The notes beneath the pieces are model-generated. The model did not search any database and had not been told where the DNA came from. It saw nothing but the letters and a program-made list of their open reading frames with translations. Made by a program: the position numbers and the translations under genes. Positions 1 through 58,700 of a stretch of DNA of 58,700 nucleotides are shown here, piece after piece. The stretch is from a virus (taxonomy: Duplodnaviria > Caudoviricetes). The stretch spans positions 1-58,700 of IMG/VR virus record IMGVR_UViG_3300021420_000036, one strand, 5' to 3'. Each line of letters starts with the position of its first letter. Position 1 is the first letter of the stretch.

Positions 1-134
1 GGGGCGGGCGACGGGGGAGATGCTGGCGCGGGAGTTGGAGCAGGTGTCAGCGACACCGGCCAATGGGTTGACGTTCTGGAGCACGAACGTGAGCACGAAC
101 GTATGGGCGCTGCCGCAGTCGGGACCGGGGACGA
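1..134. repeat. Terminal direct repeat (circular assembly overlap), left copy
   Basis: 1-134 matches 58567-58700 except at position 8 (G here, A at 58574). Confidence 0.95.
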
Positions 135-541
135 CGAATGTGCTGGGGTGGATGACGTTTCATGTGGGTTATCAACCCGGGGACAGCAACCGGCTGGGGC
201 GGACCTTGAGTTACCAGGTGAATGCGGACAGCAACGGTGTGGGACCGCTGGTGCGCCATGAGTGGCTGGGGGCGGTGACGAACACGAACACGATCCTGGA
301 CGGGGTGGTGGCTTTCCGCATGGCGGCGCTGGACCGGAACGGCGTGCCGGACACGAATGTGTTCACCAACGGTATCGCACCACGCGGGGTGGAGTGGGAA
401 CTGGCGGTGCTAGAGAGGCGGACTTGGGAACAGTATCAGGGGTTGAGCAACAACCCGGCGGTGCAGGTGCAGTTTCTGACGAATCAGGCGGGACACCTGC
501 ATGTGTTCCGGCAGCGGGTGACAGTGAAGGCCGGAAACTAA
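20..541 (+). CDS. 3' part of the pseudopilin (GspJ/PulJ-like) gene spanning the circular junction
   Basis: MLARELEQ continues the pilin alpha1 helix begun at 58391; beta-rich C-terminus ending FRQRVTV. Confidence 0.8.
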   Translation: MLARELEQVSATPANGLTFWSTNVSTNVWALPQSGPGTTNVLGWMTFHVGYQPGDSNRLGRTLSYQVNADSNGVGPLVRHEWLGAVTNTNTILDGVVAFRMAALDRNGVPDTNVFTNGIAPRGVEWELAVLERRTWEQYQGLSNNPAVQVQFLTNQAGHLHVFRQRVTVKAGN

Positions 542-547
542 AAGTTT

Positions 548-751
548 ATGAGTCAAACCACCGGATACAAGAGAGCGCACGAGTTGGCCGGCGAATTACT
601 AGCGATGAAAGACATGCCGGTAATTCTCGCTATGCCAGTATTTGACATTCCGAGACTGCTACACGCACTGCCGGTAAAGGCAGTCGTTATAGAGGTGGAA
701 GGTGAACAATGTGTTCTGATTTCTCCTTCAAAGACGGTAAACCAAAAATAA
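548..751 (+). CDS. Hypothetical protein (67 aa)
   Basis: ATG ORF tightly packed between neighbours. Confidence 0.55.
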   Translation: MSQTTGYKRAHELAGELLAMKDMPVILAMPVFDIPRLLHALPVKAVVIEVEGEQCVLISPSKTVNQK

Positions 752-758
752 AAAACGT

Positions 759-2024
759 ATGAACATTAACAAAACAGCAAAAATAATAATCGTGGTCATG
801 GCCATCGTGTCCGTCCATTGGATGCAAGCTGCGGTTGCCGGGCAGTTTCTGGTGGACTTCAAGACGGACGGGAATTCGATCACGCTGACGAATGGCCGGA
901 TGGGCGCGCAGACGGAGACGGCGGACCTGGGGCAGGCGTGGGTGGTGGAGTTGTTATCGAGCACGAACCTGATGGGCGGGCCGTGGTCGGTGGTGGACTT
1001 GCAGACTTATCCCAACGTGCCGGTGGGAGGGACGCTCTCGGACCCGGGCGAGGGCCGGATGGGGAGTTACGTGGCGGCGGTGAGCCCGTGCCTGAACTGG
1101 AAGACGGCGGTGGCGTATTTCCACCGGAGCGGGTGGAACGGTTTTGTGTGGCCGTTCACGAACAAGTATTTGATGAAGGTGGAACGGGAGGAATACCTCA
1201 CGATCACGGGCGGGACGACGAATGAGGCTTTGGGCAGTCCGTGGACGGCGACGGAGACGGTGGACCCGCTGACGGATGCGCCAGCGTTCACGGCGGGGGC
1301 GACGGGCTGGCCGTTTACTGCGGACATCGCGTTTCCGTTCAGCACGACGAATGTGGGGAGCCAGCCGGGCTGGACGGTGAGTGAGACGCATTTTCAAAGC
1401 ATCTCGGACAGCGGGCCGGGTGACCCGCGCTACATCCATTACTCGGACGTGTGGTTGAGCAACCCGAACACGATGGCGGCGACGGAGGCGGCGGCGCAGG
1501 CGCTGATTGACACGACGCTCTCCAACGCGGATTGGGGGACGCTGACGAGTGTGTGGTATGGGAGTTGCGGGCCGAATACGTGCGGGGACACGGGGAATGA
1601 TGTTTACCCGCTGCTGGATTTGTTTGGCGCGCCGACGGGTAATGTTTACCCGGATTTGCCGCCGAACTACCCGGATGGGAGCACGAACGTGGTGGAATAC
1701 CCGTGGCAGGTGAACAACGGGTGCGCGGCGGCGGGCTCGCTGTATGTGCCGTGCAACTGGGGCGGGGTGTGGGTGGTGCAGGATGACCAGTTGTATGTGG
1801 CCTACGACCAGCCGGAGATGTATTTGAAATGGGGGAGCGTGGTGCGCGGGCCGGCGGGCTGGACGGTGAACTGGGCGCAGTTTGCCACCAGTTACACGCA
1901 GCCGACGACGAACGGGACGAGCGCGCACCCGGCGGATTGCGGGACGGAAATAAGCATCCAGGCACCGGCGGCGTATGACGGGACGAATTGGTGCCTCATG
2001 GCGGTGCCGAACGCGGGACAATGA
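759..2024 (+). CDS. Putative secreted/exported protein (421 aa)
   Basis: N-terminal basic plus hydrophobic signal peptide (KTAKIIIVVMAIVSVHWMQAAVA); Thr/Gly/Trp/Cys-rich; SSTNLMGGPW motif. Confidence 0.75.
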   Translation: MNINKTAKIIIVVMAIVSVHWMQAAVAGQFLVDFKTDGNSITLTNGRMGAQTETADLGQAWVVELLSSTNLMGGPWSVVDLQTYPNVPVGGTLSDPGEGRMGSYVAAVSPCLNWKTAVAYFHRSGWNGFVWPFTNKYLMKVEREEYLTITGGTTNEALGSPWTATETVDPLTDAPAFTAGATGWPFTADIAFPFSTTNVGSQPGWTVSETHFQSISDSGPGDPRYIHYSDVWLSNPNTMAATEAAAQALIDTTLSNADWGTLTSVWYGSCGPNTCGDTGNDVYPLLDLFGAPTGNVYPDLPPNYPDGSTNVVEYPWQVNNGCAAAGSLYVPCNWGGVWVVQDDQLYVAYDQPEMYLKWGSVVRGPAGWTVNWAQFATSYTQPTTNGTSAHPADCGTEISIQAPAAYDGTNWCLMAVPNAGQ

Positions 2025-2028
2025 GATT

Positions 2029-2235
2029 ATGAGTGAAGAAACTTACACGTTACGAATGACGCTGGAAGAGCGCAGCCGCCTGCTGTTCGCGCTGGGTTGT
2101 CTGGCCGGGCGGTTGTACGACGGAACGAATCCAACCGACCACGAGCATATCATGAAAACCATGGAGCTGGCGAACCGGTTGGGTGCGACGCGTCCCGATA
2201 CGGAAGGAATGCCAACCCCGCGCAACATTCGCTAG
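2029..2235 (+). CDS. Hypothetical protein
   Basis: ATG 4 nt after the previous stop; last gene of the plus-strand block. Confidence 0.55.
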   Translation: MSEETYTLRMTLEERSRLLFALGCLAGRLYDGTNPTDHEHIMKTMELANRLGATRPDTEGMPTPRNIR

Positions 2236-2693
2236 TGGTCTTTGTAGGGGAGTGATGCCGCCGGCAGGTTGCCAGCGGCCACAGGCGGGTCGCCTGTGCC
2301 ACCCCGGTGTGTGCGGGCGCAGTCTTTCCGGTATTTGCGCAGGATGAGTGGACACTTGGCGGGTTGATCGTACAGGAGTTGGGGGAAGGCTTCTTCGTAG
2401 AGGATGGTGTCGCGGTCCTGAATGACGGCGATGACTTCCGCGTATTTGCGACAGGCTTCGGAGAGGAGGACGCGTATGCGTTGGGCGCGCTCGGCCTTGA
2501 CGCCACGGTCCAGGGCGAAGCACAAATCAAAGATGGTGGAGCGAATGCGGGTCTCGCGCTCGTGTTGATCATGGCAGGAGTTGCAGACGGCGGCATCCAG
2601 GAGTTTCAAGGGGTCTCCGAGGTCCATGTAGTCGTCATCCACGTTGACGGTGATGGGCGAGTGGCAGCAGTTGCAGCGGGTTTCTAATTTCAT
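2232..2693 (-). CDS. Zinc-finger-like hypothetical protein
   Basis: Likely start MKLETRCNCC; CxxC...CxxC; a palindromic repeat is translated in its C-terminus. Confidence 0.65.
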   Translation of the reverse strand: MKLETRCNCCHSPITVNVDDDYMDLGDPLKLLDAAVCNSCHDQHERETRIRSTIFDLCFALDRGVKAERAQRIRVLLSEACRKYAEVIAVIQDRDTILYEEAFPQLLYDQPAKCPLILRKYRKDCARTHRGGTGDPPVAAGNLPAASLPYKDH

Positions 2694-2745
2694 GATGCGC
2701 CTTTTCGATTGGTCACGCGTGCTTTGTTTGTCAATTTCAACCTCT

Positions 2746-3567
2746 CTAATCAGGCGCAAAGGTTTCCTGCAAGGCCAAGCCGGGGGTGACGTGGCAGAGT
2801 TGGCGGGCGAGAGCGCAATATTCTTCTGAAATCTCAATACCAATGGCGTTGCGCCCGGTTTCGAGAGCGGCGATGGCGGCGGTGCCGCTGCCCAGGAACG
2901 GATCCAGCACCGTATCACCGGGATTGGAGAAGGACAGTATCAGGTCCCGCGCAAGCCATTTGGGCATCATGGCGGGATGCGGCAGGGTTTGACAGGGCGA
3001 CTCTTGCGCCCGGCTGTTCCCGGTCCAGACATTTGAACGACGGCCAAAATCGGCAATCACGCCACGATCGGCCTGTTCCCGCGTTCGTTTGATGTCGCCA
3101 TTGACCAGCCGTTTGGAATTGTAGCTGAATGGCGCGGCCCCAGCGAATTTGTTTGGCTTATCCACCAGCGGGTTGAACGTGGTGATCCGACCTTTGCCCA
3201 AGACGAAAATGTATTCAAACATCTGGTGGTAGTGCCGGGCGTTGGGAGCGGCCACGTGCACCTTCTGCCAGATCATCGTGTCGTGGATGATAAAGCCAGC
3301 CTGTTCCCGAAAGAATATTTTTTGTTTGCAGGAGGTGAGGGTTTCACTGCCGTCGAGAGTGGAGTCACCCACGTTCCAACAAACCACCCCGCCGGGCACG
3401 AGCACGCGGTAGAGTTCCAGGGCGGTGGCCTGAAAATCCCACTGGCAATCGCCGCCGTAGGTGCGGAGGCCATCGTAGGGAGGGGAGGTGACGCAGAGTT
3501 GGACAGTGTCGGCTGGCAGTGTCCGCATTTGTTCGACGCAATCCCCAGGCAGAATCGTCAAGCTCAT
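2746..3567 (-). CDS. Beta-class N4-cytosine/N6-adenine DNA methyltransferase (orphan)
   Basis: Motif IV TSPPY near the N-terminus; HPAMMP and motif I VLDPFLGSGT, GIEI near the C-terminus. Confidence 0.93.
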   Translation of the reverse strand: MSLTILPGDCVEQMRTLPADTVQLCVTSPPYDGLRTYGGDCQWDFQATALELYRVLVPGGVVCWNVGDSTLDGSETLTSCKQKIFFREQAGFIIHDTMIWQKVHVAAPNARHYHQMFEYIFVLGKGRITTFNPLVDKPNKFAGAAPFSYNSKRLVNGDIKRTREQADRGVIADFGRRSNVWTGNSRAQESPCQTLPHPAMMPKWLARDLILSFSNPGDTVLDPFLGSGTAAIAALETGRNAIGIEISEEYCALARQLCHVTPGLALQETFAPD

Positions 3568-4631
3568 AAATTCTTGACGGAGCGGGCGAGTTTTTCAAAG
3601 TCTTTGTCCACGGCGGTGCGGGCTACCGGGACGACGGCGGCCCGGTCGATCAACTGACCCCAATTTTCGAGCAGCTTTTGCACGGATTGGGGGAAGTATT
3701 TGGCGCGGTCGGCGGGCGGCAGGCTTTCGCGGTAGCGGAGGATGGTGTTGAGTTCCTGCCACGCCGTGGGTTGGCGGGCAATCTCGGCCAGCATCTGCTC
3801 CTCGTAGTTGGACCATCGGCGGGCGGGGCCATAGATGGTGTTGAGGCGCTGGCGGAGGGTGTCGAAGGCGGAGGGTTGAGGGTTGATGGCGCGAATGGTT
3901 GACGGAGTGGGTGCGACGTAGTCGCATCGTTCCGCGATGTCTTGCGGTTTGTCTGCGACTTTACTGCCAAGCCAAGTTATGCCAAAGCGTTGCATGATGT
4001 CACTGGTGGTGAATGCGCCAGTTTCAAAGGAGGCATGGCATTTGCGGCAGACAAAAATGACGGTGATGTCCGAGATAGGATCACCATAACCCACAGGATG
4101 GTGCGCCAGGATGCCAGTATTGCCTTTGCCGTCCTTGGGCGCTTCGGTGTTGCACCACTGGCATACGGTGGGCCGGACGCTTAAACGGCCACCGGGAGTG
4201 AATAGCGGGCGTTCGCCGTTGAGGCTGCGGTTGACCATGCCGTGGGCGCGCTTTTTGACGGTGGCGCTGAAAGCCGGGGTGGACCCATCCTCCTCGGTAA
4301 TCTGCATCCAGCCGATTTCATCGGAAGCAAGTTGATCCAAGGATAGTTGGACGATTTCCTCCGGCAGGCAAAGCATGCGCGACAAGGTGGCGGCGGTGTG
4401 GGGTTGGCCGTTGTCCCGAACCAAGACGCCACGGGGACTGCATTTGCTGGCGAGTTCCAGCAGCAGAATCCACACGGCGAACATTTCCAGGCCACGGGGC
4501 GACGCCATGAGTGTGCGGTAGCCGTCCCCGTCCTGTTTATTGGGCACGAGGACAAAATCCAGCCGTTTCAACTCCCGGGTGCGGTTGTTCTCGTAGTGCC
4601 TGTCCCAGTTGGCGATGGCGTAGAGCTTCAA
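3564..4631 (-). CDS. Phage replication initiator/organiser-like protein with an internal HNH-like Zn domain
   Basis: N-terminus IANWDRHYEN...VWILLLELASK...GVLV resembles phage replisome organisers; central CQWC...AHH...VCRKCH. Confidence 0.65.
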   Translation of the reverse strand: MKLYAIANWDRHYENNRTRELKRLDFVLVPNKQDGDGYRTLMASPRGLEMFAVWILLLELASKCSPRGVLVRDNGQPHTAATLSRMLCLPEEIVQLSLDQLASDEIGWMQITEEDGSTPAFSATVKKRAHGMVNRSLNGERPLFTPGGRLSVRPTVCQWCNTEAPKDGKGNTGILAHHPVGYGDPISDITVIFVCRKCHASFETGAFTTSDIMQRFGITWLGSKVADKPQDIAERCDYVAPTPSTIRAINPQPSAFDTLRQRLNTIYGPARRWSNYEEQMLAEIARQPTAWQELNTILRYRESLPPADRAKYFPQSVQKLLENWGQLIDRAAVVPVARTAVDKDFEKLARSVKNL

Positions 4632-5077
4632 GGGTTATGGAGGTTGAGGAGGTCCACGAATTGCTGGAAGGTCCAGACGATGTGGACGACGTGGCCGGTG
4701 TAGGCCCAGAAGCGGTCGAACACGCGCTTTTGGTCGTCGGAGAGTTTGCCGCCCTCGACCTTGGCTTCGACGGCGAGGAAGCGGCCATTGGGGAGGAAAA
4801 TGAAGAAGTCGGGCATGCCGCAAGGCAGGGTGGTTTTTTTGTCCATGCGGGAGCGCAGGTAAAAGAGGGTGCGTTGGTTGAGCAAATTTGCCATGTGGTC
4901 CTGGAGTTGTTTTTCACTGCCGGAATCTTTTACCGTACCTGACCCTTGCTGCGACGGTAAGGTTGGCCGCGAACTTACGTTCGCAGCTACCGCGCAACTA
5001 GGGCGGACGCGTTGCTGCTCTTCCTTGGACATGAGGCGGAACATGGCGTCGGGAATTTGGTGTTTGGGAAGGCCCAT
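4628..5077 (-). CDS. VRR-NUC family PD-(D/E)XK nuclease (Holliday junction resolvase-like)
   Basis: GMPDFFI...AVEAKVEGGKLSDDQKR motif. Confidence 0.88.
   Translation of the reverse strand: MGLPKHQIPDAMFRLMSKEEQQRVRPSCAVAANVSSRPTLPSQQGSGTVKDSGSEKQLQDHMANLLNQRTLFYLRSRMDKKTTLPCGMPDFFIFLPNGRFLAVEAKVEGGKLSDDQKRVFDRFWAYTGHVVHIVWTFQQFVDLLNLHNP
4965..4990 (-). repeat. GTAG-type REP palindrome family A (copies at 4965, 6231, 19319, 22919, 30151)
   Basis: GTAGCT.CGAACGT.AGTTCG.GGC read on the minus strand. Confidence 0.85.
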
Positions 5078-5283
5078 TAAGCGGTTGAGGGTTGAGGGTG
5101 TTTGGTTGAGGGATGAGCATTCTGCCAGGAGTATTGGATCATGGCGTCGGCGAGGTCAAACGACCACTTGGCAAGTTTGTCGTTGGTGACGCTGGCCGCG
5201 TGCGTTGTCTGGTCCGCTAAAAGGCCGATGAGTGCGGCGGCGGCGAAAAAATCACGGCGGTCGATGGAGGTGGAAAAGCTCAT
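5077..5283 (-). CDS. Small conserved-type phage protein
   Basis: DRRDFFAAAALIGLLA...SFDLADAMI pattern, common in phage early regions. Confidence 0.7.
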   Translation of the reverse strand: MSFSTSIDRRDFFAAAALIGLLADQTTHAASVTNDKLAKWSFDLADAMIQYSWQNAHPSTKHPQPSTA

Positions 5284-5996
5284 GCCTCGATGGGTTTTTT
5301 GGCGCGGGGGAGTTGGACGGTGGCTTTGGTGGTTTTCCAGCCGCGGACGCCGGCGAGTTTGACGCCGGCGTTGAGGGCGGATTTGATTTCAAGAGCGCGG
5401 GGTTCGATCTTGACGCAGCCGGGATGGGCGCGGGCGAGGGCGTGGACATCAAAGACTTCAAACTCCCAAACGGAGGTGACGCGCTGGCTTTCAACTTTTG
5501 CAGGGGCGATGGGCATGGGGTTGAAGCTGCACATCATGGCGTGGTATTTCTGGTTGATGGCGTCCATGGCGTCCAGGTCCGGAGCGGTGGCGAGTTCTGC
5601 CATGCGGTCTTTATCAATTTGATTGAGGCGGTCTTTGGCGGCGTTGATGGCGGAGGTAGCGCGGGCGGCTTCGGCCTGCTGGTATTCGCCGACGATCTGG
5701 GAGACGCGCCAGGCTTCGGCTTTCAATTCTTCGGTGAAGGCTTTGGCGGCGGCATCAATGTTGCGCCCGAATTGAAGGACGGGGTCTTTGGCGGCGACGC
5801 GGGCCTCCTCCACGAGTTTGATGAGGGCGGCGAGTTCGGTTTGGGCGGCGACGGCGCGGGCGTTTCCGGCGGCATCGACGACTTTGCCGATTTGCGCGGA
5901 CAACTCCAGGGCGGCGGCTTTGAGGCGCGCGGCCTGGGGGGTGAAGGTGAGGGACAGGGAGGCGTCGTCCCTTAACATGAGGGCGGTGTCGTTCAT
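5280..5996 (-). CDS. Coiled-coil phage protein next to the recombinase
   Basis: Ala-rich helical body; C-terminal WEFEV.D...EIKSALNAGVKLAGVR pattern. Confidence 0.7.
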   Translation of the reverse strand: MNDTALMLRDDASLSLTFTPQAARLKAAALELSAQIGKVVDAAGNARAVAAQTELAALIKLVEEARVAAKDPVLQFGRNIDAAAKAFTEELKAEAWRVSQIVGEYQQAEAARATSAINAAKDRLNQIDKDRMAELATAPDLDAMDAINQKYHAMMCSFNPMPIAPAKVESQRVTSVWEFEVFDVHALARAHPGCVKIEPRALEIKSALNAGVKLAGVRGWKTTKATVQLPRAKKPIEA

Positions 5997-6982
5997 GGCA
6001 GGGCGGGTTCAGGTTTGAACATTTCAGCGAGGCCCTGGAGCATGCCCGTGCGGCCACGGATGAAGAGTTTGGCGTGGGTGTTGGACAGGTCCGTGAATGC
6101 GCCGATGGACCCGGCTTGGACGGCGGGAAATTCCTGATCCGCCCATTTCTGGAATTGATCGAAGGTGTAGCCTGTCGTGGTGAGGATTTCCGCAAGCTCT
6201 TCTTGCAGGGTGGGGACATCGGATTTGGTTGGCCGCGAACTGACGTTCGCAGCTACCGGGTCTTTGGCGGGCGCAGGTTCCTCGGTGTGCGCGGAGTTAT
6301 CGGTGGCGAAGTCGGTGGTGATGGTGGATACCAAACGAGCGCCGCGTTTGGCCGGGGTCTCGGGTTCGAGGTCGATGACTTCGGCCTGGGTGTAAAGCCC
6401 GCCCATGAGGGTGGGGAAGGTGGAGCGGAGGGCATCGGCTTCGACGCATTTGACGATCATCATGGCGTGGTTTTTGGGGTCTTTCCAGAGGCCGTAGGTT
6501 TTGACGAAGGTTTTGAGGGCGGCGCGGCGGGTGGTGGGGATTTTGTGGCCTTTGTGGTGGACGCGCGCCCAGCCGCCGACGAGTTCGTGGATGGCTTCGT
6601 CGTAGAAATCGCCTTCGGGCTGGGTGAGTTCGCCGCTTTCGCGGTCGCGCAAGATGGTGCCGGATTCCATGCCGTCGAATTCCTTGGAGGCTTCGGCGCG
6701 TTTGAGGAGGGCTTGGTGGGCGGTGATCATGGAGTATTCTGGCCCGTTGCGGCCATCGTAGCCGATGAGGTAGGCATCGCCGGCGAAGGGGTTGAGGTGT
6801 TGGGCGCTGCACATCATCATGAATTTGATGGCTTGTTTGTCGTCACAGAGTTTGCCCTGGGCGGTGGGGGTGCAGCAGAGGTCTTTGACGATCTGGACGG
6901 TGAGTTTGATTTTGTCCGCCGCGCCAAAGGGGACGTATTCCATGGCGCGGGGTTCGGCGTTTTTTACGAGCGAGGTGTTCAT
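5993..6982 (-). CDS. bet: Single-strand annealing recombinase, Bet/RecT family
   Basis: KFMMMC..QHLNPF..DAYLIGY, LVGGWARV, W.DP..MMIVKCVEADALRSTFP..MGGLYT motifs; likely start ATG 6982. Confidence 0.88.
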   Translation of the reverse strand: MNTSLVKNAEPRAMEYVPFGAADKIKLTVQIVKDLCCTPTAQGKLCDDKQAIKFMMMCSAQHLNPFAGDAYLIGYDGRNGPEYSMITAHQALLKRAEASKEFDGMESGTILRDRESGELTQPEGDFYDEAIHELVGGWARVHHKGHKIPTTRRAALKTFVKTYGLWKDPKNHAMMIVKCVEADALRSTFPTLMGGLYTQAEVIDLEPETPAKRGARLVSTITTDFATDNSAHTEEPAPAKDPVAANVSSRPTKSDVPTLQEELAEILTTTGYTFDQFQKWADQEFPAVQAGSIGAFTDLSNTHAKLFIRGRTGMLQGLAEMFKPEPALP

Positions 6983-7145
6983 AGGAGTTTGAGGTTGCGG
7001 AGTTTTGAGGGGGGCTTCGGGAAAACACAGCGCCACACGCGGAGCAGGCATTCAAACACCAAGAGCATGGCAACGCATGCGGCGGTGAAAAACACGACAG
7101 CGAGCGCAAAACCGGTGAGCCAAAACAGAATCATTATGGGGTCTT

Positions 7146-7352
7146 TCATACGCTGCGGACGTGGTTTTTGCGGTCGAGGGCGGCGCGGACTTTTTCGATG
7201 TCGTACCAAATTTCGTGGCCGATTTTGTAGTAGGGGATGAGGCGGCGGACGCGCCAGCGGTCGAGGGTGCGGGTGCAGGGGCGGTTGTCTTCGGCGAAGA
7301 GTTCGGTGATCAGCGCGGGGGCTTTGACGAGCTTGGTGGTGTCGATTTTCAT
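7146..7352 (-). CDS. Excisionase-like HTH protein
   Basis: RTLDRWRVRRLIPYYKIGHEIWYD..V..AL is an HTH_17/Xis-type pattern. Confidence 0.72.
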   Translation of the reverse strand: MKIDTTKLVKAPALITELFAEDNRPCTRTLDRWRVRRLIPYYKIGHEIWYDIEKVRAALDRKNHVRSV

Positions 7353-7537
7353 GGTTTGGGGGGATGGTTTTTCTGCCAGGTGGCGAGGGCGAGTTCGATT
7401 TGCAAACGGCAAAAGGCGGTGAAGCGGCGGCGGGTGAGGTGGCCCATGGCGAGGATGGCTTGCTTGGTATCGGCGCGCAACCGGATGGTGATGCGGTCGT
7501 CAAATACCTTGGGCCGGGTTCGTCGCGCGGTTGTCAT
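7349..7537 (-). CDS. Small ribbon-helix-helix-like regulator
   Basis: DRITIRL beta-strand followed by two helices; first gene after the leftward promoter. Confidence 0.5.
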   Translation of the reverse strand: MTTARRTRPKVFDDRITIRLRADTKQAILAMGHLTRRRFTAFCRLQIELALATWQKNHPPKP

Positions 7538-7562
7538 ACGGTGTGCATGCGGGCGACTCTGG

Positions 7563-7592
7563 TGCTTAAGTCTGACGCGGGCGGCCTGGCAA
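7563..7592 (-). promoter_or_regulatory. Putative leftward promoter TTGCCA-N18-TAAGCA
   Basis: Shares the GACT-TAAnCACC motif with the promoters at 15019 and 55790; the one at 37412 shares TAAGCACC. Confidence 0.55.
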
Positions 7593-7758
7593 TAAAAATT
7601 TATTCACCGGAGACGATTTGTCGGACTTAAGCGCGGATGGCTTGGAAATACTGGACGACGTCAGGCTTGCGAGAACGCGTGGAAAAGTTATTCACATGGT
7701 AAAAATACCTAGGGGGCGGTCGGGAATTGGCGGCTGAAATGTTTTATTGTCGTTTGAC

Positions 7759-7787
7759 TTGACAATGCGCAAGCGCTTGCGTATGGT
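7759..7787 (+). promoter_or_regulatory. Sigma70-type promoter with a palindromic operator in the spacer
   Basis: TTGACA-N17-TATGGT; the spacer contains the perfect palindrome CGCAAGCGCTTGCG (7768-7781). Confidence 0.75.
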
Positions 7788-7820
7788 GGGGGTGACGGTC
7801 AACCAATAATAAAAAAATGT

Positions 7821-7997
7821 ATGAAATGTAAAATCACAATCAGCATGGACAACGCCGCGTTTGAGGATGGGGAGGGGAAACCCGAACTGGCCCGTATTCT
7901 GCGCCGTTTGGCGGACAAAGTAGAGGCGGGCGACGAACCGCCTTTTCTCTATGATGTGAACGGTAACAAGGTTGGCAAGTGCGAGGTAACGAAATGA
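7821..7997 (+). CDS. Small phage protein (58 aa, not in the ORF track)
   Basis: MKCKITISMDNAAFEDGEGKPELARILRRLADKVEAG...DVNGNKVG; stop overlaps the next ATG. Confidence 0.7.
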   Translation: MKCKITISMDNAAFEDGEGKPELARILRRLADKVEAGDEPPFLYDVNGNKVGKCEVTK

Positions 7998-8452
7998 GCG
8001 CAACCACTGATTATCAAAAACAGGCGGCGGATTTTCTCGAAAAGTTCGGGATTAAATTCGTGGCGAAGTTGAGCGACACTAAAACACCACCTTGGCCCGT
8101 CACGAACCGCGAGGTTCACAAGAAAAACCATGGGCATCACTTCCGGGTGATGATCAGCAAGGGAAAGCGTGGGCAAGGTGTGAAGTTTGGGCAGCGTGTG
8201 GCGTTTGATTTTTGGGCTTCGCTGGCTGACATGGACAAAGGCATTAAGACGGTGACGCCTTATGATGTGCTGGCCTGCATTTCCGGCGATGTGAATTGCC
8301 CGGAAACATTCGCGGACTTCTGCGCGGAATACGGCTATGACGAGGACAGCCGGAGCGCGGAAAAGATATTCAAGAATGCTGCCACCTTCGGCAGGCGGTT
8401 GCGGGCCTTTTTCACGCCGGAAGAAATCGAGGCATTGCAGAAAATCCAATAA
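7994..8452 (+). CDS. Hypothetical phage protein
   Basis: TPYDVLAC...FADFCAEYGYDEDSR motif recurs in phage early genes. Confidence 0.72.
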   Translation: MSATTDYQKQAADFLEKFGIKFVAKLSDTKTPPWPVTNREVHKKNHGHHFRVMISKGKRGQGVKFGQRVAFDFWASLADMDKGIKTVTPYDVLACISGDVNCPETFADFCAEYGYDEDSRSAEKIFKNAATFGRRLRAFFTPEEIEALQKIQ

Positions 8453-8453
8453 C

Positions 8454-8609
8454 ATGAAAAAAACGAACACGAAAAACGCGGCGGCGGCGGCTTTGGGCAG
8501 CAAGGGCGGCAAGGCGGGCCGGGGCAAAGCCAAGGCCCGCACGAGCGCCCAGGCGCGGCGGGCGGCAAAGGCACGGTGGGCGCGGTCTAACCACATGGCC
8601 CCGACGTGA
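8454..8609 (+). CDS. Small basic KGG-motif protein
   Basis: NAAAAALGSKGGKAGRGKAKARTSAQARRAAKARW. Confidence 0.65.
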   Translation: MKKTNTKNAAAAALGSKGGKAGRGKAKARTSAQARRAAKARWARSNHMAPT

Positions 8610-8727
8610 AGATTAAATTTTTCAAAGCGTTGCCGATGTCAAAAAAGGCGCTGGCGCGGTGGCGGGCGGAATGGGTTCGGCGCGGCTGGCGCTTGCGTCC
8701 ATCCCGCCGGCGGGAAAGGCGGGACAA

Positions 8728-8952
8728 GTGAAACTTGGCTTTGGGGGTGCGTTGTTCGCGGCGTGTGTCATCGTGGTTTTCGGCACGGCGATATTTTCGG
8801 CGGCCTTTGTCGTGCTTGGGGACTTTCTGCGCGGGGAGTGCCAGCCAGGGAGCGCGGCGGAAGACCACGCGGACTCTCAGGCGATGCGGCTTGGGTTCGG
8901 GTTGGCGTCGCTGTTCGCGCTGCTGTTTGTGTTGCGGTGGTGGCTTGGGTGA
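8728..8952 (+). CDS. Small two-TM membrane protein
   Basis: GTG start; two hydrophobic segments. Confidence 0.45.
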   Translation: MKLGFGGALFAACVIVVFGTAIFSAAFVVLGDFLRGECQPGSAAEDHADSQAMRLGFGLASLFALLFVLRWWLG

Positions 8953-9265
8953 CGAAAACGCCAAAAACGCGAAAATGCCGTTTTCGGGTAAAACCGGAGC
9001 GGCATTTGTCGTTTAAACGGTTTGAGACGGGCGATCAGGAGGCGCGGGCTGTCTTGACATGGGGGGGAAACGAATCATGGCTGGACAGCCCAGGGACGGC
9101 GCAAGGCCAGGGGATGCCGCAACGGGGGCAATGGTTAAAACCGATTTGCCAAAGATTTGCCAGAAATGTGTCTTTTTGTGTCTTTTGGAGTGTTTTGGTG
9201 TCGGAATGAATGGGAGTTGACAAGTCGGCAAATTGGCTGCAAACATTGATTAAAGCCGTTGTTTG

Positions 9266-9305
9266 GCCAGTTTAGCTCAGTGGTAGAGCGCCGGTTTTGT
9301 AAACC
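9266..9305 (+). mobile_element. Probable attP core: 5' half of tRNA-Thr(TGT)
   Basis: GCCAGTT TA GCTC AGTGGTA GAGC G CCGGT TTTGTAA ACC, then similarity stops; no T-arm or 3' acceptor; about 500 bp upstream of the integrase. Confidence 0.8.
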
Positions 9306-9421
9306 CCAAAGCCAATCAATTCTACCCAATAGAATCAATGGTTTTAAAATATCGTTTGACATTTGCGAAATTATTTGCGATTGTGACACCGTCCGCCAGT
9401 AACGGACACAAATAAAAAAGT

Positions 9422-9796
9422 ATGATAACCAACGATAACGGATTATTGATAGAGGACGGGCGGTGTGTCGGCTACTTGATGCACTTCGAGGGTAAGGGAG
9501 TTTACGACCCCAACAAAGGCAAGCGGGACATCACGCCAGAGGATGCCAAAAAACACAATGAGCTTTTGGCGCAAGGCGAAATACTTGGGCTGGACAAGTG
9601 CGAAATCGGCCAATGGGGGACGTTTTACCTAAAGGCTTTGACGGGCATTTGGCAGGTTCAAACCTGGACTGGTGCCCTCGTGTCGGCTGACGTGGTGAAA
9701 AATGGCCGCGTGATAATCTTCCGGCGCAACGGGCGGGTATATCGCGGCATTGAGCAAAAGGAGGCGGATTGTTTCAACTTTAAACGGGTGAAATAA
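9422..9796 (+). CDS. Hypothetical protein (124 aa)
   Basis: ATG ORF directly upstream of the integrase, preceded by TTGACA at 9356. Confidence 0.65.
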   Translation: MITNDNGLLIEDGRCVGYLMHFEGKGVYDPNKGKRDITPEDAKKHNELLAQGEILGLDKCEIGQWGTFYLKALTGIWQVQTWTGALVSADVVKNGRVIIFRRNGRVYRGIEQKEADCFNFKRVK

Positions 9797-9797
9797 C

Positions 9798-10946
9798 ATG
9801 AACACCTTCAAAATTAAACCGTTTCAAAACCCCTCCGGCACGACGGTGTTCCGCGTCGTGGGGACACTCAACGGGAAGCATATCCGCGAAAACCATAAAA
9901 CCCAGGTGGAAGCAATCACGGCCAAGCAGGGTTATGAGCGGGAAGCAAACAACCTAACTCCCCTGCCCGCTGTCACAACCCGCCTCACCGCCGATCAAGC
10001 GGCAGAGGCGGAGGCGGCATTTCACCGGCTCAATGGCGGGCCACTCACCATGACAAAGGCAATAGACTTTGCCCTGAAAAATTATGCTCCATCGGCAAAG
10101 CCAGTCACGGTGACTTTTGCCGTGCAAGCGTTCCTGCAAGCGAAGCGGCGGGAAAATGTCCGGCCTGATACGTTGCGCAACTTGGACGGGCGCTTACAAT
10201 CGCTCATGAAAACTCACGGCGGGGACATCGTCGGCGAGTTGCAACCGGACACGCTCAAGCCGTTTATTTTCGGCAAGGGCTCAATGCTGAATCAACGGAA
10301 TAATCACTTGGTTTTCACCAATTTTTTCAACTGGTGCCAGCGCAATAAATACGTTGCCGTGTCACCGTTGGAAAACATCGGCTCTATCACAATCGACCGC
10401 GAACAGCCGGAGATTCTCACACTCCCCCAGGTGCGAGCATTGGTTCACGCGGCCAGCGCTTACAAGGGCGGCGTCTGTCTCCCCTACGTTGTCGCGGGTC
10501 TGTTTTGCGGTATCAGGCCCAAAGAGATCAGCCGCATCAAGTGGGATGACGTGAATCTCAAAACCAATACGGTCAGCGTATCGGGCAAGTTGCGCGGGCG
10601 GCGAATGGTTGACATCCCGCAAAATGCAAGCGCCTTCCTGCTCACTCATGCAATCCGCAAAACCCCTTTCGTCGGCTCTAACTGGCGCAAGGATTTTGAC
10701 AAGGTCAAGACGCTGGCGGGACTCACCTCGTGGCCGCAAGACGTGATGAGGCACACGGCCATTACTCACCACTTCGCCCAACATCACCACGAGGGCAAGA
10801 CAGCATCATGGGCGGGCAACTCTCCCGATGTCATCCATCGTTATTACAAGGGGCTGATTAACGACCCCCAAGACACGGTGGACTTTTGGGCGATCACGCC
10901 GGAAAGCCTGGACAACATCACCACCCTCAACACCAAGGCGGCATGA
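9798..10946 (+). CDS. int: Tyrosine recombinase/integrase
   Basis: Catalytic GIRPKEI, K in SGKLRGRR, PQDVMRHT, AGNS...HRYY; N-terminal arm-binding-like domain. Confidence 0.92.
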   Translation: MNTFKIKPFQNPSGTTVFRVVGTLNGKHIRENHKTQVEAITAKQGYEREANNLTPLPAVTTRLTADQAAEAEAAFHRLNGGPLTMTKAIDFALKNYAPSAKPVTVTFAVQAFLQAKRRENVRPDTLRNLDGRLQSLMKTHGGDIVGELQPDTLKPFIFGKGSMLNQRNNHLVFTNFFNWCQRNKYVAVSPLENIGSITIDREQPEILTLPQVRALVHAASAYKGGVCLPYVVAGLFCGIRPKEISRIKWDDVNLKTNTVSVSGKLRGRRMVDIPQNASAFLLTHAIRKTPFVGSNWRKDFDKVKTLAGLTSWPQDVMRHTAITHHFAQHHHEGKTASWAGNSPDVIHRYYKGLINDPQDTVDFWAITPESLDNITTLNTKAA

Positions 10947-11218
10947 AAAAAATATTCAAATATTCGTTCGGCACGTCTTCTAATCTTCAAACCATCACCA
11001 TGCCAGAAGGCGCGGAGATTTTGAGCGTGCAAATACAGCGAGGAGCGGTGTGCGTGTGGGTCGTTGTTCCCAACGTTGAAAAGGCCTTGGTTGAACGTCA
11101 TTTTGCAATCTTCGGCACCGGACAACCCATCAACCCTGATCTGAAATTGTGCTACGTCGGCACCTTCCAAGAAGGGGACTTCGTGTGGCATGTGTTTGAA
11201 ATCAGCGCAACGCAATAA
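10943..11218 (+). CDS. Small conserved-type phage protein
   Basis: MKKIFKY...MPEGAEILSVQ.Q...FGTGQPI...YVGTFQ...VWHVFE pattern. Confidence 0.75.
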   Translation: MKKIFKYSFGTSSNLQTITMPEGAEILSVQIQRGAVCVWVVVPNVEKALVERHFAIFGTGQPINPDLKLCYVGTFQEGDFVWHVFEISATQ

Positions 11219-11292
11219 CTCCCGGCGGACTTTGTTCCGCGTGGAACATTCAGCCCCTTGCGTTTTACCGCGCATGGGGCGACTTGTTTTCC

Positions 11293-11679
11293 ATGCCGCA
11301 AGTGCTTTTCACAACCGCTAATGCAAAGGAAATGGCGCTCCGTGGTGCCATAGTCCGCAAGGAACGATACGCACAACGGAAAGCAGCCGCGAAAGAAGCG
11401 AAACAACGCGCCAGATTCGGCGCTACCGTTGTCACCGAATCTTCGCCAGCGTATCAAACCGGCTATGTTGCCGGGAGACTCACCCGCATACGCGCACATA
11501 TTGCCAGGCTTGATGAGAGGTTGGCGGCGGCAACCGAACCGCTGGACTGCGAGCGTCTGATGCGGGCCTTGAGCTTGGCGAGCGAGCTTGAGCGCGTGCT
11601 TGATGGCCGACCGCTGCCGGGCTCGCGCAGGCCGGGCAAGGAGCGAAGCACCCAGGACCAGGACGTGAACCCGGTGTAA
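11293..11679 (+). CDS. Basic helical protein, possible terminase small subunit
   Basis: FTTANAKEMALRG N-terminus, helical body, followed by a C-run tract; assignment is inference. Confidence 0.45.
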   Translation: MPQVLFTTANAKEMALRGAIVRKERYAQRKAAAKEAKQRARFGATVVTESSPAYQTGYVAGRLTRIRAHIARLDERLAAATEPLDCERLMRALSLASELERVLDGRPLPGSRRPGKERSTQDQDVNPV

Positions 11680-11848
11680 CGGTTCACGCAACCGGTGCAA
11701 ACGCTTGCAAATATTGGGGCTTTTGAATTTGGCTCATGGATTTGCCAGCCGATTTGACAAAGGAATCTCTTTTTTGCCGGGCCGTCCCCACACCCCCCAC
11801 CCCCACCCCCGCGCCCCGGCCCGACCCACACGCGCATACCCTCGTGTG

Positions 11849-12521
11849 TTAAACCTGGTTTTTGGAATTAACCGTGTTGCAGCAACACGACTGCATCTCG
11901 CCCATACCGGGGCCGATGAGCAGGCCATCCCAGTCCCAGCAGAAATGCCAGCCTTCAGCGATTTCGTCGGGAGTAAGCGGTTCGACACGTTCCCAGGCGG
12001 CATCGGACATGAGGAAATGCCAGCGTTCGTCGGTCATTCGTCTTGTTCGCCGGAGAGGTCGGCTTCGGCGAGTTTATGGTTTTGAGCCTGCCATTTCTCG
12101 TATTGATGGTGCCAGAAGTCGAAGCAGGAATAATGGTCACCGCAACGTGGACAGGTGAAATTACAAGAACGGTCCATGCCGGCCTTATCATCGACGTTCA
12201 AACCACAATTCGGGCAGGAAACGCGGCGGCGGATGGGATTGGGCCGGTGCGGTTTTGCGTGTGTGGCTGACATTTTAATCCTTGAACTGCATGATGGGGG
12301 CGTTGGACCTGAGCAGCGGACTGCCGTGTTGTTGTGAGATCACAGGAATTTTGACGCAACCAGCAGCACGCATGGTTTCTTCTTCCTTCTTCTTCCATTC
12401 TTCCTTCTCGGCTTCGGTTGGCGGACGGAACCGGTCCAACGGGTGATAACGGAACACGCGGTTGGAGCCCTGGCCGGAGGGGAGACCGGACGGTTGCGGG
12501 TTATCGTTATTCGTAGGCATA
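11849..12521 (-). CDS. Run of short overlapping hypothetical ORFs (11849-12037, 12034-12273, 12275-12521)
   Basis: Tightly coupled starts and stops; 12034-12273 has CPNC...CPRC. Confidence 0.55.
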
Positions 12522-13067
12522 ATGCTTCCCCTGTCCCCAGGAGACTTTTTTTGAATCGGGTGCTGCTCGGGGGCGCTGATGTGCTTCCGCCCCATGGATT
12601 CAAAGAGTCTGGAGGGTTACCCCTCCCACACGGTCGGGCGGTCTATTCTCAACGCCTCGTCAGTTGGTTGTTTTACAGCGATCAATATTAGTTGCCGGTT
12701 GGGCCGGCGGCTCGGTGCCATGCACCGGTAGAGTGAGCCTTGGTCTAAGCTGCCCCGGTGAGACAATCTTACAGCAATCCGGGGATTTATGGGATGGAAA
12801 TTCATTAGTAACGGGCAACGATGTTGCTGGTTTTGGACCGGGAGCAATAAGCGGCGTGGGAGCGGAGGTACGCCCGGGTTTGTTTACGGGACAACGGTTT
12901 TTTCCATCCGCGTTGTTTGCGCTTAAAGGTGATGGGGATGAAGGTCCTCATTCAAAAAAGTTGCCGGCCTTGTTCAGGGGCCGGCGGGGATGACTGCTTC
13001 CGTTCTGGCGTTCCCTTGCGGGAACCAGATTTGTTGGGCCGTGAACGTCGGCAGTCATATTGAACGG

Positions 13068-13274
13068 TTACGACGGCGGGACGGATTTGTCAACGGGTTT
13101 TTTTGCGGTGGGCGGACCTGGCTGGTATTCACCGCACCAGGTGTCGGCACCGGAGGTGGGGAAACTGGAGAGGCCGGCATCCACGCGGACGGGCGGGTGA
13201 GCGCAGCAGAAGCCGGTGAGGGAGGTTTTTTTCTTCCACAACCGGCAGTTGGAACAGGATTCGATCATAGGCAT
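13068..13274 (-). CDS. Small Cys-rich protein
   Basis: CSNC...GFCCAHPP...FP...WCGEY motif. Confidence 0.65.
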   Translation of the reverse strand: MPMIESCSNCRLWKKKTSLTGFCCAHPPVRVDAGLSSFPTSGADTWCGEYQPGPPTAKKPVDKSVPPS

Positions 13275-13567
13275 TCTTTGAGTTTATCATGGAGCGCGGC
13301 CAAGATTCGCGCTTTTTCGGTTGGCTGACGGTATGATGAATCCCCGTTATTGATCATCGCCACGGTGTGCCAGCCACTGTATTCGCCAGCGAATAATTCA
13401 CACAACTTTTCGGTTTCATTGTTTGGAACTAGGGAAAAGGTGTGGCCTAGTGCGCATTTGCGCCCATGATGGTCCTGCAATACACCGCTGCACCAGCGGT
13501 CCTCGGGGATGGCCTCGAATTTGTTGATGAAGAATTTAACCAGATGGCGCTTCTCTTCGGCGTTCAT
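13265..13567 (-). CDS. Hypothetical protein, paralogue A
   Basis: Similar to 13564-13887 (KRHL..INK...IP..RW; RILAALHDKLKE.L). Confidence 0.75.
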   Translation of the reverse strand: MNAEEKRHLVKFFINKFEAIPEDRWCSGVLQDHHGRKCALGHTFSLVPNNETEKLCELFAGEYSGWHTVAMINNGDSSYRQPTEKARILAALHDKLKECL

Positions 13568-13887
13568 AGAACCTCCTTTAATTTGTCGTGGAGGGCGGCG
13601 AGGATGCGGGAGCGGGGTCCGCGCTGTCCATAGACAGGGTGGTCGTTGTCGTTGATCTGTATGATGGTGGGCGCATCACCGAATAGTTCGACCGTTTGTT
13701 GGGCGAGTGGAGGGAACGAGTGATCGTAAGGATGTTCAAACATTTGTTTGGTGACGCCGAGGTGACCGAGAAAGCAATGGGCTCCATGTCCATCGTCGAA
13801 GTGGCACGAAATCCACCGTTTCGTCGGTATGCTTAGGCATTTATTGATGAGGGCTTTGATGAGGTGGCGTTTGGATTCGGTTTTCAT
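13564..13887 (-). CDS. Hypothetical protein, paralogue B
   Basis: Tandem paralogue of 13265-13567. Confidence 0.75.
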   Translation of the reverse strand: MKTESKRHLIKALINKCLSIPTKRWISCHFDDGHGAHCFLGHLGVTKQMFEHPYDHSFPPLAQQTVELFGDAPTIIQINDNDHPVYGQRGPRSRILAALHDKLKEVL

Positions 13888-13918
13888 ACTTTTTTATTTG
13901 GTTGGGTGTTGTGGTTGG

Positions 13919-14110
13919 TTAATCGGTGTTGGGTTTGCCGGCTTTCCAGGAGTCGTAATCCCACGGGTAGAAAAAATCCTGCTCTTCAAAGGGCAGACCC
14001 TCGACGAGCGGGCGGGTCTGGCCGTGGAGCAAGGTCCAGAAGGGCACCTGCTCATGCACGGGCAGTTCGCGGATGCGGGGCCAGTCGTATTCGGTAGCCA
14101 TGGTTTTCAT
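13919..14110 (-). CDS. Hypothetical protein
   Basis: ATGA overlap with the vWA gene stop. Confidence 0.6.
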   Translation of the reverse strand: MKTMATEYDWPRIRELPVHEQVPFWTLLHGQTRPLVEGLPFEEQDFFYPWDYDSWKAGKPNTD

Positions 14111-14766
14111 GGGTTGTCCACTCCGGCGGCTAATTGTGCGCTCTTGTCCTCCTGGGTGAAGGACATGTCGGCTTTGTTGTTCGTGCGGAAGGCGCGCAGG
14201 TTGCCGCTGGCGGATGAGTAGGCGGAATTCACGCTTTGACCGGAGGGACCGAAGTTCATGATGTTGGTAGGCTGCACGCCGATGCTGCCGCCAACGGCGT
14301 AGGAGTCAATCGTGGCCCCGAGAAAAACGAATTCCCATTTGTATTGAGTTTTCTGGTGTTCGATCATCTCGCGGATGCGGTTGACGCCGAATTTCCGGCT
14401 GGCGTTTTCCTGACCGTCCGTCATCACGACGAACACGACTTTGGCGGGACGTTCGGACTCGGGCAGGTTCTTGAGCAAGCCGCCGGTTTCTTCGATGGTC
14501 TGTCCGATGGCGTCGTAGAGCGGGGTGTAGTCACCGGGCACGTAGGTTTCCTTGGTGAGTTTAGGGATGTTTTTGATGTCGGCTCCAACGGATTTGAATT
14601 CGATAGCGCTGGAATCGAACAGGACGAAGGTGAAGGTAGCTTTGCCGGGCACGGCCTGCTGTTCTTCGAGGAAGCGGTTGAAACCGCCGATGGTGTCGTC
14701 GCGCACGATGCTCATGGAACCGGAGCGGTCCAGGACGAGGGAGATGTGGGTGTAGTCAGTTTTCAT
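14107..14766 (-). CDS. von Willebrand factor A (vWA) domain protein
   Basis: MIDAS DRSGSM, TPLYDAIG, VMTDGQENAS, WEFVFLGA; likely start MKTDYTH at 14766. Confidence 0.92.
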   Translation of the reverse strand: MKTDYTHISLVLDRSGSMSIVRDDTIGGFNRFLEEQQAVPGKATFTFVLFDSSAIEFKSVGADIKNIPKLTKETYVPGDYTPLYDAIGQTIEETGGLLKNLPESERPAKVVFVVMTDGQENASRKFGVNRIREMIEHQKTQYKWEFVFLGATIDSYAVGGSIGVQPTNIMNFGPSGQSVNSAYSSASGNLRAFRTNNKADMSFTQEDKSAQLAAGVDNP

Positions 14767-15018
14767 GGTAGTAAACCCGCCGGGTGTAATGAGGGAGATG
14801 TATGGTAACCCCGCCGGCACAAGCCAGCCACCCGGCGAGAAAGCATGCACAGCGTGGTCACGGCGGAAGGCCATGAATCCGCTAAGATTGAAGGACCTAT
14901 CGCTACACGCTGCGCAAAGTGAAATCCTCCGGGGAGGTGTGATGAACACGTTTGTTGCGAGACAATGCCAGTGAAGGCACCCCGGAGGAAAAATGTCAAA
15001 CGGATCATCACATCCCGG

Positions 15019-15097
15019 TGGTTAAGTCTGGACGGAAAAATTGTCAACAAAAAATCGTAAAATATTTATTGCAAAAAAACCGGGCAGGACTTAAGCC
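15019..15097. promoter_or_regulatory. Back-to-back divergent promoters
   Basis: Minus: TTGACA-N17-TAACCA (15047-15019). Plus: TTGCAA-N17-TAAGCC (15069-15097). AT-rich core between them at the strand switch. Confidence 0.65.
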
Positions 15098-15170
15098 AAG
15101 ACTGTGATGAACGCGAGCCCCAAAGTCTGCCCCTTCCGCCGCGCAGTGCCGAGTGCGAGTTTGCTGCACT

Positions 15171-15857
15171 ATGGTACGACTCAAATCAAGAACGCAATGC
15201 CCGGTCAACGGGTTTCAATTCATCGATCCGGCGATTTCGGCGGACGCGCTGCAAACGTGGGATTTTGAAAGCATGGTGGCGCAAGTACAGAGCCGGCGAG
15301 CGGCGAACCCGAGGTTCGGGTTGACGACGGACGCGAACAGCATCCGACAGGAGGTGGACGCGCAGAACGCGCTGCGGATGCTCTCCATTCGCAACGCGGA
15401 GAGTTACGTGACGGTTGAGGGGGGCGCGTCCCCAAACCGGGTGGCCCCTCGCAGCCCAAGCTGGGCCGGTGCTGTGGGGGGCGTTAAGAAAATGGCAAGT
15501 GGCATGGGCGCGTTGAAGGACTGGCTAGGCTCGGGCGGGGTGCCCGTGGGGGCGGAAAAAGCCACGGGGCGAGCGGCGGTCTGCGTGGTGTGTCCGCAGA
15601 ACCAGCCGGGGGACATCCTGGCGATATTCACACAGCCGGTGGCCGAACGGATCAAGCAGCAACTGGCGATTAAACACGACATGAACCTGGTGACGCCTTA
15701 CGATGACAAATTGGAAGTGTGCGCGGCGTGTGCGTGTCCGCTCAAACTCAAGGTGCATACGCCGCTGGAGCATATTCTGGCGCATCTGCCGGCGGAGGTG
15801 CGGGCGAAACTGGACCCAAGTTGTTGGATCACAAAGGAAATGCAAAATGTAAAATGA
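15171..15857 (+). CDS. Cys-motif hypothetical protein heading the late operon
   Basis: RAAVCVVCPQN...CAACACPL.LKV...CW. Confidence 0.75.
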   Translation: MVRLKSRTQCPVNGFQFIDPAISADALQTWDFESMVAQVQSRRAANPRFGLTTDANSIRQEVDAQNALRMLSIRNAESYVTVEGGASPNRVAPRSPSWAGAVGGVKKMASGMGALKDWLGSGGVPVGAEKATGRAAVCVVCPQNQPGDILAIFTQPVAERIKQQLAIKHDMNLVTPYDDKLEVCAACACPLKLKVHTPLEHILAHLPAEVRAKLDPSCWITKEMQNVK

Positions 15858-15860
15858 AGA

Positions 15861-16118
15861 ATGAAGAGTGCCGACGAACAAATCGCGGAGTTTATGAAGG
15901 AACGCAACGAGGCGTTGCTGTCGCTCGACGAATGGAAAATCCGTGGCTATTTAAAAAAGTGGAACGGAGATGTGGGACCGGCGCACCCGGAGGCGTTCTG
16001 GCGGGGAGTACATAAAGCCATCACCGCAATACCCGGACTACCGTTGGAAAGAAGGCTGGCCAGTAAGGCCTGGCTGGATTCGCACGGCTCGTCATCGCAC
16101 GACGACGGAGATTTGTGA
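15861..16118 (+). CDS. Hypothetical protein
   Basis: ERNEALLSLDE..IR...FWRGVHKA...SKAWL motif; coupled to neighbours. Confidence 0.7.
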   Translation: MKSADEQIAEFMKERNEALLSLDEWKIRGYLKKWNGDVGPAHPEAFWRGVHKAITAIPGLPLERRLASKAWLDSHGSSSHDDGDL

Positions 16119-17065
16119 AACCACACTGCTGGATGACACCCGAGGAGCAACCGCCGTGTTTTATCATACTGGGCCGGTATGGGGACATCATCCAGTTATT
16201 GCCGGCGTTTCAGGCGGTGTGGGACCGCACCGGGTTGAAACCGATTGTGTTGACGAGCACGGAATACCAGACGGTGCTGGAGGGGGTGAGTTACGTGCAG
16301 CCGCGCGCGGTGCATTGGAACTGGTGGGAAGGGGTGCCGGCGGCGAGGCAACTGGCGGCGGAACAATTCGGCGGGGGGATCGTGTGCCAGTGGTGGGCGG
16401 ATGAACCGTTCAAGTGGCAGAAGCAGGCTTACGCGCAGTTGCTGGGTGATTGCAGCGTGGTGTTGCAGAGCCACGGGCGCGAGTGGGGCGTGGACATCGG
16501 CGTGGTGCCGAACTACGGGACGAGCATGTGGACGCGCGCGGGATTCACGCCGGAGGAAATGAAAGGCCTGCCCCTCGTGTTCGACCGCCGGGACGCGCAT
16601 CGTGAGGCGCTGCTCGTGCGGCACAACACGCACCCGAACCCCGCGATGCGCAGGCCGATGTTGCTGGTGAATTTCAGCGGGGTGAGCAGCCCGTTCGCGC
16701 CGGTGCCGGAGGTGATGCGGGTGGTGGACGAATTCAAGGGCCGGTTCAACGTGGTGGACCTGGGCAAGGTGCGGGCGCAGCGGATTTATGATTTACTGGG
16801 GTTGATGGACGCGGCGGTGGGAATGATCACCACCGACACGGCGACGCTGCATCTGGCGGCGACGGGGAACATTGATTACGTGGGTTACACGGTGGACGGA
16901 TGGACGAGCAGCGTGCCGAAGGGACGTTGCGTGGTGGAAATCAAATACAGCCAGGCGCTGGACCGGCTTGGTGAGTTGCGACCGGTTTTAAATAAGTGGT
17001 CCAACGCGGAGCAGCCACGTCAGGAAGTGGGCGCGGGCGGTGGAGGAGGAGTGATGCAGGTTTAA
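16115..17065 (+). CDS. Glycosyltransferase, GT9 (heptosyltransferase)-like
   Basis: GRYGDII..LP near the N-terminus and ITTDTATLHLAA near the C-terminus. Confidence 0.78.
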   Translation: MKPHCWMTPEEQPPCFIILGRYGDIIQLLPAFQAVWDRTGLKPIVLTSTEYQTVLEGVSYVQPRAVHWNWWEGVPAARQLAAEQFGGGIVCQWWADEPFKWQKQAYAQLLGDCSVVLQSHGREWGVDIGVVPNYGTSMWTRAGFTPEEMKGLPLVFDRRDAHREALLVRHNTHPNPAMRRPMLLVNFSGVSSPFAPVPEVMRVVDEFKGRFNVVDLGKVRAQRIYDLLGLMDAAVGMITTDTATLHLAATGNIDYVGYTVDGWTSSVPKGRCVVEIKYSQALDRLGELRPVLNKWSNAEQPRQEVGAGGGGGVMQV

Positions 17066-17091
17066 CCGCAAAGAACGCAGACAACACAAAG
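17062..17091 (+). repeat. Dispersed repeat family B TTAACCGCAAAGAACGCA(A/G)AG (17062, 25317, 30123, 42351, 45752, 48675, 55523, 57267)
   Basis: Eight copies, all in plus orientation. Confidence 0.85.
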
Positions 17092-17096
17092 ATTTT

Positions 17097-17357
17097 ATGA
17101 CAAAACTTGAAGCGTTCAAAGAAGCCGCTCGACGTAGCGTGGATTCGCCAGAGGAAGTAGAGCGGCGGTTTAAAAATGTGATTCTGGTTGGTGCCTTACC
17201 GCCAGATGCGAATGACGAAATTCCACCTGGAGAGGAGGAGGCGTTTATCATACATCATTTTCAAATGGTAACGGCGATGAAAGCAAATCCAATGCTTGCA
17301 CACATTGCCGTGCTGGAGGGACAGGAAATCATTCGAGAACGAGCGAAAAAAAACTGA
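17097..17357 (+). CDS. Small hypothetical protein
   Basis: Lower-GC ORF following a repeat; stop overlaps the next start. Confidence 0.55.
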   Translation: MTKLEAFKEAARRSVDSPEEVERRFKNVILVGALPPDANDEIPPGEEEAFIIHHFQMVTAMKANPMLAHIAVLEGQEIIRERAKKN

Positions 17358-18028
17358 TGATTTATCATTTTTTCACTTCGTATTCGCCCTCGGACCCGGA
17401 CACGGCGCGACGGCATCGCATCGCACAAATGACGTGGCCGCGTCAACCGTGGCAGGAGCGACCGATTGAGGACAGGAACCTGCCCCGGCTGTGGCGCGAA
17501 CGCGGCAGGAGTTACCCGTACGTTATTGATTTGTTTGACGCCGGCTGCGCGTTGCTGCCGGACGACGCGATTATGGTGTTCACGAACACGGACATTCTCG
17601 TGCGCGGGGACGCGTGCCTGGTGATTGCGGAGGCGCTGCAAGGTTGCGACGCGTGCTATGCGTTCCGCCGCGATTTTCATCATCGGTTCGACACGCCGAT
17701 ACCGGACAAGGATTTTGAGAAGGGGCTGGACTACGCGGGCAGCGACCTCGCGGCGTTTCGCGTCGGCTGGTGGCGGGACAACCGGAAGGAAATGCCGGAC
17801 ATGATTATTGGGTTTGAGGCGTGGGACACCGTCCTGCGGACGTTGATCGAGGAGACGAACCCTGGCGTGCAGCCGTTGCGGGACATCATCTGCCACGAGC
17901 GTCACGGGAGTTACTGGGAAAACCCGGCGCATCGTTATAAACTGGCGAGCCAGAACCATAACCTCGGTCTGGCGAAAGCGTTTTTGATGGAACGCGGGCT
18001 GACGCCGGGAAACTATTGCATAAGGTAA
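17357..18028 (+). CDS. Putative GT-A-fold glycosyltransferase-like protein
   Basis: PYVIDL, VFTNTDI, GSDLAAF, IIG...WD, HERH; sugar-cluster context. Confidence 0.55.
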   Translation: MIYHFFTSYSPSDPDTARRHRIAQMTWPRQPWQERPIEDRNLPRLWRERGRSYPYVIDLFDAGCALLPDDAIMVFTNTDILVRGDACLVIAEALQGCDACYAFRRDFHHRFDTPIPDKDFEKGLDYAGSDLAAFRVGWWRDNRKEMPDMIIGFEAWDTVLRTLIEETNPGVQPLRDIICHERHGSYWENPAHRYKLASQNHNLGLAKAFLMERGLTPGNYCIR

Positions 18029-18056
18029 CCACAGATAGACACGGATAAACACGGAT
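18026..18056 (+). repeat. Dispersed repeat family C TAACCAC(A/G)GAT..ACACGGAT (18026, 22890, 26823, 39557)
   Basis: 10-nt internal period; four copies. Confidence 0.85.
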
Positions 18057-18389
18057 ATGAACCACCAAGAAGAGATTGAAGAGACGCTTAGGGAGATACA
18101 AGGTTATATCGACTGGAACATCGCCTTCGTTAAAAAAGTGCAGCGCCGCAGGGAAATACTGGCGGTACTCAATGTTGTTGCGCAAATGTCCAGCGCGATG
18201 TGGAATTTCTACCACTTTCATTATGTGAAGGCTTTGATTGACGTGGCGTGCGCGATGGGCATGTCGTGTTTTTCGTTTTGGATATTGGGATTGAGCATCA
18301 AAATGGCGCGCGCGCGCAAACGCGAACTGGCGGAATTGAAAATGCGCGGTCAGCAGATTTTGGAAAACTGGAGAGGTTACCGTAATTGA
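18057..18389 (+). CDS. Two-TM membrane protein
   Basis: Two hydrophobic segments; starts right after a repeat. Confidence 0.55.
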   Translation: MNHQEEIEETLREIQGYIDWNIAFVKKVQRRREILAVLNVVAQMSSAMWNFYHFHYVKALIDVACAMGMSCFSFWILGLSIKMARARKRELAELKMRGQQILENWRGYRN

Positions 18390-19315
18390 AAACGATTTTA
18401 TTCTGCAACACGAAGCAGCCGCAGTGCGGAGTTTACCAGTACGGACTGCACCTGGCGACGGCGCTGGAGTTTTCCAAGAAATATAATGCAGTGTATCTGG
18501 AGCCGGTGGATGAAGGGGAGATGTGCCAGCACCTTCGCAAGCACAACGCGGTGGCGGTGTTTTATAACTGGCACCCGGACCAGGGCGGTTGGATGAGGGG
18601 CGCGCCGTTCGACCTTGCCGGAATAAAACAGTTTCTGATTTATCACGATTGGGAGGCGCACCCGGAGAAGTGGGACGGGGTGTTGATCAGTGATCCGACC
18701 AAGGCCACCGGCGGAGGATGGTTTCCCATTCCGCGACCGCTGCCGGTGTGGCAACCGATTGAGGCCGCGCCGGTGAATTACGATTGCCCGACGCTGGGGG
18801 TGCATGGGTTCGGCGGCGCGAGCGCGGACTGGCTGGTGACGCGGGCGATGGACGAATATGACAACGCGGTGCTGCGGCTGCACCTGCCGTGGGCGCATTA
18901 CGGCGACGCCGCCGGGGTGGAGGCGCGGAAGATGGCGGACCTGTGCCGGGAGCATGTGAAGCGCAAGCCGAGCATCGAACTGCAAATCAGCCACCACTGG
19001 ATGAGTGTGCCGCGATTGCTGCACTGGCTTTCCCTCAACGACATGAACGTTTATTTGCGGGACCCGGCGGCGCACTGGCATGGCGTCTCCAGCGCCCTGG
19101 ACTCCGCGCTGGTGGTTCGGCGTCCGCTGGCCATCAATAAATGCCAGGGGTTTCGACATGTCCATGGCACGATCCCGAGCGTGTGCGTGGAGGACCGCTC
19201 GTTGAAGGAGATTTTAAAAACCGGCATTGAGCCGTTGAAACCGTTGTACGCGGCGAACAGCCGGGAGGCGTTGGTGAGCCGGGTTGAACAAATATTGCAG
19301 GAGAAAGGAGTTTGA
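18386..19315 (+). CDS. GT-B/GT4-like glycosyltransferase, paralogue 1
   Basis: QCGVYQYG..L...L, GVHGFG, GVSSALDSAL.V.RPL; collinear with 20062-21033. Confidence 0.65.
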   Translation: MKTILFCNTKQPQCGVYQYGLHLATALEFSKKYNAVYLEPVDEGEMCQHLRKHNAVAVFYNWHPDQGGWMRGAPFDLAGIKQFLIYHDWEAHPEKWDGVLISDPTKATGGGWFPIPRPLPVWQPIEAAPVNYDCPTLGVHGFGGASADWLVTRAMDEYDNAVLRLHLPWAHYGDAAGVEARKMADLCREHVKRKPSIELQISHHWMSVPRLLHWLSLNDMNVYLRDPAAHWHGVSSALDSALVVRRPLAINKCQGFRHVHGTIPSVCVEDRSLKEILKTGIEPLKPLYAANSREALVSRVEQILQEKGV

Positions 19316-19351
19316 TATGCCACGAACTTACGTTTGTAGCTACGAGTAGCC

Positions 19352-19579
19352 ATGGGCATTGAAACCAAAACGCTGGGGGTGTTGATCGACGAACTCAACA
19401 CCACGAACATGAAGATTTTTCAGAACCTGGAGGTATTGGACCACATGGCCAACCCGGAGGCCGGGGCGTTGTTCAAGAAAACGCAGACGTTGAACCGGCG
19501 GCGGAGCGAATTGATCCAGGCGATTGACCGGAAGTTTGGGGAGGGGGACGTAACCATAACCGATAAAACCTACAGGTGA
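19352..19579 (+). CDS. Small coiled-coil protein of the sugar cluster
   Basis: TLGVLIDEL...NMKIF...LNRRRSELIQAID. Confidence 0.65.
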   Translation: MGIETKTLGVLIDELNTTNMKIFQNLEVLDHMANPEAGALFKKTQTLNRRRSELIQAIDRKFGEGDVTITDKTYR

Positions 19580-19582
19580 ACC

Positions 19583-20065
19583 ATGACATCACGAGAACTG
19601 GCGGATGCAATTGACGCGTTGATTGTATTGCGCATTGGCGAATCACTCATGACCGACAACACACCCGAGCGCGTGTCAGCGGCGCTGCTGGAACAAATCG
19701 AAGTTCAAAAACGCACCATTGCCGATGCGTTCAAACGGTTGGATCATACCGGCGGGATGTATGTGGTGGGCAAGGACGCGTGTGGCAAAGAGCAAACGTA
19801 GTCTGGACGAAATATGAGCCGGAAGCAATTTGACGACGAATGCCAGGGATGCCGGCCCGTGATCCTTGACCGCAAAACCATGGAACCGTTCCCGGACGAC
19901 TCGGTGCCGATGCAGGCGGTGAACGCGGTGTGGAGCACCACGACCAAGGACCAGCGCGAGGCGTTCCACCGGTTCACCTGCCTGAATTCGCGGGACCCCG
20001 GTGACGTGGGGGTGATGCAAACCCTCACCCGGATGTTTGAACAGGAAATACGAGACCGGTCATGA
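19583..20065 (+). CDS. Two small hypothetical ORFs (19583-19801, 19814-20065)
   Basis: Tightly packed ATG ORFs. Confidence 0.55.
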
Positions 20066-21033
20066 AAACGATTCTGATAGTCAACACGCGGGAGAAGGAG
20101 TGCGCGGTGTGGCAGTATGGACAAAATCTGTTTCACGCGCTGGTGTCCAAAGAGTTGTTTGAATCAAGCCAGTTTCATTTTCATTATTGCGAGCCAAAGG
20201 ACGATTCAGACTTGCTGTGGGTTGCGACTAAAGTTGTGCCCGACGCCATCATTTACAACTGGCATCCGAACCAGGGCGGGTTTTTGAAAGACGCGCCGTT
20301 TGACGTGGGCAGGGTGGTTAAGAATTTGTGCGTGTTTCATGAGATGGGCTGGGAACGGGAGGAGAAGTTTGACGCGGTGTTGTTCAGCGCGCACCCAACA
20401 TCCGTGGGGTGGCCGGACGATTGCAAAATCTGGCACCGGGTCCCGCTGCTGCTGCCGCAGGCGGATTTTTTACCGAAGCCGGATGCCAAGCATGACCCGG
20501 CGTGCCCATGGATTGGGGTGAACGGCTACGGCGGGGCACACGCGAACCTGGCGATGGAACAAATTGTAAAGGAATTTGACCACGCGAACGTATGCCTCCA
20601 CCTGCCTCCGGCGCATTATGGCGACGCGGACGGACGGTATGCACGGATTTTTGCGGAGAAATGCCGGGACCTGGCCAAAGACAAACCGGGAATCCTGGTT
20701 CATGCGCGTCATGATTGGATGGACCAGGACGACTTGTTGACGATGCTCTCACTCAACGACCTCAATCTTTATCTTCGCCCTACGCAAGTAGCGTGGCACG
20801 GGGTGAGCGCGGCGATGTGCGCGGCGCTGGCGGTGAAACGGCCCATGTCCACGAACCGCAATCCGAGTTTCCGGCATTTGTGGGATTGCCAGCCGAGCGT
20901 GTGCGTGGAGGACCGGTCGTTGAAGGAGATTCTGGCGACGGGGACGAAACCGTTGGAGCCGGTTTGGGAACAGAACAGTACGGAGAAGTTTGTGGCCAGA
21001 ATTGAAGAAATACTCGGAGAGTTAGGAGTGTAG
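20062..21033 (+). CDS. GT-B/GT4-like glycosyltransferase, paralogue 2
   Basis: Shares YNWHP.QGG, LHLP.AHYGDA.G, WHGVS, PSVCVEDRSLKEIL.TG with 18386-19315. Confidence 0.65.
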   Translation: MKTILIVNTREKECAVWQYGQNLFHALVSKELFESSQFHFHYCEPKDDSDLLWVATKVVPDAIIYNWHPNQGGFLKDAPFDVGRVVKNLCVFHEMGWEREEKFDAVLFSAHPTSVGWPDDCKIWHRVPLLLPQADFLPKPDAKHDPACPWIGVNGYGGAHANLAMEQIVKEFDHANVCLHLPPAHYGDADGRYARIFAEKCRDLAKDKPGILVHARHDWMDQDDLLTMLSLNDLNLYLRPTQVAWHGVSAAMCAALAVKRPMSTNRNPSFRHLWDCQPSVCVEDRSLKEILATGTKPLEPVWEQNSTEKFVARIEEILGELGV

Positions 21034-21076
21034 AGTGCAGAATGCAAAATGGGGAACGAGTGTGGTAGGTTCGAGA

Positions 21077-22363
21077 ATGAATGTGCAAGAAATCAAGGCG
21101 TGCCGGATATGTGGCGGTGAGAGACTGGCGCTGGTGGCGAGCCTCGGGGAGCAGTGCGTGAGCGGGGCGTTTCTGGCGTGCAAGTCGGTGACGCCCGAGG
21201 TGCCGCTGGTGGTGGTGCGGTGTCAGCGGTGCGGGCTGGTACAGTTGCAGCACAGCGTGCCGCCGGAACTGATGTATAAAAAATACTGGTATCGCAGCGG
21301 GGTGAACCAGACGATGCGCGAGCACTTGAAAGGTATCGTGGAGGAGGCGAAGGCGCGGGTGAAACTGGAGGCGCGGGACATGGTGCTGGACATTGGGTGC
21401 AATGACGGGACGTTGCTGGAGGCGTACGGGGTGACTCCGGGGCCGTATGACACGATCCAGATGATGGGGATGGACCCGGCGGCGAACATGATTGAACTGG
21501 CGCTGGCCAAGGGACTGCCGGTGGTGTGCGATTTTTTCAGCGCGGAACGCTATTACTCGATGATGAACAAAAACCAGAAGCCAAAGATCATCACGAGCAT
21601 CGCCATGTTTTACGATTTGGAGGACCCGAACCGGTTTGTGGCGGACATCAAGGAGATTTTGCACCCGGAGGGGATTTGGGTGCTGGAGATGAGTTACCTG
21701 CCGACGATGCTGGAGAGGAATAGTTTTGACACGATTTGCCACGAGCATTTGGAATATTATCATCTGGAGCCGCTGGAGGAAATGTTGCTGACAAACGACC
21801 TGGAACTGGTGGACGTGAGTTTGAACGACATGAACGGCGGGAGTTTTCGCGTCACCGTGATGCACGATGACCGGCTGTCCGAAGATGCCGAAGGTCAGGA
21901 ACGATTGCAGCAAATGCGCGCGGACGAGATGATGCTGGGGCTCGACAGTGACGGGCCGTACATGAATTTCCGGCGGAACATTGAGAAGGTCAAATGCGAC
22001 GTGCAGTTGTTTTTGAAGAGCGCGAAGGAGGCCGGGAAGGTGGTGCATGGTTACGGGGCGAGCACGAAGGGCAATACGATTTTGCAGTTTTGCGCAGTGA
22101 CGCAGGACCTGCTGCCGGTGATTGCCGACCGGAACGAAAGCAAATGGGGACACTTCACGGTGGGGACGAACATCCCGATTATATCCGAGGCCGAGAGCCG
22201 CGCGGCCAAGCCGGATTATTACTTTGTTTTGCCGTGGCATTTCATGGCGGAATTCCGAATGCGGGAGACGGAGTTTTTGGCGCGTGGTGGGAGGTTTGTG
22301 CTGCCGCTGCCCATGCTGGCGATTGATCCAGGGCCAACTTGGACGAAGTGCATTGCGAGTTGA
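21077..22363 (+). CDS. SAM-dependent NDP-sugar C-methyltransferase
   Basis: Zn-binding CRICG...CQRCGLVQL, YWYRSG, VLDIGCNDGTLL, DTICHEHLEYY, GYGASTKGNTILQ, PDYYFVLPWHF. Confidence 0.9.
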   Translation: MNVQEIKACRICGGERLALVASLGEQCVSGAFLACKSVTPEVPLVVVRCQRCGLVQLQHSVPPELMYKKYWYRSGVNQTMREHLKGIVEEAKARVKLEARDMVLDIGCNDGTLLEAYGVTPGPYDTIQMMGMDPAANMIELALAKGLPVVCDFFSAERYYSMMNKNQKPKIITSIAMFYDLEDPNRFVADIKEILHPEGIWVLEMSYLPTMLERNSFDTICHEHLEYYHLEPLEEMLLTNDLELVDVSLNDMNGGSFRVTVMHDDRLSEDAEGQERLQQMRADEMMLGLDSDGPYMNFRRNIEKVKCDVQLFLKSAKEAGKVVHGYGASTKGNTILQFCAVTQDLLPVIADRNESKWGHFTVGTNIPIISEAESRAAKPDYYFVLPWHFMAEFRMRETEFLARGGRFVLPLPMLAIDPGPTWTKCIAS

Positions 22364-22448
22364 CAATACCCGACACGGTTGATTTATTACGACCGTGAGC
22401 ACGCGAGACCAAGCAGAGCCTGGACCCAACCCAAAAAACCGGGACATC

Positions 22449-22893
22449 ATGCGGGAACGGATTGCGCCGGGAATCTGGCGGGACGCGAACGGGGACATCC
22501 ACTGGAGCATCACGGAATTGCTGGAGATGGTGGACCTGCCGGACACGCCGGAGCACCGGGCCAAGGTGGAAAAAATGCTGGAGGACCTGATGCGCCGGGA
22601 AAAACCGGACGTGAAGATCATCAAACGACCGCACCCGCCGGAAGGCTGGAACGGTAAACAATAAATGGGACACGCGGCAGCGCGTCCCTACCAATTAAAC
22701 GATGACGCCCGAACAAGCCACGGTGGGGACGCGGGTGAGGGCACTGGTGAAGTTTTTTCGCGTTCCGGCGGGGAGCGAAGGGGTGATTGACGAGGACTAC
22801 GGGACGGGCGTGATGGTGGCGTGGGACCTGCCGCATAAAATCCGCGACGGGTTTGACAAGGAAACGGAGTTGCACTTTCTTGAAAAAGTTTAA
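22449..22893 (+). CDS. Two small hypothetical ORFs (about 22449-22664 and 22702-22893)
   Basis: Short ORFs bracketed by REP-like repeats. Confidence 0.5.
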
Positions 22894-22994
22894 CCACGGA
22901 TGGACACGGATTGGAAATGCCACGAACGTACGTTCGTAGCTACCGGTAATCTTCACCCCTAGCTAATTGGCGGTGCCAATGCGAGCGGTAGTTA

Positions 22995-25319
22995 ATGAAG
23001 TTCAAGACCGCCGCCGCCGTGGAAAATGTTGTCTGGCAGATGCGCCTGGCCGACTGGCCGCGCGCCCGGAACCGCGCGCGAATCAATGATTTGTTCAACG
23101 GCGCGCCGCCGTACAGCGAGGAGGCAGTCCGGCAGAACGGGATTAACACCAACGTCAACAGCCTGGAAGCTCCGCATGAGAGCATGGCCGCACGGGGACA
23201 GTTTGGTAACGCATTGGTCACGCCCGACCCGCTGATAAATATAGAGTTGGACTACGGACCCGTTTACAAACGGCGGGACTGGGCGAACACCATCAGCCGC
23301 GAGATCAACAAGAAGATCAAAAATTCGCTGGCGTGGCAGGAGGAGGAGGAAAGCACCTTTGCGCAGGTGGTCCTGCACGGGATTGGCCCTGCCCATTGGG
23401 AGGACCGGTACTGTCCGTACCCCAAGGCGCGCGGGATTGAGGACGTGCTGATACCCAGTGAGACCCTTCGCAGCATGGAGAACAGCCAGATGGTGGCGAT
23501 TTACCGCTCGTGGACGGCGGCGGAGTTATACAAACTGACGCACGGGCCGAGGACGGACAAGGGCTGGAACCTCCCTCTCGTGGACCGGGCGATTACCTGG
23601 GTGGACCAGGAGGCGATGCAACTTTACGGGACGAAGTGGCCGGAAATCTGGAGTCCCGAAAAGATGGCGGAACGGATCAAGGAGGACAGCGGGCTCTACA
23701 GCAGCGACGCGATGCCGACGGTGGACGCCTTCGACGTTTATTACTGGGATGAAAGCGGGAAGCATCCGGGTTGGAAACGAAAAGTGATTCTGGACGCGTG
23801 GGGAAACCCGGGCGTGGGCGGCGCGGGGGGAATCAGTTACGCGGCGAGTCCCGCATCGCAAAAGCAGGACGGCAAGTACGGCGTGGGGAGCAAGAGCGAA
23901 TTTCTCTATGACGGAGGGGACCGCACCTATGCCGATGACCAGGGCGAATTCATCCATTTTCAGTTTGGCGACGCGAGCGCGGTTGCCCCGTTCCGGTATC
24001 ACAGCGTGCGGTCCCTGGGCTTTTTGCTGTACGCGGTGTGTCATTTGCAGAATCGCCTCAAGTGCAAACTGCACGACCATGTGTTTGAGAATTTGATCCA
24101 ATATTTCCGGGTGGCGAACCCCGCCGACGCGGAACGGTTGAGCAAGGTCGATTTGGTGGACAAGGGCATCATTCCAGAGGGATTGAATTTTGTGAAGCAG
24201 GACGAGCGCTGGCAGATCAACGACCAGGTGGCGCAGATGATGGTGCAGATGAACCAGCAGACCATGGCGACGAACAGCGCGAGCTTCACCCAGGATTTTG
24301 ATTTCGAGAAGGAGAAGGCGGAGGAGACGGCGACGCGGACGATGGCGAAGGTGAACAGCACGAGCGCGTTGATTGGGTCGATGCTCAACCGGGCGTACAA
24401 CTATCAGAAATTCAAATTGATCGAGGTGTGCCGGCGGTTTTGCATGTTGAACAGCCGGGACCCGGATGTGAGGAGTTTTCGGGTGGAATGCCTGAAGGCC
24501 GGGGTGCCGGCGGAGGCGCTGAATGTGGAGCGGTGGAACGTGCAGCCGGTGCGGGTGATCGGGAACGGGAACAAGATGCTGCAAGTGGCGATGATGGACA
24601 AGATCATGGCCACGGTTTACGACAAACTGGACCCGGACGCGCAGAAGGAGATGGTGCGGCTGTATATCGCGGTGAACTCGGGCGATTACGAACTGGCCAA
24701 CCGCAGCGTGCCGGAGCAGAAGCGAATCAGTGAGTCGGTCCATGACGCGCAGACCAGCCTGGGGACGATTTTGGACAGCCTGCCGGTGACGTTGCGGACG
24801 GGGGTGAACCACGGGGAATACGTGGAGGTATGGCTGCACGCGATGGCGATGCTGGTGCAGAAGATGGAGGGCAAGGGCGGGACGACGACGCCGGACGAAC
24901 TGAGCGGGTTGAATAATCTGGGCCAGCACATTGGCGCGCAGATCAAGATTTTGAGCCAGGACAAGACGCAAAAGGAGAACGTGGCGCAATATGGCAAGGA
25001 CCTGGGGAAACTGATGAACCTGGTGAAGGGTTATGCTCAGAGACTTCAAGAGCAGCAACAAAAACAGGCGCAGGCGCAGAACGGGCAGATGGACCCGAAG
25101 GACCAGGCCAAGATCAAGGCGACGCTGATGACGGCGCAGACCAAGCAGCAGATTGCCACGGAGAGCCACGCGCAAAAGACGGCGCAGCGGCAGATTGCCT
25201 TCCAGCAAAAAATCCACCAGGACGCGATTGAACATAAGGCGGAAATTGCGAAGAAGGATTTGGAGACGGCGGCGAATGTCCGGCGTGGGGGAATGAAGTC
25301 ACTAGGGGGAGATGAGTAA
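22995..25319 (+). CDS. Portal protein (podovirus-like)
   Basis: 774 aa, upstream of scaffold and capsid; ETAT motif; Gln-rich coiled-coil C-terminus as in P22-like portals. Confidence 0.72.
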   Translation: MKFKTAAAVENVVWQMRLADWPRARNRARINDLFNGAPPYSEEAVRQNGINTNVNSLEAPHESMAARGQFGNALVTPDPLINIELDYGPVYKRRDWANTISREINKKIKNSLAWQEEEESTFAQVVLHGIGPAHWEDRYCPYPKARGIEDVLIPSETLRSMENSQMVAIYRSWTAAELYKLTHGPRTDKGWNLPLVDRAITWVDQEAMQLYGTKWPEIWSPEKMAERIKEDSGLYSSDAMPTVDAFDVYYWDESGKHPGWKRKVILDAWGNPGVGGAGGISYAASPASQKQDGKYGVGSKSEFLYDGGDRTYADDQGEFIHFQFGDASAVAPFRYHSVRSLGFLLYAVCHLQNRLKCKLHDHVFENLIQYFRVANPADAERLSKVDLVDKGIIPEGLNFVKQDERWQINDQVAQMMVQMNQQTMATNSASFTQDFDFEKEKAEETATRTMAKVNSTSALIGSMLNRAYNYQKFKLIEVCRRFCMLNSRDPDVRSFRVECLKAGVPAEALNVERWNVQPVRVIGNGNKMLQVAMMDKIMATVYDKLDPDAQKEMVRLYIAVNSGDYELANRSVPEQKRISESVHDAQTSLGTILDSLPVTLRTGVNHGEYVEVWLHAMAMLVQKMEGKGGTTTPDELSGLNNLGQHIGAQIKILSQDKTQKENVAQYGKDLGKLMNLVKGYAQRLQEQQQKQAQAQNGQMDPKDQAKIKATLMTAQTKQQIATESHAQKTAQRQIAFQQKIHQDAIEHKAEIAKKDLETAANVRRGGMKSLGGDE

Positions 25320-25524
25320 CCGCAAAGAACGCAGAGAGCACAAAAATGAAGAAGGGGAAAAAGAAAGGACCGAAAACCCAATCCATGGACAAATGGAACG
25401 GGAAGACGGACCAACTGATTGACGGGCCGTCGTTGATTTATGACCCGGTGGCGCATCGGAAGGCGGTGAAGGAAAGCCGGGAGAGCCACACGGTCAAAGT
25501 GACCAGACGGTGTCTGGACTCAAT

Positions 25525-26820
25525 ATGAAAGACATACGTGACGTCACCGCGCTGGTGTTCGACCACGGACTGTTTTTGCCGCTGGCGCACGCGCTGGCGA
25601 AGCAATGCAAGCGGGTGCTGTATCACACGCCCGCCGAGCGCGCGTTCAACCGGGTGAACGAGTGGGTGGTGGGGGACGGGTTTGAGGACATTGAGTTGTG
25701 CGAGGACATTTGGGAGATGAAGGACGAGGTGGACCTGTGGGTGTTCCCGGACATCCAGCACAGCGGATTGCAAAAGGAACTGGAGCGGCAGGGGAAAGCG
25801 GTGTGGGGTAGCAAGGGGGCCGACGCCATCGAAATCCAGCGGGTCAAATTTCACAAGTTGCTGGGCAAACTCGGGCTGGAGGTGCCGCCGTATGTGGCCA
25901 TTCGCGGGTGGACGGCGCTGCGGGAGCATTTGAAGGGTGAGGAAAACAAATACATCAAGATTTCAAAATACCGGGGCAACCTGGAGACATGCCATTGGCG
26001 GAACTGGGAACTGGACGAGGGCACGCTGGACGCGTGGGCCATGGAGTTCGGACCGGTGAAGGAAAAGATTTTGTTCCTGGTGTTCGACGACATCAAGACC
26101 GAACTGGAGATCGGCGGGGATACTTATTGTGTCGGGGGAAAATGGCCCGCGCTGATGCTGCACGGGGACGAGCGGAAGGATGAATGTTATTTTGGCGCGG
26201 TGACCGCGAGCGATGATATGCCGGAGGCATTACAAGAAGTCATGGCGGCGTTCGGGCCGGTGCTGGGCGAGGAGGGTTACTGCAACCAATGGAGCATGGA
26301 AGTCCGGGTGAAGGACGACAAAAGTTATTTCATCGACCCCACCTGTAGAGGAGGGCTGCCTTCGACCGGTTCACAAATCCGATTGTGGACGAACCTGCCG
26401 GAAATCATCTGGGCCGGCGCGAACGGGGAACTGGTGGACCCGGAGGTGGCGGAGGAGGACAAGTTTTCGGCCGAATGCCTGCTGACGATGAAGCGCGAGG
26501 AAGCCGGCTGGGCCAAGACCCGCATCCCGCCGGAGTTGCAGGACGTGATGCTGGTGCGGAACTGCTGCGGAGTGGACGGTGCCGTGGCCTTTCCGCCCAA
26601 TGACATCAAGGGTGACGAAATCGGCTGGCTGGTGGCGAAGGGCAGCACGATGGAAGAGACGGTTCAGCGGATGCTGGAATACAAGAAGCTCGTGCCCAGC
26701 GGCGTGGTGGCGCACACGGAGGGACTGGCAGACGTTATTAAAGAAATCTCGGCGGCGGAGGACGAAGGCATCGCCTTCACCCAAGATGAAATACCGGACC
26801 CGTCGATTGTGGTGAATTAA
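25525..26820 (+). CDS. ATP-grasp fold ligase (PurD-like)
   Basis: VWGS...IEIQR..F..LL..LGLEVP, YIKISKYRG, EIGGD, SMEVRV...YFIDPTCRGG. Confidence 0.72.
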   Translation: MKDIRDVTALVFDHGLFLPLAHALAKQCKRVLYHTPAERAFNRVNEWVVGDGFEDIELCEDIWEMKDEVDLWVFPDIQHSGLQKELERQGKAVWGSKGADAIEIQRVKFHKLLGKLGLEVPPYVAIRGWTALREHLKGEENKYIKISKYRGNLETCHWRNWELDEGTLDAWAMEFGPVKEKILFLVFDDIKTELEIGGDTYCVGGKWPALMLHGDERKDECYFGAVTASDDMPEALQEVMAAFGPVLGEEGYCNQWSMEVRVKDDKSYFIDPTCRGGLPSTGSQIRLWTNLPEIIWAGANGELVDPEVAEEDKFSAECLLTMKREEAGWAKTRIPPELQDVMLVRNCCGVDGAVAFPPNDIKGDEIGWLVAKGSTMEETVQRMLEYKKLVPSGVVAHTEGLADVIKEISAAEDEGIAFTQDEIPDPSIVVN

Positions 26821-26898
26821 TTTTAACCACGGATAAACACAGATGGACACGGATATGAAGGTATTGACTTTTGAAGCGCCCAGACAGAGTGGTGAAAT

Positions 26899-27878
26899 AT
26901 GGACAACGTGATTGACCTGACCAACCAGACTGCGTCTGGGCTCAATATTGAGGAAGCGGAGCCAGCGAAGGTTGCCGACAACATTTGCAGCACGGTGGAA
27001 CTGGAGAAAAAGCGCGCCATCATGATGCGGGCGTTTGCGCTGACGAGCGGGCAACTGGAGCATGACGCGTTGAAACTGGAGGAGCAGGCGATTGTGGGGA
27101 ATTATGAGATCAAACGGCGGCATGAATTGATGACCACGGCCAAGGCGCTGCGCGAGGCGGTGGGCTGGATTCAAACGCTGGTCACTCCCCAAGCGTCTCC
27201 GCAAAATGGGGAGGCACAACTTGTGCCCTGACGCAAATTGGCCGGCGCTGCCCAGTTACCGGACGTTCACGGCGGCGGATCACGCGGCGCACACGAGCCC
27301 GAAGGGCGTGCCGTACCCGGAGACGCTCATGAACGGGGTGGACAGCAGGAAAGCGGCGAAGCAAATCATGAAGTTTGCGCATAAGCCGCATTTGACTTTA
27401 AAGAAAACCACGAGGCCGCGAGTGAGTGCGCGGCGGAAGAAGAAAGAACGATGAGCGCGGAATTGAACGATGACTTTTCTGTGGAAGAGGCGAAACGACA
27501 GTTTCGAGAAGTGATCAGCCTGATGAAAGACGCGGCGCGGGCAGCGATGGAGACACCGGAAGGCCGGGAAGGACTGCGCCGTGACCTGGCGGCGTTGCAA
27601 GGCGTGCCAGTGGAAATGGTCAAATTTGAAGGAGAATCATGAGCGCGATTTATAAAGTCACGACCAGCATCGCGGGATTGGGTCCATTCCAGATGGAGGC
27701 GGAGGATATGAGCCCGGCCATGCTGATTGTGACTCTGCTTTTTGAATTGGAAAAACGGGGTAACGACCTGACCTTGCGCGAGGTGCTGTCCAAAGTCACG
27801 TTTGAGCAACTGGATGAATTGGAGGACGGTGTGGAAATAATCGAGGAACCAAAAATCGAGGAACTGCCAAAACTATGA
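26899..27878 (+). CDS. Four small hypothetical ORFs (26899-27231, 27206-27454, 27451-27642, 27639-27878)
   Basis: Chain of overlapping start and stop codons. Confidence 0.6.
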
Positions 27879-28150
27879 GCGCGAGAAAATTGAGGCCGAC
27901 GGGCAACCGGGTGCTGGTGGAGGCGGTGCCTCCTCCCGAGGTGACCAAAGGCGGAATTATGTTGTCAACCGCGTACCAGCAACCGAGCACCCAGGGGACG
28001 GTGATTGCGGTAGGTGGCGCGGTGCAGGACCTGAAACCCGGCATGCTGGTGGCTTATTCGTGGATTCAGAGCATCGAGGTGGAACACGAGGGGCGCAACC
28101 TTAGACTGCTGCCGGAGTTGGCCGTGCAAGCGATATTGGAGGGCGAATGA
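27875..28150 (+). CDS. groES: Co-chaperonin GroES (Cpn10)
   Basis: LRPTGNRVLVE...TKGGIML...GTVIAVG...LKPG. Confidence 0.9.
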   Translation: MSARKLRPTGNRVLVEAVPPPEVTKGGIMLSTAYQQPSTQGTVIAVGGAVQDLKPGMLVAYSWIQSIEVEHEGRNLRLLPELAVQAILEGE

Positions 28151-28314
28151 ACCCCGTGGGAAAAAATTGCTGCCCGGGCGCGAAGTTCAACGGCAGCAAG
28201 TTCAACCAGACGCTGGTGGACCAGACGCCGGTGTTTGACAAGCGGCGCAAGCACAACAAGCCGGTGCAGAAACACAGCGGCAATATGTATCGGAAGCCGA
28301 ACTATTTGAAGTGA
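28147..28314 (+). CDS. 55-aa ORF resembling the capsid N-terminal segment (not in the ORF track)
   Basis: Four-base overlaps at both ends; SKFNQTLVDQTPVFDK versus capsid CSFTQFLVDQEPVYDK. Confidence 0.65.
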   Translation: MNPVGKNCCPGAKFNGSKFNQTLVDQTPVFDKRRKHNKPVQKHSGNMYRKPNYLK

Positions 28315-28504
28315 GCCGAGATGACATCATTACCGAAATCAAGCAACTCCAGCGTCAACGACCGGCTGGGTGGCGCATGAAAACAAAACCGCTTTTCAGA
28401 ATGTTGGACCGGCTGGATGACCCGTATGGCATTCACGAGGACAGAGGAAACGAAAACCGGGGCAGGCCGGTCTGCCACCGCCCGATTGTGTCAGGACCAT
28501 TTTA

Positions 28505-28777
28505 ATGATCACCCCGCGCGAGTCGTTTAAAAACAATCCGGACTATTCCAAGAAGTGGCCGGACGTGGTGGACAGCCGGATGTTCGGTGAGGCGGTCAAC
28601 GCCGCGATGTTGGAAATGAATTTGCAGAACAGCAATCCGCCGGACATGGGCAGCGCGGCGGCGTTTCAGTGGCGAGCCGAGGGCGCGAAACAGTTCTTGC
28701 GGATTTTCATGGGGTTGAGCGACGGGGCAGCGGTGAAGAAAGCGCCACTCCCACAAAACCTGGACCATAGAATTTAG
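28505..28777 (+). CDS. Small protein preceding the scaffold
   Basis: 90 aa with R.EGAK.FL motif, at a position typical of podovirus head modules. Confidence 0.65.
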   Translation: MITPRESFKNNPDYSKKWPDVVDSRMFGEAVNAAMLEMNLQNSNPPDMGSAAAFQWRAEGAKQFLRIFMGLSDGAAVKKAPLPQNLDHRI

Positions 28778-28797
28778 CGGTTTGAAACGGATAAATT

Positions 28798-30120
28798 ATG
28801 CCAGAAATAATGACAGGTACACCACCGCCGGTGTCAGAGACACCGGCCAATACCGCGACACCAGCGCCAGCACCCACAACGCCATCGCCCGCGAGTTCGC
28901 CGAACCGGGGAGCGAGCGCGACGCACCCGGCGGTCACGTCAAAGCCGGTGTCCAAGCCGGCGCAAAATATTGCTGATGCTTACGCAGAACTTAATAAGAT
29001 GGCAGGCGCGGGCGATGAGGACGCGGATACGGCTTCGGTTACCGAACCCCGAGAGTTACCGCCAGTGCCAGGAAAAACGGCACAGGAAGGGAAGGACAAG
29101 CCCGGGGACCAACAGGAGGAAACCGAGGTAACGGAGCCGGAGAAACCCGAGAATGCCGAAAAGCCAGTCAAAGCCAAGACGCTGCGGGAGAATTATGACA
29201 AACTCAAAACCGAAAACGCGGAACTGCAAAATCGGATCAAAGCCATCGAAGAAGAGCGGGCGAAGCCGGCCCCCGAGGACCCGGAGAAAAAGAAGTTAGG
29301 GGAGACGCTGGCGCAGCGCGAGGCGCGGCTGGCGGAACTGGAGGAGACGCTGCGGTTCAAGGATTACACGGCGAGCACCGAGTATGAAACGAGTTACCGG
29401 CAGCCCTACCTGAAAGCGTTTGCGGACGGGCGCGCGACGGTGGCCGGGCTCAAACTGGTGGATGCCGAGGGAAATTTGCGGCAGGGGACGGACGCGGATT
29501 TTGACCACATCATGGCCATCCAGGACCCGGACGCGGCGGCACAGGCGATTGAAGAGGTGTTTGGCACGGGGGTGAAGGCGCAGATGGTGATTGGCGCGCG
29601 GGAAAAGGTGCGGGACATTCTGGGCCGGGCGCGCGAGGCGGAGGCGGAATACAAAAAAACGGGGTCACAGCGTGACCTGCAAAGGGCCGAAGAATTCAGG
29701 AAGAAGCAAGGTGAGGTGGCTGCGGTGTTTGACAAACAGGCGAAGGAGGCGGTGGAGAAATACCCAAAACTCTTCAAGCCCATCGAAGGTGATGAAAAAG
29801 GAAATCAGTTATTGGAGGCGGGCTTCGCCCGCGCGGACGCGGCGTTTGGCGGTGCTTTCCGTGATGCGCAGGGGAAATTTGTAAAAATGACCCCGGTGGA
29901 CCTGGCGGCGCTGCACGCGGAAGTGCGGAACAAGGCGGGCGGATTTGATCGGGCGATTCATTTGCTGGCGCAGGAACGGAAGGAAAAAGCGGAGTTGAAA
30001 AAGAAACTGGCGCAATACGAGGACAGCGAGCCCAGTGGCGGGCGGCGCAACGGGAAAACGCTGGGGCAACTTTCCAGCGATGACCAGATCATGAACGGAT
30101 TGCTCAAGTATGCCCGATGA
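28798..30120 (+). CDS. Probable capsid scaffolding protein
   Basis: Pro/Ala/Glu-rich disordered N-terminus plus long coiled coil, directly before the capsid gene. Confidence 0.65.
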   Translation: MPEIMTGTPPPVSETPANTATPAPAPTTPSPASSPNRGASATHPAVTSKPVSKPAQNIADAYAELNKMAGAGDEDADTASVTEPRELPPVPGKTAQEGKDKPGDQQEETEVTEPEKPENAEKPVKAKTLRENYDKLKTENAELQNRIKAIEEERAKPAPEDPEKKKLGETLAQREARLAELEETLRFKDYTASTEYETSYRQPYLKAFADGRATVAGLKLVDAEGNLRQGTDADFDHIMAIQDPDAAAQAIEEVFGTGVKAQMVIGAREKVRDILGRAREAEAEYKKTGSQRDLQRAEEFRKKQGEVAAVFDKQAKEAVEKYPKLFKPIEGDEKGNQLLEAGFARADAAFGGAFRDAQGKFVKMTPVDLAALHAEVRNKAGGFDRAIHLLAQERKEKAELKKKLAQYEDSEPSGGRRNGKTLGQLSSDDQIMNGLLKYAR

Positions 30121-30447
30121 TTTTACCGCAAAGAACGCAAAGACAAAGCTGGCCACGAACTCACGTTCGTAGCTACATATAATTTGACCCCTTGCGTTTT
30201 CGGAAACGATGCGTGAGTGGTAAGACAGGTGCCGGTTGAGCCGGCGAACACGAGAGTCACCTACTCGTTCGGGCAGTGGAATAACTGCATCGCTCCTACA
30301 GTGCGTGTCGAGCGAGCGCGACGGTGACCGTAAAGGCGGTCGGGCCGGGGGTTAAACCTCGGTGGGCTTCACAACTCATAAAATCGAAAGTCTCCGTGCG
30401 TACTGACGCATACGGAGCATGTGTTTCAACAGTGAAAAAAAGATTTT

Positions 30448-31866
30448 ATGGCAAATACCGCACCGTGTCCGCAGTCCAACAAACTGCTTTCCGGGTGTTC
30501 ATTCACCCAGTTCCTGGTGGACCAGGAACCCGTCTATGACAAAATGATTCTGGAGGACGTCCGGCCCGAGGACGGCTGGATTCTGCACGTGGACACCGGG
30601 ACCTTCGAGGCTTACTCCGGCGTGCAACACACCCTGGACCGCTTCAACCATGTGTGGCCGAACGTCACCAAGACGTGGACCGCGACGACCGCCGGAAACT
30701 GCCTCGGCACGCCGTGCGACAAGGTGGAGCATTACATCACGTGGGGTGCCACGAGGCTGGTGTATTTTCTGGAAGAGCAGTCCTGGGCGACGACCCTGCT
30801 GTGCTTTGACCAGGAAATGCACGTGACGCATGCGCGGGAGCAGTTCCGGCAGATCATCTCCGACATTCTCAAACCCGCGACTTCCGCCATCTGGTCCAAC
30901 TACCTGCGCAAACGCGTGGCGCAGTATGCCGGCCAGCAATGGGTGGCGAACAATGTGTTCGGCCAAGCCGGCAGCGCCTTCACCTACAACTGGGTGGTGG
31001 TGGGCGATGAGGAAATTTACATCGACTGCACGCTCAAGCCGACGAGCAAGCTGACGCCGCAGATGCTTTCCCGCCGGGTGCAGCCGCTGATGCAGGTGGG
31101 GTATTTCGGAAAGCAGCCGTTCAAGGACATGCCGCCCATGATTGAACTGGTGACGGATTTGGAAACGTGCTGGGAACTGGACCATTTGGGCGGCGGTTCG
31201 ACGCCCTACGTGCCCGGCAACACGGCCAATGCGCAGGGCGGCCCGACGGTGATTGGGAACTGGCGGTTTGAACAGTGGGATGCCTCCACGAAGTATTGGA
31301 AATACGGTTTCAGCGGGAGCATTGGGAACTATGTGGTGCGGGTGGACCCGTTCCAGTTGCGGTTCAACTTTGTGGGCGTGGTGAACGGGCTGTTCCGTTT
31401 CCAGGTGGTGTTGCCCTACGTGAATGTGCCTTCGTCCGGCGCGGGCGGCGCGGCGGGGTTGAAGGACCTGGTGAACCCGAGCTTCCAGGCGGCGTTGTAT
31501 TGCTGGAGTTATTTGTGGCACCGGAAGGCGCTGCAAGTGCTGGTGAGTGACGCGACGCCGGTGAATCCCGAGATGCCGTTTTCCAGCCGTAACTTCGGCG
31601 GGCGGTGGCAGTTCGTGATGGACAACCTGGGCGCGGACGTAAACGGGCAGCCGATTGAAAACAAACGGCGCAACAAGGGGCAGTTCATCGCCGACTTCAA
31701 GCAGGCGGTGCGGCCCCAGTACACGGAACTGTCGGAACTGATTTTCCACATGCGCGAACCCGCGTGCGTGATTGTGGTGGCTCCGTGCAGTGCTGATCCG
31801 GGCTACCCGGCGCAGAATTACGAGAGCGACCCGAACGATTGCACGGGCAATCCGATTGTGGACTGA
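30448..31866 (+). CDS. Major capsid protein
   Basis: 472 aa after the scaffold and a long leader; distinctly C-ending codon bias; position in the head module. Confidence 0.72.
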   Translation: MANTAPCPQSNKLLSGCSFTQFLVDQEPVYDKMILEDVRPEDGWILHVDTGTFEAYSGVQHTLDRFNHVWPNVTKTWTATTAGNCLGTPCDKVEHYITWGATRLVYFLEEQSWATTLLCFDQEMHVTHAREQFRQIISDILKPATSAIWSNYLRKRVAQYAGQQWVANNVFGQAGSAFTYNWVVVGDEEIYIDCTLKPTSKLTPQMLSRRVQPLMQVGYFGKQPFKDMPPMIELVTDLETCWELDHLGGGSTPYVPGNTANAQGGPTVIGNWRFEQWDASTKYWKYGFSGSIGNYVVRVDPFQLRFNFVGVVNGLFRFQVVLPYVNVPSSGAGGAAGLKDLVNPSFQAALYCWSYLWHRKALQVLVSDATPVNPEMPFSSRNFGGRWQFVMDNLGADVNGQPIENKRRNKGQFIADFKQAVRPQYTELSELIFHMREPACVIVVAPCSADPGYPAQNYESDPNDCTGNPIVD

Positions 31867-31894
31867 CCAGACGGTGTCTGGACTCAATGGGGGA

Positions 31895-31918
31895 GAAGCG
31901 GACTGAAGTCCGCGCTCC
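31895..31918. repeat. GGAG-type REP palindrome family D GAAGCGGACTGAAGTCCGCGCTCC (31895, 32274, 35488, 55606)
   Basis: Near-identical 24-mers with a GCGGACT/AGTCCGC hairpin. Confidence 0.88.
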
Positions 31919-31933
31919 CCCCGAAAGAATCTT

Positions 31934-32275
31934 ATGGCATATCAAGCAAGTTATCCCGATGCGGCTGACGACACCGATGCAGGTGCGGGTGCCGAGGCCA
32001 CCACAACTGATGATGCGGAAAAGCCGGAAGGCAAGTCCCCGGATGACGGGCAGGAAGACGAAGATGGGGACGAGCCGGAGGACAGCGGCGAGGAGTCGGC
32101 GTTGATTCCAAAGAGCCTGCTGGCGGGGAAGGATTTTGAGCCGGGCGAGGAGATTGTTTTCCAGATCGTGAAGATGCGCGGAGACGAGGTGGAAATCAAA
32201 TACGCCTCGGACAAGGGTGAGTCGGAGATGGGGAAGGCGGACAAGAAGCTGGCCGGAATGGGGAGTGATTATTGA
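31934..32275 (+). CDS. Acidic hypothetical protein
   Basis: D/E-rich ORF flanked by identical REP copies. Confidence 0.65.
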   Translation: MAYQASYPDAADDTDAGAGAEATTTDDAEKPEGKSPDDGQEDEDGDEPEDSGEESALIPKSLLAGKDFEPGEEIVFQIVKMRGDEVEIKYASDKGESEMGKADKKLAGMGSDY

Positions 32276-32306
32276 AGCGGACTGAAGTCCGCGCTCCGAA
32301 TGAATT

Positions 32307-32651
32307 ATGCCAGCGGCATTTTCGAGCGACCCGCAGACGTTGGTGAATGAAGCACAGTGCCTGGGGTGCATCCCGCTGGGGATGCTGCTGCCGGCGTTGA
32401 TTGGTCAATTTTGTCAAATACCTGGAGCTATGAATTGTGATCCCCAAACGATTGTGACGAACGCGCAGTGCATCGAGTGCGGGATACCGCCTGGAATGCA
32501 GATGCCGGTCTTAATTTCACTGGCGGCGCAGATAGCCGGCGTGAGCGCGGACCCGGCGGCGCTGGTGGACAAGGCCAAGTGCATTGAATGCGGCATCCCG
32601 CCGGGGATGCAACTGCCGGTGCTGATCTGGCTGGCGTGCCAGATTGCGTAA
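32307..32651 (+). CDS. Cys-repeat protein (three repeats of about 36 aa)
   Basis: DP..LV..AQCI.CGIPPGMQ.PVLI.L.CQIA repeated three times. Confidence 0.78.
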   Translation: MPAAFSSDPQTLVNEAQCLGCIPLGMLLPALIGQFCQIPGAMNCDPQTIVTNAQCIECGIPPGMQMPVLISLAAQIAGVSADPAALVDKAKCIECGIPPGMQLPVLIWLACQIA

Positions 32652-32654
32652 GCC

Positions 32655-33155
32655 ATGGCCACGCCAGTTCCATGCGATGCGGCCAGTTTGATTGCGGGCG
32701 CGCAGTGCATCGCGGGGTGCATCCCGCCCGGGATGCAATTTCCCGTGCTCGCGAGCCTGCTGTGCCAGATAGCGAACAACGGCGGGACCGGGGGCGGCGG
32801 CGCGGCCAATTTTGTAAGCGCGGATTTTCCGCTGACCAGCGCGGCGATCATGAACACGCCACACGGGTTGGGAGCGCAGCCCAAGAACGTGCAGGGGTTT
32901 GTGGTGTGCGCGGTGGCGGACGCGAACACGGGATACCAGCCGGGAGACCTGATACAGCCGTTTGGTTTTTACGATCCGAACGCCGGGACGATGGTTTTTA
33001 CCGTGTGGGCGACGGCAACGAACGTGGGCGCGTCTTCGGACGCGGTCCTGGTGGGCAATGAAGCGAATTACGGGATTGTGGTGCGCGGGGGCGGAGTGGT
33101 GACCAATCCGTCCAGTTGGACAAATTTCAGATTCAGGATTTATGCGTCATTATAA
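32655..33155 (+). CDS. Virion-like protein with one Cys repeat and a fibre-type domain
   Basis: Fourth repeat copy, Gly linker, then HGLGAQP..V...VC...GYQPGD. Confidence 0.7.
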   Translation: MATPVPCDAASLIAGAQCIAGCIPPGMQFPVLASLLCQIANNGGTGGGGAANFVSADFPLTSAAIMNTPHGLGAQPKNVQGFVVCAVADANTGYQPGDLIQPFGFYDPNAGTMVFTVWATATNVGASSDAVLVGNEANYGIVVRGGGVVTNPSSWTNFRFRIYASL

Positions 33156-35322
33156 ATTGACACTCGTAGTGTGGTTTTGGTTGATCGCCACGGCGGCGTT
33201 CGGACAGCAGGCGAATTTCTGGCACCAGTCGTTGTGGTGGGATGGGGCGAATGTGACCATGAACGGGGTGGACCGGATGACCAATGTCAGCGGTTTGTTG
33301 CACCTGACCAATAACGTGCAAAACACGGTGGGAATTTCGTTTGAACCGAGCGCGGGACTGGGAGGGAATTCGTGGCAATTAACGGGCACGCCTGGTGGCA
33401 TCTCCATGACGCCCGCCGGAGGTCTGTTTGCCGTTCCGGGCACGATCTCGGGAACTTTTTCAGGCAACGGAGCGAGTATCACCGCCCTGAATGCGACGCA
33501 ACTGACGAGTGGCACGGTGCCGGCGGGGCGGCTGGCCACAAACGGGTCGGCGCTTACGAATCTTTCCCTCGCGGATGGGGCTAACGGCACCTGGGGAAGT
33601 CAGGCTGGCATGAAGCTTGCCAGTGGTGGGCCTGATGTTTGGTCGATGGGCAGTCCGGCAATGTGGGGTTTGGCGGGTGACAATGCGGCGGAGATGCAAA
33701 GCGGCTCAACCAACGTGTTGGATAACAGCGGGTGGGGAGTTTCGATCACCGGATATAGCCCTGCCGGTCAAGTGGTTTTGGCGCGCACCCAAGGGTTGAC
33801 CATGAGCTATATCTCCACCAACCGAACCGATGGGTTTATCAATGCCGCGATGGAGTTCGTGGCGAATTATGACGGGATTCTGGCCAGGGTGTGGGCTTTT
33901 TGCTCGCCCGGTGGCGGGCATGTTGGGGCCAGCGACTCGATGAATTATGCGTGGCTGATGTGGGATGCCGAACATACTACGGTGGGTGTTCCATTAACGC
34001 CGACTGGATTCACAAACGGAGGATGCAATCAGCCAGATTCAATTGTGTGGGATGTCACAGCCACGCCCCCGACCAACGCGCCGACGTTTTATAACGATGT
34101 TTATGTGGATAGTGCAGGAAAGGTTTTGACGGCGTACTCGAACAACGCGGCAAAAACACACCTGTTTTTCACCAGCTCATCGGCGGGAAATCCTGTCGCC
34201 GCCGGCATCTTGACCAAGATTTCAAACCTGACCAACACGGCAAGCGATGCGACGATCACTTACAGTGCTGTTTCGGCAAATCGTGGCTGGATTGGATGGG
34301 GCCTGGCTGTGGACCAGAAAACAGGTAATACGACACTCAACAGCAACATTACATCACTTCATGGAAATTTCGTGGCTCGTAATGCCAGCACCAACAATAA
34401 CGGACTCAATATTTTCAGTTTTGGTGGAAATGCCACTCCCCAAGGGGCCGCTTTTGTTTTTGGGAATTCCAATAATCCACAAGGAATGGGAGAAGCAACC
34501 AGTCGTGGAATTGTCACCATGCAACTGGGGACCGGAACGCAGCCGTTCATGGCGGCAATGAACCCCAACATTCCGGCCAATAACGGCTGGACGCCGACTG
34601 CCGCCGTCCCGTCGGTGGCGTTTGGCGGTCTGGAATTGGGAGACACGGCCAGTTTCGGTTCGTGCGACTACGAGTTTCATGGCGGAGTTGGCACCATGAT
34701 CACCAATAAAGCGGCAAACTACACCCTGACGATTGACGACAGCACGGTGGTGGTGAAGGCAAATGGGGTGGCGGTGATGAGCATCCCGGATGCGACGGGA
34801 AACAATACGGTTTCACACGGGAAATACCGGCTATATCAACTGGTCAATGACGGGACGACGAATTTTACCATCATCACGACGAGCAACGCCGCCGTGTCAA
34901 CCAATCTGGAAACCATCGGCAACTCCACGACCGCGACCAACCTCACGGTTGTGCCTGGCCAAGCGCTGCAACTGCAATCCGACGGGGCCAACTGGAAAAC
35001 CACGTATTCGCCCGGGGTGATAACCACCAACTTTGTCAGCGGCCAGATTTACACGAACACGTACGGACGCTTGATTGAGGTAAGCATGAACGCGGTGTTG
35101 ACGACCACCGGCGTGGCGGGTGATGCCAGCCTGTCTTTAATCGCCTCCGGCTACCGGACCAATTATTGTTCGGAAAGCACACTGCTAACGAGTCTGGCTT
35201 CGACCAACACCAATTATGTGGCGATGGTGATCCCACCCGGACAGACCTATACCGCCTCCAACACCAGCGCCGGCGCGGGGGATTCGGCCAGTCCGCTGGG
35301 GGGTCAAATACTGGTTTACTGA
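33142..35322 (+). CDS. Tail fibre/adhesin-like protein with an N-terminal signal-peptide-like sequence
   Basis: G/T/N/S-rich beta protein; FSGNGASITALNATQLTSGTVP..RL; NYTLT.DD..V and LQSDGANW fibre motifs. Confidence 0.68.
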   Translation: MRHYKLTLVVWFWLIATAAFGQQANFWHQSLWWDGANVTMNGVDRMTNVSGLLHLTNNVQNTVGISFEPSAGLGGNSWQLTGTPGGISMTPAGGLFAVPGTISGTFSGNGASITALNATQLTSGTVPAGRLATNGSALTNLSLADGANGTWGSQAGMKLASGGPDVWSMGSPAMWGLAGDNAAEMQSGSTNVLDNSGWGVSITGYSPAGQVVLARTQGLTMSYISTNRTDGFINAAMEFVANYDGILARVWAFCSPGGGHVGASDSMNYAWLMWDAEHTTVGVPLTPTGFTNGGCNQPDSIVWDVTATPPTNAPTFYNDVYVDSAGKVLTAYSNNAAKTHLFFTSSSAGNPVAAGILTKISNLTNTASDATITYSAVSANRGWIGWGLAVDQKTGNTTLNSNITSLHGNFVARNASTNNNGLNIFSFGGNATPQGAAFVFGNSNNPQGMGEATSRGIVTMQLGTGTQPFMAAMNPNIPANNGWTPTAAVPSVAFGGLELGDTASFGSCDYEFHGGVGTMITNKAANYTLTIDDSTVVVKANGVAVMSIPDATGNNTVSHGKYRLYQLVNDGTTNFTIITTSNAAVSTNLETIGNSTTATNLTVVPGQALQLQSDGANWKTTYSPGVITTNFVSGQIYTNTYGRLIEVSMNAVLTTTGVAGDASLSLIASGYRTNYCSESTLLTSLASTNTNYVAMVIPPGQTYTASNTSAGAGDSASPLGGQILVY

Positions 35323-36074
35323 TGAAGATCAATAAACCGTGGTGGTGGTGGGATGCGGCGTTCATCACGGGAATTGTCCTGGTGGCGGCGGCGGGAATTG
35401 CCTGGGTGCGGCCCGGGCAGACACCGGCTCATATACTGGTGAGACCGGCGTGGCAGGCGATCATGCCGCCGGGAATGGCGGGAAATGGAAGCGGACTGAG
35501 GTCCGCGCTCCCGCCGACGCGGGCACTCGTGGCGGTGCCGATTCACAAGAATCTCTTGCTGGCGATTGCCCCTGATATAACGTTTGCCTGTGACATCGGC
35601 GCGGGTGGTTATGACGGGGTGAATTTTTATGAATCGGGGCAGCAGGGAAACTACACGCTGATCCAGACCTTCGGGGCGACGAATGTTTTTCCGGTGAGCC
35701 TGGACACGAATTGGCCGCATTTTGTGGAGGTGCGGACGTTCATCCACTGGCCGGCACCGGGAGTAATCCAGACATTCACGAATGACGACGGCAGCACGAC
35801 CAGCATTACCAACACGTTTTACGAGGGCGTGGTGGCGGACTATTTGTGGGTGCCGGCGGGAATGACGAACCAGTGGCTGGCGCAACTGGCGGACGGCAGC
35901 ATGCAACTGATTGGCTGGGGAACACAGGGTGCCACGTACACGGTGAAGCGCGGAGACACGTTGCAGGGACCGTGGGACGAACTGGGGACGATACCGGGGA
36001 CCAACGGGCCGTGGATGGTGCCGGATGACGGGACCAGCGCACAAAGGTTTTTCTGGACGACAGTGACGAACTGA
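35322..36074 (+). CDS. Membrane-anchored/exported protein
   Basis: N-terminal TM helix; C-terminal GATYTV...L..PW..L...GTNG...D....RFF domain. Confidence 0.65.
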   Translation: MKINKPWWWWDAAFITGIVLVAAAGIAWVRPGQTPAHILVRPAWQAIMPPGMAGNGSGLRSALPPTRALVAVPIHKNLLLAIAPDITFACDIGAGGYDGVNFYESGQQGNYTLIQTFGATNVFPVSLDTNWPHFVEVRTFIHWPAPGVIQTFTNDDGSTTSITNTFYEGVVADYLWVPAGMTNQWLAQLADGSMQLIGWGTQGATYTVKRGDTLQGPWDELGTIPGTNGPWMVPDDGTSAQRFFWTTVTN

Positions 36075-36097
36075 CCAAGCGGAGCTTGGAACCTATA

Positions 36098-36140
36098 TTA
36101 AAGAGGGCCACCCGCTTATCACGCGAGTGGCCCCATTTTG
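36098..36140. terminator. Bidirectional intrinsic terminator
   Basis: Stem AGGGCCACCCGC-loop-GCGAGTGGCCCC with T-rich tails on both strands, between convergent units. Confidence 0.72.
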
Positions 36141-36430
36141 TGTAGACGGCGTTAACAGTGCCGCCCCAACATTTCAAGTGTTGGAACACTGGAAACGAAG
36201 TTTATCTTTGGTCACGAGCAACCTGCCGGCGCTGAACTTGATCCCGGCGCGATACCACTTCGCCATCCCGCCATCTGGAGGCGGGAGAGGGATTTGAACC
36301 CTCGTCTCCGGTTGGTGATGCCAGCATTTGCACAGTTTCCGTTTCGTTCCGTTGGTTGAGCCTTCGGGTGATAGCCTTAACATCAGCCTGATCCTGAATT
36401 TCACCCTGAGCCTCGAACGGGGCATTTTAA
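36141..36430 (-). ncRNA. Candidate structured ncRNA with a circularly permuted tRNA-like domain (YrlA/Y-RNA-like) and a hexamer array
   Basis: T-arm, 3' acceptor with CCA, 5' acceptor and D-arm in permuted order at 36311-36244; flanking segments are complementary. Confidence 0.78.
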
Positions 36431-36445
36431 GTGCCCCACCCGAAA

Positions 36446-36634
36446 TTATTTTTTATGGTTGCCATTCCCGGCGAGCAGCCACGATTTGAAAAGTTTCCAG
36501 CACTCAACACAGATGTGGATTTTATCCACCTGCCTGCTGGGGGTTTCGTCCGACAATGTTTCAGGCGGGGAAAATGCGAGCCCGCCGTATGCTTTCAATT
36601 CTTCTCCGCATTTGTCGCATTTGGGCTTTATCAT
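36446..36634 (-). CDS. Small CxxC...CxxC protein
   Basis: CDKCG...GGLAFSPP...KIHICVECW. Confidence 0.65.
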   Translation of the reverse strand: MIKPKCDKCGEELKAYGGLAFSPPETLSDETPSRQVDKIHICVECWKLFKSWLLAGNGNHKK

Positions 36635-36643
36635 GGTATTCCT

Positions 36644-37405
36644 TCATTTTTTGCCGTGGACCACGAAGGACAGGAGTTTGTGGCCGATTTTGGCGGACTG
36701 GTCCGTCTCCTGGTCATTGGCGCGGGAGCGCGCGCGCCGGACGGCGCGAATGAGTTGTTCGGCGCGGTCCAGCAACTCCGACTTTTGCGCGGGGGTGATC
36801 ATGCCGGACCATTCCTGTTCGGCAATGGTGCCGGTGACGGTATCCACGGGCACCATTTCCGTCTGGGCGGGATGCTCCTTGGTGGCCTCGTATTTGACAA
36901 TGACGCGGATGTCCTTTTTCGTCCGCGCTTTGGTGATGTCCCGCGCGCGGAAGATGCCCGGGCCTTTCTGCGTATCCGCCTCGAAGCTCTTGGCGGGGTC
37001 CAGCGTGGGGACGGCGGAGAGGAGTTCACGCACTTCCGTCATCCGCTTTTCCAGTTCGAGCAGCGACGTGGCGGGAATATTTTTGAGCAGAACGGTGCCG
37101 GCCTCGTCATCCAGCACGAGATCGGCCCGGGCCTTGGTGTTGGCTTCCGCGACCTGGTAACTGGCATCCAGCGCCTTGGTGATGTGTTGGGACACCCATT
37201 CCAGTTCCTTGGCCACGGTGGATTGCAGCGAGGATTGCTGTTCCAGAACGGGCGGCGCGCCCTCGGTGTTGGGGGTGAAGGTGACGCGTTTTTCCTCAAA
37301 CAAATGACGTTTCTTGGCGAAGGTTTCGGCCAGGTCCGTCCGCACTTTCAAAGCCTGGGTTTCCAGGCTGGTTTCGACCGCGAGTAATTCATGTAGTTTT
37401 GCCAT
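36644..37405 (-). CDS. 253-aa helical/coiled-coil protein of unknown function
   Basis: MAKLHELLAVE...PATSLLELEK...PTLDP...KYEATKEHPAQ...WSG...AVRRARSRAN; has its own promoter. Confidence 0.85.
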   Translation of the reverse strand: MAKLHELLAVETSLETQALKVRTDLAETFAKKRHLFEEKRVTFTPNTEGAPPVLEQQSSLQSTVAKELEWVSQHITKALDASYQVAEANTKARADLVLDDEAGTVLLKNIPATSLLELEKRMTEVRELLSAVPTLDPAKSFEADTQKGPGIFRARDITKARTKKDIRVIVKYEATKEHPAQTEMVPVDTVTGTIAEQEWSGMITPAQKSELLDRAEQLIRAVRRARSRANDQETDQSAKIGHKLLSFVVHGKK

Positions 37406-37411
37406 GCCAGG

Positions 37412-37440
37412 TGCTTATGACAATATACGACACGGGTCAA
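37412..37440 (-). promoter_or_regulatory. Promoter TTGACC-N17-TAAGCA giving a nearly leaderless transcript
   Basis: The -10 box ends 6 nt before the ATG at 37405; same TAAnCACC motif as other promoters. Confidence 0.62.
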
Positions 37441-37459
37441 CAGAAACTTACTAACAATT

Positions 37460-37708
37460 TCAGGGGCTGCCGGATTGGAAGAGCGCCTGCATGCGGGCCT
37501 CGGACTCATAGACGGCGTCAAAAGTGTTGGACGCGCCCTGGGCGGCATCCCACGCCACTTTGTCCCGCTCAAAGCGGAGGCAGGCCGCGCGCAACTCGGG
37601 CGACGGGCGGGCGTGGGCGCGGCGGTAGTCCGCGCGGTAAGCCCTGGGCACGTAGAGTGGCACGCAACCGGTTAACAGAAGGCAGACCGCGATGGATTTC
37701 ATTCTCAC
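37460..37708 (-). CDS. Small lipoprotein-like ORF
   Basis: MKSIAVCLLLTGC lipobox. Confidence 0.55.
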   Translation of the reverse strand: MRMKSIAVCLLLTGCVPLYVPRAYRADYRRAHARPSPELRAACLRFERDKVAWDAAQGASNTFDAVYESEARMQALFQSGSP

Positions 37709-39564
37709 GCGTTATAATTGAGGACGTGTTTGCCGCGCAGTTCCCTGGACTTGCGGCGGAGATCGTCCAGCCATTCCAGGTTTTGCGTTTCACTATCCGC
37801 ATTGGCGAGGCGGGAGATGGAGAAGCCCCGGCGGCGAGCGCCTTCCACCGCAATGGCAAACCAGTCGGCCAGGTCGGGCGAGCGCCCGGTGCGTTGCTTC
37901 ATGCCGGGGCGTTCGGCGGTGCCGGACTTGGGCTCGACCTGGACTTTGAAATTCTTTTTATCCCACTGGCGCATGCACAACTCCTCCAGCACGCCCTCGG
38001 GGAGGTTGCGAATCTGCCCGGCCTCGATGGCGAAGCGCAGCGAATACCACAACTCGGTGACGAAATTCAGATAATACTCGGTGCAGAGCAGCAGCCGGCG
38101 CTCATTGGTTTTGGGATCACGAATGTAGTGGTCCAGCGACACGGGGCGCTCGGTGGGTTTGCCACCGAATTCCACCGGGTTGGTTTGCGCGGACCAGATG
38201 CGGGCCAGCGCCGTGCCCAGGGAGCCGCGACCGGTGGCATCGTGAAACATGTTCTCGGGCGGGATGTTTTGATTTTCCGCGTAGGTCTTGACCCACTCGG
38301 CAATCTGGTCCTCCGGCGAGGTTTTGGTGGCAATGCGGATGGGGATGATTTGCGGCTCCGAACACGAAAGAATGACGTGGCCCTCAATATCCAGCCCGAA
38401 CTCGATGTGACCGCCCACGCAGCGGTCCCCGCCGTAGGCGGCATCCACGGCCAGGATGCGGGTGAGTGAAGTGCCCTTCCAGGTGACATCCTCCTGCGCG
38501 CGGAATTGCCGGCACATATCGCGCGTGACGACGCGGCGCAGGAGCAGGGCGTTGCGCATGGAGCCGATGCACTGCTGATGATACTCCGGCGAGTCGTCCC
38601 CCCACGTCCGGCGGGTTTCCTCAATCTGTTTGCGGTGGGGCAGGTATTTGAAGCGGGGCGGCTGGTCCGCTGGGAAATCGAAATTGGGCGAGTCGGTGCC
38701 GATGAGGTTGATGCAAATGCCATCCATGAAGCGGGTGGGCCAGGTCTCGGTTTTATCCGGCATGGGATGGGACACCCACCCATCTAAAGGTTCACCGGCG
38801 CGCCCGAGCGGGTCGGTGGGGTCCTGGGGATTGCCGAGGACCGCCGCCCAGAAATCCTCATTTTGATTCAGGTTGGCGAAGGCGGACAGGAAGGAGGAGC
38901 CCATGAATTGCGCTTCATCCGCAATCAGGCGGACGCGCTTTTGATGGATGCCGATGTATTTGCCGAGCCCGACGTACTTGCTGCCCTGGATGCAGGGGAT
39001 GCCGATGAGCCCCTTGCGCAAGTCGCGCGCGGTGTCTTCCTCAATATCATCCGTGGCGATGGCGTGTCGGGAGTCGATGAGATGGCCGGCGAGCCACGGG
39101 AATTTTTCCTTGCCAAGCTCGAACAACTTTTTGATTTCGCCCCAGACGCGCAGTTCGAGTCCGCGCAGGTCGGTGGAGGAGATCAGGACGATGGTGTCGT
39201 TGGGGAACACCCAGTAATCGCACAGGAAGAGCCAGGCGGCGGAGTGGGTTTTGCCGGTGCCGCCGGAGCCCATGAGGGTGGCGACCTTGTGTTTACACAT
39301 TTCATCCCGGCACAGCGCGTGCCAGCGGTGATCGTCAAGGCCGGGCCAGATGATCTGGCGCATGGCCTCAAAGTGGAAGGCGCGGCCAAGGCCGCACAAT
39401 GGATGGGATGCGGCGGGCAGGTTGCCCACCGCCACAGGCAACTTGCCTGTGCCACCCTGGGAAGGGGACCACGTCCCCCCTTTGCGGAGGCAAGCCATTT
39501 CGATTTTGAGCGGGTGGGCACCCACGGGCCATTGGGCACCGTATTTTTCAAACGTGTTAGCCAC
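37705..39564 (-). CDS. terL: Terminase large subunit
   Basis: Walker A GSGGTGKT, Walker B LIADEAQ, LGNP coupling motif, nuclease VDAAYGGDRC and RSPDLAD; likely GTG start at 39564. Confidence 0.9.
   Translation of the reverse strand: MANTFEKYGAQWPVGAHPLKIEMACLRKGGTWSPSQGGTGKLPVAVGNLPAASHPLCGLGRAFHFEAMRQIIWPGLDDHRWHALCRDEMCKHKVATLMGSGGTGKTHSAAWLFLCDYWVFPNDTIVLISSTDLRGLELRVWGEIKKLFELGKEKFPWLAGHLIDSRHAIATDDIEEDTARDLRKGLIGIPCIQGSKYVGLGKYIGIHQKRVRLIADEAQFMGSSFLSAFANLNQNEDFWAAVLGNPQDPTDPLGRAGEPLDGWVSHPMPDKTETWPTRFMDGICINLIGTDSPNFDFPADQPPRFKYLPHRKQIEETRRTWGDDSPEYHQQCIGSMRNALLLRRVVTRDMCRQFRAQEDVTWKGTSLTRILAVDAAYGGDRCVGGHIEFGLDIEGHVILSCSEPQIIPIRIATKTSPEDQIAEWVKTYAENQNIPPENMFHDATGRGSLGTALARIWSAQTNPVEFGGKPTERPVSLDHYIRDPKTNERRLLLCTEYYLNFVTELWYSLRFAIEAGQIRNLPEGVLEELCMRQWDKKNFKVQVEPKSGTAERPGMKQRTGRSPDLADWFAIAVEGARRRGFSISRLANADSETQNLEWLDDLRRKSRELRGKHVLNYNA
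39407..39457. repeat. 51-bp double-hairpin element; second copy at 2254-2304
   Basis: GATGC.GC.GGCAGGTTGCC..C.GCCACAGGC.....GCCTGTGCCACCC. Confidence 0.85.
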
Positions 39565-39640
39565 GGATAAACACAGATAGCACGGATGGGGACAAAGTTG
39601 GGGTATCGACTTTGTGGGTGGTGGTGGACGACGGTCAAGG

Positions 39641-42349
39641 ATGGCGAGTGGTGTACGGATTGCGGACGGTTCATTTGATTTTAGCGGCGGGATTGACTCG
39701 GGCCGGGTGACCACGGTGGTGGGGCCGAACAACCCGCACGGGTTGCCGCGTTCGATGCTGGCGTGGCTGACGAGCGGGACCGTGCGGCAGGGAGGCATCC
39801 AGCCGCGCAACGGTTTCCAGCCGCTGGTGGACATCATACGGGGCAACGTGGAAAATGACGCCCTGACGCCCGAAGCGGGCATTGCGGCGGCGATGCAGGC
39901 GGTGATCCGGGTAACGGGGCCGACGCCGCTTTTCCAGGGGCAGTTTTTATACGAGCCGTTCTTTGCGAATCCCTACTTGGTGATGAGCGTGGGTGGGAGG
40001 ATTTACAAGGTGCTGGTGGAAGCGCCGTTTACGGTGACGGATTTGAGCGCGCAGTTCGGACTGGTTAACCCGGCGACACCGGTGCAGGCGTATTTTGTGC
40101 AGGGGGAACAATTCCTGGTGATTCAGGCCGGGGACGGCGCGAGCCCGAACCCGACGCTGCCGTTATTCTGGGACGGGACGATTTTGCGTCGGAGCGTGGG
40201 ACTGGCACCGGCGGGCGTGAGCGTGGGGACCTACACGCTGACGACGACGATAGGATGGGTGGTGCCCAATGTAGGCGCGACGGTGGTGGTGACGCTGGCC
40301 AGTCCGTATCCCGGCAGCGTGGGGGATGTGTTGCAGTGGCCCGGGTTTGGGACGTTCACGGTGAATTCCATTTCCGGCAACACGGTGACCCTGGTGGACA
40401 CGGCCTCGACCCAGGTGGGCAACACGGTGACGCCGGGGACCTATGTGATCCCGACGACGCCGGGGCCGGCCACGACGGTCCACAATGTGACCACGACCAA
40501 TGCGCCGGTGCAGCCGTTTTTCCCCGGCAACACGCTGAACGCGGTGTTGAACGCGCCCTATACCGGCGCGGTGGGCGATAGCGTCAACTGGATTGGCGTG
40601 GGGACTTACACGGTGTTGGGATTGACCAACGCGAACCAGACGGTGTCGCTGGCGGCGGTGACGTTGCAAGCGCCGCAGAACGCGCCGATTGGCGCGGGGG
40701 CTTACACCTGGGTGGCGACGGGACCGAGCACGCCCTCGACCAATGTGGCGCAGGCGCGCACGACCAGCACGGCACCGAACCAGCCGTTTCCCGGCGGAAC
40801 CATCAACGTGACCGTGACCGTGGCGTTCACCGGTACGGCGGGGGACACGGTGTATTGGATTCAGAACTCGGGGAACTTCGACGGCATCGGGATTTACAAA
40901 CTGCTGGGGTTGAGCGGGGGCGGGACGGTGTTGAGCCTCCAACTGGTGACGGCTCAGGCGAATCCGGGAACGAACATCGGCGCTGGCAACTATGTGTTCA
41001 TCGACGTGCCATCGGCAGTCAGCGGCGGCGGTGGTGGCGCGGTGGGATTTGTGCCGGAACTGCCGGCGGCGGGGCCGATGGTGTATTACGCGGGGCGGAT
41101 ATGGTACGCGCAGGGGCGGAAATACACGGCGGGGGATATTGTGTTCGGCCCGAGCGGGACGCTGCCGTATAACTTCACCGATTCGATTTTGAAAGTGACG
41201 GAGAACCCGCTGGCGATTGGCGGGGACGGATTCACGGTGCCATCGCAGGCCGGGAACATCACGGCGCTGACTTACACGAGCAACCTGGACACGAGCCTGG
41301 GGCAGGGGCCGCTTTATATCTTCACGACGCGGCAGGTCTATCAACTGCAAGTGCCGGTGACGCGGACGGCGTGGATTGCGGCGGGCAGCGCCAACATGCC
41401 GCTGCAAACGGTGGCGCAGATCAAGTACGGGAGCACGAGCGACCGGTGCGTGGTGCATGTGAACGGGGACTTGTTTTACCAGAGCCTGGAACCGGCGATA
41501 CGGAGTTTGTTCGTCAGCACGCGGTATTTTGAGCAGTGGGGGAATATTCCGATTTCGCGCAACGAGAACCGGGTGCTGCAATTCAACAACCGGGCGTTGA
41601 TGGCGCTGGCCAACGGCATCCAGTTCGACAACCGGCTGCTCCAGGCGATTCTGCCGGTGCAGACGCCGGTGGGGGTGGGCTTCCAGGCGATTGCGCCACT
41701 GGACTTCGACATCATCAGCAGTTTCGGCCAAGAGGAGAGCGCGCCGCCGCCGGCGTGGGAGGGAATGTGGGAGGGGATGGACGTGCTGCAATTGAGCGAG
41801 GGTGATTTTGGCGGCAGGCAACGGGCGTTTGCGACGGTGCACAGCCGGGTGGATGGGAGCATCCAGGTGTGGGAGTTGACGGACTTTGCGCAGACGGACA
41901 ACGGAGACGACCGGATACCGTGGTATTTCGAGACGCCGGCGTACAATTTTTTCAAGGAGTTTGAGATGAAGAAATTGACGGGCGGGGAAATCTGGATCGA
42001 CAGCATTTCGGGCACGGTGGAATTGCAGGTGCAATACCGGAGCGACGCGGACCCGTGCTGGCAGGACTGGCACCGGACGGAGTTTTGCGCGGCGCGGAAC
42101 AGTTGCGAGGACGCGAGCAACCCGGTGTGTTCGCAATATCCACTGCCGACGTTGTGCGAGGGGCATCGTTTCCCCATCACATTGCCCAATCCGCCCGCCG
42201 GAAAGTGTGCGACTATGAACCAGAGGCCCGTGGACACGGGCTACCAGTTTCAGGTGAAAGTGATCCTGAAAGGGTGGTGCCGGATACGCGGGTTGATCAT
42301 TTACGGCGAGCAGCGGGACAGAGGGCCGTATGAGGGATTGAAATGCTGA
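39641..42349 (+). CDS. Tail/DNA stabilisation (nozzle) protein with three inserted beta-repeat domains
   Basis: About 900 aa beta-rich; N-terminal FSGGIDS; three repeats of V.L..PY.G..GD.V.W.G.G.Y.V. Confidence 0.65.
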   Translation: MASGVRIADGSFDFSGGIDSGRVTTVVGPNNPHGLPRSMLAWLTSGTVRQGGIQPRNGFQPLVDIIRGNVENDALTPEAGIAAAMQAVIRVTGPTPLFQGQFLYEPFFANPYLVMSVGGRIYKVLVEAPFTVTDLSAQFGLVNPATPVQAYFVQGEQFLVIQAGDGASPNPTLPLFWDGTILRRSVGLAPAGVSVGTYTLTTTIGWVVPNVGATVVVTLASPYPGSVGDVLQWPGFGTFTVNSISGNTVTLVDTASTQVGNTVTPGTYVIPTTPGPATTVHNVTTTNAPVQPFFPGNTLNAVLNAPYTGAVGDSVNWIGVGTYTVLGLTNANQTVSLAAVTLQAPQNAPIGAGAYTWVATGPSTPSTNVAQARTTSTAPNQPFPGGTINVTVTVAFTGTAGDTVYWIQNSGNFDGIGIYKLLGLSGGGTVLSLQLVTAQANPGTNIGAGNYVFIDVPSAVSGGGGGAVGFVPELPAAGPMVYYAGRIWYAQGRKYTAGDIVFGPSGTLPYNFTDSILKVTENPLAIGGDGFTVPSQAGNITALTYTSNLDTSLGQGPLYIFTTRQVYQLQVPVTRTAWIAAGSANMPLQTVAQIKYGSTSDRCVVHVNGDLFYQSLEPAIRSLFVSTRYFEQWGNIPISRNENRVLQFNNRALMALANGIQFDNRLLQAILPVQTPVGVGFQAIAPLDFDIISSFGQEESAPPPAWEGMWEGMDVLQLSEGDFGGRQRAFATVHSRVDGSIQVWELTDFAQTDNGDDRIPWYFETPAYNFFKEFEMKKLTGGEIWIDSISGTVELQVQYRSDADPCWQDWHRTEFCAARNSCEDASNPVCSQYPLPTLCEGHRFPITLPNPPAGKCATMNQRPVDTGYQFQVKVILKGWCRIRGLIIYGEQRDRGPYEGLKC

Positions 42350-42371
42350 TTTAACCGCAAAGAACGCAAAG

Positions 42372-42632
42372 ATGGAAAGACGAAATTTCATAAAGGCGAT
42401 GTTGCTGGCGGCGGTTGCGCCGTCGGTGTTGCTGCCGCGCCTGGCCGACCATCACCGGTGGAAGCGCACCGGGAATTTGTGGGTGAGAAATCCGGCGTGG
42501 GAAACGGCGAAGTATGAAGTCTTTTACCTCCAACAGCCCGGAATTTATGACCCGGCGATTTTTACCGGAGAGTGGAGTTTTGTGACGGGGACATTCAATG
42601 GCCGCGAAGTGACGTTTGCAGCCACCGAGTAA
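42372..42632 (+). CDS. Small ORF with a twin-arginine-like leader
   Basis: MERRNFIKAMLLAAVAP. Confidence 0.6.
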   Translation: MERRNFIKAMLLAAVAPSVLLPRLADHHRWKRTGNLWVRNPAWETAKYEVFYLQQPGIYDPAIFTGEWSFVTGTFNGREVTFAATE

Positions 42633-42633
42633 C

Positions 42634-44670
42634 ATGGGAAACATTTTGTGCCCAACGAAAATTGACTGCGCGTGCGACGATAACCCGTTCGCCAACCTGA
42701 GCGCGGAAGCGCCGGACCCGCGTCTGTTTTTCAGCACGGCGTTTGTGCAGTTGCTGCCGCCGCTGGGCACGGCGTGGAACGCGATTTCCTGCACGAGTGT
42801 GTGCGAAAGCGGCGTCTCGCAACAAGCGGCGGACTTGTGCGCGACGTTGCAGGCCGAAGAGTGTGTGGTGGGCGGGTTCACCACGGGCGGGACGGCAGCA
42901 CCGCCGGGACCGCCACCGAGCGAACCGCAGGGGACTGTGGCGACGGGATTCTTTTTGAACAGCCCGCAGGATGGGCTGGTGTTTTGTCCCGATGGGTTGC
43001 CGTTCACCTACACGGTGCCGGCGGGGTTATTTGGCGATTTCAGCCAGAGCGGGGCGGACGCGAAGGCGAAGAGTTACGCGCAGCAACTAGCGGCGCAGCA
43101 TGTGATTTGCCTGGGCGACATACAGAGCCAAGTTTGTGCGGGTGCTGCTTATGCTTCAACCATTGTGGCCACGGGTGGCTTTTTGGCGGTGGCACCGGGA
43201 GGCGATGCTTGGGAATTGACCTCCGGTGCGCTGCCGCCGGGGTTGACGATGGACACGGGGAACATCACGGGCGGGCAGAGCACGATCAGCGGGACGTGCA
43301 ATGTGCCGGGGATTTACACGTTTACGGTGAGCGTGACGGACCCGAGCGGGGATTTCCAACAGAAGACTTATACCATCAAGGTGGCGGGCATCATCAACGC
43401 GATGACGCTGCCCAATGGTTCGGTGGGCGGTGCCTATAGCCAGGACGTGAACAGTGTGGGCGTGACCAACCCGATTTTCAGCGTGGACGGCGGGGCGCTG
43501 CCGCCGGGACTTGCGCTGGACCCGGGCGGGATTATTTTTGGGACGCCAACGACCAACGGCACATTCAACTTTGTGCTGGGCGTGACGGAGGCCGGGACAG
43601 GTGTGACGTGCGACACGCCCGCGAGCATCACCATCTCCGGGACGTGCGTCCAGCCGGTGATTAAGTACGCCGTCCTGTTTAGCAACTCTGCGATAGAAGG
43701 AGCGGACACAGTAATGGCGTATCGATCCGGCGCTGGGCACTATACGTTTGTAACCAATGACGGCACCGTTGGACTTTTGATGGCGCAAGCCCTAAACGAT
43801 TCGACCGGAGCGTTGTTAATGTCAGGACAAGCAACGGGCGGCAACGGTGGCACTGTCGCTGTTTACTACCCGCCCACAGACAATTTTTATTGTTATGACC
43901 TTGTGAGCGCGAAAGAATGGTCCGGTGCGACGCTGAATCAACTCGACAATCAAGCTGGCGCATTTGGCAATTTCACTTGGGACGTTACTTACAACTCGGT
44001 GAATTCCCTGGTTTATCTTAACGCCAACACTGACTTGGTGGTGTTCAACCCGGCGGTCAATTACTTCACTCCTGTAGCCGATATTGGCAGTGGAACGCCT
44101 AATATTTTCTTTTCTGGAAAACTGTCACTGGACACGACCAGCAACCGTTTGTTCGTGGGTTTTGTGGACGCGAGCGGGCCGGTTTGGGCTGGGAGCGTGA
44201 AAGTGTTTGACACGACGGCGGCGTTGCCGGCGCTTCTGCACACCTGGAATATTCCCGGCGGGCCGGGTGGAACGCTCATCAACTCCGCGATTTTCTGTCC
44301 CGGAACCAACAAAGTGTATGTGATTGGTTGCGAGTTGACGGCAGGACAGGCGGGAGACCAGCGTGACTTTGTGATGGTCCTGGACGCGACGACTGGAGTC
44401 ATCCTGCATAACTTCACGGCACCGGACCCTATTGGAGGACTGGCGACGTTTGGCGGAATTGCCAACCCAGTGCACAATCCCGTGGCGAATCTTTTGTATG
44501 TTCCGGGTTCGGGTTCGATCATGGTGCTCTGCACCAACACCGACGCATTTCTCACTTCCATGGCGGTGACCCCAAACGGCCTGAACGGAATTTATGTGTC
44601 TTTCAACAACACGGTTTCTTACGTCAGTGCCGGAGATGCAACGCACAGCACAATAAACAATTTTGGTTAA
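42634..44670 (+). CDS. Tail appendage with two Ig-like (He_PIG-type) domains and a beta-propeller-like C-terminus
   Basis: W...SGALPPGLT...ISGT...G.YTFTVSVTD, repeated; Cys-rich N-terminus. Confidence 0.75.
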   Translation: MGNILCPTKIDCACDDNPFANLSAEAPDPRLFFSTAFVQLLPPLGTAWNAISCTSVCESGVSQQAADLCATLQAEECVVGGFTTGGTAAPPGPPPSEPQGTVATGFFLNSPQDGLVFCPDGLPFTYTVPAGLFGDFSQSGADAKAKSYAQQLAAQHVICLGDIQSQVCAGAAYASTIVATGGFLAVAPGGDAWELTSGALPPGLTMDTGNITGGQSTISGTCNVPGIYTFTVSVTDPSGDFQQKTYTIKVAGIINAMTLPNGSVGGAYSQDVNSVGVTNPIFSVDGGALPPGLALDPGGIIFGTPTTNGTFNFVLGVTEAGTGVTCDTPASITISGTCVQPVIKYAVLFSNSAIEGADTVMAYRSGAGHYTFVTNDGTVGLLMAQALNDSTGALLMSGQATGGNGGTVAVYYPPTDNFYCYDLVSAKEWSGATLNQLDNQAGAFGNFTWDVTYNSVNSLVYLNANTDLVVFNPAVNYFTPVADIGSGTPNIFFSGKLSLDTTSNRLFVGFVDASGPVWAGSVKVFDTTAALPALLHTWNIPGGPGGTLINSAIFCPGTNKVYVIGCELTAGQAGDQRDFVMVLDATTGVILHNFTAPDPIGGLATFGGIANPVHNPVANLLYVPGSGSIMVLCTNTDAFLTSMAVTPNGLNGIYVSFNNTVSYVSAGDATHSTINNFG

Positions 44671-44672
44671 TC

Positions 44673-45755
44673 ATGAGAACCACCCTGGGACAAGTCAGAC
44701 AGTCGCGGTTGCCGCAGAGCATCGGGCGGTGCGCGAATGATTTGCCGGAGGTGGCAGCGTTTGTGAATCAGGCGCAGCAGCAACTGATCAACGCCGGCGG
44801 CGAGACGGGGTTCTGGGGCGGGTGGGAAAAGGTGGCGTTCCAGGCGACGCGCTGCAATCCCTACATCACGCTGCCGCGAAAATACGCGCGGGCGATCAAC
44901 CTGGCGGTGTGCCGGTTTCCGATACGGATGCAGAATGAATTTTATGAGTTGCTGCCGGACGGCATCGGCCTCCAGGACTTTTGCAGCATCAAGGGGCGGA
45001 CGGACTGGTGCGGCGCGCTGGAGGGTTACGAACGCGGGACGGTGGTGAGCATGACGGACCTGACGCCGACGAACCAGTTGCTGCGGGTTTATTTGACGGA
45101 CCCGAGGGACATTGGGAAACGGATTTTGATCGGGCCGGCGCAGGACCAGAACGGAAATTTTATTTACACGCAGGACGGCAACCCGAGCGTGAACGGGTTT
45201 TATCTGACGCTGGCGCAGCCGTTCACGACGAGCGCGTTTGTGGTAACGAGTTTCAGCGGGGTGCAGAAGGACGCGACGTACGGGGACGTGCTGCTTTACC
45301 AAGTGGACGCGACGACCGGGGCGCAGGTGTTGCTCTCGCGTTATGCGCCGGATGAAATCACGCCGGCGTATCGAAGATTTTTCATAAAAAATCTTCCTTG
45401 TGGGTGTCATGCGACACAAGTCCCCGGCAACCCGTGCGTGTCGGGCGCACCGGTGCCGGACGGGGTGGTGACGGTCACGGCGCTTTGTAAACTGGAGTTT
45501 ATTCCGGCGAACCGGGACACGGATTATTTGATCATCGGGAACATCCCGGCGTTGATTGAGGAGTGCAAGGCGATTCGATATAGCGACATGGACGAGCCGA
45601 ACGCGGTGACGCTGGAGGGCAAGAGCCACCAGAAGGCGATCAAATATTTGAACGATGAACTGCGGCATTACCTGGGCGAGTTGCAACCGGCAGTGAACCT
45701 CGCGCCGTTCGGGACGGCGACGCTGCGGAGGCAACGGATTGGGACATTGATTTAA
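44673..45755 (+). CDS. Head-to-tail adaptor/tail tubular protein A-like
   Basis: VAAFVNQAQQQLIN...W N-terminus; helical C-terminus; position in the module. Confidence 0.55.
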   Translation: MRTTLGQVRQSRLPQSIGRCANDLPEVAAFVNQAQQQLINAGGETGFWGGWEKVAFQATRCNPYITLPRKYARAINLAVCRFPIRMQNEFYELLPDGIGLQDFCSIKGRTDWCGALEGYERGTVVSMTDLTPTNQLLRVYLTDPRDIGKRILIGPAQDQNGNFIYTQDGNPSVNGFYLTLAQPFTTSAFVVTSFSGVQKDATYGDVLLYQVDATTGAQVLLSRYAPDEITPAYRRFFIKNLPCGCHATQVPGNPCVSGAPVPDGVVTVTALCKLEFIPANRDTDYLIIGNIPALIEECKAIRYSDMDEPNAVTLEGKSHQKAIKYLNDELRHYLGELQPAVNLAPFGTATLRRQRIGTLI

Positions 45756-45851
45756 CCGCAAAGAACGCAAAGCGGACAAAGACAACACTTTTAACAGAAG
45801 GCAACTGAGGGAACAGAGAGAACGGAAAAGACGGTTCAGGAAATATGATTT

Positions 45852-46772
45852 ATGGCGTACTCGGGTGAAATAACGACTTACGGGCAAAACTCCGCGCAGC
45901 AGGGGCTGGACGAAGCGACGGGCATGAACAACCAGTTCAACGCGGCGGCGTTTGGGTCGAGACCGAGCGCGCCGGCACCGGCAATCACGGCAGGCGCGAA
46001 CACGGGTGCGGCGATAGGCGCGCAGCAGTCGGTTTACAATCAGTTGCCGGGTTACGCGGGGAGCTTGACGAACATCGGCGCGAACATCGGCAGCGAGACG
46101 GCGGGGGAACTGCCGGACGTGGTGAAGCGGCAACTGGCGCAGGCGGCGGCGGAGCGGGGCATCGCCACCGGTTCGCCGGGCAGCGACAACAGCAACGCGA
46201 GTTATTTGCAGAGTGTGGGGCTGGAGAGCCTGGACTTGACGGGGCTGGGGCAGCAGCAGTTTCAAAGCATTTTGCCGAGCCTGCCGGGGAACGCGATTGC
46301 GCAGAATCCGCTGAGTTACGTGACGCCGGGACAGAATTACGAGGCCGGGTTGCAGAACAGTATTTTTGGGAGCGCGCCGGACCCGGCATCGGCAGCGCGG
46401 GCGAGTCTGGGCGCGGTGGCGGGTGGGTTTAATCAGGGGCGCGGGAGCATGGGCGCGCCGGGGTTGGGTGGGTTTGATTCGTCAGCGGATTGGTGGAACC
46501 AGCCGGCTGGAACGGGGACGGCGGGCGGCGGTGGGACGGGTGGTGGGACTTACATTGGCGGGGTGTATTACGGGCCGGGGCAGCAACCTGGAAATAGCGC
46601 GGTGATTGATCCGATTGTGCAGAAGTATGTGCAGTCGGTATATGGCGGGAATGACCCGACGGACCCGGGCGTGGGCGCGGCGATTGACAGTTCGCAGCCG
46701 GCGCAGTTGGCGGGGTTTGACACACAGGCGGCGGCGGGAGGGGACAACGCGGCCAATTATCCGAGTTACTGA
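45852..46772 (+). CDS. Putative internal virion/DNA ejection protein
   Basis: G/A/Q/S-rich; first of three ejection-like genes. Confidence 0.55.
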
Positions 46773-47167
46773 TGAACGCGCTTTTTAAAATTTACGGGTC
46801 CGCGAATGAATCTGCCCGCGCGATGACCAAGCCGTCCTTTGTTCATGGCGTCGTGAGTATTATCGGCATGCGTTCCCAGAAAAAGATGCTCCGGGTTGCA
46901 ACAAATCCGATTGTCGCACTTATGACACACAAGCACACCATCGGGAATTGGTCCCTTGGCAATTTCAAACGCCACGCGGTGCGCCAGCAGGGTACGAAAA
47001 TTACGGGTGGTTTTTCCATATCCGTTCTTGCCGATGGCACCAGCCCACGGCCAACACGAATCCGTGCAGCCGGAGGTGACACGATGGCGAAATCTTTGCT
47101 CGAACGATGGTGCTTTGGCCCATCGAACCTTTGCGCCCAAGCGACCAATGCAACTGTAATCGCGCAT
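46766..47167 (-). CDS. Free-standing HNH homing endonuclease
   Basis: CWPWAG...GYG...LAHRVAF...[29 protein letters not shown]; antisense to its neighbours. Confidence 0.92.
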
Positions 47168-47196
47168 AACAAACTTATAAACCTGGGAGGTGGCAG

Positions 47197-47919
47197 GTGC
47201 CAATAGAAATCCCCAGTTGGCTTCATGCCCCGGATGTGGCGGCGGATTACGCGAAGGGCTTGGCTTTGGGTTCGCAGGTGGCGGAGGCGAGCCAGCGGTT
47301 GCAGGCGGAGAACACGCGGACGCAAATGGAGGCGCAGGCGCGGGCGCAGAGCCTCAAGCGCGAGCAGACGATGCAGCAGCAGGAACTGGCGACGAAGAAG
47401 GCGTATCAGGACGCGCAGGTGGGGCTCAAGAAACAGCAACTGGACCAGATTGGCGCGATGAACGCGGCCAAGATGAAGGCGGCTGCCGGACACATCGCGG
47501 CGCTGCACAAGTATGGGAGCCTGGTGGGCGGCGGGATGAGCCACCAGGATGCGCTGTTCCAAGTGCCGGAACTGGCGACGCCGCAGAATCTGGCGAGCGC
47601 GCAGAAGACGGATGAGGATTTGGGGAGTCAGCGGCTGGAACTATCCCGGCAGCGGCTGGAATTCCAGCAGCAGCAGGGCGAGGCGAGAAGGAACAAGCCG
47701 GTGGAAGTCGGCGAGCAGGAGAACACGACAACGGACTCCGACACGGGGGAGAAGACGACCACGCGGCGGAAGATTTTTGGCGCGCCGGGGGACAGCGCTG
47801 GCCTGCAACCGAGCAAGGGGAAGATCACGAAGGAACAGGCGAAGGAATTTATCAAGCTCGCCAATGGCGACAAAGAGAAGGCGCGCAAACTGGCCCGGGA
47901 CGCGGGCTATGAACTGTAA
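47197..47919 (+). CDS. Putative ejection protein (coiled coil)
   Basis: Q/A/K-rich; GGAGG RBS upstream. Confidence 0.6.
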
Positions 47920-50900
47920 TGGCGACGGATGTTTTTGATGAAGCAGCAGCCGACACCAGCGCGCCGGCGGGGGATGTGTTTGACGCGGCGTTGCAGGACA
48001 TGGCCCCGTATGGCGAGCCGCCGGCGTTGACGGGACCGGCGGGGGTGGACCCGGCGAGTTTCACGCCGCAGGAAACGCAGGAGATGAACGCGGTGCAGCA
48101 GCCGCAAAGTCTTTGGGAGACGGCGAACACGCCGCTGTCAAAGACGTTCACGGGCGAAAGCCTGGCGGAAAACGTGGAGGGTACGGGCGAGGAGTTGGGC
48201 ACTGCGCTGGGTGGCGGCGACGTGCGGACGTTGACGCCGGAAGAGCGGGCGGCGTTTGACACGCAGCAGTCTCCGACGATGCGGGTGTTGAGTGGCGGCT
48301 CCAAGGGTGTGCTGGATTTGGCGGACAGTTTTGCGACCCCACTGGGCATTGCGACGCTGGGACAGGGATCGCTGCCCAATGCGGCGCAACGGGTGATTTC
48401 CGGGGCGTTTGCCGGGCAGATGTTGAGCGGGTTGCCGGGTGAGGCGGGGCAGTTGAAGAAGGACGTGCAGGCCGGCAACTGGGAACAGGCGGCGCGCGGC
48501 GCGGTGGGTCTGGTGGGTGGGGGGATCATGGCCGGGATGGCGGGGCGTCATGCGCTGGAGCCGGGGCCGGTGGCACCAGTGAAGGTGAAACCGTTCACGA
48601 GTGCGGATGAGTTGCAGCCGATTATTGACAAGCACCTGGGCACGCTGCCGCAGGCGGCGCAGGAAGTGCAGAATTTAACCGCAGAGAACGCAAAGACCGC
48701 AGAGCCGGTGGACCCGAATGAGGTGACGCATACAGCGGAGTATTTCGGCCACGAGTATGAGAAGCGCGGAGGACGATGGTATCAGAAGGGGACAGACCTA
48801 GCAGTGCCACAAGGTGACCCGACGAACTACGGGGACATTCAGGACCGGCAACGCGGCGAATTTATTCAGTCGATTGAACGAGTAGCAAAACCAACACAGG
48901 AGGTGCCAGATGCCAGCGACGAGCAGAAAACAGCAGAGGTTCATGGCGATGTGCAGTCACAATCCGGGGAAAGCCAAAGGGAAGTGCCCGCCGAAGAAAG
49001 TGGCGCGGGAGTTCAGTCACAAACCGCAGGGGGGGTATCCGAAGCCAAGGCCGGTGAAATACCATTGACGGAACTGCCGGAGCCCAAGCCGGAACATTTG
49101 ACGACGACGACGCTGGCGGGCGGGAACAACCCGAAGCCGCCGCTCACGGCGGATTATTACGGCCAACTGGGCGAGGCGGTGAATGATCCGCAGACGTGGC
49201 ACAAGTGGCTGGACCGGATTTTGAAGGGGGACATTGACCCGCAGGAATCGGCGTTTCAACTGGCGGCGTTCATCCGCAAACTGGGACCGGAGAAGGCGGG
49301 GCCGGTGATTGACGCGTTGCGCCAGATGCACGGCGAACAGAAGGCGGCGAACAAGACTTTGTTTGAGACGTTGATGAAGGAGACGGACCCGGCGAAGCGG
49401 GACGCGCTCCAGAACAGCCCGGCGGGACGCAAAATGATGAGCAGCCAGTTCCCGCGCGAGGCGGCGGACCTGGCCGAGGGGGTGGGCACGCTGGACGCGA
49501 TCAAGACGGCCATCGACAAGATTGCGCCGAAAATCGAGCGTGACAATACCCGACAGCCGCCGCAAAGTCCGCCGGATGACACCTTGGGAAAGCCTGCACC
49601 TGGAGTGGATGTTCGACCACCAGCCGGAACTGGTGCGGGCGCTGCACCAGCGGGGGGAACTGCGGCGGCACCTTTACCGGAAGGAACAGGCGGCGCTGCG
49701 GCTGGTGGAGAAGTTCAAGCAGGGGGGCTGGACCGAGGCGCAGTCCCGGGGCGTGGTGCAGGACCAGTTCCTGGAACCGCCCGGCAAGCGGAGCTTGCAA
49801 CCAATATTGGGGAAGGAACGGGAGCAGGTGCTGGAAAAGCTCCGGTAATTTCTGATGTGGAGGTGGCGAAGCGCCGGCTGGCGCTGCACCCGGAAGGGCG
49901 CATCGGCATAAACAGCCTGCAACGGCTGGACAAACTGCCGTATGCACGAGCCAAAGCAGCCATCGACGAATTGGTCAAGGAGGGGTTGATTGAAAAGCAT
50001 CCCGACGGCGGATGGAGAAAAGTTTTGGCGCAGCCGGCGGCGGAAGCCGCAGCACCTCCCGAGCCCGCAAAGTCGGTAACGGAGGCGGCTGGGCCACCTG
50101 GCGGTGGGGCCAAGGTCCCGGAGACGCCGGAACAGTTCCCGCTGATGGACGTGCCGAAGGAGGCGAAGCCGCTAATCGCGGAGCGCCGGCAGATTCAACG
50201 CATCCTGGACAAAATGGATGCGGGCGAAAATACGGACGTGAATGATGAACGGCGCAAGCCGCTGGAAAAAAGATTGGCCGAGATCGAGCGGCAGTTAATG
50301 CCTGCCACGGAAAAACCGATTGAGCAGGCCAAGACCACCGAGCAACCGGCATTGCCGGCTAAGGACGCACCGGCACCCACGCCAGTCAACCCGCCAAAAA
50401 CGGTGGAACCGGTGGCGACGACAGAGAAGTTCACGCTGGAGAATGTGGACGTGCCGGAGGCCCGGCTGGCGTTGAGCCGGATGGAAAGCCCGAGCAAGAA
50501 GTTCAAGGTGCAGCGGACGTTTTTGAAACAGGCGGTGGCGGATGCCGCGCAAACGGCAAAACCAGAGGAGACATTGAGCGCGCCGGCCAAGAAAGCATTG
50601 GAAGAGCGCCGAATGGCGTCCGAAAAACTCAAGACCGCCGTGTTCAAAAAGGACATCGAAGAGCGCGAAAAAGATTTGGCCAAGGCGGACGCGAAGGTGC
50701 GCCAACTGGTGCCGCATGTGGAAATCCATGTGCCGGGGGATGGGATTTTCACGGTGATCAAAACGCGGGAGGCGTTGAAGGATTTTGCGGAGCGGGTGGA
50801 AAAGCGTTTCCCTAAAAGCGCGGCCAAACCGGGCGGGCCGGGATTCGCGCGCGAGGGGGTGACACCGACGCCGAAACTGGGCACGGGCAAGCCCGAGGAT

Positions 50901-53900
50901 ACCCACAAAGCGGCGGCGAGCCACACCAGCACGGATGAAGGACGCCCGACGCTCCAACATATTTACGGGAACGGCCAGGAACTGATTGCGACGGATGGGC
51001 GGCGGATGATCCGCATCATCGAGCCCGGCCACGGCACGCAGAAGAATCCGGTGGCGATGGACCCGGCCACGGGCAAGGAACGCCCCTGGGACGTGAAAAA
51101 GGACGGCGGGCAGTTTCCGGATTACAGCCAGGTGATCCCCAAGAAACGGTTTTACGTGGGCGTGGCGGACACGGAGGCGCTGTGGAAAGCCGCGAAAATG
51201 GCGGAGTTGATGACGGATGACAAAAGCATCCAGATGCAACTGTGGCGGAACCAGGACGGGACCTTTGGGGCGACGAGCAAAAGCCAGGAGGGCGAGGCCG
51301 CGCACAACGTGAAGGACGGCGCGCAACTGATGATGGCCCTGCAACCCAGTTACCTGATTGACGCGCTGGAAAGCGCCCGGCGGCTGGGCAACGAACATGT
51401 GGATTTATACATGGGCGATGCCGGCGAGCTTTCACCCATCACGATCCGGGGAAAAAACTCGGAGGACATCATCATGCCCATGCGGCTGGCGGACACGCCG
51501 GAACCGCCGGGAGTGGGCATGGAGGGCTACAAGAAAGGTTGGTGGGAGGACATCGACGCCAAAATGAAACCGCTGTTCAAAAAGCCGCTGCCCGAGGGTG
51601 TGGCACCGGACAAGAGCGCGGCAGAAAAACTGGCGAAAGAGGAAGCGGCGGCGGAGAAGGCGGCGAAAAACAAACAACCGCCGGGAGTCGGTCCCGCCGG
51701 CCCGGGGCTGGGTGCGGCTATTCCCGAGGAGTTTGCGCCGTCATCGCAGACGCCGACGGGGATTAAAAATGCCACGGTGGACCGGGAACGGGCGGCGCGG
51801 GGGTTGCCATCGGCGATTGAGCCGGCGCGGAAGGGCTTTGGGGAAGTGTGGGACCGTGCCATGGCGCGGATCGACCAGGACGCGCCGGTGCCGGGCGAGA
51901 AACTTTTGCAGGACCGGCTGATTGACGAACTGCGGGCAAAGCCACGGGCGCTCACGGATGAGGAGGACGCGTTGCTGCTGCATCGGCAGATTGATTTGCA
52001 GAATGAGTATGGGAAGGCGACGCGGGACCTGGCGCAGGCGCGGGATGACGGGCGCGCGGAGGATGTGCAGGAACTGGGCCTGCGCACGGCGGCATTGAGT
52101 GACCGGTTGCTGGACCTTTATAACATCAACAAGGCCGCTGGCACGGAGACGGGGCGCGGGCTCAATGCGCGCAAAATGATGGCGAACGAGGATTTTACGC
52201 TGGCCGCAATGGAACTCTCAGCGAGAGCTGCCAAGGGGGGGAGGCGCTTGAACGAAGAGGAAAGCGCGGAAATCACCCGGCTTCATGACAAAATTGCGGC
52301 GATGCAGAAGGCTTATAACGATCATGTGGCGGCGACGGAAAAGACGATCCGGGAACTGGAGACGCGGAAACGCATAAAACGACTCACGGATGAGGAAGCG
52401 GCCAGGCCCAAAGCGACGAAGGGACAGCCGACCGAAGAGGAGCGGCAAGCCACCATTCTGGCGCGGCTGGAGAAGTTGGTCAAAGAGGGGAAGCGGGGCA
52501 GTGACCTGACGAACATCATTCAGCAACTGGCGCGGCACTATGTTCGGAGGGGAGTGAAGGACCGGGACACGCTGGTGGACAAGGTGCATGCGATTGTGGC
52601 GCGGCTGGTGCCGGAGATGGAACGGCGGGACACGATGGACGCGATTTCGGGTTACGGGGATTTCAAACAGTTGAGCAAGGACCAGGTGAGCACCGAACTG
52701 CGGGACCTGAAAGGTCAGATGCAGCAGGTGGCGAAACTGGAGGACATGCAGCGCGGCCAGCCGCCAGAAAAAACGGGCGTGGAACGGCGGACGCCGAGCG
52801 CGGAGGAGCGCCGGTTGATCAAACTGGTGAATGAGGCAAAGCGGAAATTCCAGATACCGGTGACGGACCCGGCGACGCAGTTGAAGAGCAGCCTGGACAC
52901 GCTGAAAACGCGGATGCGAAATCGCACGAAGGAATTGCAGGACAAACTGGACGCGGGTGATTTTTCGCAGAAGCAACCGCCCAAGCCGATTCAGATGGAT
53001 GCGGAGGCGCTGCGGTTGAAGGCGCAACTGGAGCGGACCAAGACGGAGTATTTGACGGGGTTGGAAAAAGACCGGTTGAAGCAACGGACGCCGCTGGAGA
53101 AATTCCAGGACACGCTGGTCAAGTGGCGGAGGGGGTATTTGCTCTCCGGTTTCAGCACGCTGGCGAAACTGGTGAGCGCGGCGGCGGAGCGGATGGCGTT
53201 CAGTCCGCTGGAAGAGGCGGCGGGCAGTGTGCTGGGCAAGGCGTTTCCGAGGTTTGCCGAGCGGACGAGTCGGAAAGTGGGGCTCTCGGTGAGCGCGGAG
53301 GCGAAGGCGATTGCGGACGGATTCACCAAGGGGATGAACGACGCGGCGCAGACGCTCAAAACGGGGCACAGTGACCTGGATGTGTTGTATGGGAAACGCG
53401 ACGTGATGCCGAGGGAGGCGATTGATTTCTTTGGGCAGATACACGGCGCGCTGAAAGCGCCGACGAAACGGAACGAGTTTGCGCGGAGCTTTGAACTGCG
53501 GGTGCAGCAGGCGCTGGACAAGGGCATCGACGCCAGTGACCCGATGGTGCAGACGGGTCTGGCGATGGAGGCTTACAAGGACGCGAACCGTTCCATTTTC
53601 CTGCAAGACAACCGGGTGGTGTCGGCTTACAAGCGGGCGCTCTCGAAGTTCGACGAGGTGGACAAGGAGACGGGCAAGGTGCCGTTCACGAGCAAGGCGG
53701 CGGGGACGGCGGCGCGGGTTGCGCTGCCGATTGTGAAGATACCGACGAACCTGGTGGCGGAGACGATGGATTACGCGCTGGGGACGGTGACCGGCGGGGC
53801 GAAACTGGCCAATGCGTATCGCAAGGGGATTGAGACGCTGCCGCCGGGACAGGCGGACATGATTGCGCGTCAGTTGAAGAAGGGCTCGCTGGGCGCGGCG

Positions 53901-54410
53901 GTGTTGTTGCTGGGATTTTTGAATCCGCAGAACATCGGCGGGTATTATCAGCAAGGCGACAAACGGAACCCGAAGGACGTGAAGGTGGGCAGTGTGCGGG
54001 TGTTCGGCGTGAACATACCGAGTTACCTGGTGCATAATCCGTTGTTGGAGACGTTGCAACTGGGATCGACGATTCGCCGGGTGGCGCAGAGCAAGTTGAA
54101 GAAGAGCGACACGGAGACGCGCGGGCTGGGCTGGGGATTGTGGGCCGGGGCGCTGGGGCTGGCGGATGAGACGCCGTTTTTGCGGGAGGCGGGTGAGTTT
54201 TTGAAACTGGCGAACAAGCAGGAGCAAGGCGCGGCGGCGGGGGAACTGGCGAAGAGTCTGATTGTGCCGCAGGTGTTGAGCGACATCGCGCGGGTGACGG
54301 ATAGAGATGCAAAGGGGAACATCATTGAGCGGAAGCCGGCGACGATTGCGCAGCACGTGAAGACGGGGATACCGGGGCTGAGGGAGACAGTGAAACGAAA
54401 ACCAAAATGA
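47919..54410 (+). CDS. Giant internal virion/ejection (polyvalent-type) protein with a beta-clamp-like domain
   Basis: 2163 aa; helical C-terminal half; DnaN-like motifs ATDGRR, FPDYSQVIP, YLIDAL, IMPMR at about 50900-51490. Confidence 0.72.
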   Translation: MATDVFDEAAADTSAPAGDVFDAALQDMAPYGEPPALTGPAGVDPASFTPQETQEMNAVQQPQSLWETANTPLSKTFTGESLAENVEGTGEELGTALGGGDVRTLTPEERAAFDTQQSPTMRVLSGGSKGVLDLADSFATPLGIATLGQGSLPNAAQRVISGAFAGQMLSGLPGEAGQLKKDVQAGNWEQAARGAVGLVGGGIMAGMAGRHALEPGPVAPVKVKPFTSADELQPIIDKHLGTLPQAAQEVQNLTAENAKTAEPVDPNEVTHTAEYFGHEYEKRGGRWYQKGTDLAVPQGDPTNYGDIQDRQRGEFIQSIERVAKPTQEVPDASDEQKTAEVHGDVQSQSGESQREVPAEESGAGVQSQTAGGVSEAKAGEIPLTELPEPKPEHLTTTTLAGGNNPKPPLTADYYGQLGEAVNDPQTWHKWLDRILKGDIDPQESAFQLAAFIRKLGPEKAGPVIDALRQMHGEQKAANKTLFETLMKETDPAKRDALQNSPAGRKMMSSQFPREAADLAEGVGTLDAIKTAIDKIAPKIERDNTRQPPQSPPDDTLGKPAPGVDVRPPAGTGAGAAPAGGTAAAPLPEGTGGAAAGGEVQAGGLDRGAVPGRGAGPVPGTARQAELATNIGEGTGAGAGKAPVISDVEVAKRRLALHPEGRIGINSLQRLDKLPYARAKAAIDELVKEGLIEKHPDGGWRKVLAQPAAEAAAPPEPAKSVTEAAGPPGGGAKVPETPEQFPLMDVPKEAKPLIAERRQIQRILDKMDAGENTDVNDERRKPLEKRLAEIERQLMPATEKPIEQAKTTEQPALPAKDAPAPTPVNPPKTVEPVATTEKFTLENVDVPEARLALSRMESPSKKFKVQRTFLKQAVADAAQTAKPEETLSAPAKKALEERRMASEKLKTAVFKKDIEEREKDLAKADAKVRQLVPHVEIHVPGDGIFTVIKTREALKDFAERVEKRFPKSAAKPGGPGFAREGVTPTPKLGTGKPEDTHKAAASHTSTDEGRPTLQHIYGNGQELIATDGRRMIRIIEPGHGTQKNPVAMDPATGKERPWDVKKDGGQFPDYSQVIPKKRFYVGVADTEALWKAAKMAELMTDDKSIQMQLWRNQDGTFGATSKSQEGEAAHNVKDGAQLMMALQPSYLIDALESARRLGNEHVDLYMGDAGELSPITIRGKNSEDIIMPMRLADTPEPPGVGMEGYKKGWWEDIDAKMKPLFKKPLPEGVAPDKSAAEKLAKEEAAAEKAAKNKQPPGVGPAGPGLGAAIPEEFAPSSQTPTGIKNATVDRERAARGLPSAIEPARKGFGEVWDRAMARIDQDAPVPGEKLLQDRLIDELRAKPRALTDEEDALLLHRQIDLQNEYGKATRDLAQARDDGRAEDVQELGLRTAALSDRLLDLYNINKAAGTETGRGLNARKMMANEDFTLAAMELSARAAKGGRRLNEEESAEITRLHDKIAAMQKAYNDHVAATEKTIRELETRKRIKRLTDEEAARPKATKGQPTEEERQATILARLEKLVKEGKRGSDLTNIIQQLARHYVRRGVKDRDTLVDKVHAIVARLVPEMERRDTMDAISGYGDFKQLSKDQVSTELRDLKGQMQQVAKLEDMQRGQPPEKTGVERRTPSAEERRLIKLVNEAKRKFQIPVTDPATQLKSSLDTLKTRMRNRTKELQDKLDAGDFSQKQPPKPIQMDAEALRLKAQLERTKTEYLTGLEKDRLKQRTPLEKFQDTLVKWRRGYLLSGFSTLAKLVSAAAERMAFSPLEEAAGSVLGKAFPRFAERTSRKVGLSVSAEAKAIADGFTKGMNDAAQTLKTGHSDLDVLYGKRDVMPREAIDFFGQIHGALKAPTKRNEFARSFELRVQQALDKGIDASDPMVQTGLAMEAYKDANRSIFLQDNRVVSAYKRALSKFDEVDKETGKVPFTSKAAGTAARVALPIVKIPTNLVAETMDYALGTVTGGAKLANAYRKGIETLPPGQADMIARQLKKGSLGAAVLLLGFLNPQNIGGYYQQGDKRNPKDVKVGSVRVFGVNIPSYLVHNPLLETLQLGSTIRRVAQSKLKKSDTETRGLGWGLWAGALGLADETPFLREAGEFLKLANKQEQGAAAGELAKSLIVPQVLSDIARVTDRDAKGNIIERKPATIAQHVKTGIPGLRETVKRKPK
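48910..49068 (+). CDS. Overprinted +1-frame small basic protein
   Basis: GGAGG RBS; MPATSRKQQRFMAMCSHNPGKAKGKCPPKKVAREF. Confidence 0.65.
   Translation: MPATSRKQQRFMAMCSHNPGKAKGKCPPKKVAREFSHKPQGGYPKPRPVKYH
49540..49848 (+). CDS. Overprinted +1-frame ORF
   Basis: Globular-looking sequence over a low-complexity stretch of the host frame; start GTG 49540 or ATG 49576. Confidence 0.55.
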   Translation: MTIPDSRRKVRRMTPWESLHLEWMFDHQPELVRALHQRGELRRHLYRKEQAALRLVEKFKQGGWTEAQSRGVVQDQFLEPPGKRSLQPILGKEREQVLEKLR

Positions 54411-54727
54411 GTATGACGACGGAACAAATCACGGCGGTGGTGACACCGGTGGCGGCGGTGGTGATTGCGTGGCTGCAATTCGGCCAGCGGAAGCAGAGCA
54501 AGGCGAACGGGGACAAACTGGACGCGGTGCATGCGTTGGTGAATTCCAACATGGGGAAGCAGTTGCTGGTGGCGGCGAACCTGGCGCAGCGGGTGGCGGA
54601 CCTGACCAAGGAACCCGGGGACGTGACGGTGGCGGCGGAGGCACGCAAACTTTATGACGCGCACATGGCGGTGCAATCGGCATCCGACGCCCTGAGCAAG
54701 AACTTGGGTGGACTTACCAGTCCATGA
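54407..54727 (+). CDS. Single-TM protein, possible holin
   Basis: N-terminal TM, then KLDAVHALVNSNM; lysis-cassette position. Confidence 0.5.
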   Translation: MSMTTEQITAVVTPVAAVVIAWLQFGQRKQSKANGDKLDAVHALVNSNMGKQLLVAANLAQRVADLTKEPGDVTVAAEARKLYDAHMAVQSASDALSKNLGGLTSP

Positions 54728-54742
54728 GAGCGAAGGTGATGG

Positions 54743-55072
54743 GTGAAGAATTTGTTTTTATGTGGGTTGCTCGTGTGGTTGAGCGGGTGCGCGTTGTTCA
54801 GCAACCCGTCGGTGCCGGCGACGGAGATACGGTTTAATCCGCAGACGGACGCGTTGAAGATCATTTCGCCCAAAAATGTGATGATCCAGAGTGTGGTGAT
54901 CAGCAAGAGCAGCACGAATTTTGCGATGACGGTGACGGGCTACAGTTCAACGAATGACGGCGCGATTGTGAGCACGGTGATGCAGGCGCAGAGTCTGATT
55001 GCCAGCAACGCGGCGGTGACGATCCAGGCCATCACTGCGAACGCGGCGAAAGCGGCGGCGGGGATACCGTGA
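54743..55072 (+). CDS. Lipoprotein (possible spanin or lysis accessory)
   Basis: Lipobox WLSGC. Confidence 0.6.
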   Translation: MKNLFLCGLLVWLSGCALFSNPSVPATEIRFNPQTDALKIISPKNVMIQSVVISKSSTNFAMTVTGYSSTNDGAIVSTVMQAQSLIASNAAVTIQAITANAAKAAAGIP

Positions 55073-55437
55073 TGAAGGCAAACCCGGGGTATGAACATTT
55101 TGATTTGGCGGAAGCGATTTACGCCGTGGCTGCGGCGGTGAATGAACGGTGCGGGTGTCATGGGTCACACGACGCGCCGGCAACGAAACAAGACCTTTTA
55201 GAATTGGAGAAACGAATTATGAGCCAGATTACGGACATCACGGCGGGCATCCAGAAAAACCTGGATGAAATCACGAAGGACATTGCGGCGATCACGGCGG
55301 CGGGGGTGGGAGGCATCCCGGCCTCGGACATCGCGGCACTAACGACGGTGGCGACGAACGTGGCCACGGCAACGACCGCGCTGGACGCGCTGGTGGCGAC
55401 CATTCCGCCCGCGACGCCGGTGACTCCGGCAGTTTAA
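55069..55437 (+). CDS. Coiled-coil hypothetical protein
   Basis: ATKQDLLELEKRIMSQI; A/T-rich tail. Confidence 0.6.
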   Translation: MMKANPGYEHFDLAEAIYAVAAAVNERCGCHGSHDAPATKQDLLELEKRIMSQITDITAGIQKNLDEITKDIAAITAAGVGGIPASDIAALTTVATNVATATTALDALVATIPPATPVTPAV

Positions 55438-55478
55438 AGAACTTGGTTGAGGAACCGAGGTTTGGGTTAATGGGTTGG

Positions 55479-55519
55479 GCCGCACTGGCGTTTTGGACGC
55501 TGGTGCGGCTTTTCGTTTT
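55479..55519 (+). terminator. Intrinsic terminator ending the late operon
   Basis: GCCGCACTGGCG-loop-CGCTGGTGCGGC followed by TTTTCGTTTT. Confidence 0.8.
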
Positions 55520-55789
55520 CTATTCACCGCAGAGGCGCAGAGACGCAGAGGCGGAAGGAAGCGAATTGGGATTTGAACCGGAAGGCAAGGAGCAAGATTG
55601 GCGTTGAAGCGGACTAAAGTCCGCGCTCCTGCGGGTAACGAGGGCCACTTGCCACCGTTCTTTTTAAGGTATTCGCGGACATCGGCCAAGGGGTGAGGAG
55701 GCGGAGGAGAGAGGGCTTTTTGACACGCTATGGGCAAATTCATGCGGCATACTCCGTGCCAAGTACCGCGAAGTAAATGAAAAAAGATG

Positions 55790-55818
55790 TTGACAGTAAG
55801 CGACATCCGACTTAAACA
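55790..55818 (+). promoter_or_regulatory. Promoter TTGACA-N17-TAAACA
   Basis: A-rich UP-like tract upstream; GACTTAAACACC motif. Confidence 0.65.
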
Positions 55819-55918
55819 CCGGAGTATGTAACAACGGACCAGACCAAGTCTGGACTCATGATTAAGAGATGCGAGACGATGCCAACACAGTGTTACAACC
55901 CAAAAACAAAGGACCACT

Positions 55919-56926
55919 ATGACCATTGAAACCATGGAAGGACCGCAGACGACGACCGAAGCGCCGCCGCCGCCCCAAGCGCAGAATGAAAATGCAACCG
56001 CCCTGAGCGAGCGCCATGCTTTGGCGCTCAAGCTCTATCTGAAATACAAGGACAAGGGACGCATTGGCGGTTCGACCGACTGGAAACAGGCGTTCATTGA
56101 CCATCCCGAAGCGAAGCAGATATTGGGCACTAATCCAACGGCGTTGATTGCGAGCATGCGGAGAAGCGGGAAGGTGCCGGGGGAGAAGGTAAAGCGCCAA
56201 AAAATCAGTTATTCAAAGCCGCAGTCTAAGGGCAAAACGCGCAAGGTCATGAGGGCTTTGAGTGCCAAGAGCCAGCGGGCGCTGGACATCATGCTCCAGC
56301 ATGGGGATGAGAATGGTTATCTGGATTATGACAAGCTGGACGCAGAGTCTCCCGGGTGGGACAACCGCATTCCCTCGCGCAAATGGCTGAAAGTCCAGAC
56401 CAATGCGCACCGCAGCACCGGGCTTTTCAAGATTCACAAGCAGGCGAAGGTGGCAGCGGCACCGGCCAAGAGAGAAGAGGCAACGGCAACAACGAAAACG
56501 CGAAAAGGACACCCCCCGAACTCGGCTGACAGACATTTCAACCCGAATCCGCAAATGGTGAGGATTCTGGACTTGATGGTGAAGCACGCGAACGCGGACG
56601 GCACCGGCGTGTCGGTGTATGAAATGGACGCGAAAGCGCCTGGTTGGGACGGGGGTGACAATGAGTTCCGCAAAAAGTTCGGCAACAACGTCATCTACTA
56701 TCGGAAGAGCGGGAACTTCAAGCGATATAAGGACGCGCAGCTTGCATCCAAGATGGGGACAGCCGCGCAACCGATTGTAGCGGCGGACATCGAGCGGCTG
56801 GTGAAGGAACGGGTGCAGGAGCAGATGCAGGCGTTTGTGACGGAGACCCGGTTTTGCTCGCGTTGCGGGAAGGACCGGTTGCCCCAAGTAAGAGCGGAAA
56901 TGTTGACTTCCAACCTCCAAAAATAA
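55919..56926 (+). CDS. Basic protein with an internally repeated domain
   Basis: LDIMLQH...D...PGWD versus LDLMVKH...D...PGWD; C-terminal FCSRCG. Confidence 0.7.
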   Translation: MTIETMEGPQTTTEAPPPPQAQNENATALSERHALALKLYLKYKDKGRIGGSTDWKQAFIDHPEAKQILGTNPTALIASMRRSGKVPGEKVKRQKISYSKPQSKGKTRKVMRALSAKSQRALDIMLQHGDENGYLDYDKLDAESPGWDNRIPSRKWLKVQTNAHRSTGLFKIHKQAKVAAAPAKREEATATTKTRKGHPPNSADRHFNPNPQMVRILDLMVKHANADGTGVSVYEMDAKAPGWDGGDNEFRKKFGNNVIYYRKSGNFKRYKDAQLASKMGTAAQPIVAADIERLVKERVQEQMQAFVTETRFCSRCGKDRLPQVRAEMLTSNLQK

Positions 56927-57270
56927 TGACAACCAATGGACAAAACGTCTGGACACTCGCCAAGTGGGAACCGGTCCCGCCGCCGGACACGCTGGACAAG
57001 GAGAAGCATCACACGATTGCGTTTCTGGCCAAGCAAGCGGATTTCGACTGCCTGATGCTGGCGGAGTTTGGGATGACACTGAAAACCATTGCGGGTTACA
57101 CCGGGCTGACGAAGGGACAGGTGAGTTACCGGCTGCGGAAGGCCAACGTGAAGGTGCAGGACTTCCGCAACGGGCGCGGTCCTTATGCGGCGATGGTGTT
57201 CCAGTATTTGAACAAGCCGGCGAGCCGGCAGTTGATCGCGGATGTGCGGGGAAAGTTTACTGAGGTTTAA
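56926..57270 (+). CDS. HTH DNA-binding protein
   Basis: GMTLKTIAGYTGLTKGQVSYRL. Confidence 0.72.
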   Translation: MTTNGQNVWTLAKWEPVPPPDTLDKEKHHTIAFLAKQADFDCLMLAEFGMTLKTIAGYTGLTKGQVSYRLRKANVKVQDFRNGRGPYAAMVFQYLNKPASRQLIADVRGKFTEV

Positions 57271-57307
57271 CCGCAAAGAACACAGAGAACACAAAACTGA
57301 AAGATTC

Positions 57308-57673
57308 ATGGATGAACCAAAACGCAGACATAAGGCCGTTCACACGGAGTTGGGAATTATTTCCGTCACCTCCAAAGACTACGTGGACGTGGTGCATTTG
57401 ACGCATAACCAGCAGATCATATTTATCATGGATTGCCAGCCGCGCAAGGACAGTCACCTGACGATCTCCAAGAAGTTTTATGAGTACAGCCATGACCAGT
57501 GGCAGGAGGTGTTCCGGGTGTATGAACGGTGGAAGCGGAAGACGATGCCGCATTTCACGATGTCGGCGCACAGCGGGCACACGCGGGACGGTCACGAACA
57601 CCCGTGGAGGAAGCGGAGTGTGAGCAAGGTGAAGAAGCCAAAAAACGAAATACAGGAATTTCCCGAAGAGTAA
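57308..57673 (+). CDS. Hypothetical protein
   Basis: ATG after a repeat; ends just before the next gene. Confidence 0.55.
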   Translation: MDEPKRRHKAVHTELGIISVTSKDYVDVVHLTHNQQIIFIMDCQPRKDSHLTISKKFYEYSHDQWQEVFRVYERWKRKTMPHFTMSAHSGHTRDGHEHPWRKRSVSKVKKPKNEIQEFPEE

Positions 57674-57675
57674 GT

Positions 57676-58083
57676 ATGAGCCAGACGGAAAATTGTCTGC
57701 GGGTGATCATGCCTTATAAATGGAACGGGCTTTGGGTGTTTGACGACGCATTGGTGGGGCTGGAAAAGGAGGCGTTGGTGTGCGGCATTGATGACATGCT
57801 GGACCGGCTGACGGAGGGCATCTTGAACCGTGGGAAAGGCGTGCTCTGCGTGTTCAGCGACGTGGCTTTTCCCGGCCACATGATTGAGTTGACCTGGCTG
57901 CGGCACGGGGACAAGGGGACGGGGGACTGGTATTACTGCGAGCAGTTCGGGATGGAAGGATGGCTGTGCCCGGCGCTGCTGAAATATTTCAAGCGCCCGC
58001 CCGTGAAGATTTTTGCGCGGATAACCGCAAAACCGGGCAGGCGGAACCTGCCACAACCCAAAAACGAAAAGGAAAATGTATGA
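57676..58083 (+). CDS. Conserved hypothetical protein (DUF6717-like)
   Basis: PYKWNGLWVFDD..VGL..E...G.D.M.D...EGWLCPALLKYF..PP. Confidence 0.72.
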   Translation: MSQTENCLRVIMPYKWNGLWVFDDALVGLEKEALVCGIDDMLDRLTEGILNRGKGVLCVFSDVAFPGHMIELTWLRHGDKGTGDWYYCEQFGMEGWLCPALLKYFKRPPVKIFARITAKPGRRNLPQPKNEKENV

Positions 58084-58394
58084 GCGAGACCATATGCATT
58101 CAAAATAATGGCGATAATTACTACGTGGACCTGAAAGGCGACATACTGGACGGGGACGAAAGCCGGCAGGTGACGGCGGCGGAATTGGAACGGATTTATG
58201 CTGCGGCCAGCAAACTCAGAGCCGCCGCCAAGGGAGCCATCACGGGCCTGAAATCGGACCATGCGGTGAGTTTTTGTGGAGAGGGTGGTCAAATGGGAGA
58301 TGTGATGATCGGATGCCAGTCGGTGGACTACGCAGTGGTGGTACTGGCGGTGAAGGCGAGCCGTAAGATGCGCGCGAAGAAAGGCCGCAAATGA
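58080..58394 (+). CDS. Hypothetical protein
   Basis: ATGA overlaps at both ends. Confidence 0.6.
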   Translation: MSETICIQNNGDNYYVDLKGDILDGDESRQVTAAELERIYAAASKLRAAAKGAITGLKSDHAVSFCGEGGQMGDVMIGCQSVDYAVVVLAVKASRKMRAKKGRK

Positions 58395-58700
58395 ACAAAC
58401 GGAGCTTGTATCCAATTATTGGGAGGCCACACTGTGGCTTTTCGCTGATTGAGATCATGGTGACGGTGACGCTGCTAAGCGTCATTATTTTGGGTCTGGT
58501 GACGATGTTCAACCAGACGCAACGGGCCTTTACGGGCAGTCTCACGCAGGTGGATGTGCTGGCGGGGGGGCGGACGACGGGGGAGATGCTGGCGCGGGAG
58601 TTGGAGCAGGTGTCAGCGACACCGGCCAATGGGTTGACGTTCTGGAGCACGAACGTGAGCACGAACGTATGGGCGCTGCCGCAGTCGGGACCGGGGACGA
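58391..58700 (+). CDS. 5' part of a prepilin-type N-terminal cleavage/methylation protein (GspJ/PulJ-like pseudopilin); continues across the origin into 1-541 (about 238 aa in total)
   Basis: ATG at 58391 overlaps the previous stop (ATGA). Translation MNKRSLYPIIGRPHCG|FSLIEIMVTVTLLSVIILGLVTMFNQTQRAF has the class III signal G|FxxxE plus a hydrophobic helix. In frame with ORF 20-541. Confidence 0.85.
   Translation, partial: MNKRSLYPIIGRPHCGFSLIEIMVTVTLLSVIILGLVTMFNQTQRAFTGSLTQVDVLAGGRTTGEMLARELEQVSATPANGLTFWSTNVSTNVWALPQSGPGT
58567..58700. repeat. Terminal direct repeat, right copy
   Basis: Matches 1-134 with one mismatch; implies a circular or circularly permuted genome of about 58,566 bp. 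Confidence 0.95.

What the first reader, a model, noticed from the sequence alone, without database searches (positions are those of the whole stretch)
36370..36418. 6-nt-periodic degenerate repeat array at the 5' end of the ncRNA
The minus strand reads GTTCGA GGCTCA GGGTGA AATTCA GGATCA GGCTGA TGTTAA GGCTAT, about eight units with consensus GGnTnA. GGCTCA recurs shortly after, and GGATCA AGTTCA follows the D arm. Near-constant T and A at fixed phase with variable other positions suggests one binding site per subunit of a ring or filament protein, by analogy to TRAP-type repeat binding. The overlapping 83-aa ORF reads RLRVKFRIRLMLRL, which is the expected by-product of this periodicity.
Basis: partly seen in the sequence, partly recalled or inferred. 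Interest (0 to 1): 0.7.

Follow-up and report, generated by a model that had tools for sequence, protein, structure and literature searches.

The report
Six-base repeat array in phage tRNA-like RNA
The six-base repeat is real and conserved: it is a fixed part of a previously undescribed phage non-coding RNA that also carries a rearranged tRNA-like unit and always sits next to one uncharacterised protein gene, so it most likely serves as a multi-site docking strip rather than coding for a peptide.

Summary
Observation confirmed. Window 36371-36418 (minus strand) holds 8 hexamers, with T at position 4 in 7 of 8 and A at position 6 in 7 of 8. Homologues carry the same array. In 33 distinct RNAs, lag-6 identity is 0.379 against 0.247 in shuffles (z 15). 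T.A at period 6 is the top pattern of 80 tested (137 units against 2.5 expected).

The array lies in a loop closed by a covarying stem, at the 5' end of a ~350-nt RNA (36444-36095). That RNA also contains a circularly permuted tRNA-like module: T arm, acceptor 3' strand, NCCA, loop, acceptor 5' strand, D arm. All 20 module pairs show compensatory changes. Three more hexamers sit at fixed places elsewhere in the RNA.

The RNA follows a DUF7873 gene in 38 of 38 loci, and again in cultured Rhizobium, Vibrio, Gordonia, Klebsiella, Ralstonia, Arthrobacter and Pseudanabaena phages, often inside tRNA clusters. It matches no Rfam family, and my literature searches found nothing on it.

The peptide reading is rejected: stops and frame shifts occur, and the motif recurs inside the tRNA-like fold. 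DUF7873 is predicted to self-associate as a symmetric dimer, not a ring. Function is unknown. An anticodon-loop-like (YUNARR) decoy reading remains open.

The parts
36437..36444 (-). P1 5' strand (UUCGGGUG), starting right after the stop codon of the upstream ORF
   Evidence: Pairs with 36363-36370. On alignment A3 (33 distinct sequences), 86.8% of cells are paired and 5 of 7 pairs have changes on both sides. Slid controls reach at most 58%. The alignment was fitted to the model.
36419..36436 (-). P2 hairpin (GGGGCA-CUUAAAA-UGCCCC). It contains the ATG of the spurious 83-aa ORF.
   Evidence: By eye, a hairpin of variable sequence and length occupies this place in most of the 33 homologues. It is absent from, for example, L038 and L044. 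In most it is followed by (A)UCCA.
36371..36418 (-). The hexamer array: 8 units, consensus RRYUNA, with U4 and A6 near-invariant
   Evidence: Homologues have 3-6 strictly contiguous units, often split by an inserted hairpin. The median is 7 units per 5' domain by the parse.
36363..36370 (-). P1 3' strand (CACCCGAA), closing the array into a loop
36357..36362 (-). Isolated ninth unit GGCUCA just 3' of P1
   Evidence: A conserved (A)AGGYUYA sits at this place in nearly all homologues.
36327..36356 (-). A-rich linker. The length from the 5' domain to the T arm is near-constant.
   Evidence: The linker is 42-49 nt in 28 of the 29 RNAs that could be parsed, and 68 nt in one.
36320..36326 (-). P5 5' strand (UGCUGGC)
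   Evidence: Pairs with 36224-36230. In 14 of 25 sequences the longest helix between the two flanks falls at this same place (5' gap 6-9 nt, 3' gap 12-14 nt), with unrelated sequences.
36244..36311 (-). Circularly permuted tRNA-like module. Anticodon-stem 3' strand 36308-36311; variable loop; T arm 36287-36303; acceptor 3' strand 36280-36286; U-CCA 36276-36279; loop GAU; acceptor 5' strand 36266-36272; D arm 36249-36263; anticodon-stem 5' strand 36244-36247.
   Evidence: On the MAFFT alignment A4 (25 sequences), 99% of cells are paired and 20 of 20 pairs have compensatory changes. Slid controls reach at most 47%. The rows were chosen by a pattern that required acceptor pairing and most of the T-stem pairing, so those two helices are partly circular evidence. 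The D and anticodon-like stems were not required. Rfam YrlA scores 26.1 bits (gathering score 69) here. Model R2 scores 101.6 bits.
36232..36243 (-). Two further hexamers (GAUCAA GUUCAG). They form the 3' side of an internal loop where the anticodon loop would lie.
   Evidence: In A4, the T and A at 36241 and 36239 of the first unit are nearly invariant and invariant respectively, and the T at 36235 of the second unit is nearly invariant. They are flanked by the anticodon-like stem and P5.
36224..36230 (-). P5 3' strand (GCCGGCA)
36135..36223 (-). Variable 3' region. In some homologues a genuine tRNA sits here.
   Evidence: tRNA-Cys, Thr and Arg lie in this position in L024, L029, L031, L034 and L039.
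36095..36134 (-). 12-bp GC-rich hairpin plus U-rich tail, the likely terminator and 3' end of the RNA
   Evidence: By eye, equivalent long GC hairpins end most of the 14 homologous RNAs printed.
36644..37405 (-). DUF7873 gene (253 aa), the only conserved neighbour
   Evidence: Pfam PF25283, 215.6 bits against a cut-off of 27. It is the only gene family shared by all 14 neighbourhoods compared.
36446..36634 (-). 62-aa four-cysteine ORF inserted between DUF7873 and the RNA. It is not part of the conserved cassette.
   Evidence: It did not cluster with any ORF of the 13 other neighbourhoods compared. In 24 of 37 loci the RNA begins within 40 nt of the DUF7873 match.

Best explanation
The array is a conserved functional element of a previously undescribed phage non-coding RNA of about 350 nt.

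Shown:
- The RNA starts right after the stop codon of the gene upstream and ends at a GC-rich terminator hairpin.
- Its 5' domain is a stem-closed loop (P1). The loop holds a hairpin and then 5-8 hexamers of consensus RRYUNA. Only the U and the A two bases later are fixed.
- One more unit follows P1. Two more line an internal loop next to a circularly permuted tRNA-like module whose acceptor hairpin loop encodes N-CCA.
- The RNA is always paired with a DUF7873 gene.

Inferred:
- The RNA is co-transcribed with DUF7873, and often with phage tRNAs.
- RNase P cuts it at the acceptor 5' strand and the 3' side is trimmed to CCA. This would mirror what was shown for M. smegmatis YrlA and would give a two-piece tRNA-like particle.
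- The roughly 10 hexamers are read at U4 and A6 in a 6-nt register as a multivalent docking strip for a protein. The most likely protein is DUF7873, binding as dimers that line up along the strip, with the hairpins looping out between groups of units.
- The resulting particle displays a tRNA-like domain and acts in tRNA biology during infection, for example as a decoy, shield or processing aid for phage or host tRNAs.
For: Array and conservation:
- The array is real and strongly periodic across 33 distinct homologues.
- Only two positions are fixed, 6 nt apart in phase. Positions 1-3 and 5 drift (PWM). This is the signature of repeated short recognition sites, not of a helix or a codon pattern.
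- The same motif occurs at three separate conserved places in the RNA.
- The array is held in a loop by a covarying stem.

Linkage to DUF7873:
- RNA and DUF7873 are linked in 38 of 38 sources.
- DUF7873 is the only gene family shared by all 14 neighbourhoods compared.
- In 8 cultured-phage loci whose DUF7873 matched the window's at only 29-36% identity, model R2 finds the permuted module downstream of the gene in all 8. In-phase chains of 3 or more TnA units lie between gene and module in 7 of 8.
- Of 60 viral stretches sharing a 15-mer of the RNA, the 3 that R1 scored as this RNA lie on contigs already known to carry DUF7873.

Protein:
- DUF7873 has many invariant basic residues, for example KKRH at 31-34 and R155, K159, R161 and K164.
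- It is predicted to self-associate. Complex prediction score 0.58, best control 0.14. The mark was reached by 20 of 30 proteins solved as pairs of one chain and by 1 of 23 solved as single chains. The runs agree in at least 90% of contacts and the partner pLDDT is at least 79. My own alignment and three copies were used, unlike the calibration.

Processing precedent:
- In the passages I read of PMC4201824, M. smegmatis YrlA has a 7-bp acceptor stem, is cleaved by RNase P and gains CCA in vivo.
Against: - No binding was tested. Linkage of the gene and the RNA could be purely transcriptional.
- The predicted DUF7873 interface is a symmetric dimer, not a ring or filament.
- No RNA-binding fold was recognised.
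- Unit number and grouping vary: 3-6 strictly contiguous units, with hairpins inserted at different points.
- Thermodynamic folding does not mark the array as clearly unpaired. The unpaired probability is 0.43 against 0.34 for other interior bases.
- The unit read cyclically (Y U N A R R) also fits an anticodon-loop or U-turn mimic. That reading would point to a host tRNA-binding factor rather than DUF7873.
- No expression data exist for this phage.
Confidence: 0.45

Rival explanations
1. Iterated anticodon-loop or U-turn mimic. Each unit read cyclically is Y32-U33-N34-A35-R36-R37. On this reading the array presents about 10 anticodon-loop-like sites next to a tRNA-like body. It would act as a decoy or sponge for a host factor that grips anticodon loops, such as an anticodon nuclease of an anti-phage system or a modification enzyme. 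DUF7873 would be a chaperone or partner.
For: - The PWM gives pos3 Y 71%, pos4 U, pos5 Y 72%, pos6 A, pos1 R 74% and pos2 R 78%. From textbook knowledge this matches the universal Y32, U33 and R37 of anticodon loops, and UNR is the U-turn consensus.
- The module is a tRNA opened in its anticodon loop. After the 4-bp anticodon-like stem the first 3' unit reads A-U-Y-A-R in 21 of 25 rows of A4 as aligned, in the register of positions 32-36.
- The cassette lies inside or beside phage tRNA clusters in Rhizobium, Vibrio, Gordonia and Arthrobacter phages and in several metagenomic loci.
Against: - The units are not in stem-loops, which the anticodon-loop enzymes I know of need (recalled).
- Position 32 is A in the module-adjacent unit but Y in the array.
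- Position 34 varies freely, so no single tRNA is mimicked.
- No tRNA-targeting partner is identified.
- The resemblance rests on a degenerate 6-mer.
Confidence: 0.2
2. RNA-only architecture. The periodic U and A build a tertiary or quaternary RNA structure, for example two arrays (within or between molecules) zipping antiparallel. On this reading the RNA self-assembles, as reported for other large phage-associated RNAs found near tRNAs (ROOL and GOLLD; recalled, not read here).
For: - The pattern nnnTnA is its own reverse complement in register (seen, where both strands score 14). In an antiparallel zipper U4 would meet A6, A6 would meet U4, and R1 would meet Y3.
- Single-sequence folding pairs part of the array.
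- The RNA is large, conserved and tRNA-cluster associated.
Against: - Position 5 is C in 53% and G in 11% of units. Position 2 is R in 78%. Two of every six positions would therefore be C-C or R-R mismatches.
- The halves of the array on either side of inserted hairpins are of unequal length.
- No covariation between units was seen or tested.
Confidence: 0.12
3. The periodicity comes from a translated peptide with alternating basic and hydrophobic residues (RLRVKFRIRL), either as a small ORF or as a tmRNA-like tag template.
For: - In one frame the units read A-R-R / Y-U-N, which gives K or R alternating with L, V, I or F.
- That frame is open for 83 codons in the window.
- The RNA has a tRNA-like domain with CCA, as tmRNA has.
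Against: - That frame cannot contain stops by construction.
- Even so, the domain interior is open in a single such frame in only 14 of 28 homologues. Three of the 5 with two or more chains change frame.
- In L002 and L011 the pattern runs on past in-frame TAA or TGA.
- In L015/L039 the K/R codons become V/I codons while the A is kept.
- The window ORF starts inside the P2 hairpin loop and runs through the T arm, acceptor and D arm.
- The same units occur inside the internal loop of the tRNA-like fold.
- ARAGORN finds no tmRNA. The acceptor stem has C3-G70, not G3-U70.
Confidence: 0.03

Closest known systems
YrlA-type bacterial Y RNA with Ro60/Rsr (Rfam RF02553)
   Same: Both have a permuted tRNA-like module in the order T arm, closed acceptor stem, D arm, with the 5' and 3' ends emerging where the anticodon arm would be. 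Both are paired with one neighbouring protein gene. M. smegmatis YrlA has a 7-bp acceptor stem, is cut by RNase P and carries CCA (PMC4201824, passages read). That paper also reports YrlA RNAs in phages.
   Different: The window scores 26.1 bits against a gathering score of 69. There is no TROVE/Ro60 gene in the phage. The partner is DUF7873. CCA is genome-encoded here. The GNCGAAN0-1G Ro-binding motif appears in only 9 of 33 RNAs, at scattered places. YrlA has no hexamer array.
Two-piece (circularly permuted) tmRNA
   Same: In both, the gene order places the T arm and acceptor 3' strand with encoded CCA before the acceptor 5' strand. Maturation into two base-paired pieces is expected.
   Different: Here there is a true D arm. 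There is no G3-U70. No stop-terminated tag frame is conserved. ARAGORN and Rfam do not call it. No SmpB link is known.
TRAP binding site in the Bacillus trp leader (recalled)
   Same: Both have a short motif repeated about 10 times with a fixed spacing of a few bases, only 2-3 fixed bases per unit and free spacers.
   Different: TRAP reads (G/U)AG triplets with 2-3-nt spacers on an 11-mer ring. Here the motif is UNA with 3-nt spacers. The units are split over three sites. The candidate protein is predicted to be a dimer of unknown fold.
CsrB/RsmZ-type protein sponges (recalled)
   Same: Both are non-coding RNAs carrying many copies of a short protein-binding motif.
   Different: Those motifs are GGA in hairpin loops at irregular spacing. 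Here GGA occurs in 1 of 8 window units, and the spacing is strictly 6 nt.
ROOL and GOLLD large RNAs of phages (recalled)
   Same: These are also large conserved structured RNAs, encoded by phages and prophages and often next to tRNA genes, with unknown function.
   Different: The sequence and structure are unrelated, and Rfam does not match them here. They have no tRNA-like permuted module, no hexamer array and no DUF7873 partner.

Membership tests
YrlA / bacterial Y RNA (RF02553) | Scores at or above Rfam's gathering threshold | tested here: not met
   26.1 bits against 69 at 36220-36327, minus strand. No hit in gathering mode.
YrlA / bacterial Y RNA (RF02553) | tRNA-like module with T arm, closed acceptor stem and D arm in permuted order | tested here: met
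   99% of cells paired and 20 of 20 pairs compensatory on A4.
YrlA / bacterial Y RNA (RF02553) | Encoded next to, and bound by, a Ro60/Rsr (TROVE) protein | tested here: not met
   No TROVE match in the complete 58.7-kb phage record, while the control genomes were positive. Binding itself is not testable here.
YrlA / bacterial Y RNA (RF02553) | Conserved GNCGAAN0-1G motif in the Ro-binding stem (PMC4201824) | tested here: not met
   The pattern is present in 9 of 33 RNAs at inconsistent positions. In the window it falls in the D arm.
tmRNA (one- or two-piece) | Recognised by ARAGORN or the Rfam tmRNA models | tested here: not met
   ARAGORN finds 0 genes. RF00023 gives fragments of 15.5 and 11.1 bits against 47.
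tmRNA (one- or two-piece) | G3-U70 alanine identity pair in the acceptor stem (established knowledge) | tested here: not met
   The window acceptor is GGCGGGA/UCCCGCC, so pair 3-70 is C-G. The acceptor sequences vary freely among homologues.
tmRNA (one- or two-piece) | Conserved tag reading frame ended by a stop codon | tested here: not met
   No frame is conserved. The domain interior has no stop in any single K/R-hydrophobic frame in 14 of 28 homologues and is interrupted or shifted in the rest.
Canonical tRNA gene | Cloverleaf in normal order with an anticodon arm | tested here: not met
   ARAGORN finds no tRNA in the window. The order is permuted and the anticodon loop is open.
TRAP-regulated leader | 9-11 (G/U)AG triplets separated by 2-3 nt (recalled) | tested here: not met
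   The fixed bases are U and A two positions apart with 3-nt spacers. The presence of a TRAP (MtrB) gene was not tested.
CsrB/RsmZ-type sponge | Many GGA motifs, mostly in hairpin loops (recalled) | tested here: not met
   GGA occurs in 1 of 8 window units. G is not fixed at positions 1-2 in homologues.
Pfam DUF7873 (the neighbouring protein) | Score above the Pfam gathering cut-off over the full profile | tested here: met
   215.6 bits against 27, residues 1-249 on profile positions 1-242 of 244.
Cas7 / RAMP backbone proteins (bind crRNA in 6-nt steps) | Shared fold with Cas7 | tested here: inconclusive
   Many of the top Foldseek PDB rows are type I-E Cascade or type III effector chains, but at E about 0.01 and TM 0.12-0.16. 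None appears among the 50 rows (Z 3.0 and above) shown by the VIA-align second look or the wide search.

The most novel reading that the evidence does not exclude
DUF7873 and this RNA form a new kind of phage ribonucleoprotein. It would be a two-piece, CCA-ended tRNA body carrying about 10 tandem anticodon-loop-like U-turn sites (YUNARR). Phages would deploy it from within their tRNA clusters to soak up or misdirect host factors that attack or modify tRNA anticodon loops. That would make it a multivalent RNA decoy against tRNA-targeting immunity.
Probability: 0.15. Interest if true: 0.9.

Novelty: new variant of a known kind. Interest (0 to 1): 0.78.

Why it matters
The finding opens onto an unreported, widespread phage RNA-protein cassette.

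- Scale. More than 1,460 DUF7873 protein clusters exist in public data. Every locus I could inspect carries the RNA.
- Novelty. The RNA combines two things not seen together before. One is a circularly permuted tRNA-like body with a genome-encoded CCA. The other is a strictly 6-nt periodic array in which only a U and an A are fixed. It is absent from Rfam 15. Searches for 'DUF7873', 'permuted tRNA' with phage, and YrlA with phage found no description of it.
- Testability. The cassette occurs in cultured phages with tractable hosts (Gordonia terrae, Rhizobium, Vibrio). The function of both the DUF and the RNA is therefore directly testable.
- Context. Its seat inside phage tRNA clusters ties it to the open question of why phages carry tRNA islands and how they cope with tRNA-targeting defences.

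Tried and rejected
- Peptide reading: rejected.
- Chance or low complexity: rejected by conservation.
- Cas7 likeness of DUF7873: weak Foldseek rows only, not kept by VIA-align.
- Other protein searches: BFVD gave only uncharacterised proteins. PDB sequence profiles had best E 0.11. PHROGs, PADLOC and NCBIfam gave nothing for DUF7873. The ESM Atlas returned only DUF7873 clusters and unnamed ones.
- Ro60 partner: no TROVE gene.
- Model R1 on cultured phages: no hit in the Rhizobium and Vibrio loci, even with filters off. The 5' domains there were seen by eye and by chain counts, so their homology to P1 and P2 is not established.
- 15-mer scan of viral contigs: R1 scored 57 of the 60 stretches below E 0.001. 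One of those 57 lies on a contig already known to carry the RNA but is cut at the locus edge, and the rest look like chance matches. No RNA without DUF7873 was found, though the power of this test is low.
- Target search: complements of the units (TGAGCC and others) are not enriched, and no second array exists in the phage genome.
- Thermodynamic accessibility of the array: not decisive. Single-sequence MFE was uninformative.
- Promoter scan: no sigma-70-like site on the RNA strand between the RNA and 37800. This is weak evidence for co-transcription only.
- Sequencing runs: no RNA holder listed.
- Antiparallel self-zipper of the array: considered and judged unlikely from the C excess at position 5.
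- Supplementary tables of PMC4201824, which list the phage YrlA RNAs, could not be seen. Some of those RNAs might overlap this family.
Full report
1. The observation

On the minus strand, 36418-36371 reads GTTCGA GGCTCA GGGTGA AATTCA GGATCA GGCTGA TGTTAA GGCTAT. T is at unit position 4 in 7 of 8 units. A is at position 6 in 7 of 8 units. The six middle units are perfect and contiguous. The 83-aa ORF (36425-36174) does read MPRSRLRVKFRIRLMLRL.

Within the window, this T/A score (14 of 16) is the highest on either strand. In 200 first-order Markov shuffles of the whole window the maximum was 13, reached in 2 of 200. The pattern was picked after the fact. A pattern-free statistic peaked elsewhere (about 31952-32000) at a value that 1 of 200 shuffles also reached. 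The window alone therefore gives moderate evidence only.

2. What surrounds it

The window is a complete 58.7-kb viral record. On the minus strand the order is:

- large terminase, 39882-37705 (phrog_2)
- a 253-aa DUF7873 protein, 37405-36644 (Pfam 215.6 bits)
- a 62-aa four-cysteine ORF
- a non-coding stretch down to a 12-bp GC hairpin with a U-rich tail at 36134-36095

ARAGORN calls nothing in the window. No Rfam family reaches its gathering score. In E-value mode the best match is YrlA, the bacterial Y RNA, at 26.1 bits against 69.

Read directly, 36311-36244 is a tRNA in circularly permuted order. It runs through the anticodon-stem 3' strand, variable loop, T arm (GAGGG-UUCAAAU-CCCUC), acceptor 3' strand, U-CCA and a 3-nt loop. 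It continues with the acceptor 5' strand, D arm and anticodon-stem 5' strand.

3. Homologues

Searches with the DUF7873 protein and with a profile of it gave 36 distinct viral loci and one Verrucomicrobia MAG contig. I built covariance model R1 from 14 of the 5' domains, using only the 7-bp P1 stem as structure.

R1 hit all 38 sources searched, once each. Every hit was on the DUF7873 strand, from overlapping the end of the gene match to about 600 nt beyond it. In 24 of 37 loci the hit began within 40 nt of the gene match. Of the 38 sources, 21 were not in, or identical to, the training set. Those 21 scored E 2e-18 to 1e-4.

DUF7873 is the only gene family shared by all 14 neighbourhoods compared. 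The terminase adjacency is not conserved.

4. The array is conserved at the nucleotide level

- In the 33 distinct 5' domains, identity at lag 6 is 0.379 against 0.247 in dinucleotide shuffles (z 15). At lag 12 it is 0.33 (z 9). Lags 2-4 are depleted.
- Of 80 possible two-base patterns, T.A at period 6 ranks first, with 137 units in in-phase chains of 3 or more against 2.5 expected. Its register-shifted twin A...T is second. At periods 4, 5, 7, 8 and 9 the same pattern gives 6-21.
- A trained position matrix gives G/A, G/A, C/T, U, C>U/A/G, A. The training fixes U4 and A6.
- The array follows a hairpin (P2), usually via (A)UCCA. In many homologues it is interrupted by an extra hairpin. It is enclosed by P1: 86.8% of cells paired, 5 of 7 pairs with double changes, slid controls at most 58%. 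That alignment was fitted to the model.
- One further unit follows P1 in nearly all RNAs.

5. The rest of the RNA

On a MAFFT alignment of 25 modules, the four helices of the permuted tRNA are paired in 99% of cells. All 20 pairs show compensatory changes, and slid controls reach at most 47%.

One caveat applies. The rows were chosen by a pattern that required acceptor pairing and most of the T stem, so those two helices are partly circular evidence. The D and anticodon-like stems were not required.

N-CCA follows the acceptor 3' strand in 31 of 33 distinct RNAs by my reading. L045 has CUG there, and L042 is ambiguous in register.

Just 3' of the anticodon-like stem lie two more hexamers, with the U and A again fixed. 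A helix between the flanks (P5) then falls at the same place in 14 of 25 sequences, with unrelated sequences. These two units therefore form one side of an internal loop where the anticodon loop would be.

In five loci a genuine tRNA sits in the 3' part of the RNA. Many loci lie in or beside tRNA clusters.

6. Cultured phages

tblastn finds DUF7873 at under 60% identity in 75 phage records (the rows listed lie at 29-36%). These include Rhizobium, Vibrio, Gordonia, Klebsiella/Serratia, Ralstonia phiRSL1, Arthrobacter and cyanophages.

In the 8 loci fetched, the gene is annotated as hypothetical and the stretch downstream is largely unannotated. In five of the eight the locus also holds a cluster of tRNA genes. 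Model R2, built from the module, finds one to three permuted modules downstream in all 8, at 33-54 bits for the best hit in each. It also gives weaker hits at junctions of adjacent true tRNAs. Chen et al. warned that dimeric tRNAs could score as false positives for YrlA.

In-phase chains of 3-5 TnA units lie between the gene and the first module in 7 of 8 loci. Chains of 3 can arise by chance in AT-rich DNA.

R1 does not detect the 5' domains in the two cultured-phage loci searched with it. The cassette is therefore old and widespread. One search lists 1,460 DUF7873 clusters, all unnamed.

7. Not a peptide

The frame that reads K/R alternating with hydrophobic residues is stop-free by construction (A-R-R / Y-U-N).

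- Even so, the domain interior is open in one such frame in only 14 of 28 homologues. Three of the 5 with two or more chains change frame.
- The pattern continues past in-frame stops in L002 and L011. In L015 the 'basic' codons become V/I codons while the A is kept.
- The window ORF starts in the P2 loop and runs through the tRNA-like module.
- The same units occur inside that module's internal loop.

8. The partner protein

The AlphaFold model (pLDDT 85) has long helices and a sheet with a long beta-hairpin. No convincing match was found in PDB or BFVD.

- Foldseek's top PDB rows include many chains of type I-E Cascade and type III CRISPR effector complexes, at E about 0.01 and TM 0.12-0.16. 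That would be tempting, because Cas7 grips RNA in 6-nt steps (recalled). The VIA-align second look and the wide search do not keep them among their listed rows.
- Three copies were predicted to bind each other. Score 0.58, best control 0.14. The mark was reached by 20 of 30 proteins solved as pairs of one chain and by 1 of 23 solved as single chains. The runs agree in at least 90% of contacts and the partner pLDDT is at least 79. My own alignment and three copies were used, unlike the calibration.
- The confident interface is symmetric between two copies (strand 36-47 against 190-203), and the third copy barely touches. This supports a dimer, not a ring.

9. Mechanism

Shown: the anatomy, the conservation and the gene linkage.

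Inferred:
- Co-transcription with DUF7873. The RNA begins at the upstream stop codon, and no promoter-like site was found (weak evidence).
- RNase P cleavage and trimming to the encoded CCA. This is by analogy with M. smegmatis YrlA, which has a 7-bp acceptor stem, is cut by RNase P in vitro and carries CCA in vivo (PMC4201824, passages read).
- Use of the hexamers as a 6-nt-register docking strip, most likely for DUF7873.

I give this reading 0.45.

A second reading, at 0.2, notes that the unit read cyclically is Y-U-N-A-R-R. That is the form of positions 32-37 of an anticodon loop and of a UNR U-turn (textbook knowledge). It also notes that the first module-adjacent unit sits in exactly the 32-36 register. 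On this reading the array could be a multivalent anticodon-loop mimic aimed at a host factor.

An RNA-only zipper is possible, because the pattern is its own reverse complement in register. The C excess at position 5 counts against it.

10. Comparison and novelty

The module works like YrlA's and like a two-piece tmRNA gene, but it fails the tests for membership of both. The Rfam score is too low, there is no Ro60, there is no Ro-binding motif, there is no G3-U70 and there is no tag frame. The array works in principle like TRAP or CsrB binding sites, but with a different motif and spacing.

I found nothing in print. The searches were 'DUF7873' (0 papers), 'permuted tRNA' with phage, YrlA with phage, and phage tRNA-like RNA in tRNA clusters. 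For those searches I saw listings and abstracts only. The supplementary tables of Chen et al., which list the phage YrlA RNAs, could not be seen.

No RNA-seq holder was listed for this phage, so expression and RNA ends remain untested.

Noticed in passing
window 9262-9300 (+): An intergenic stretch reads like the 5' half of a tRNA: acceptor strand, UAGCUCAGUGGUAGAGC D arm and the start of an anticodon stem. There is no T arm. ARAGORN calls nothing here, and R2 gives a partial 17.6-bit hit. It may be a remnant or an attachment-site fragment. A 382-aa ORF starts at 9798.
   Followed up: partly
window 36446-36634 (-): A 62-aa ORF with two CxxC pairs is inserted between DUF7873 and the RNA. It did not cluster with any ORF of the 13 other neighbourhoods compared. 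It has only a weak likeness to an archaeal zinc-finger family (NCBIfam E 0.014).
   Followed up: partly
L024, L029, L031, L034, L039 (about 2529-2872): Genuine tRNA genes (Cys, Thr, Arg-UCU) are embedded in the 3' part of the RNA, between the tRNA-like module and the terminator hairpin. In these phages the RNA and a tRNA are probably cut from one transcript.
   Followed up: partly
L057-L062 (cultured Gordonia, Klebsiella, Ralstonia, Arthrobacter and Pseudanabaena phages): Distant members carry two or three permuted tRNA-like modules in tandem. Some modules lack CCA after the acceptor strand, for example both modules in phiRSL1. The middle piece would then begin and end with acceptor strands belonging to different modules.
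   Followed up: partly
L058 2518-2597 (Klebsiella phage vB_KpM_FBKp24): The record annotates a 'tRNA-Sup-TTA' inside the stretch that R2 reads as permuted modules (2371-2431 and 2562-2657). The annotation may be a mis-call of this RNA.
   Followed up: no
L040 2350-2426 versus 2392-2513: A tRNA-Arg gene overlaps the start of the 5' domain. Its T arm appears to take the place of the P1/P2 region.
   Followed up: no
window about 31952-32000: This is the highest pattern-free 6-nt periodicity score in the window (36 of 48). It lies in the structural-gene region and is probably a coding repeat.
   Followed up: no
window 36418-36413 and homologues: Most homologues have (A)UCCA between the P2 hairpin and the first unit, so a hairpin followed by N-CCA resembles a second, mini acceptor end. 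The window itself has GUUCGA there.
   Followed up: no
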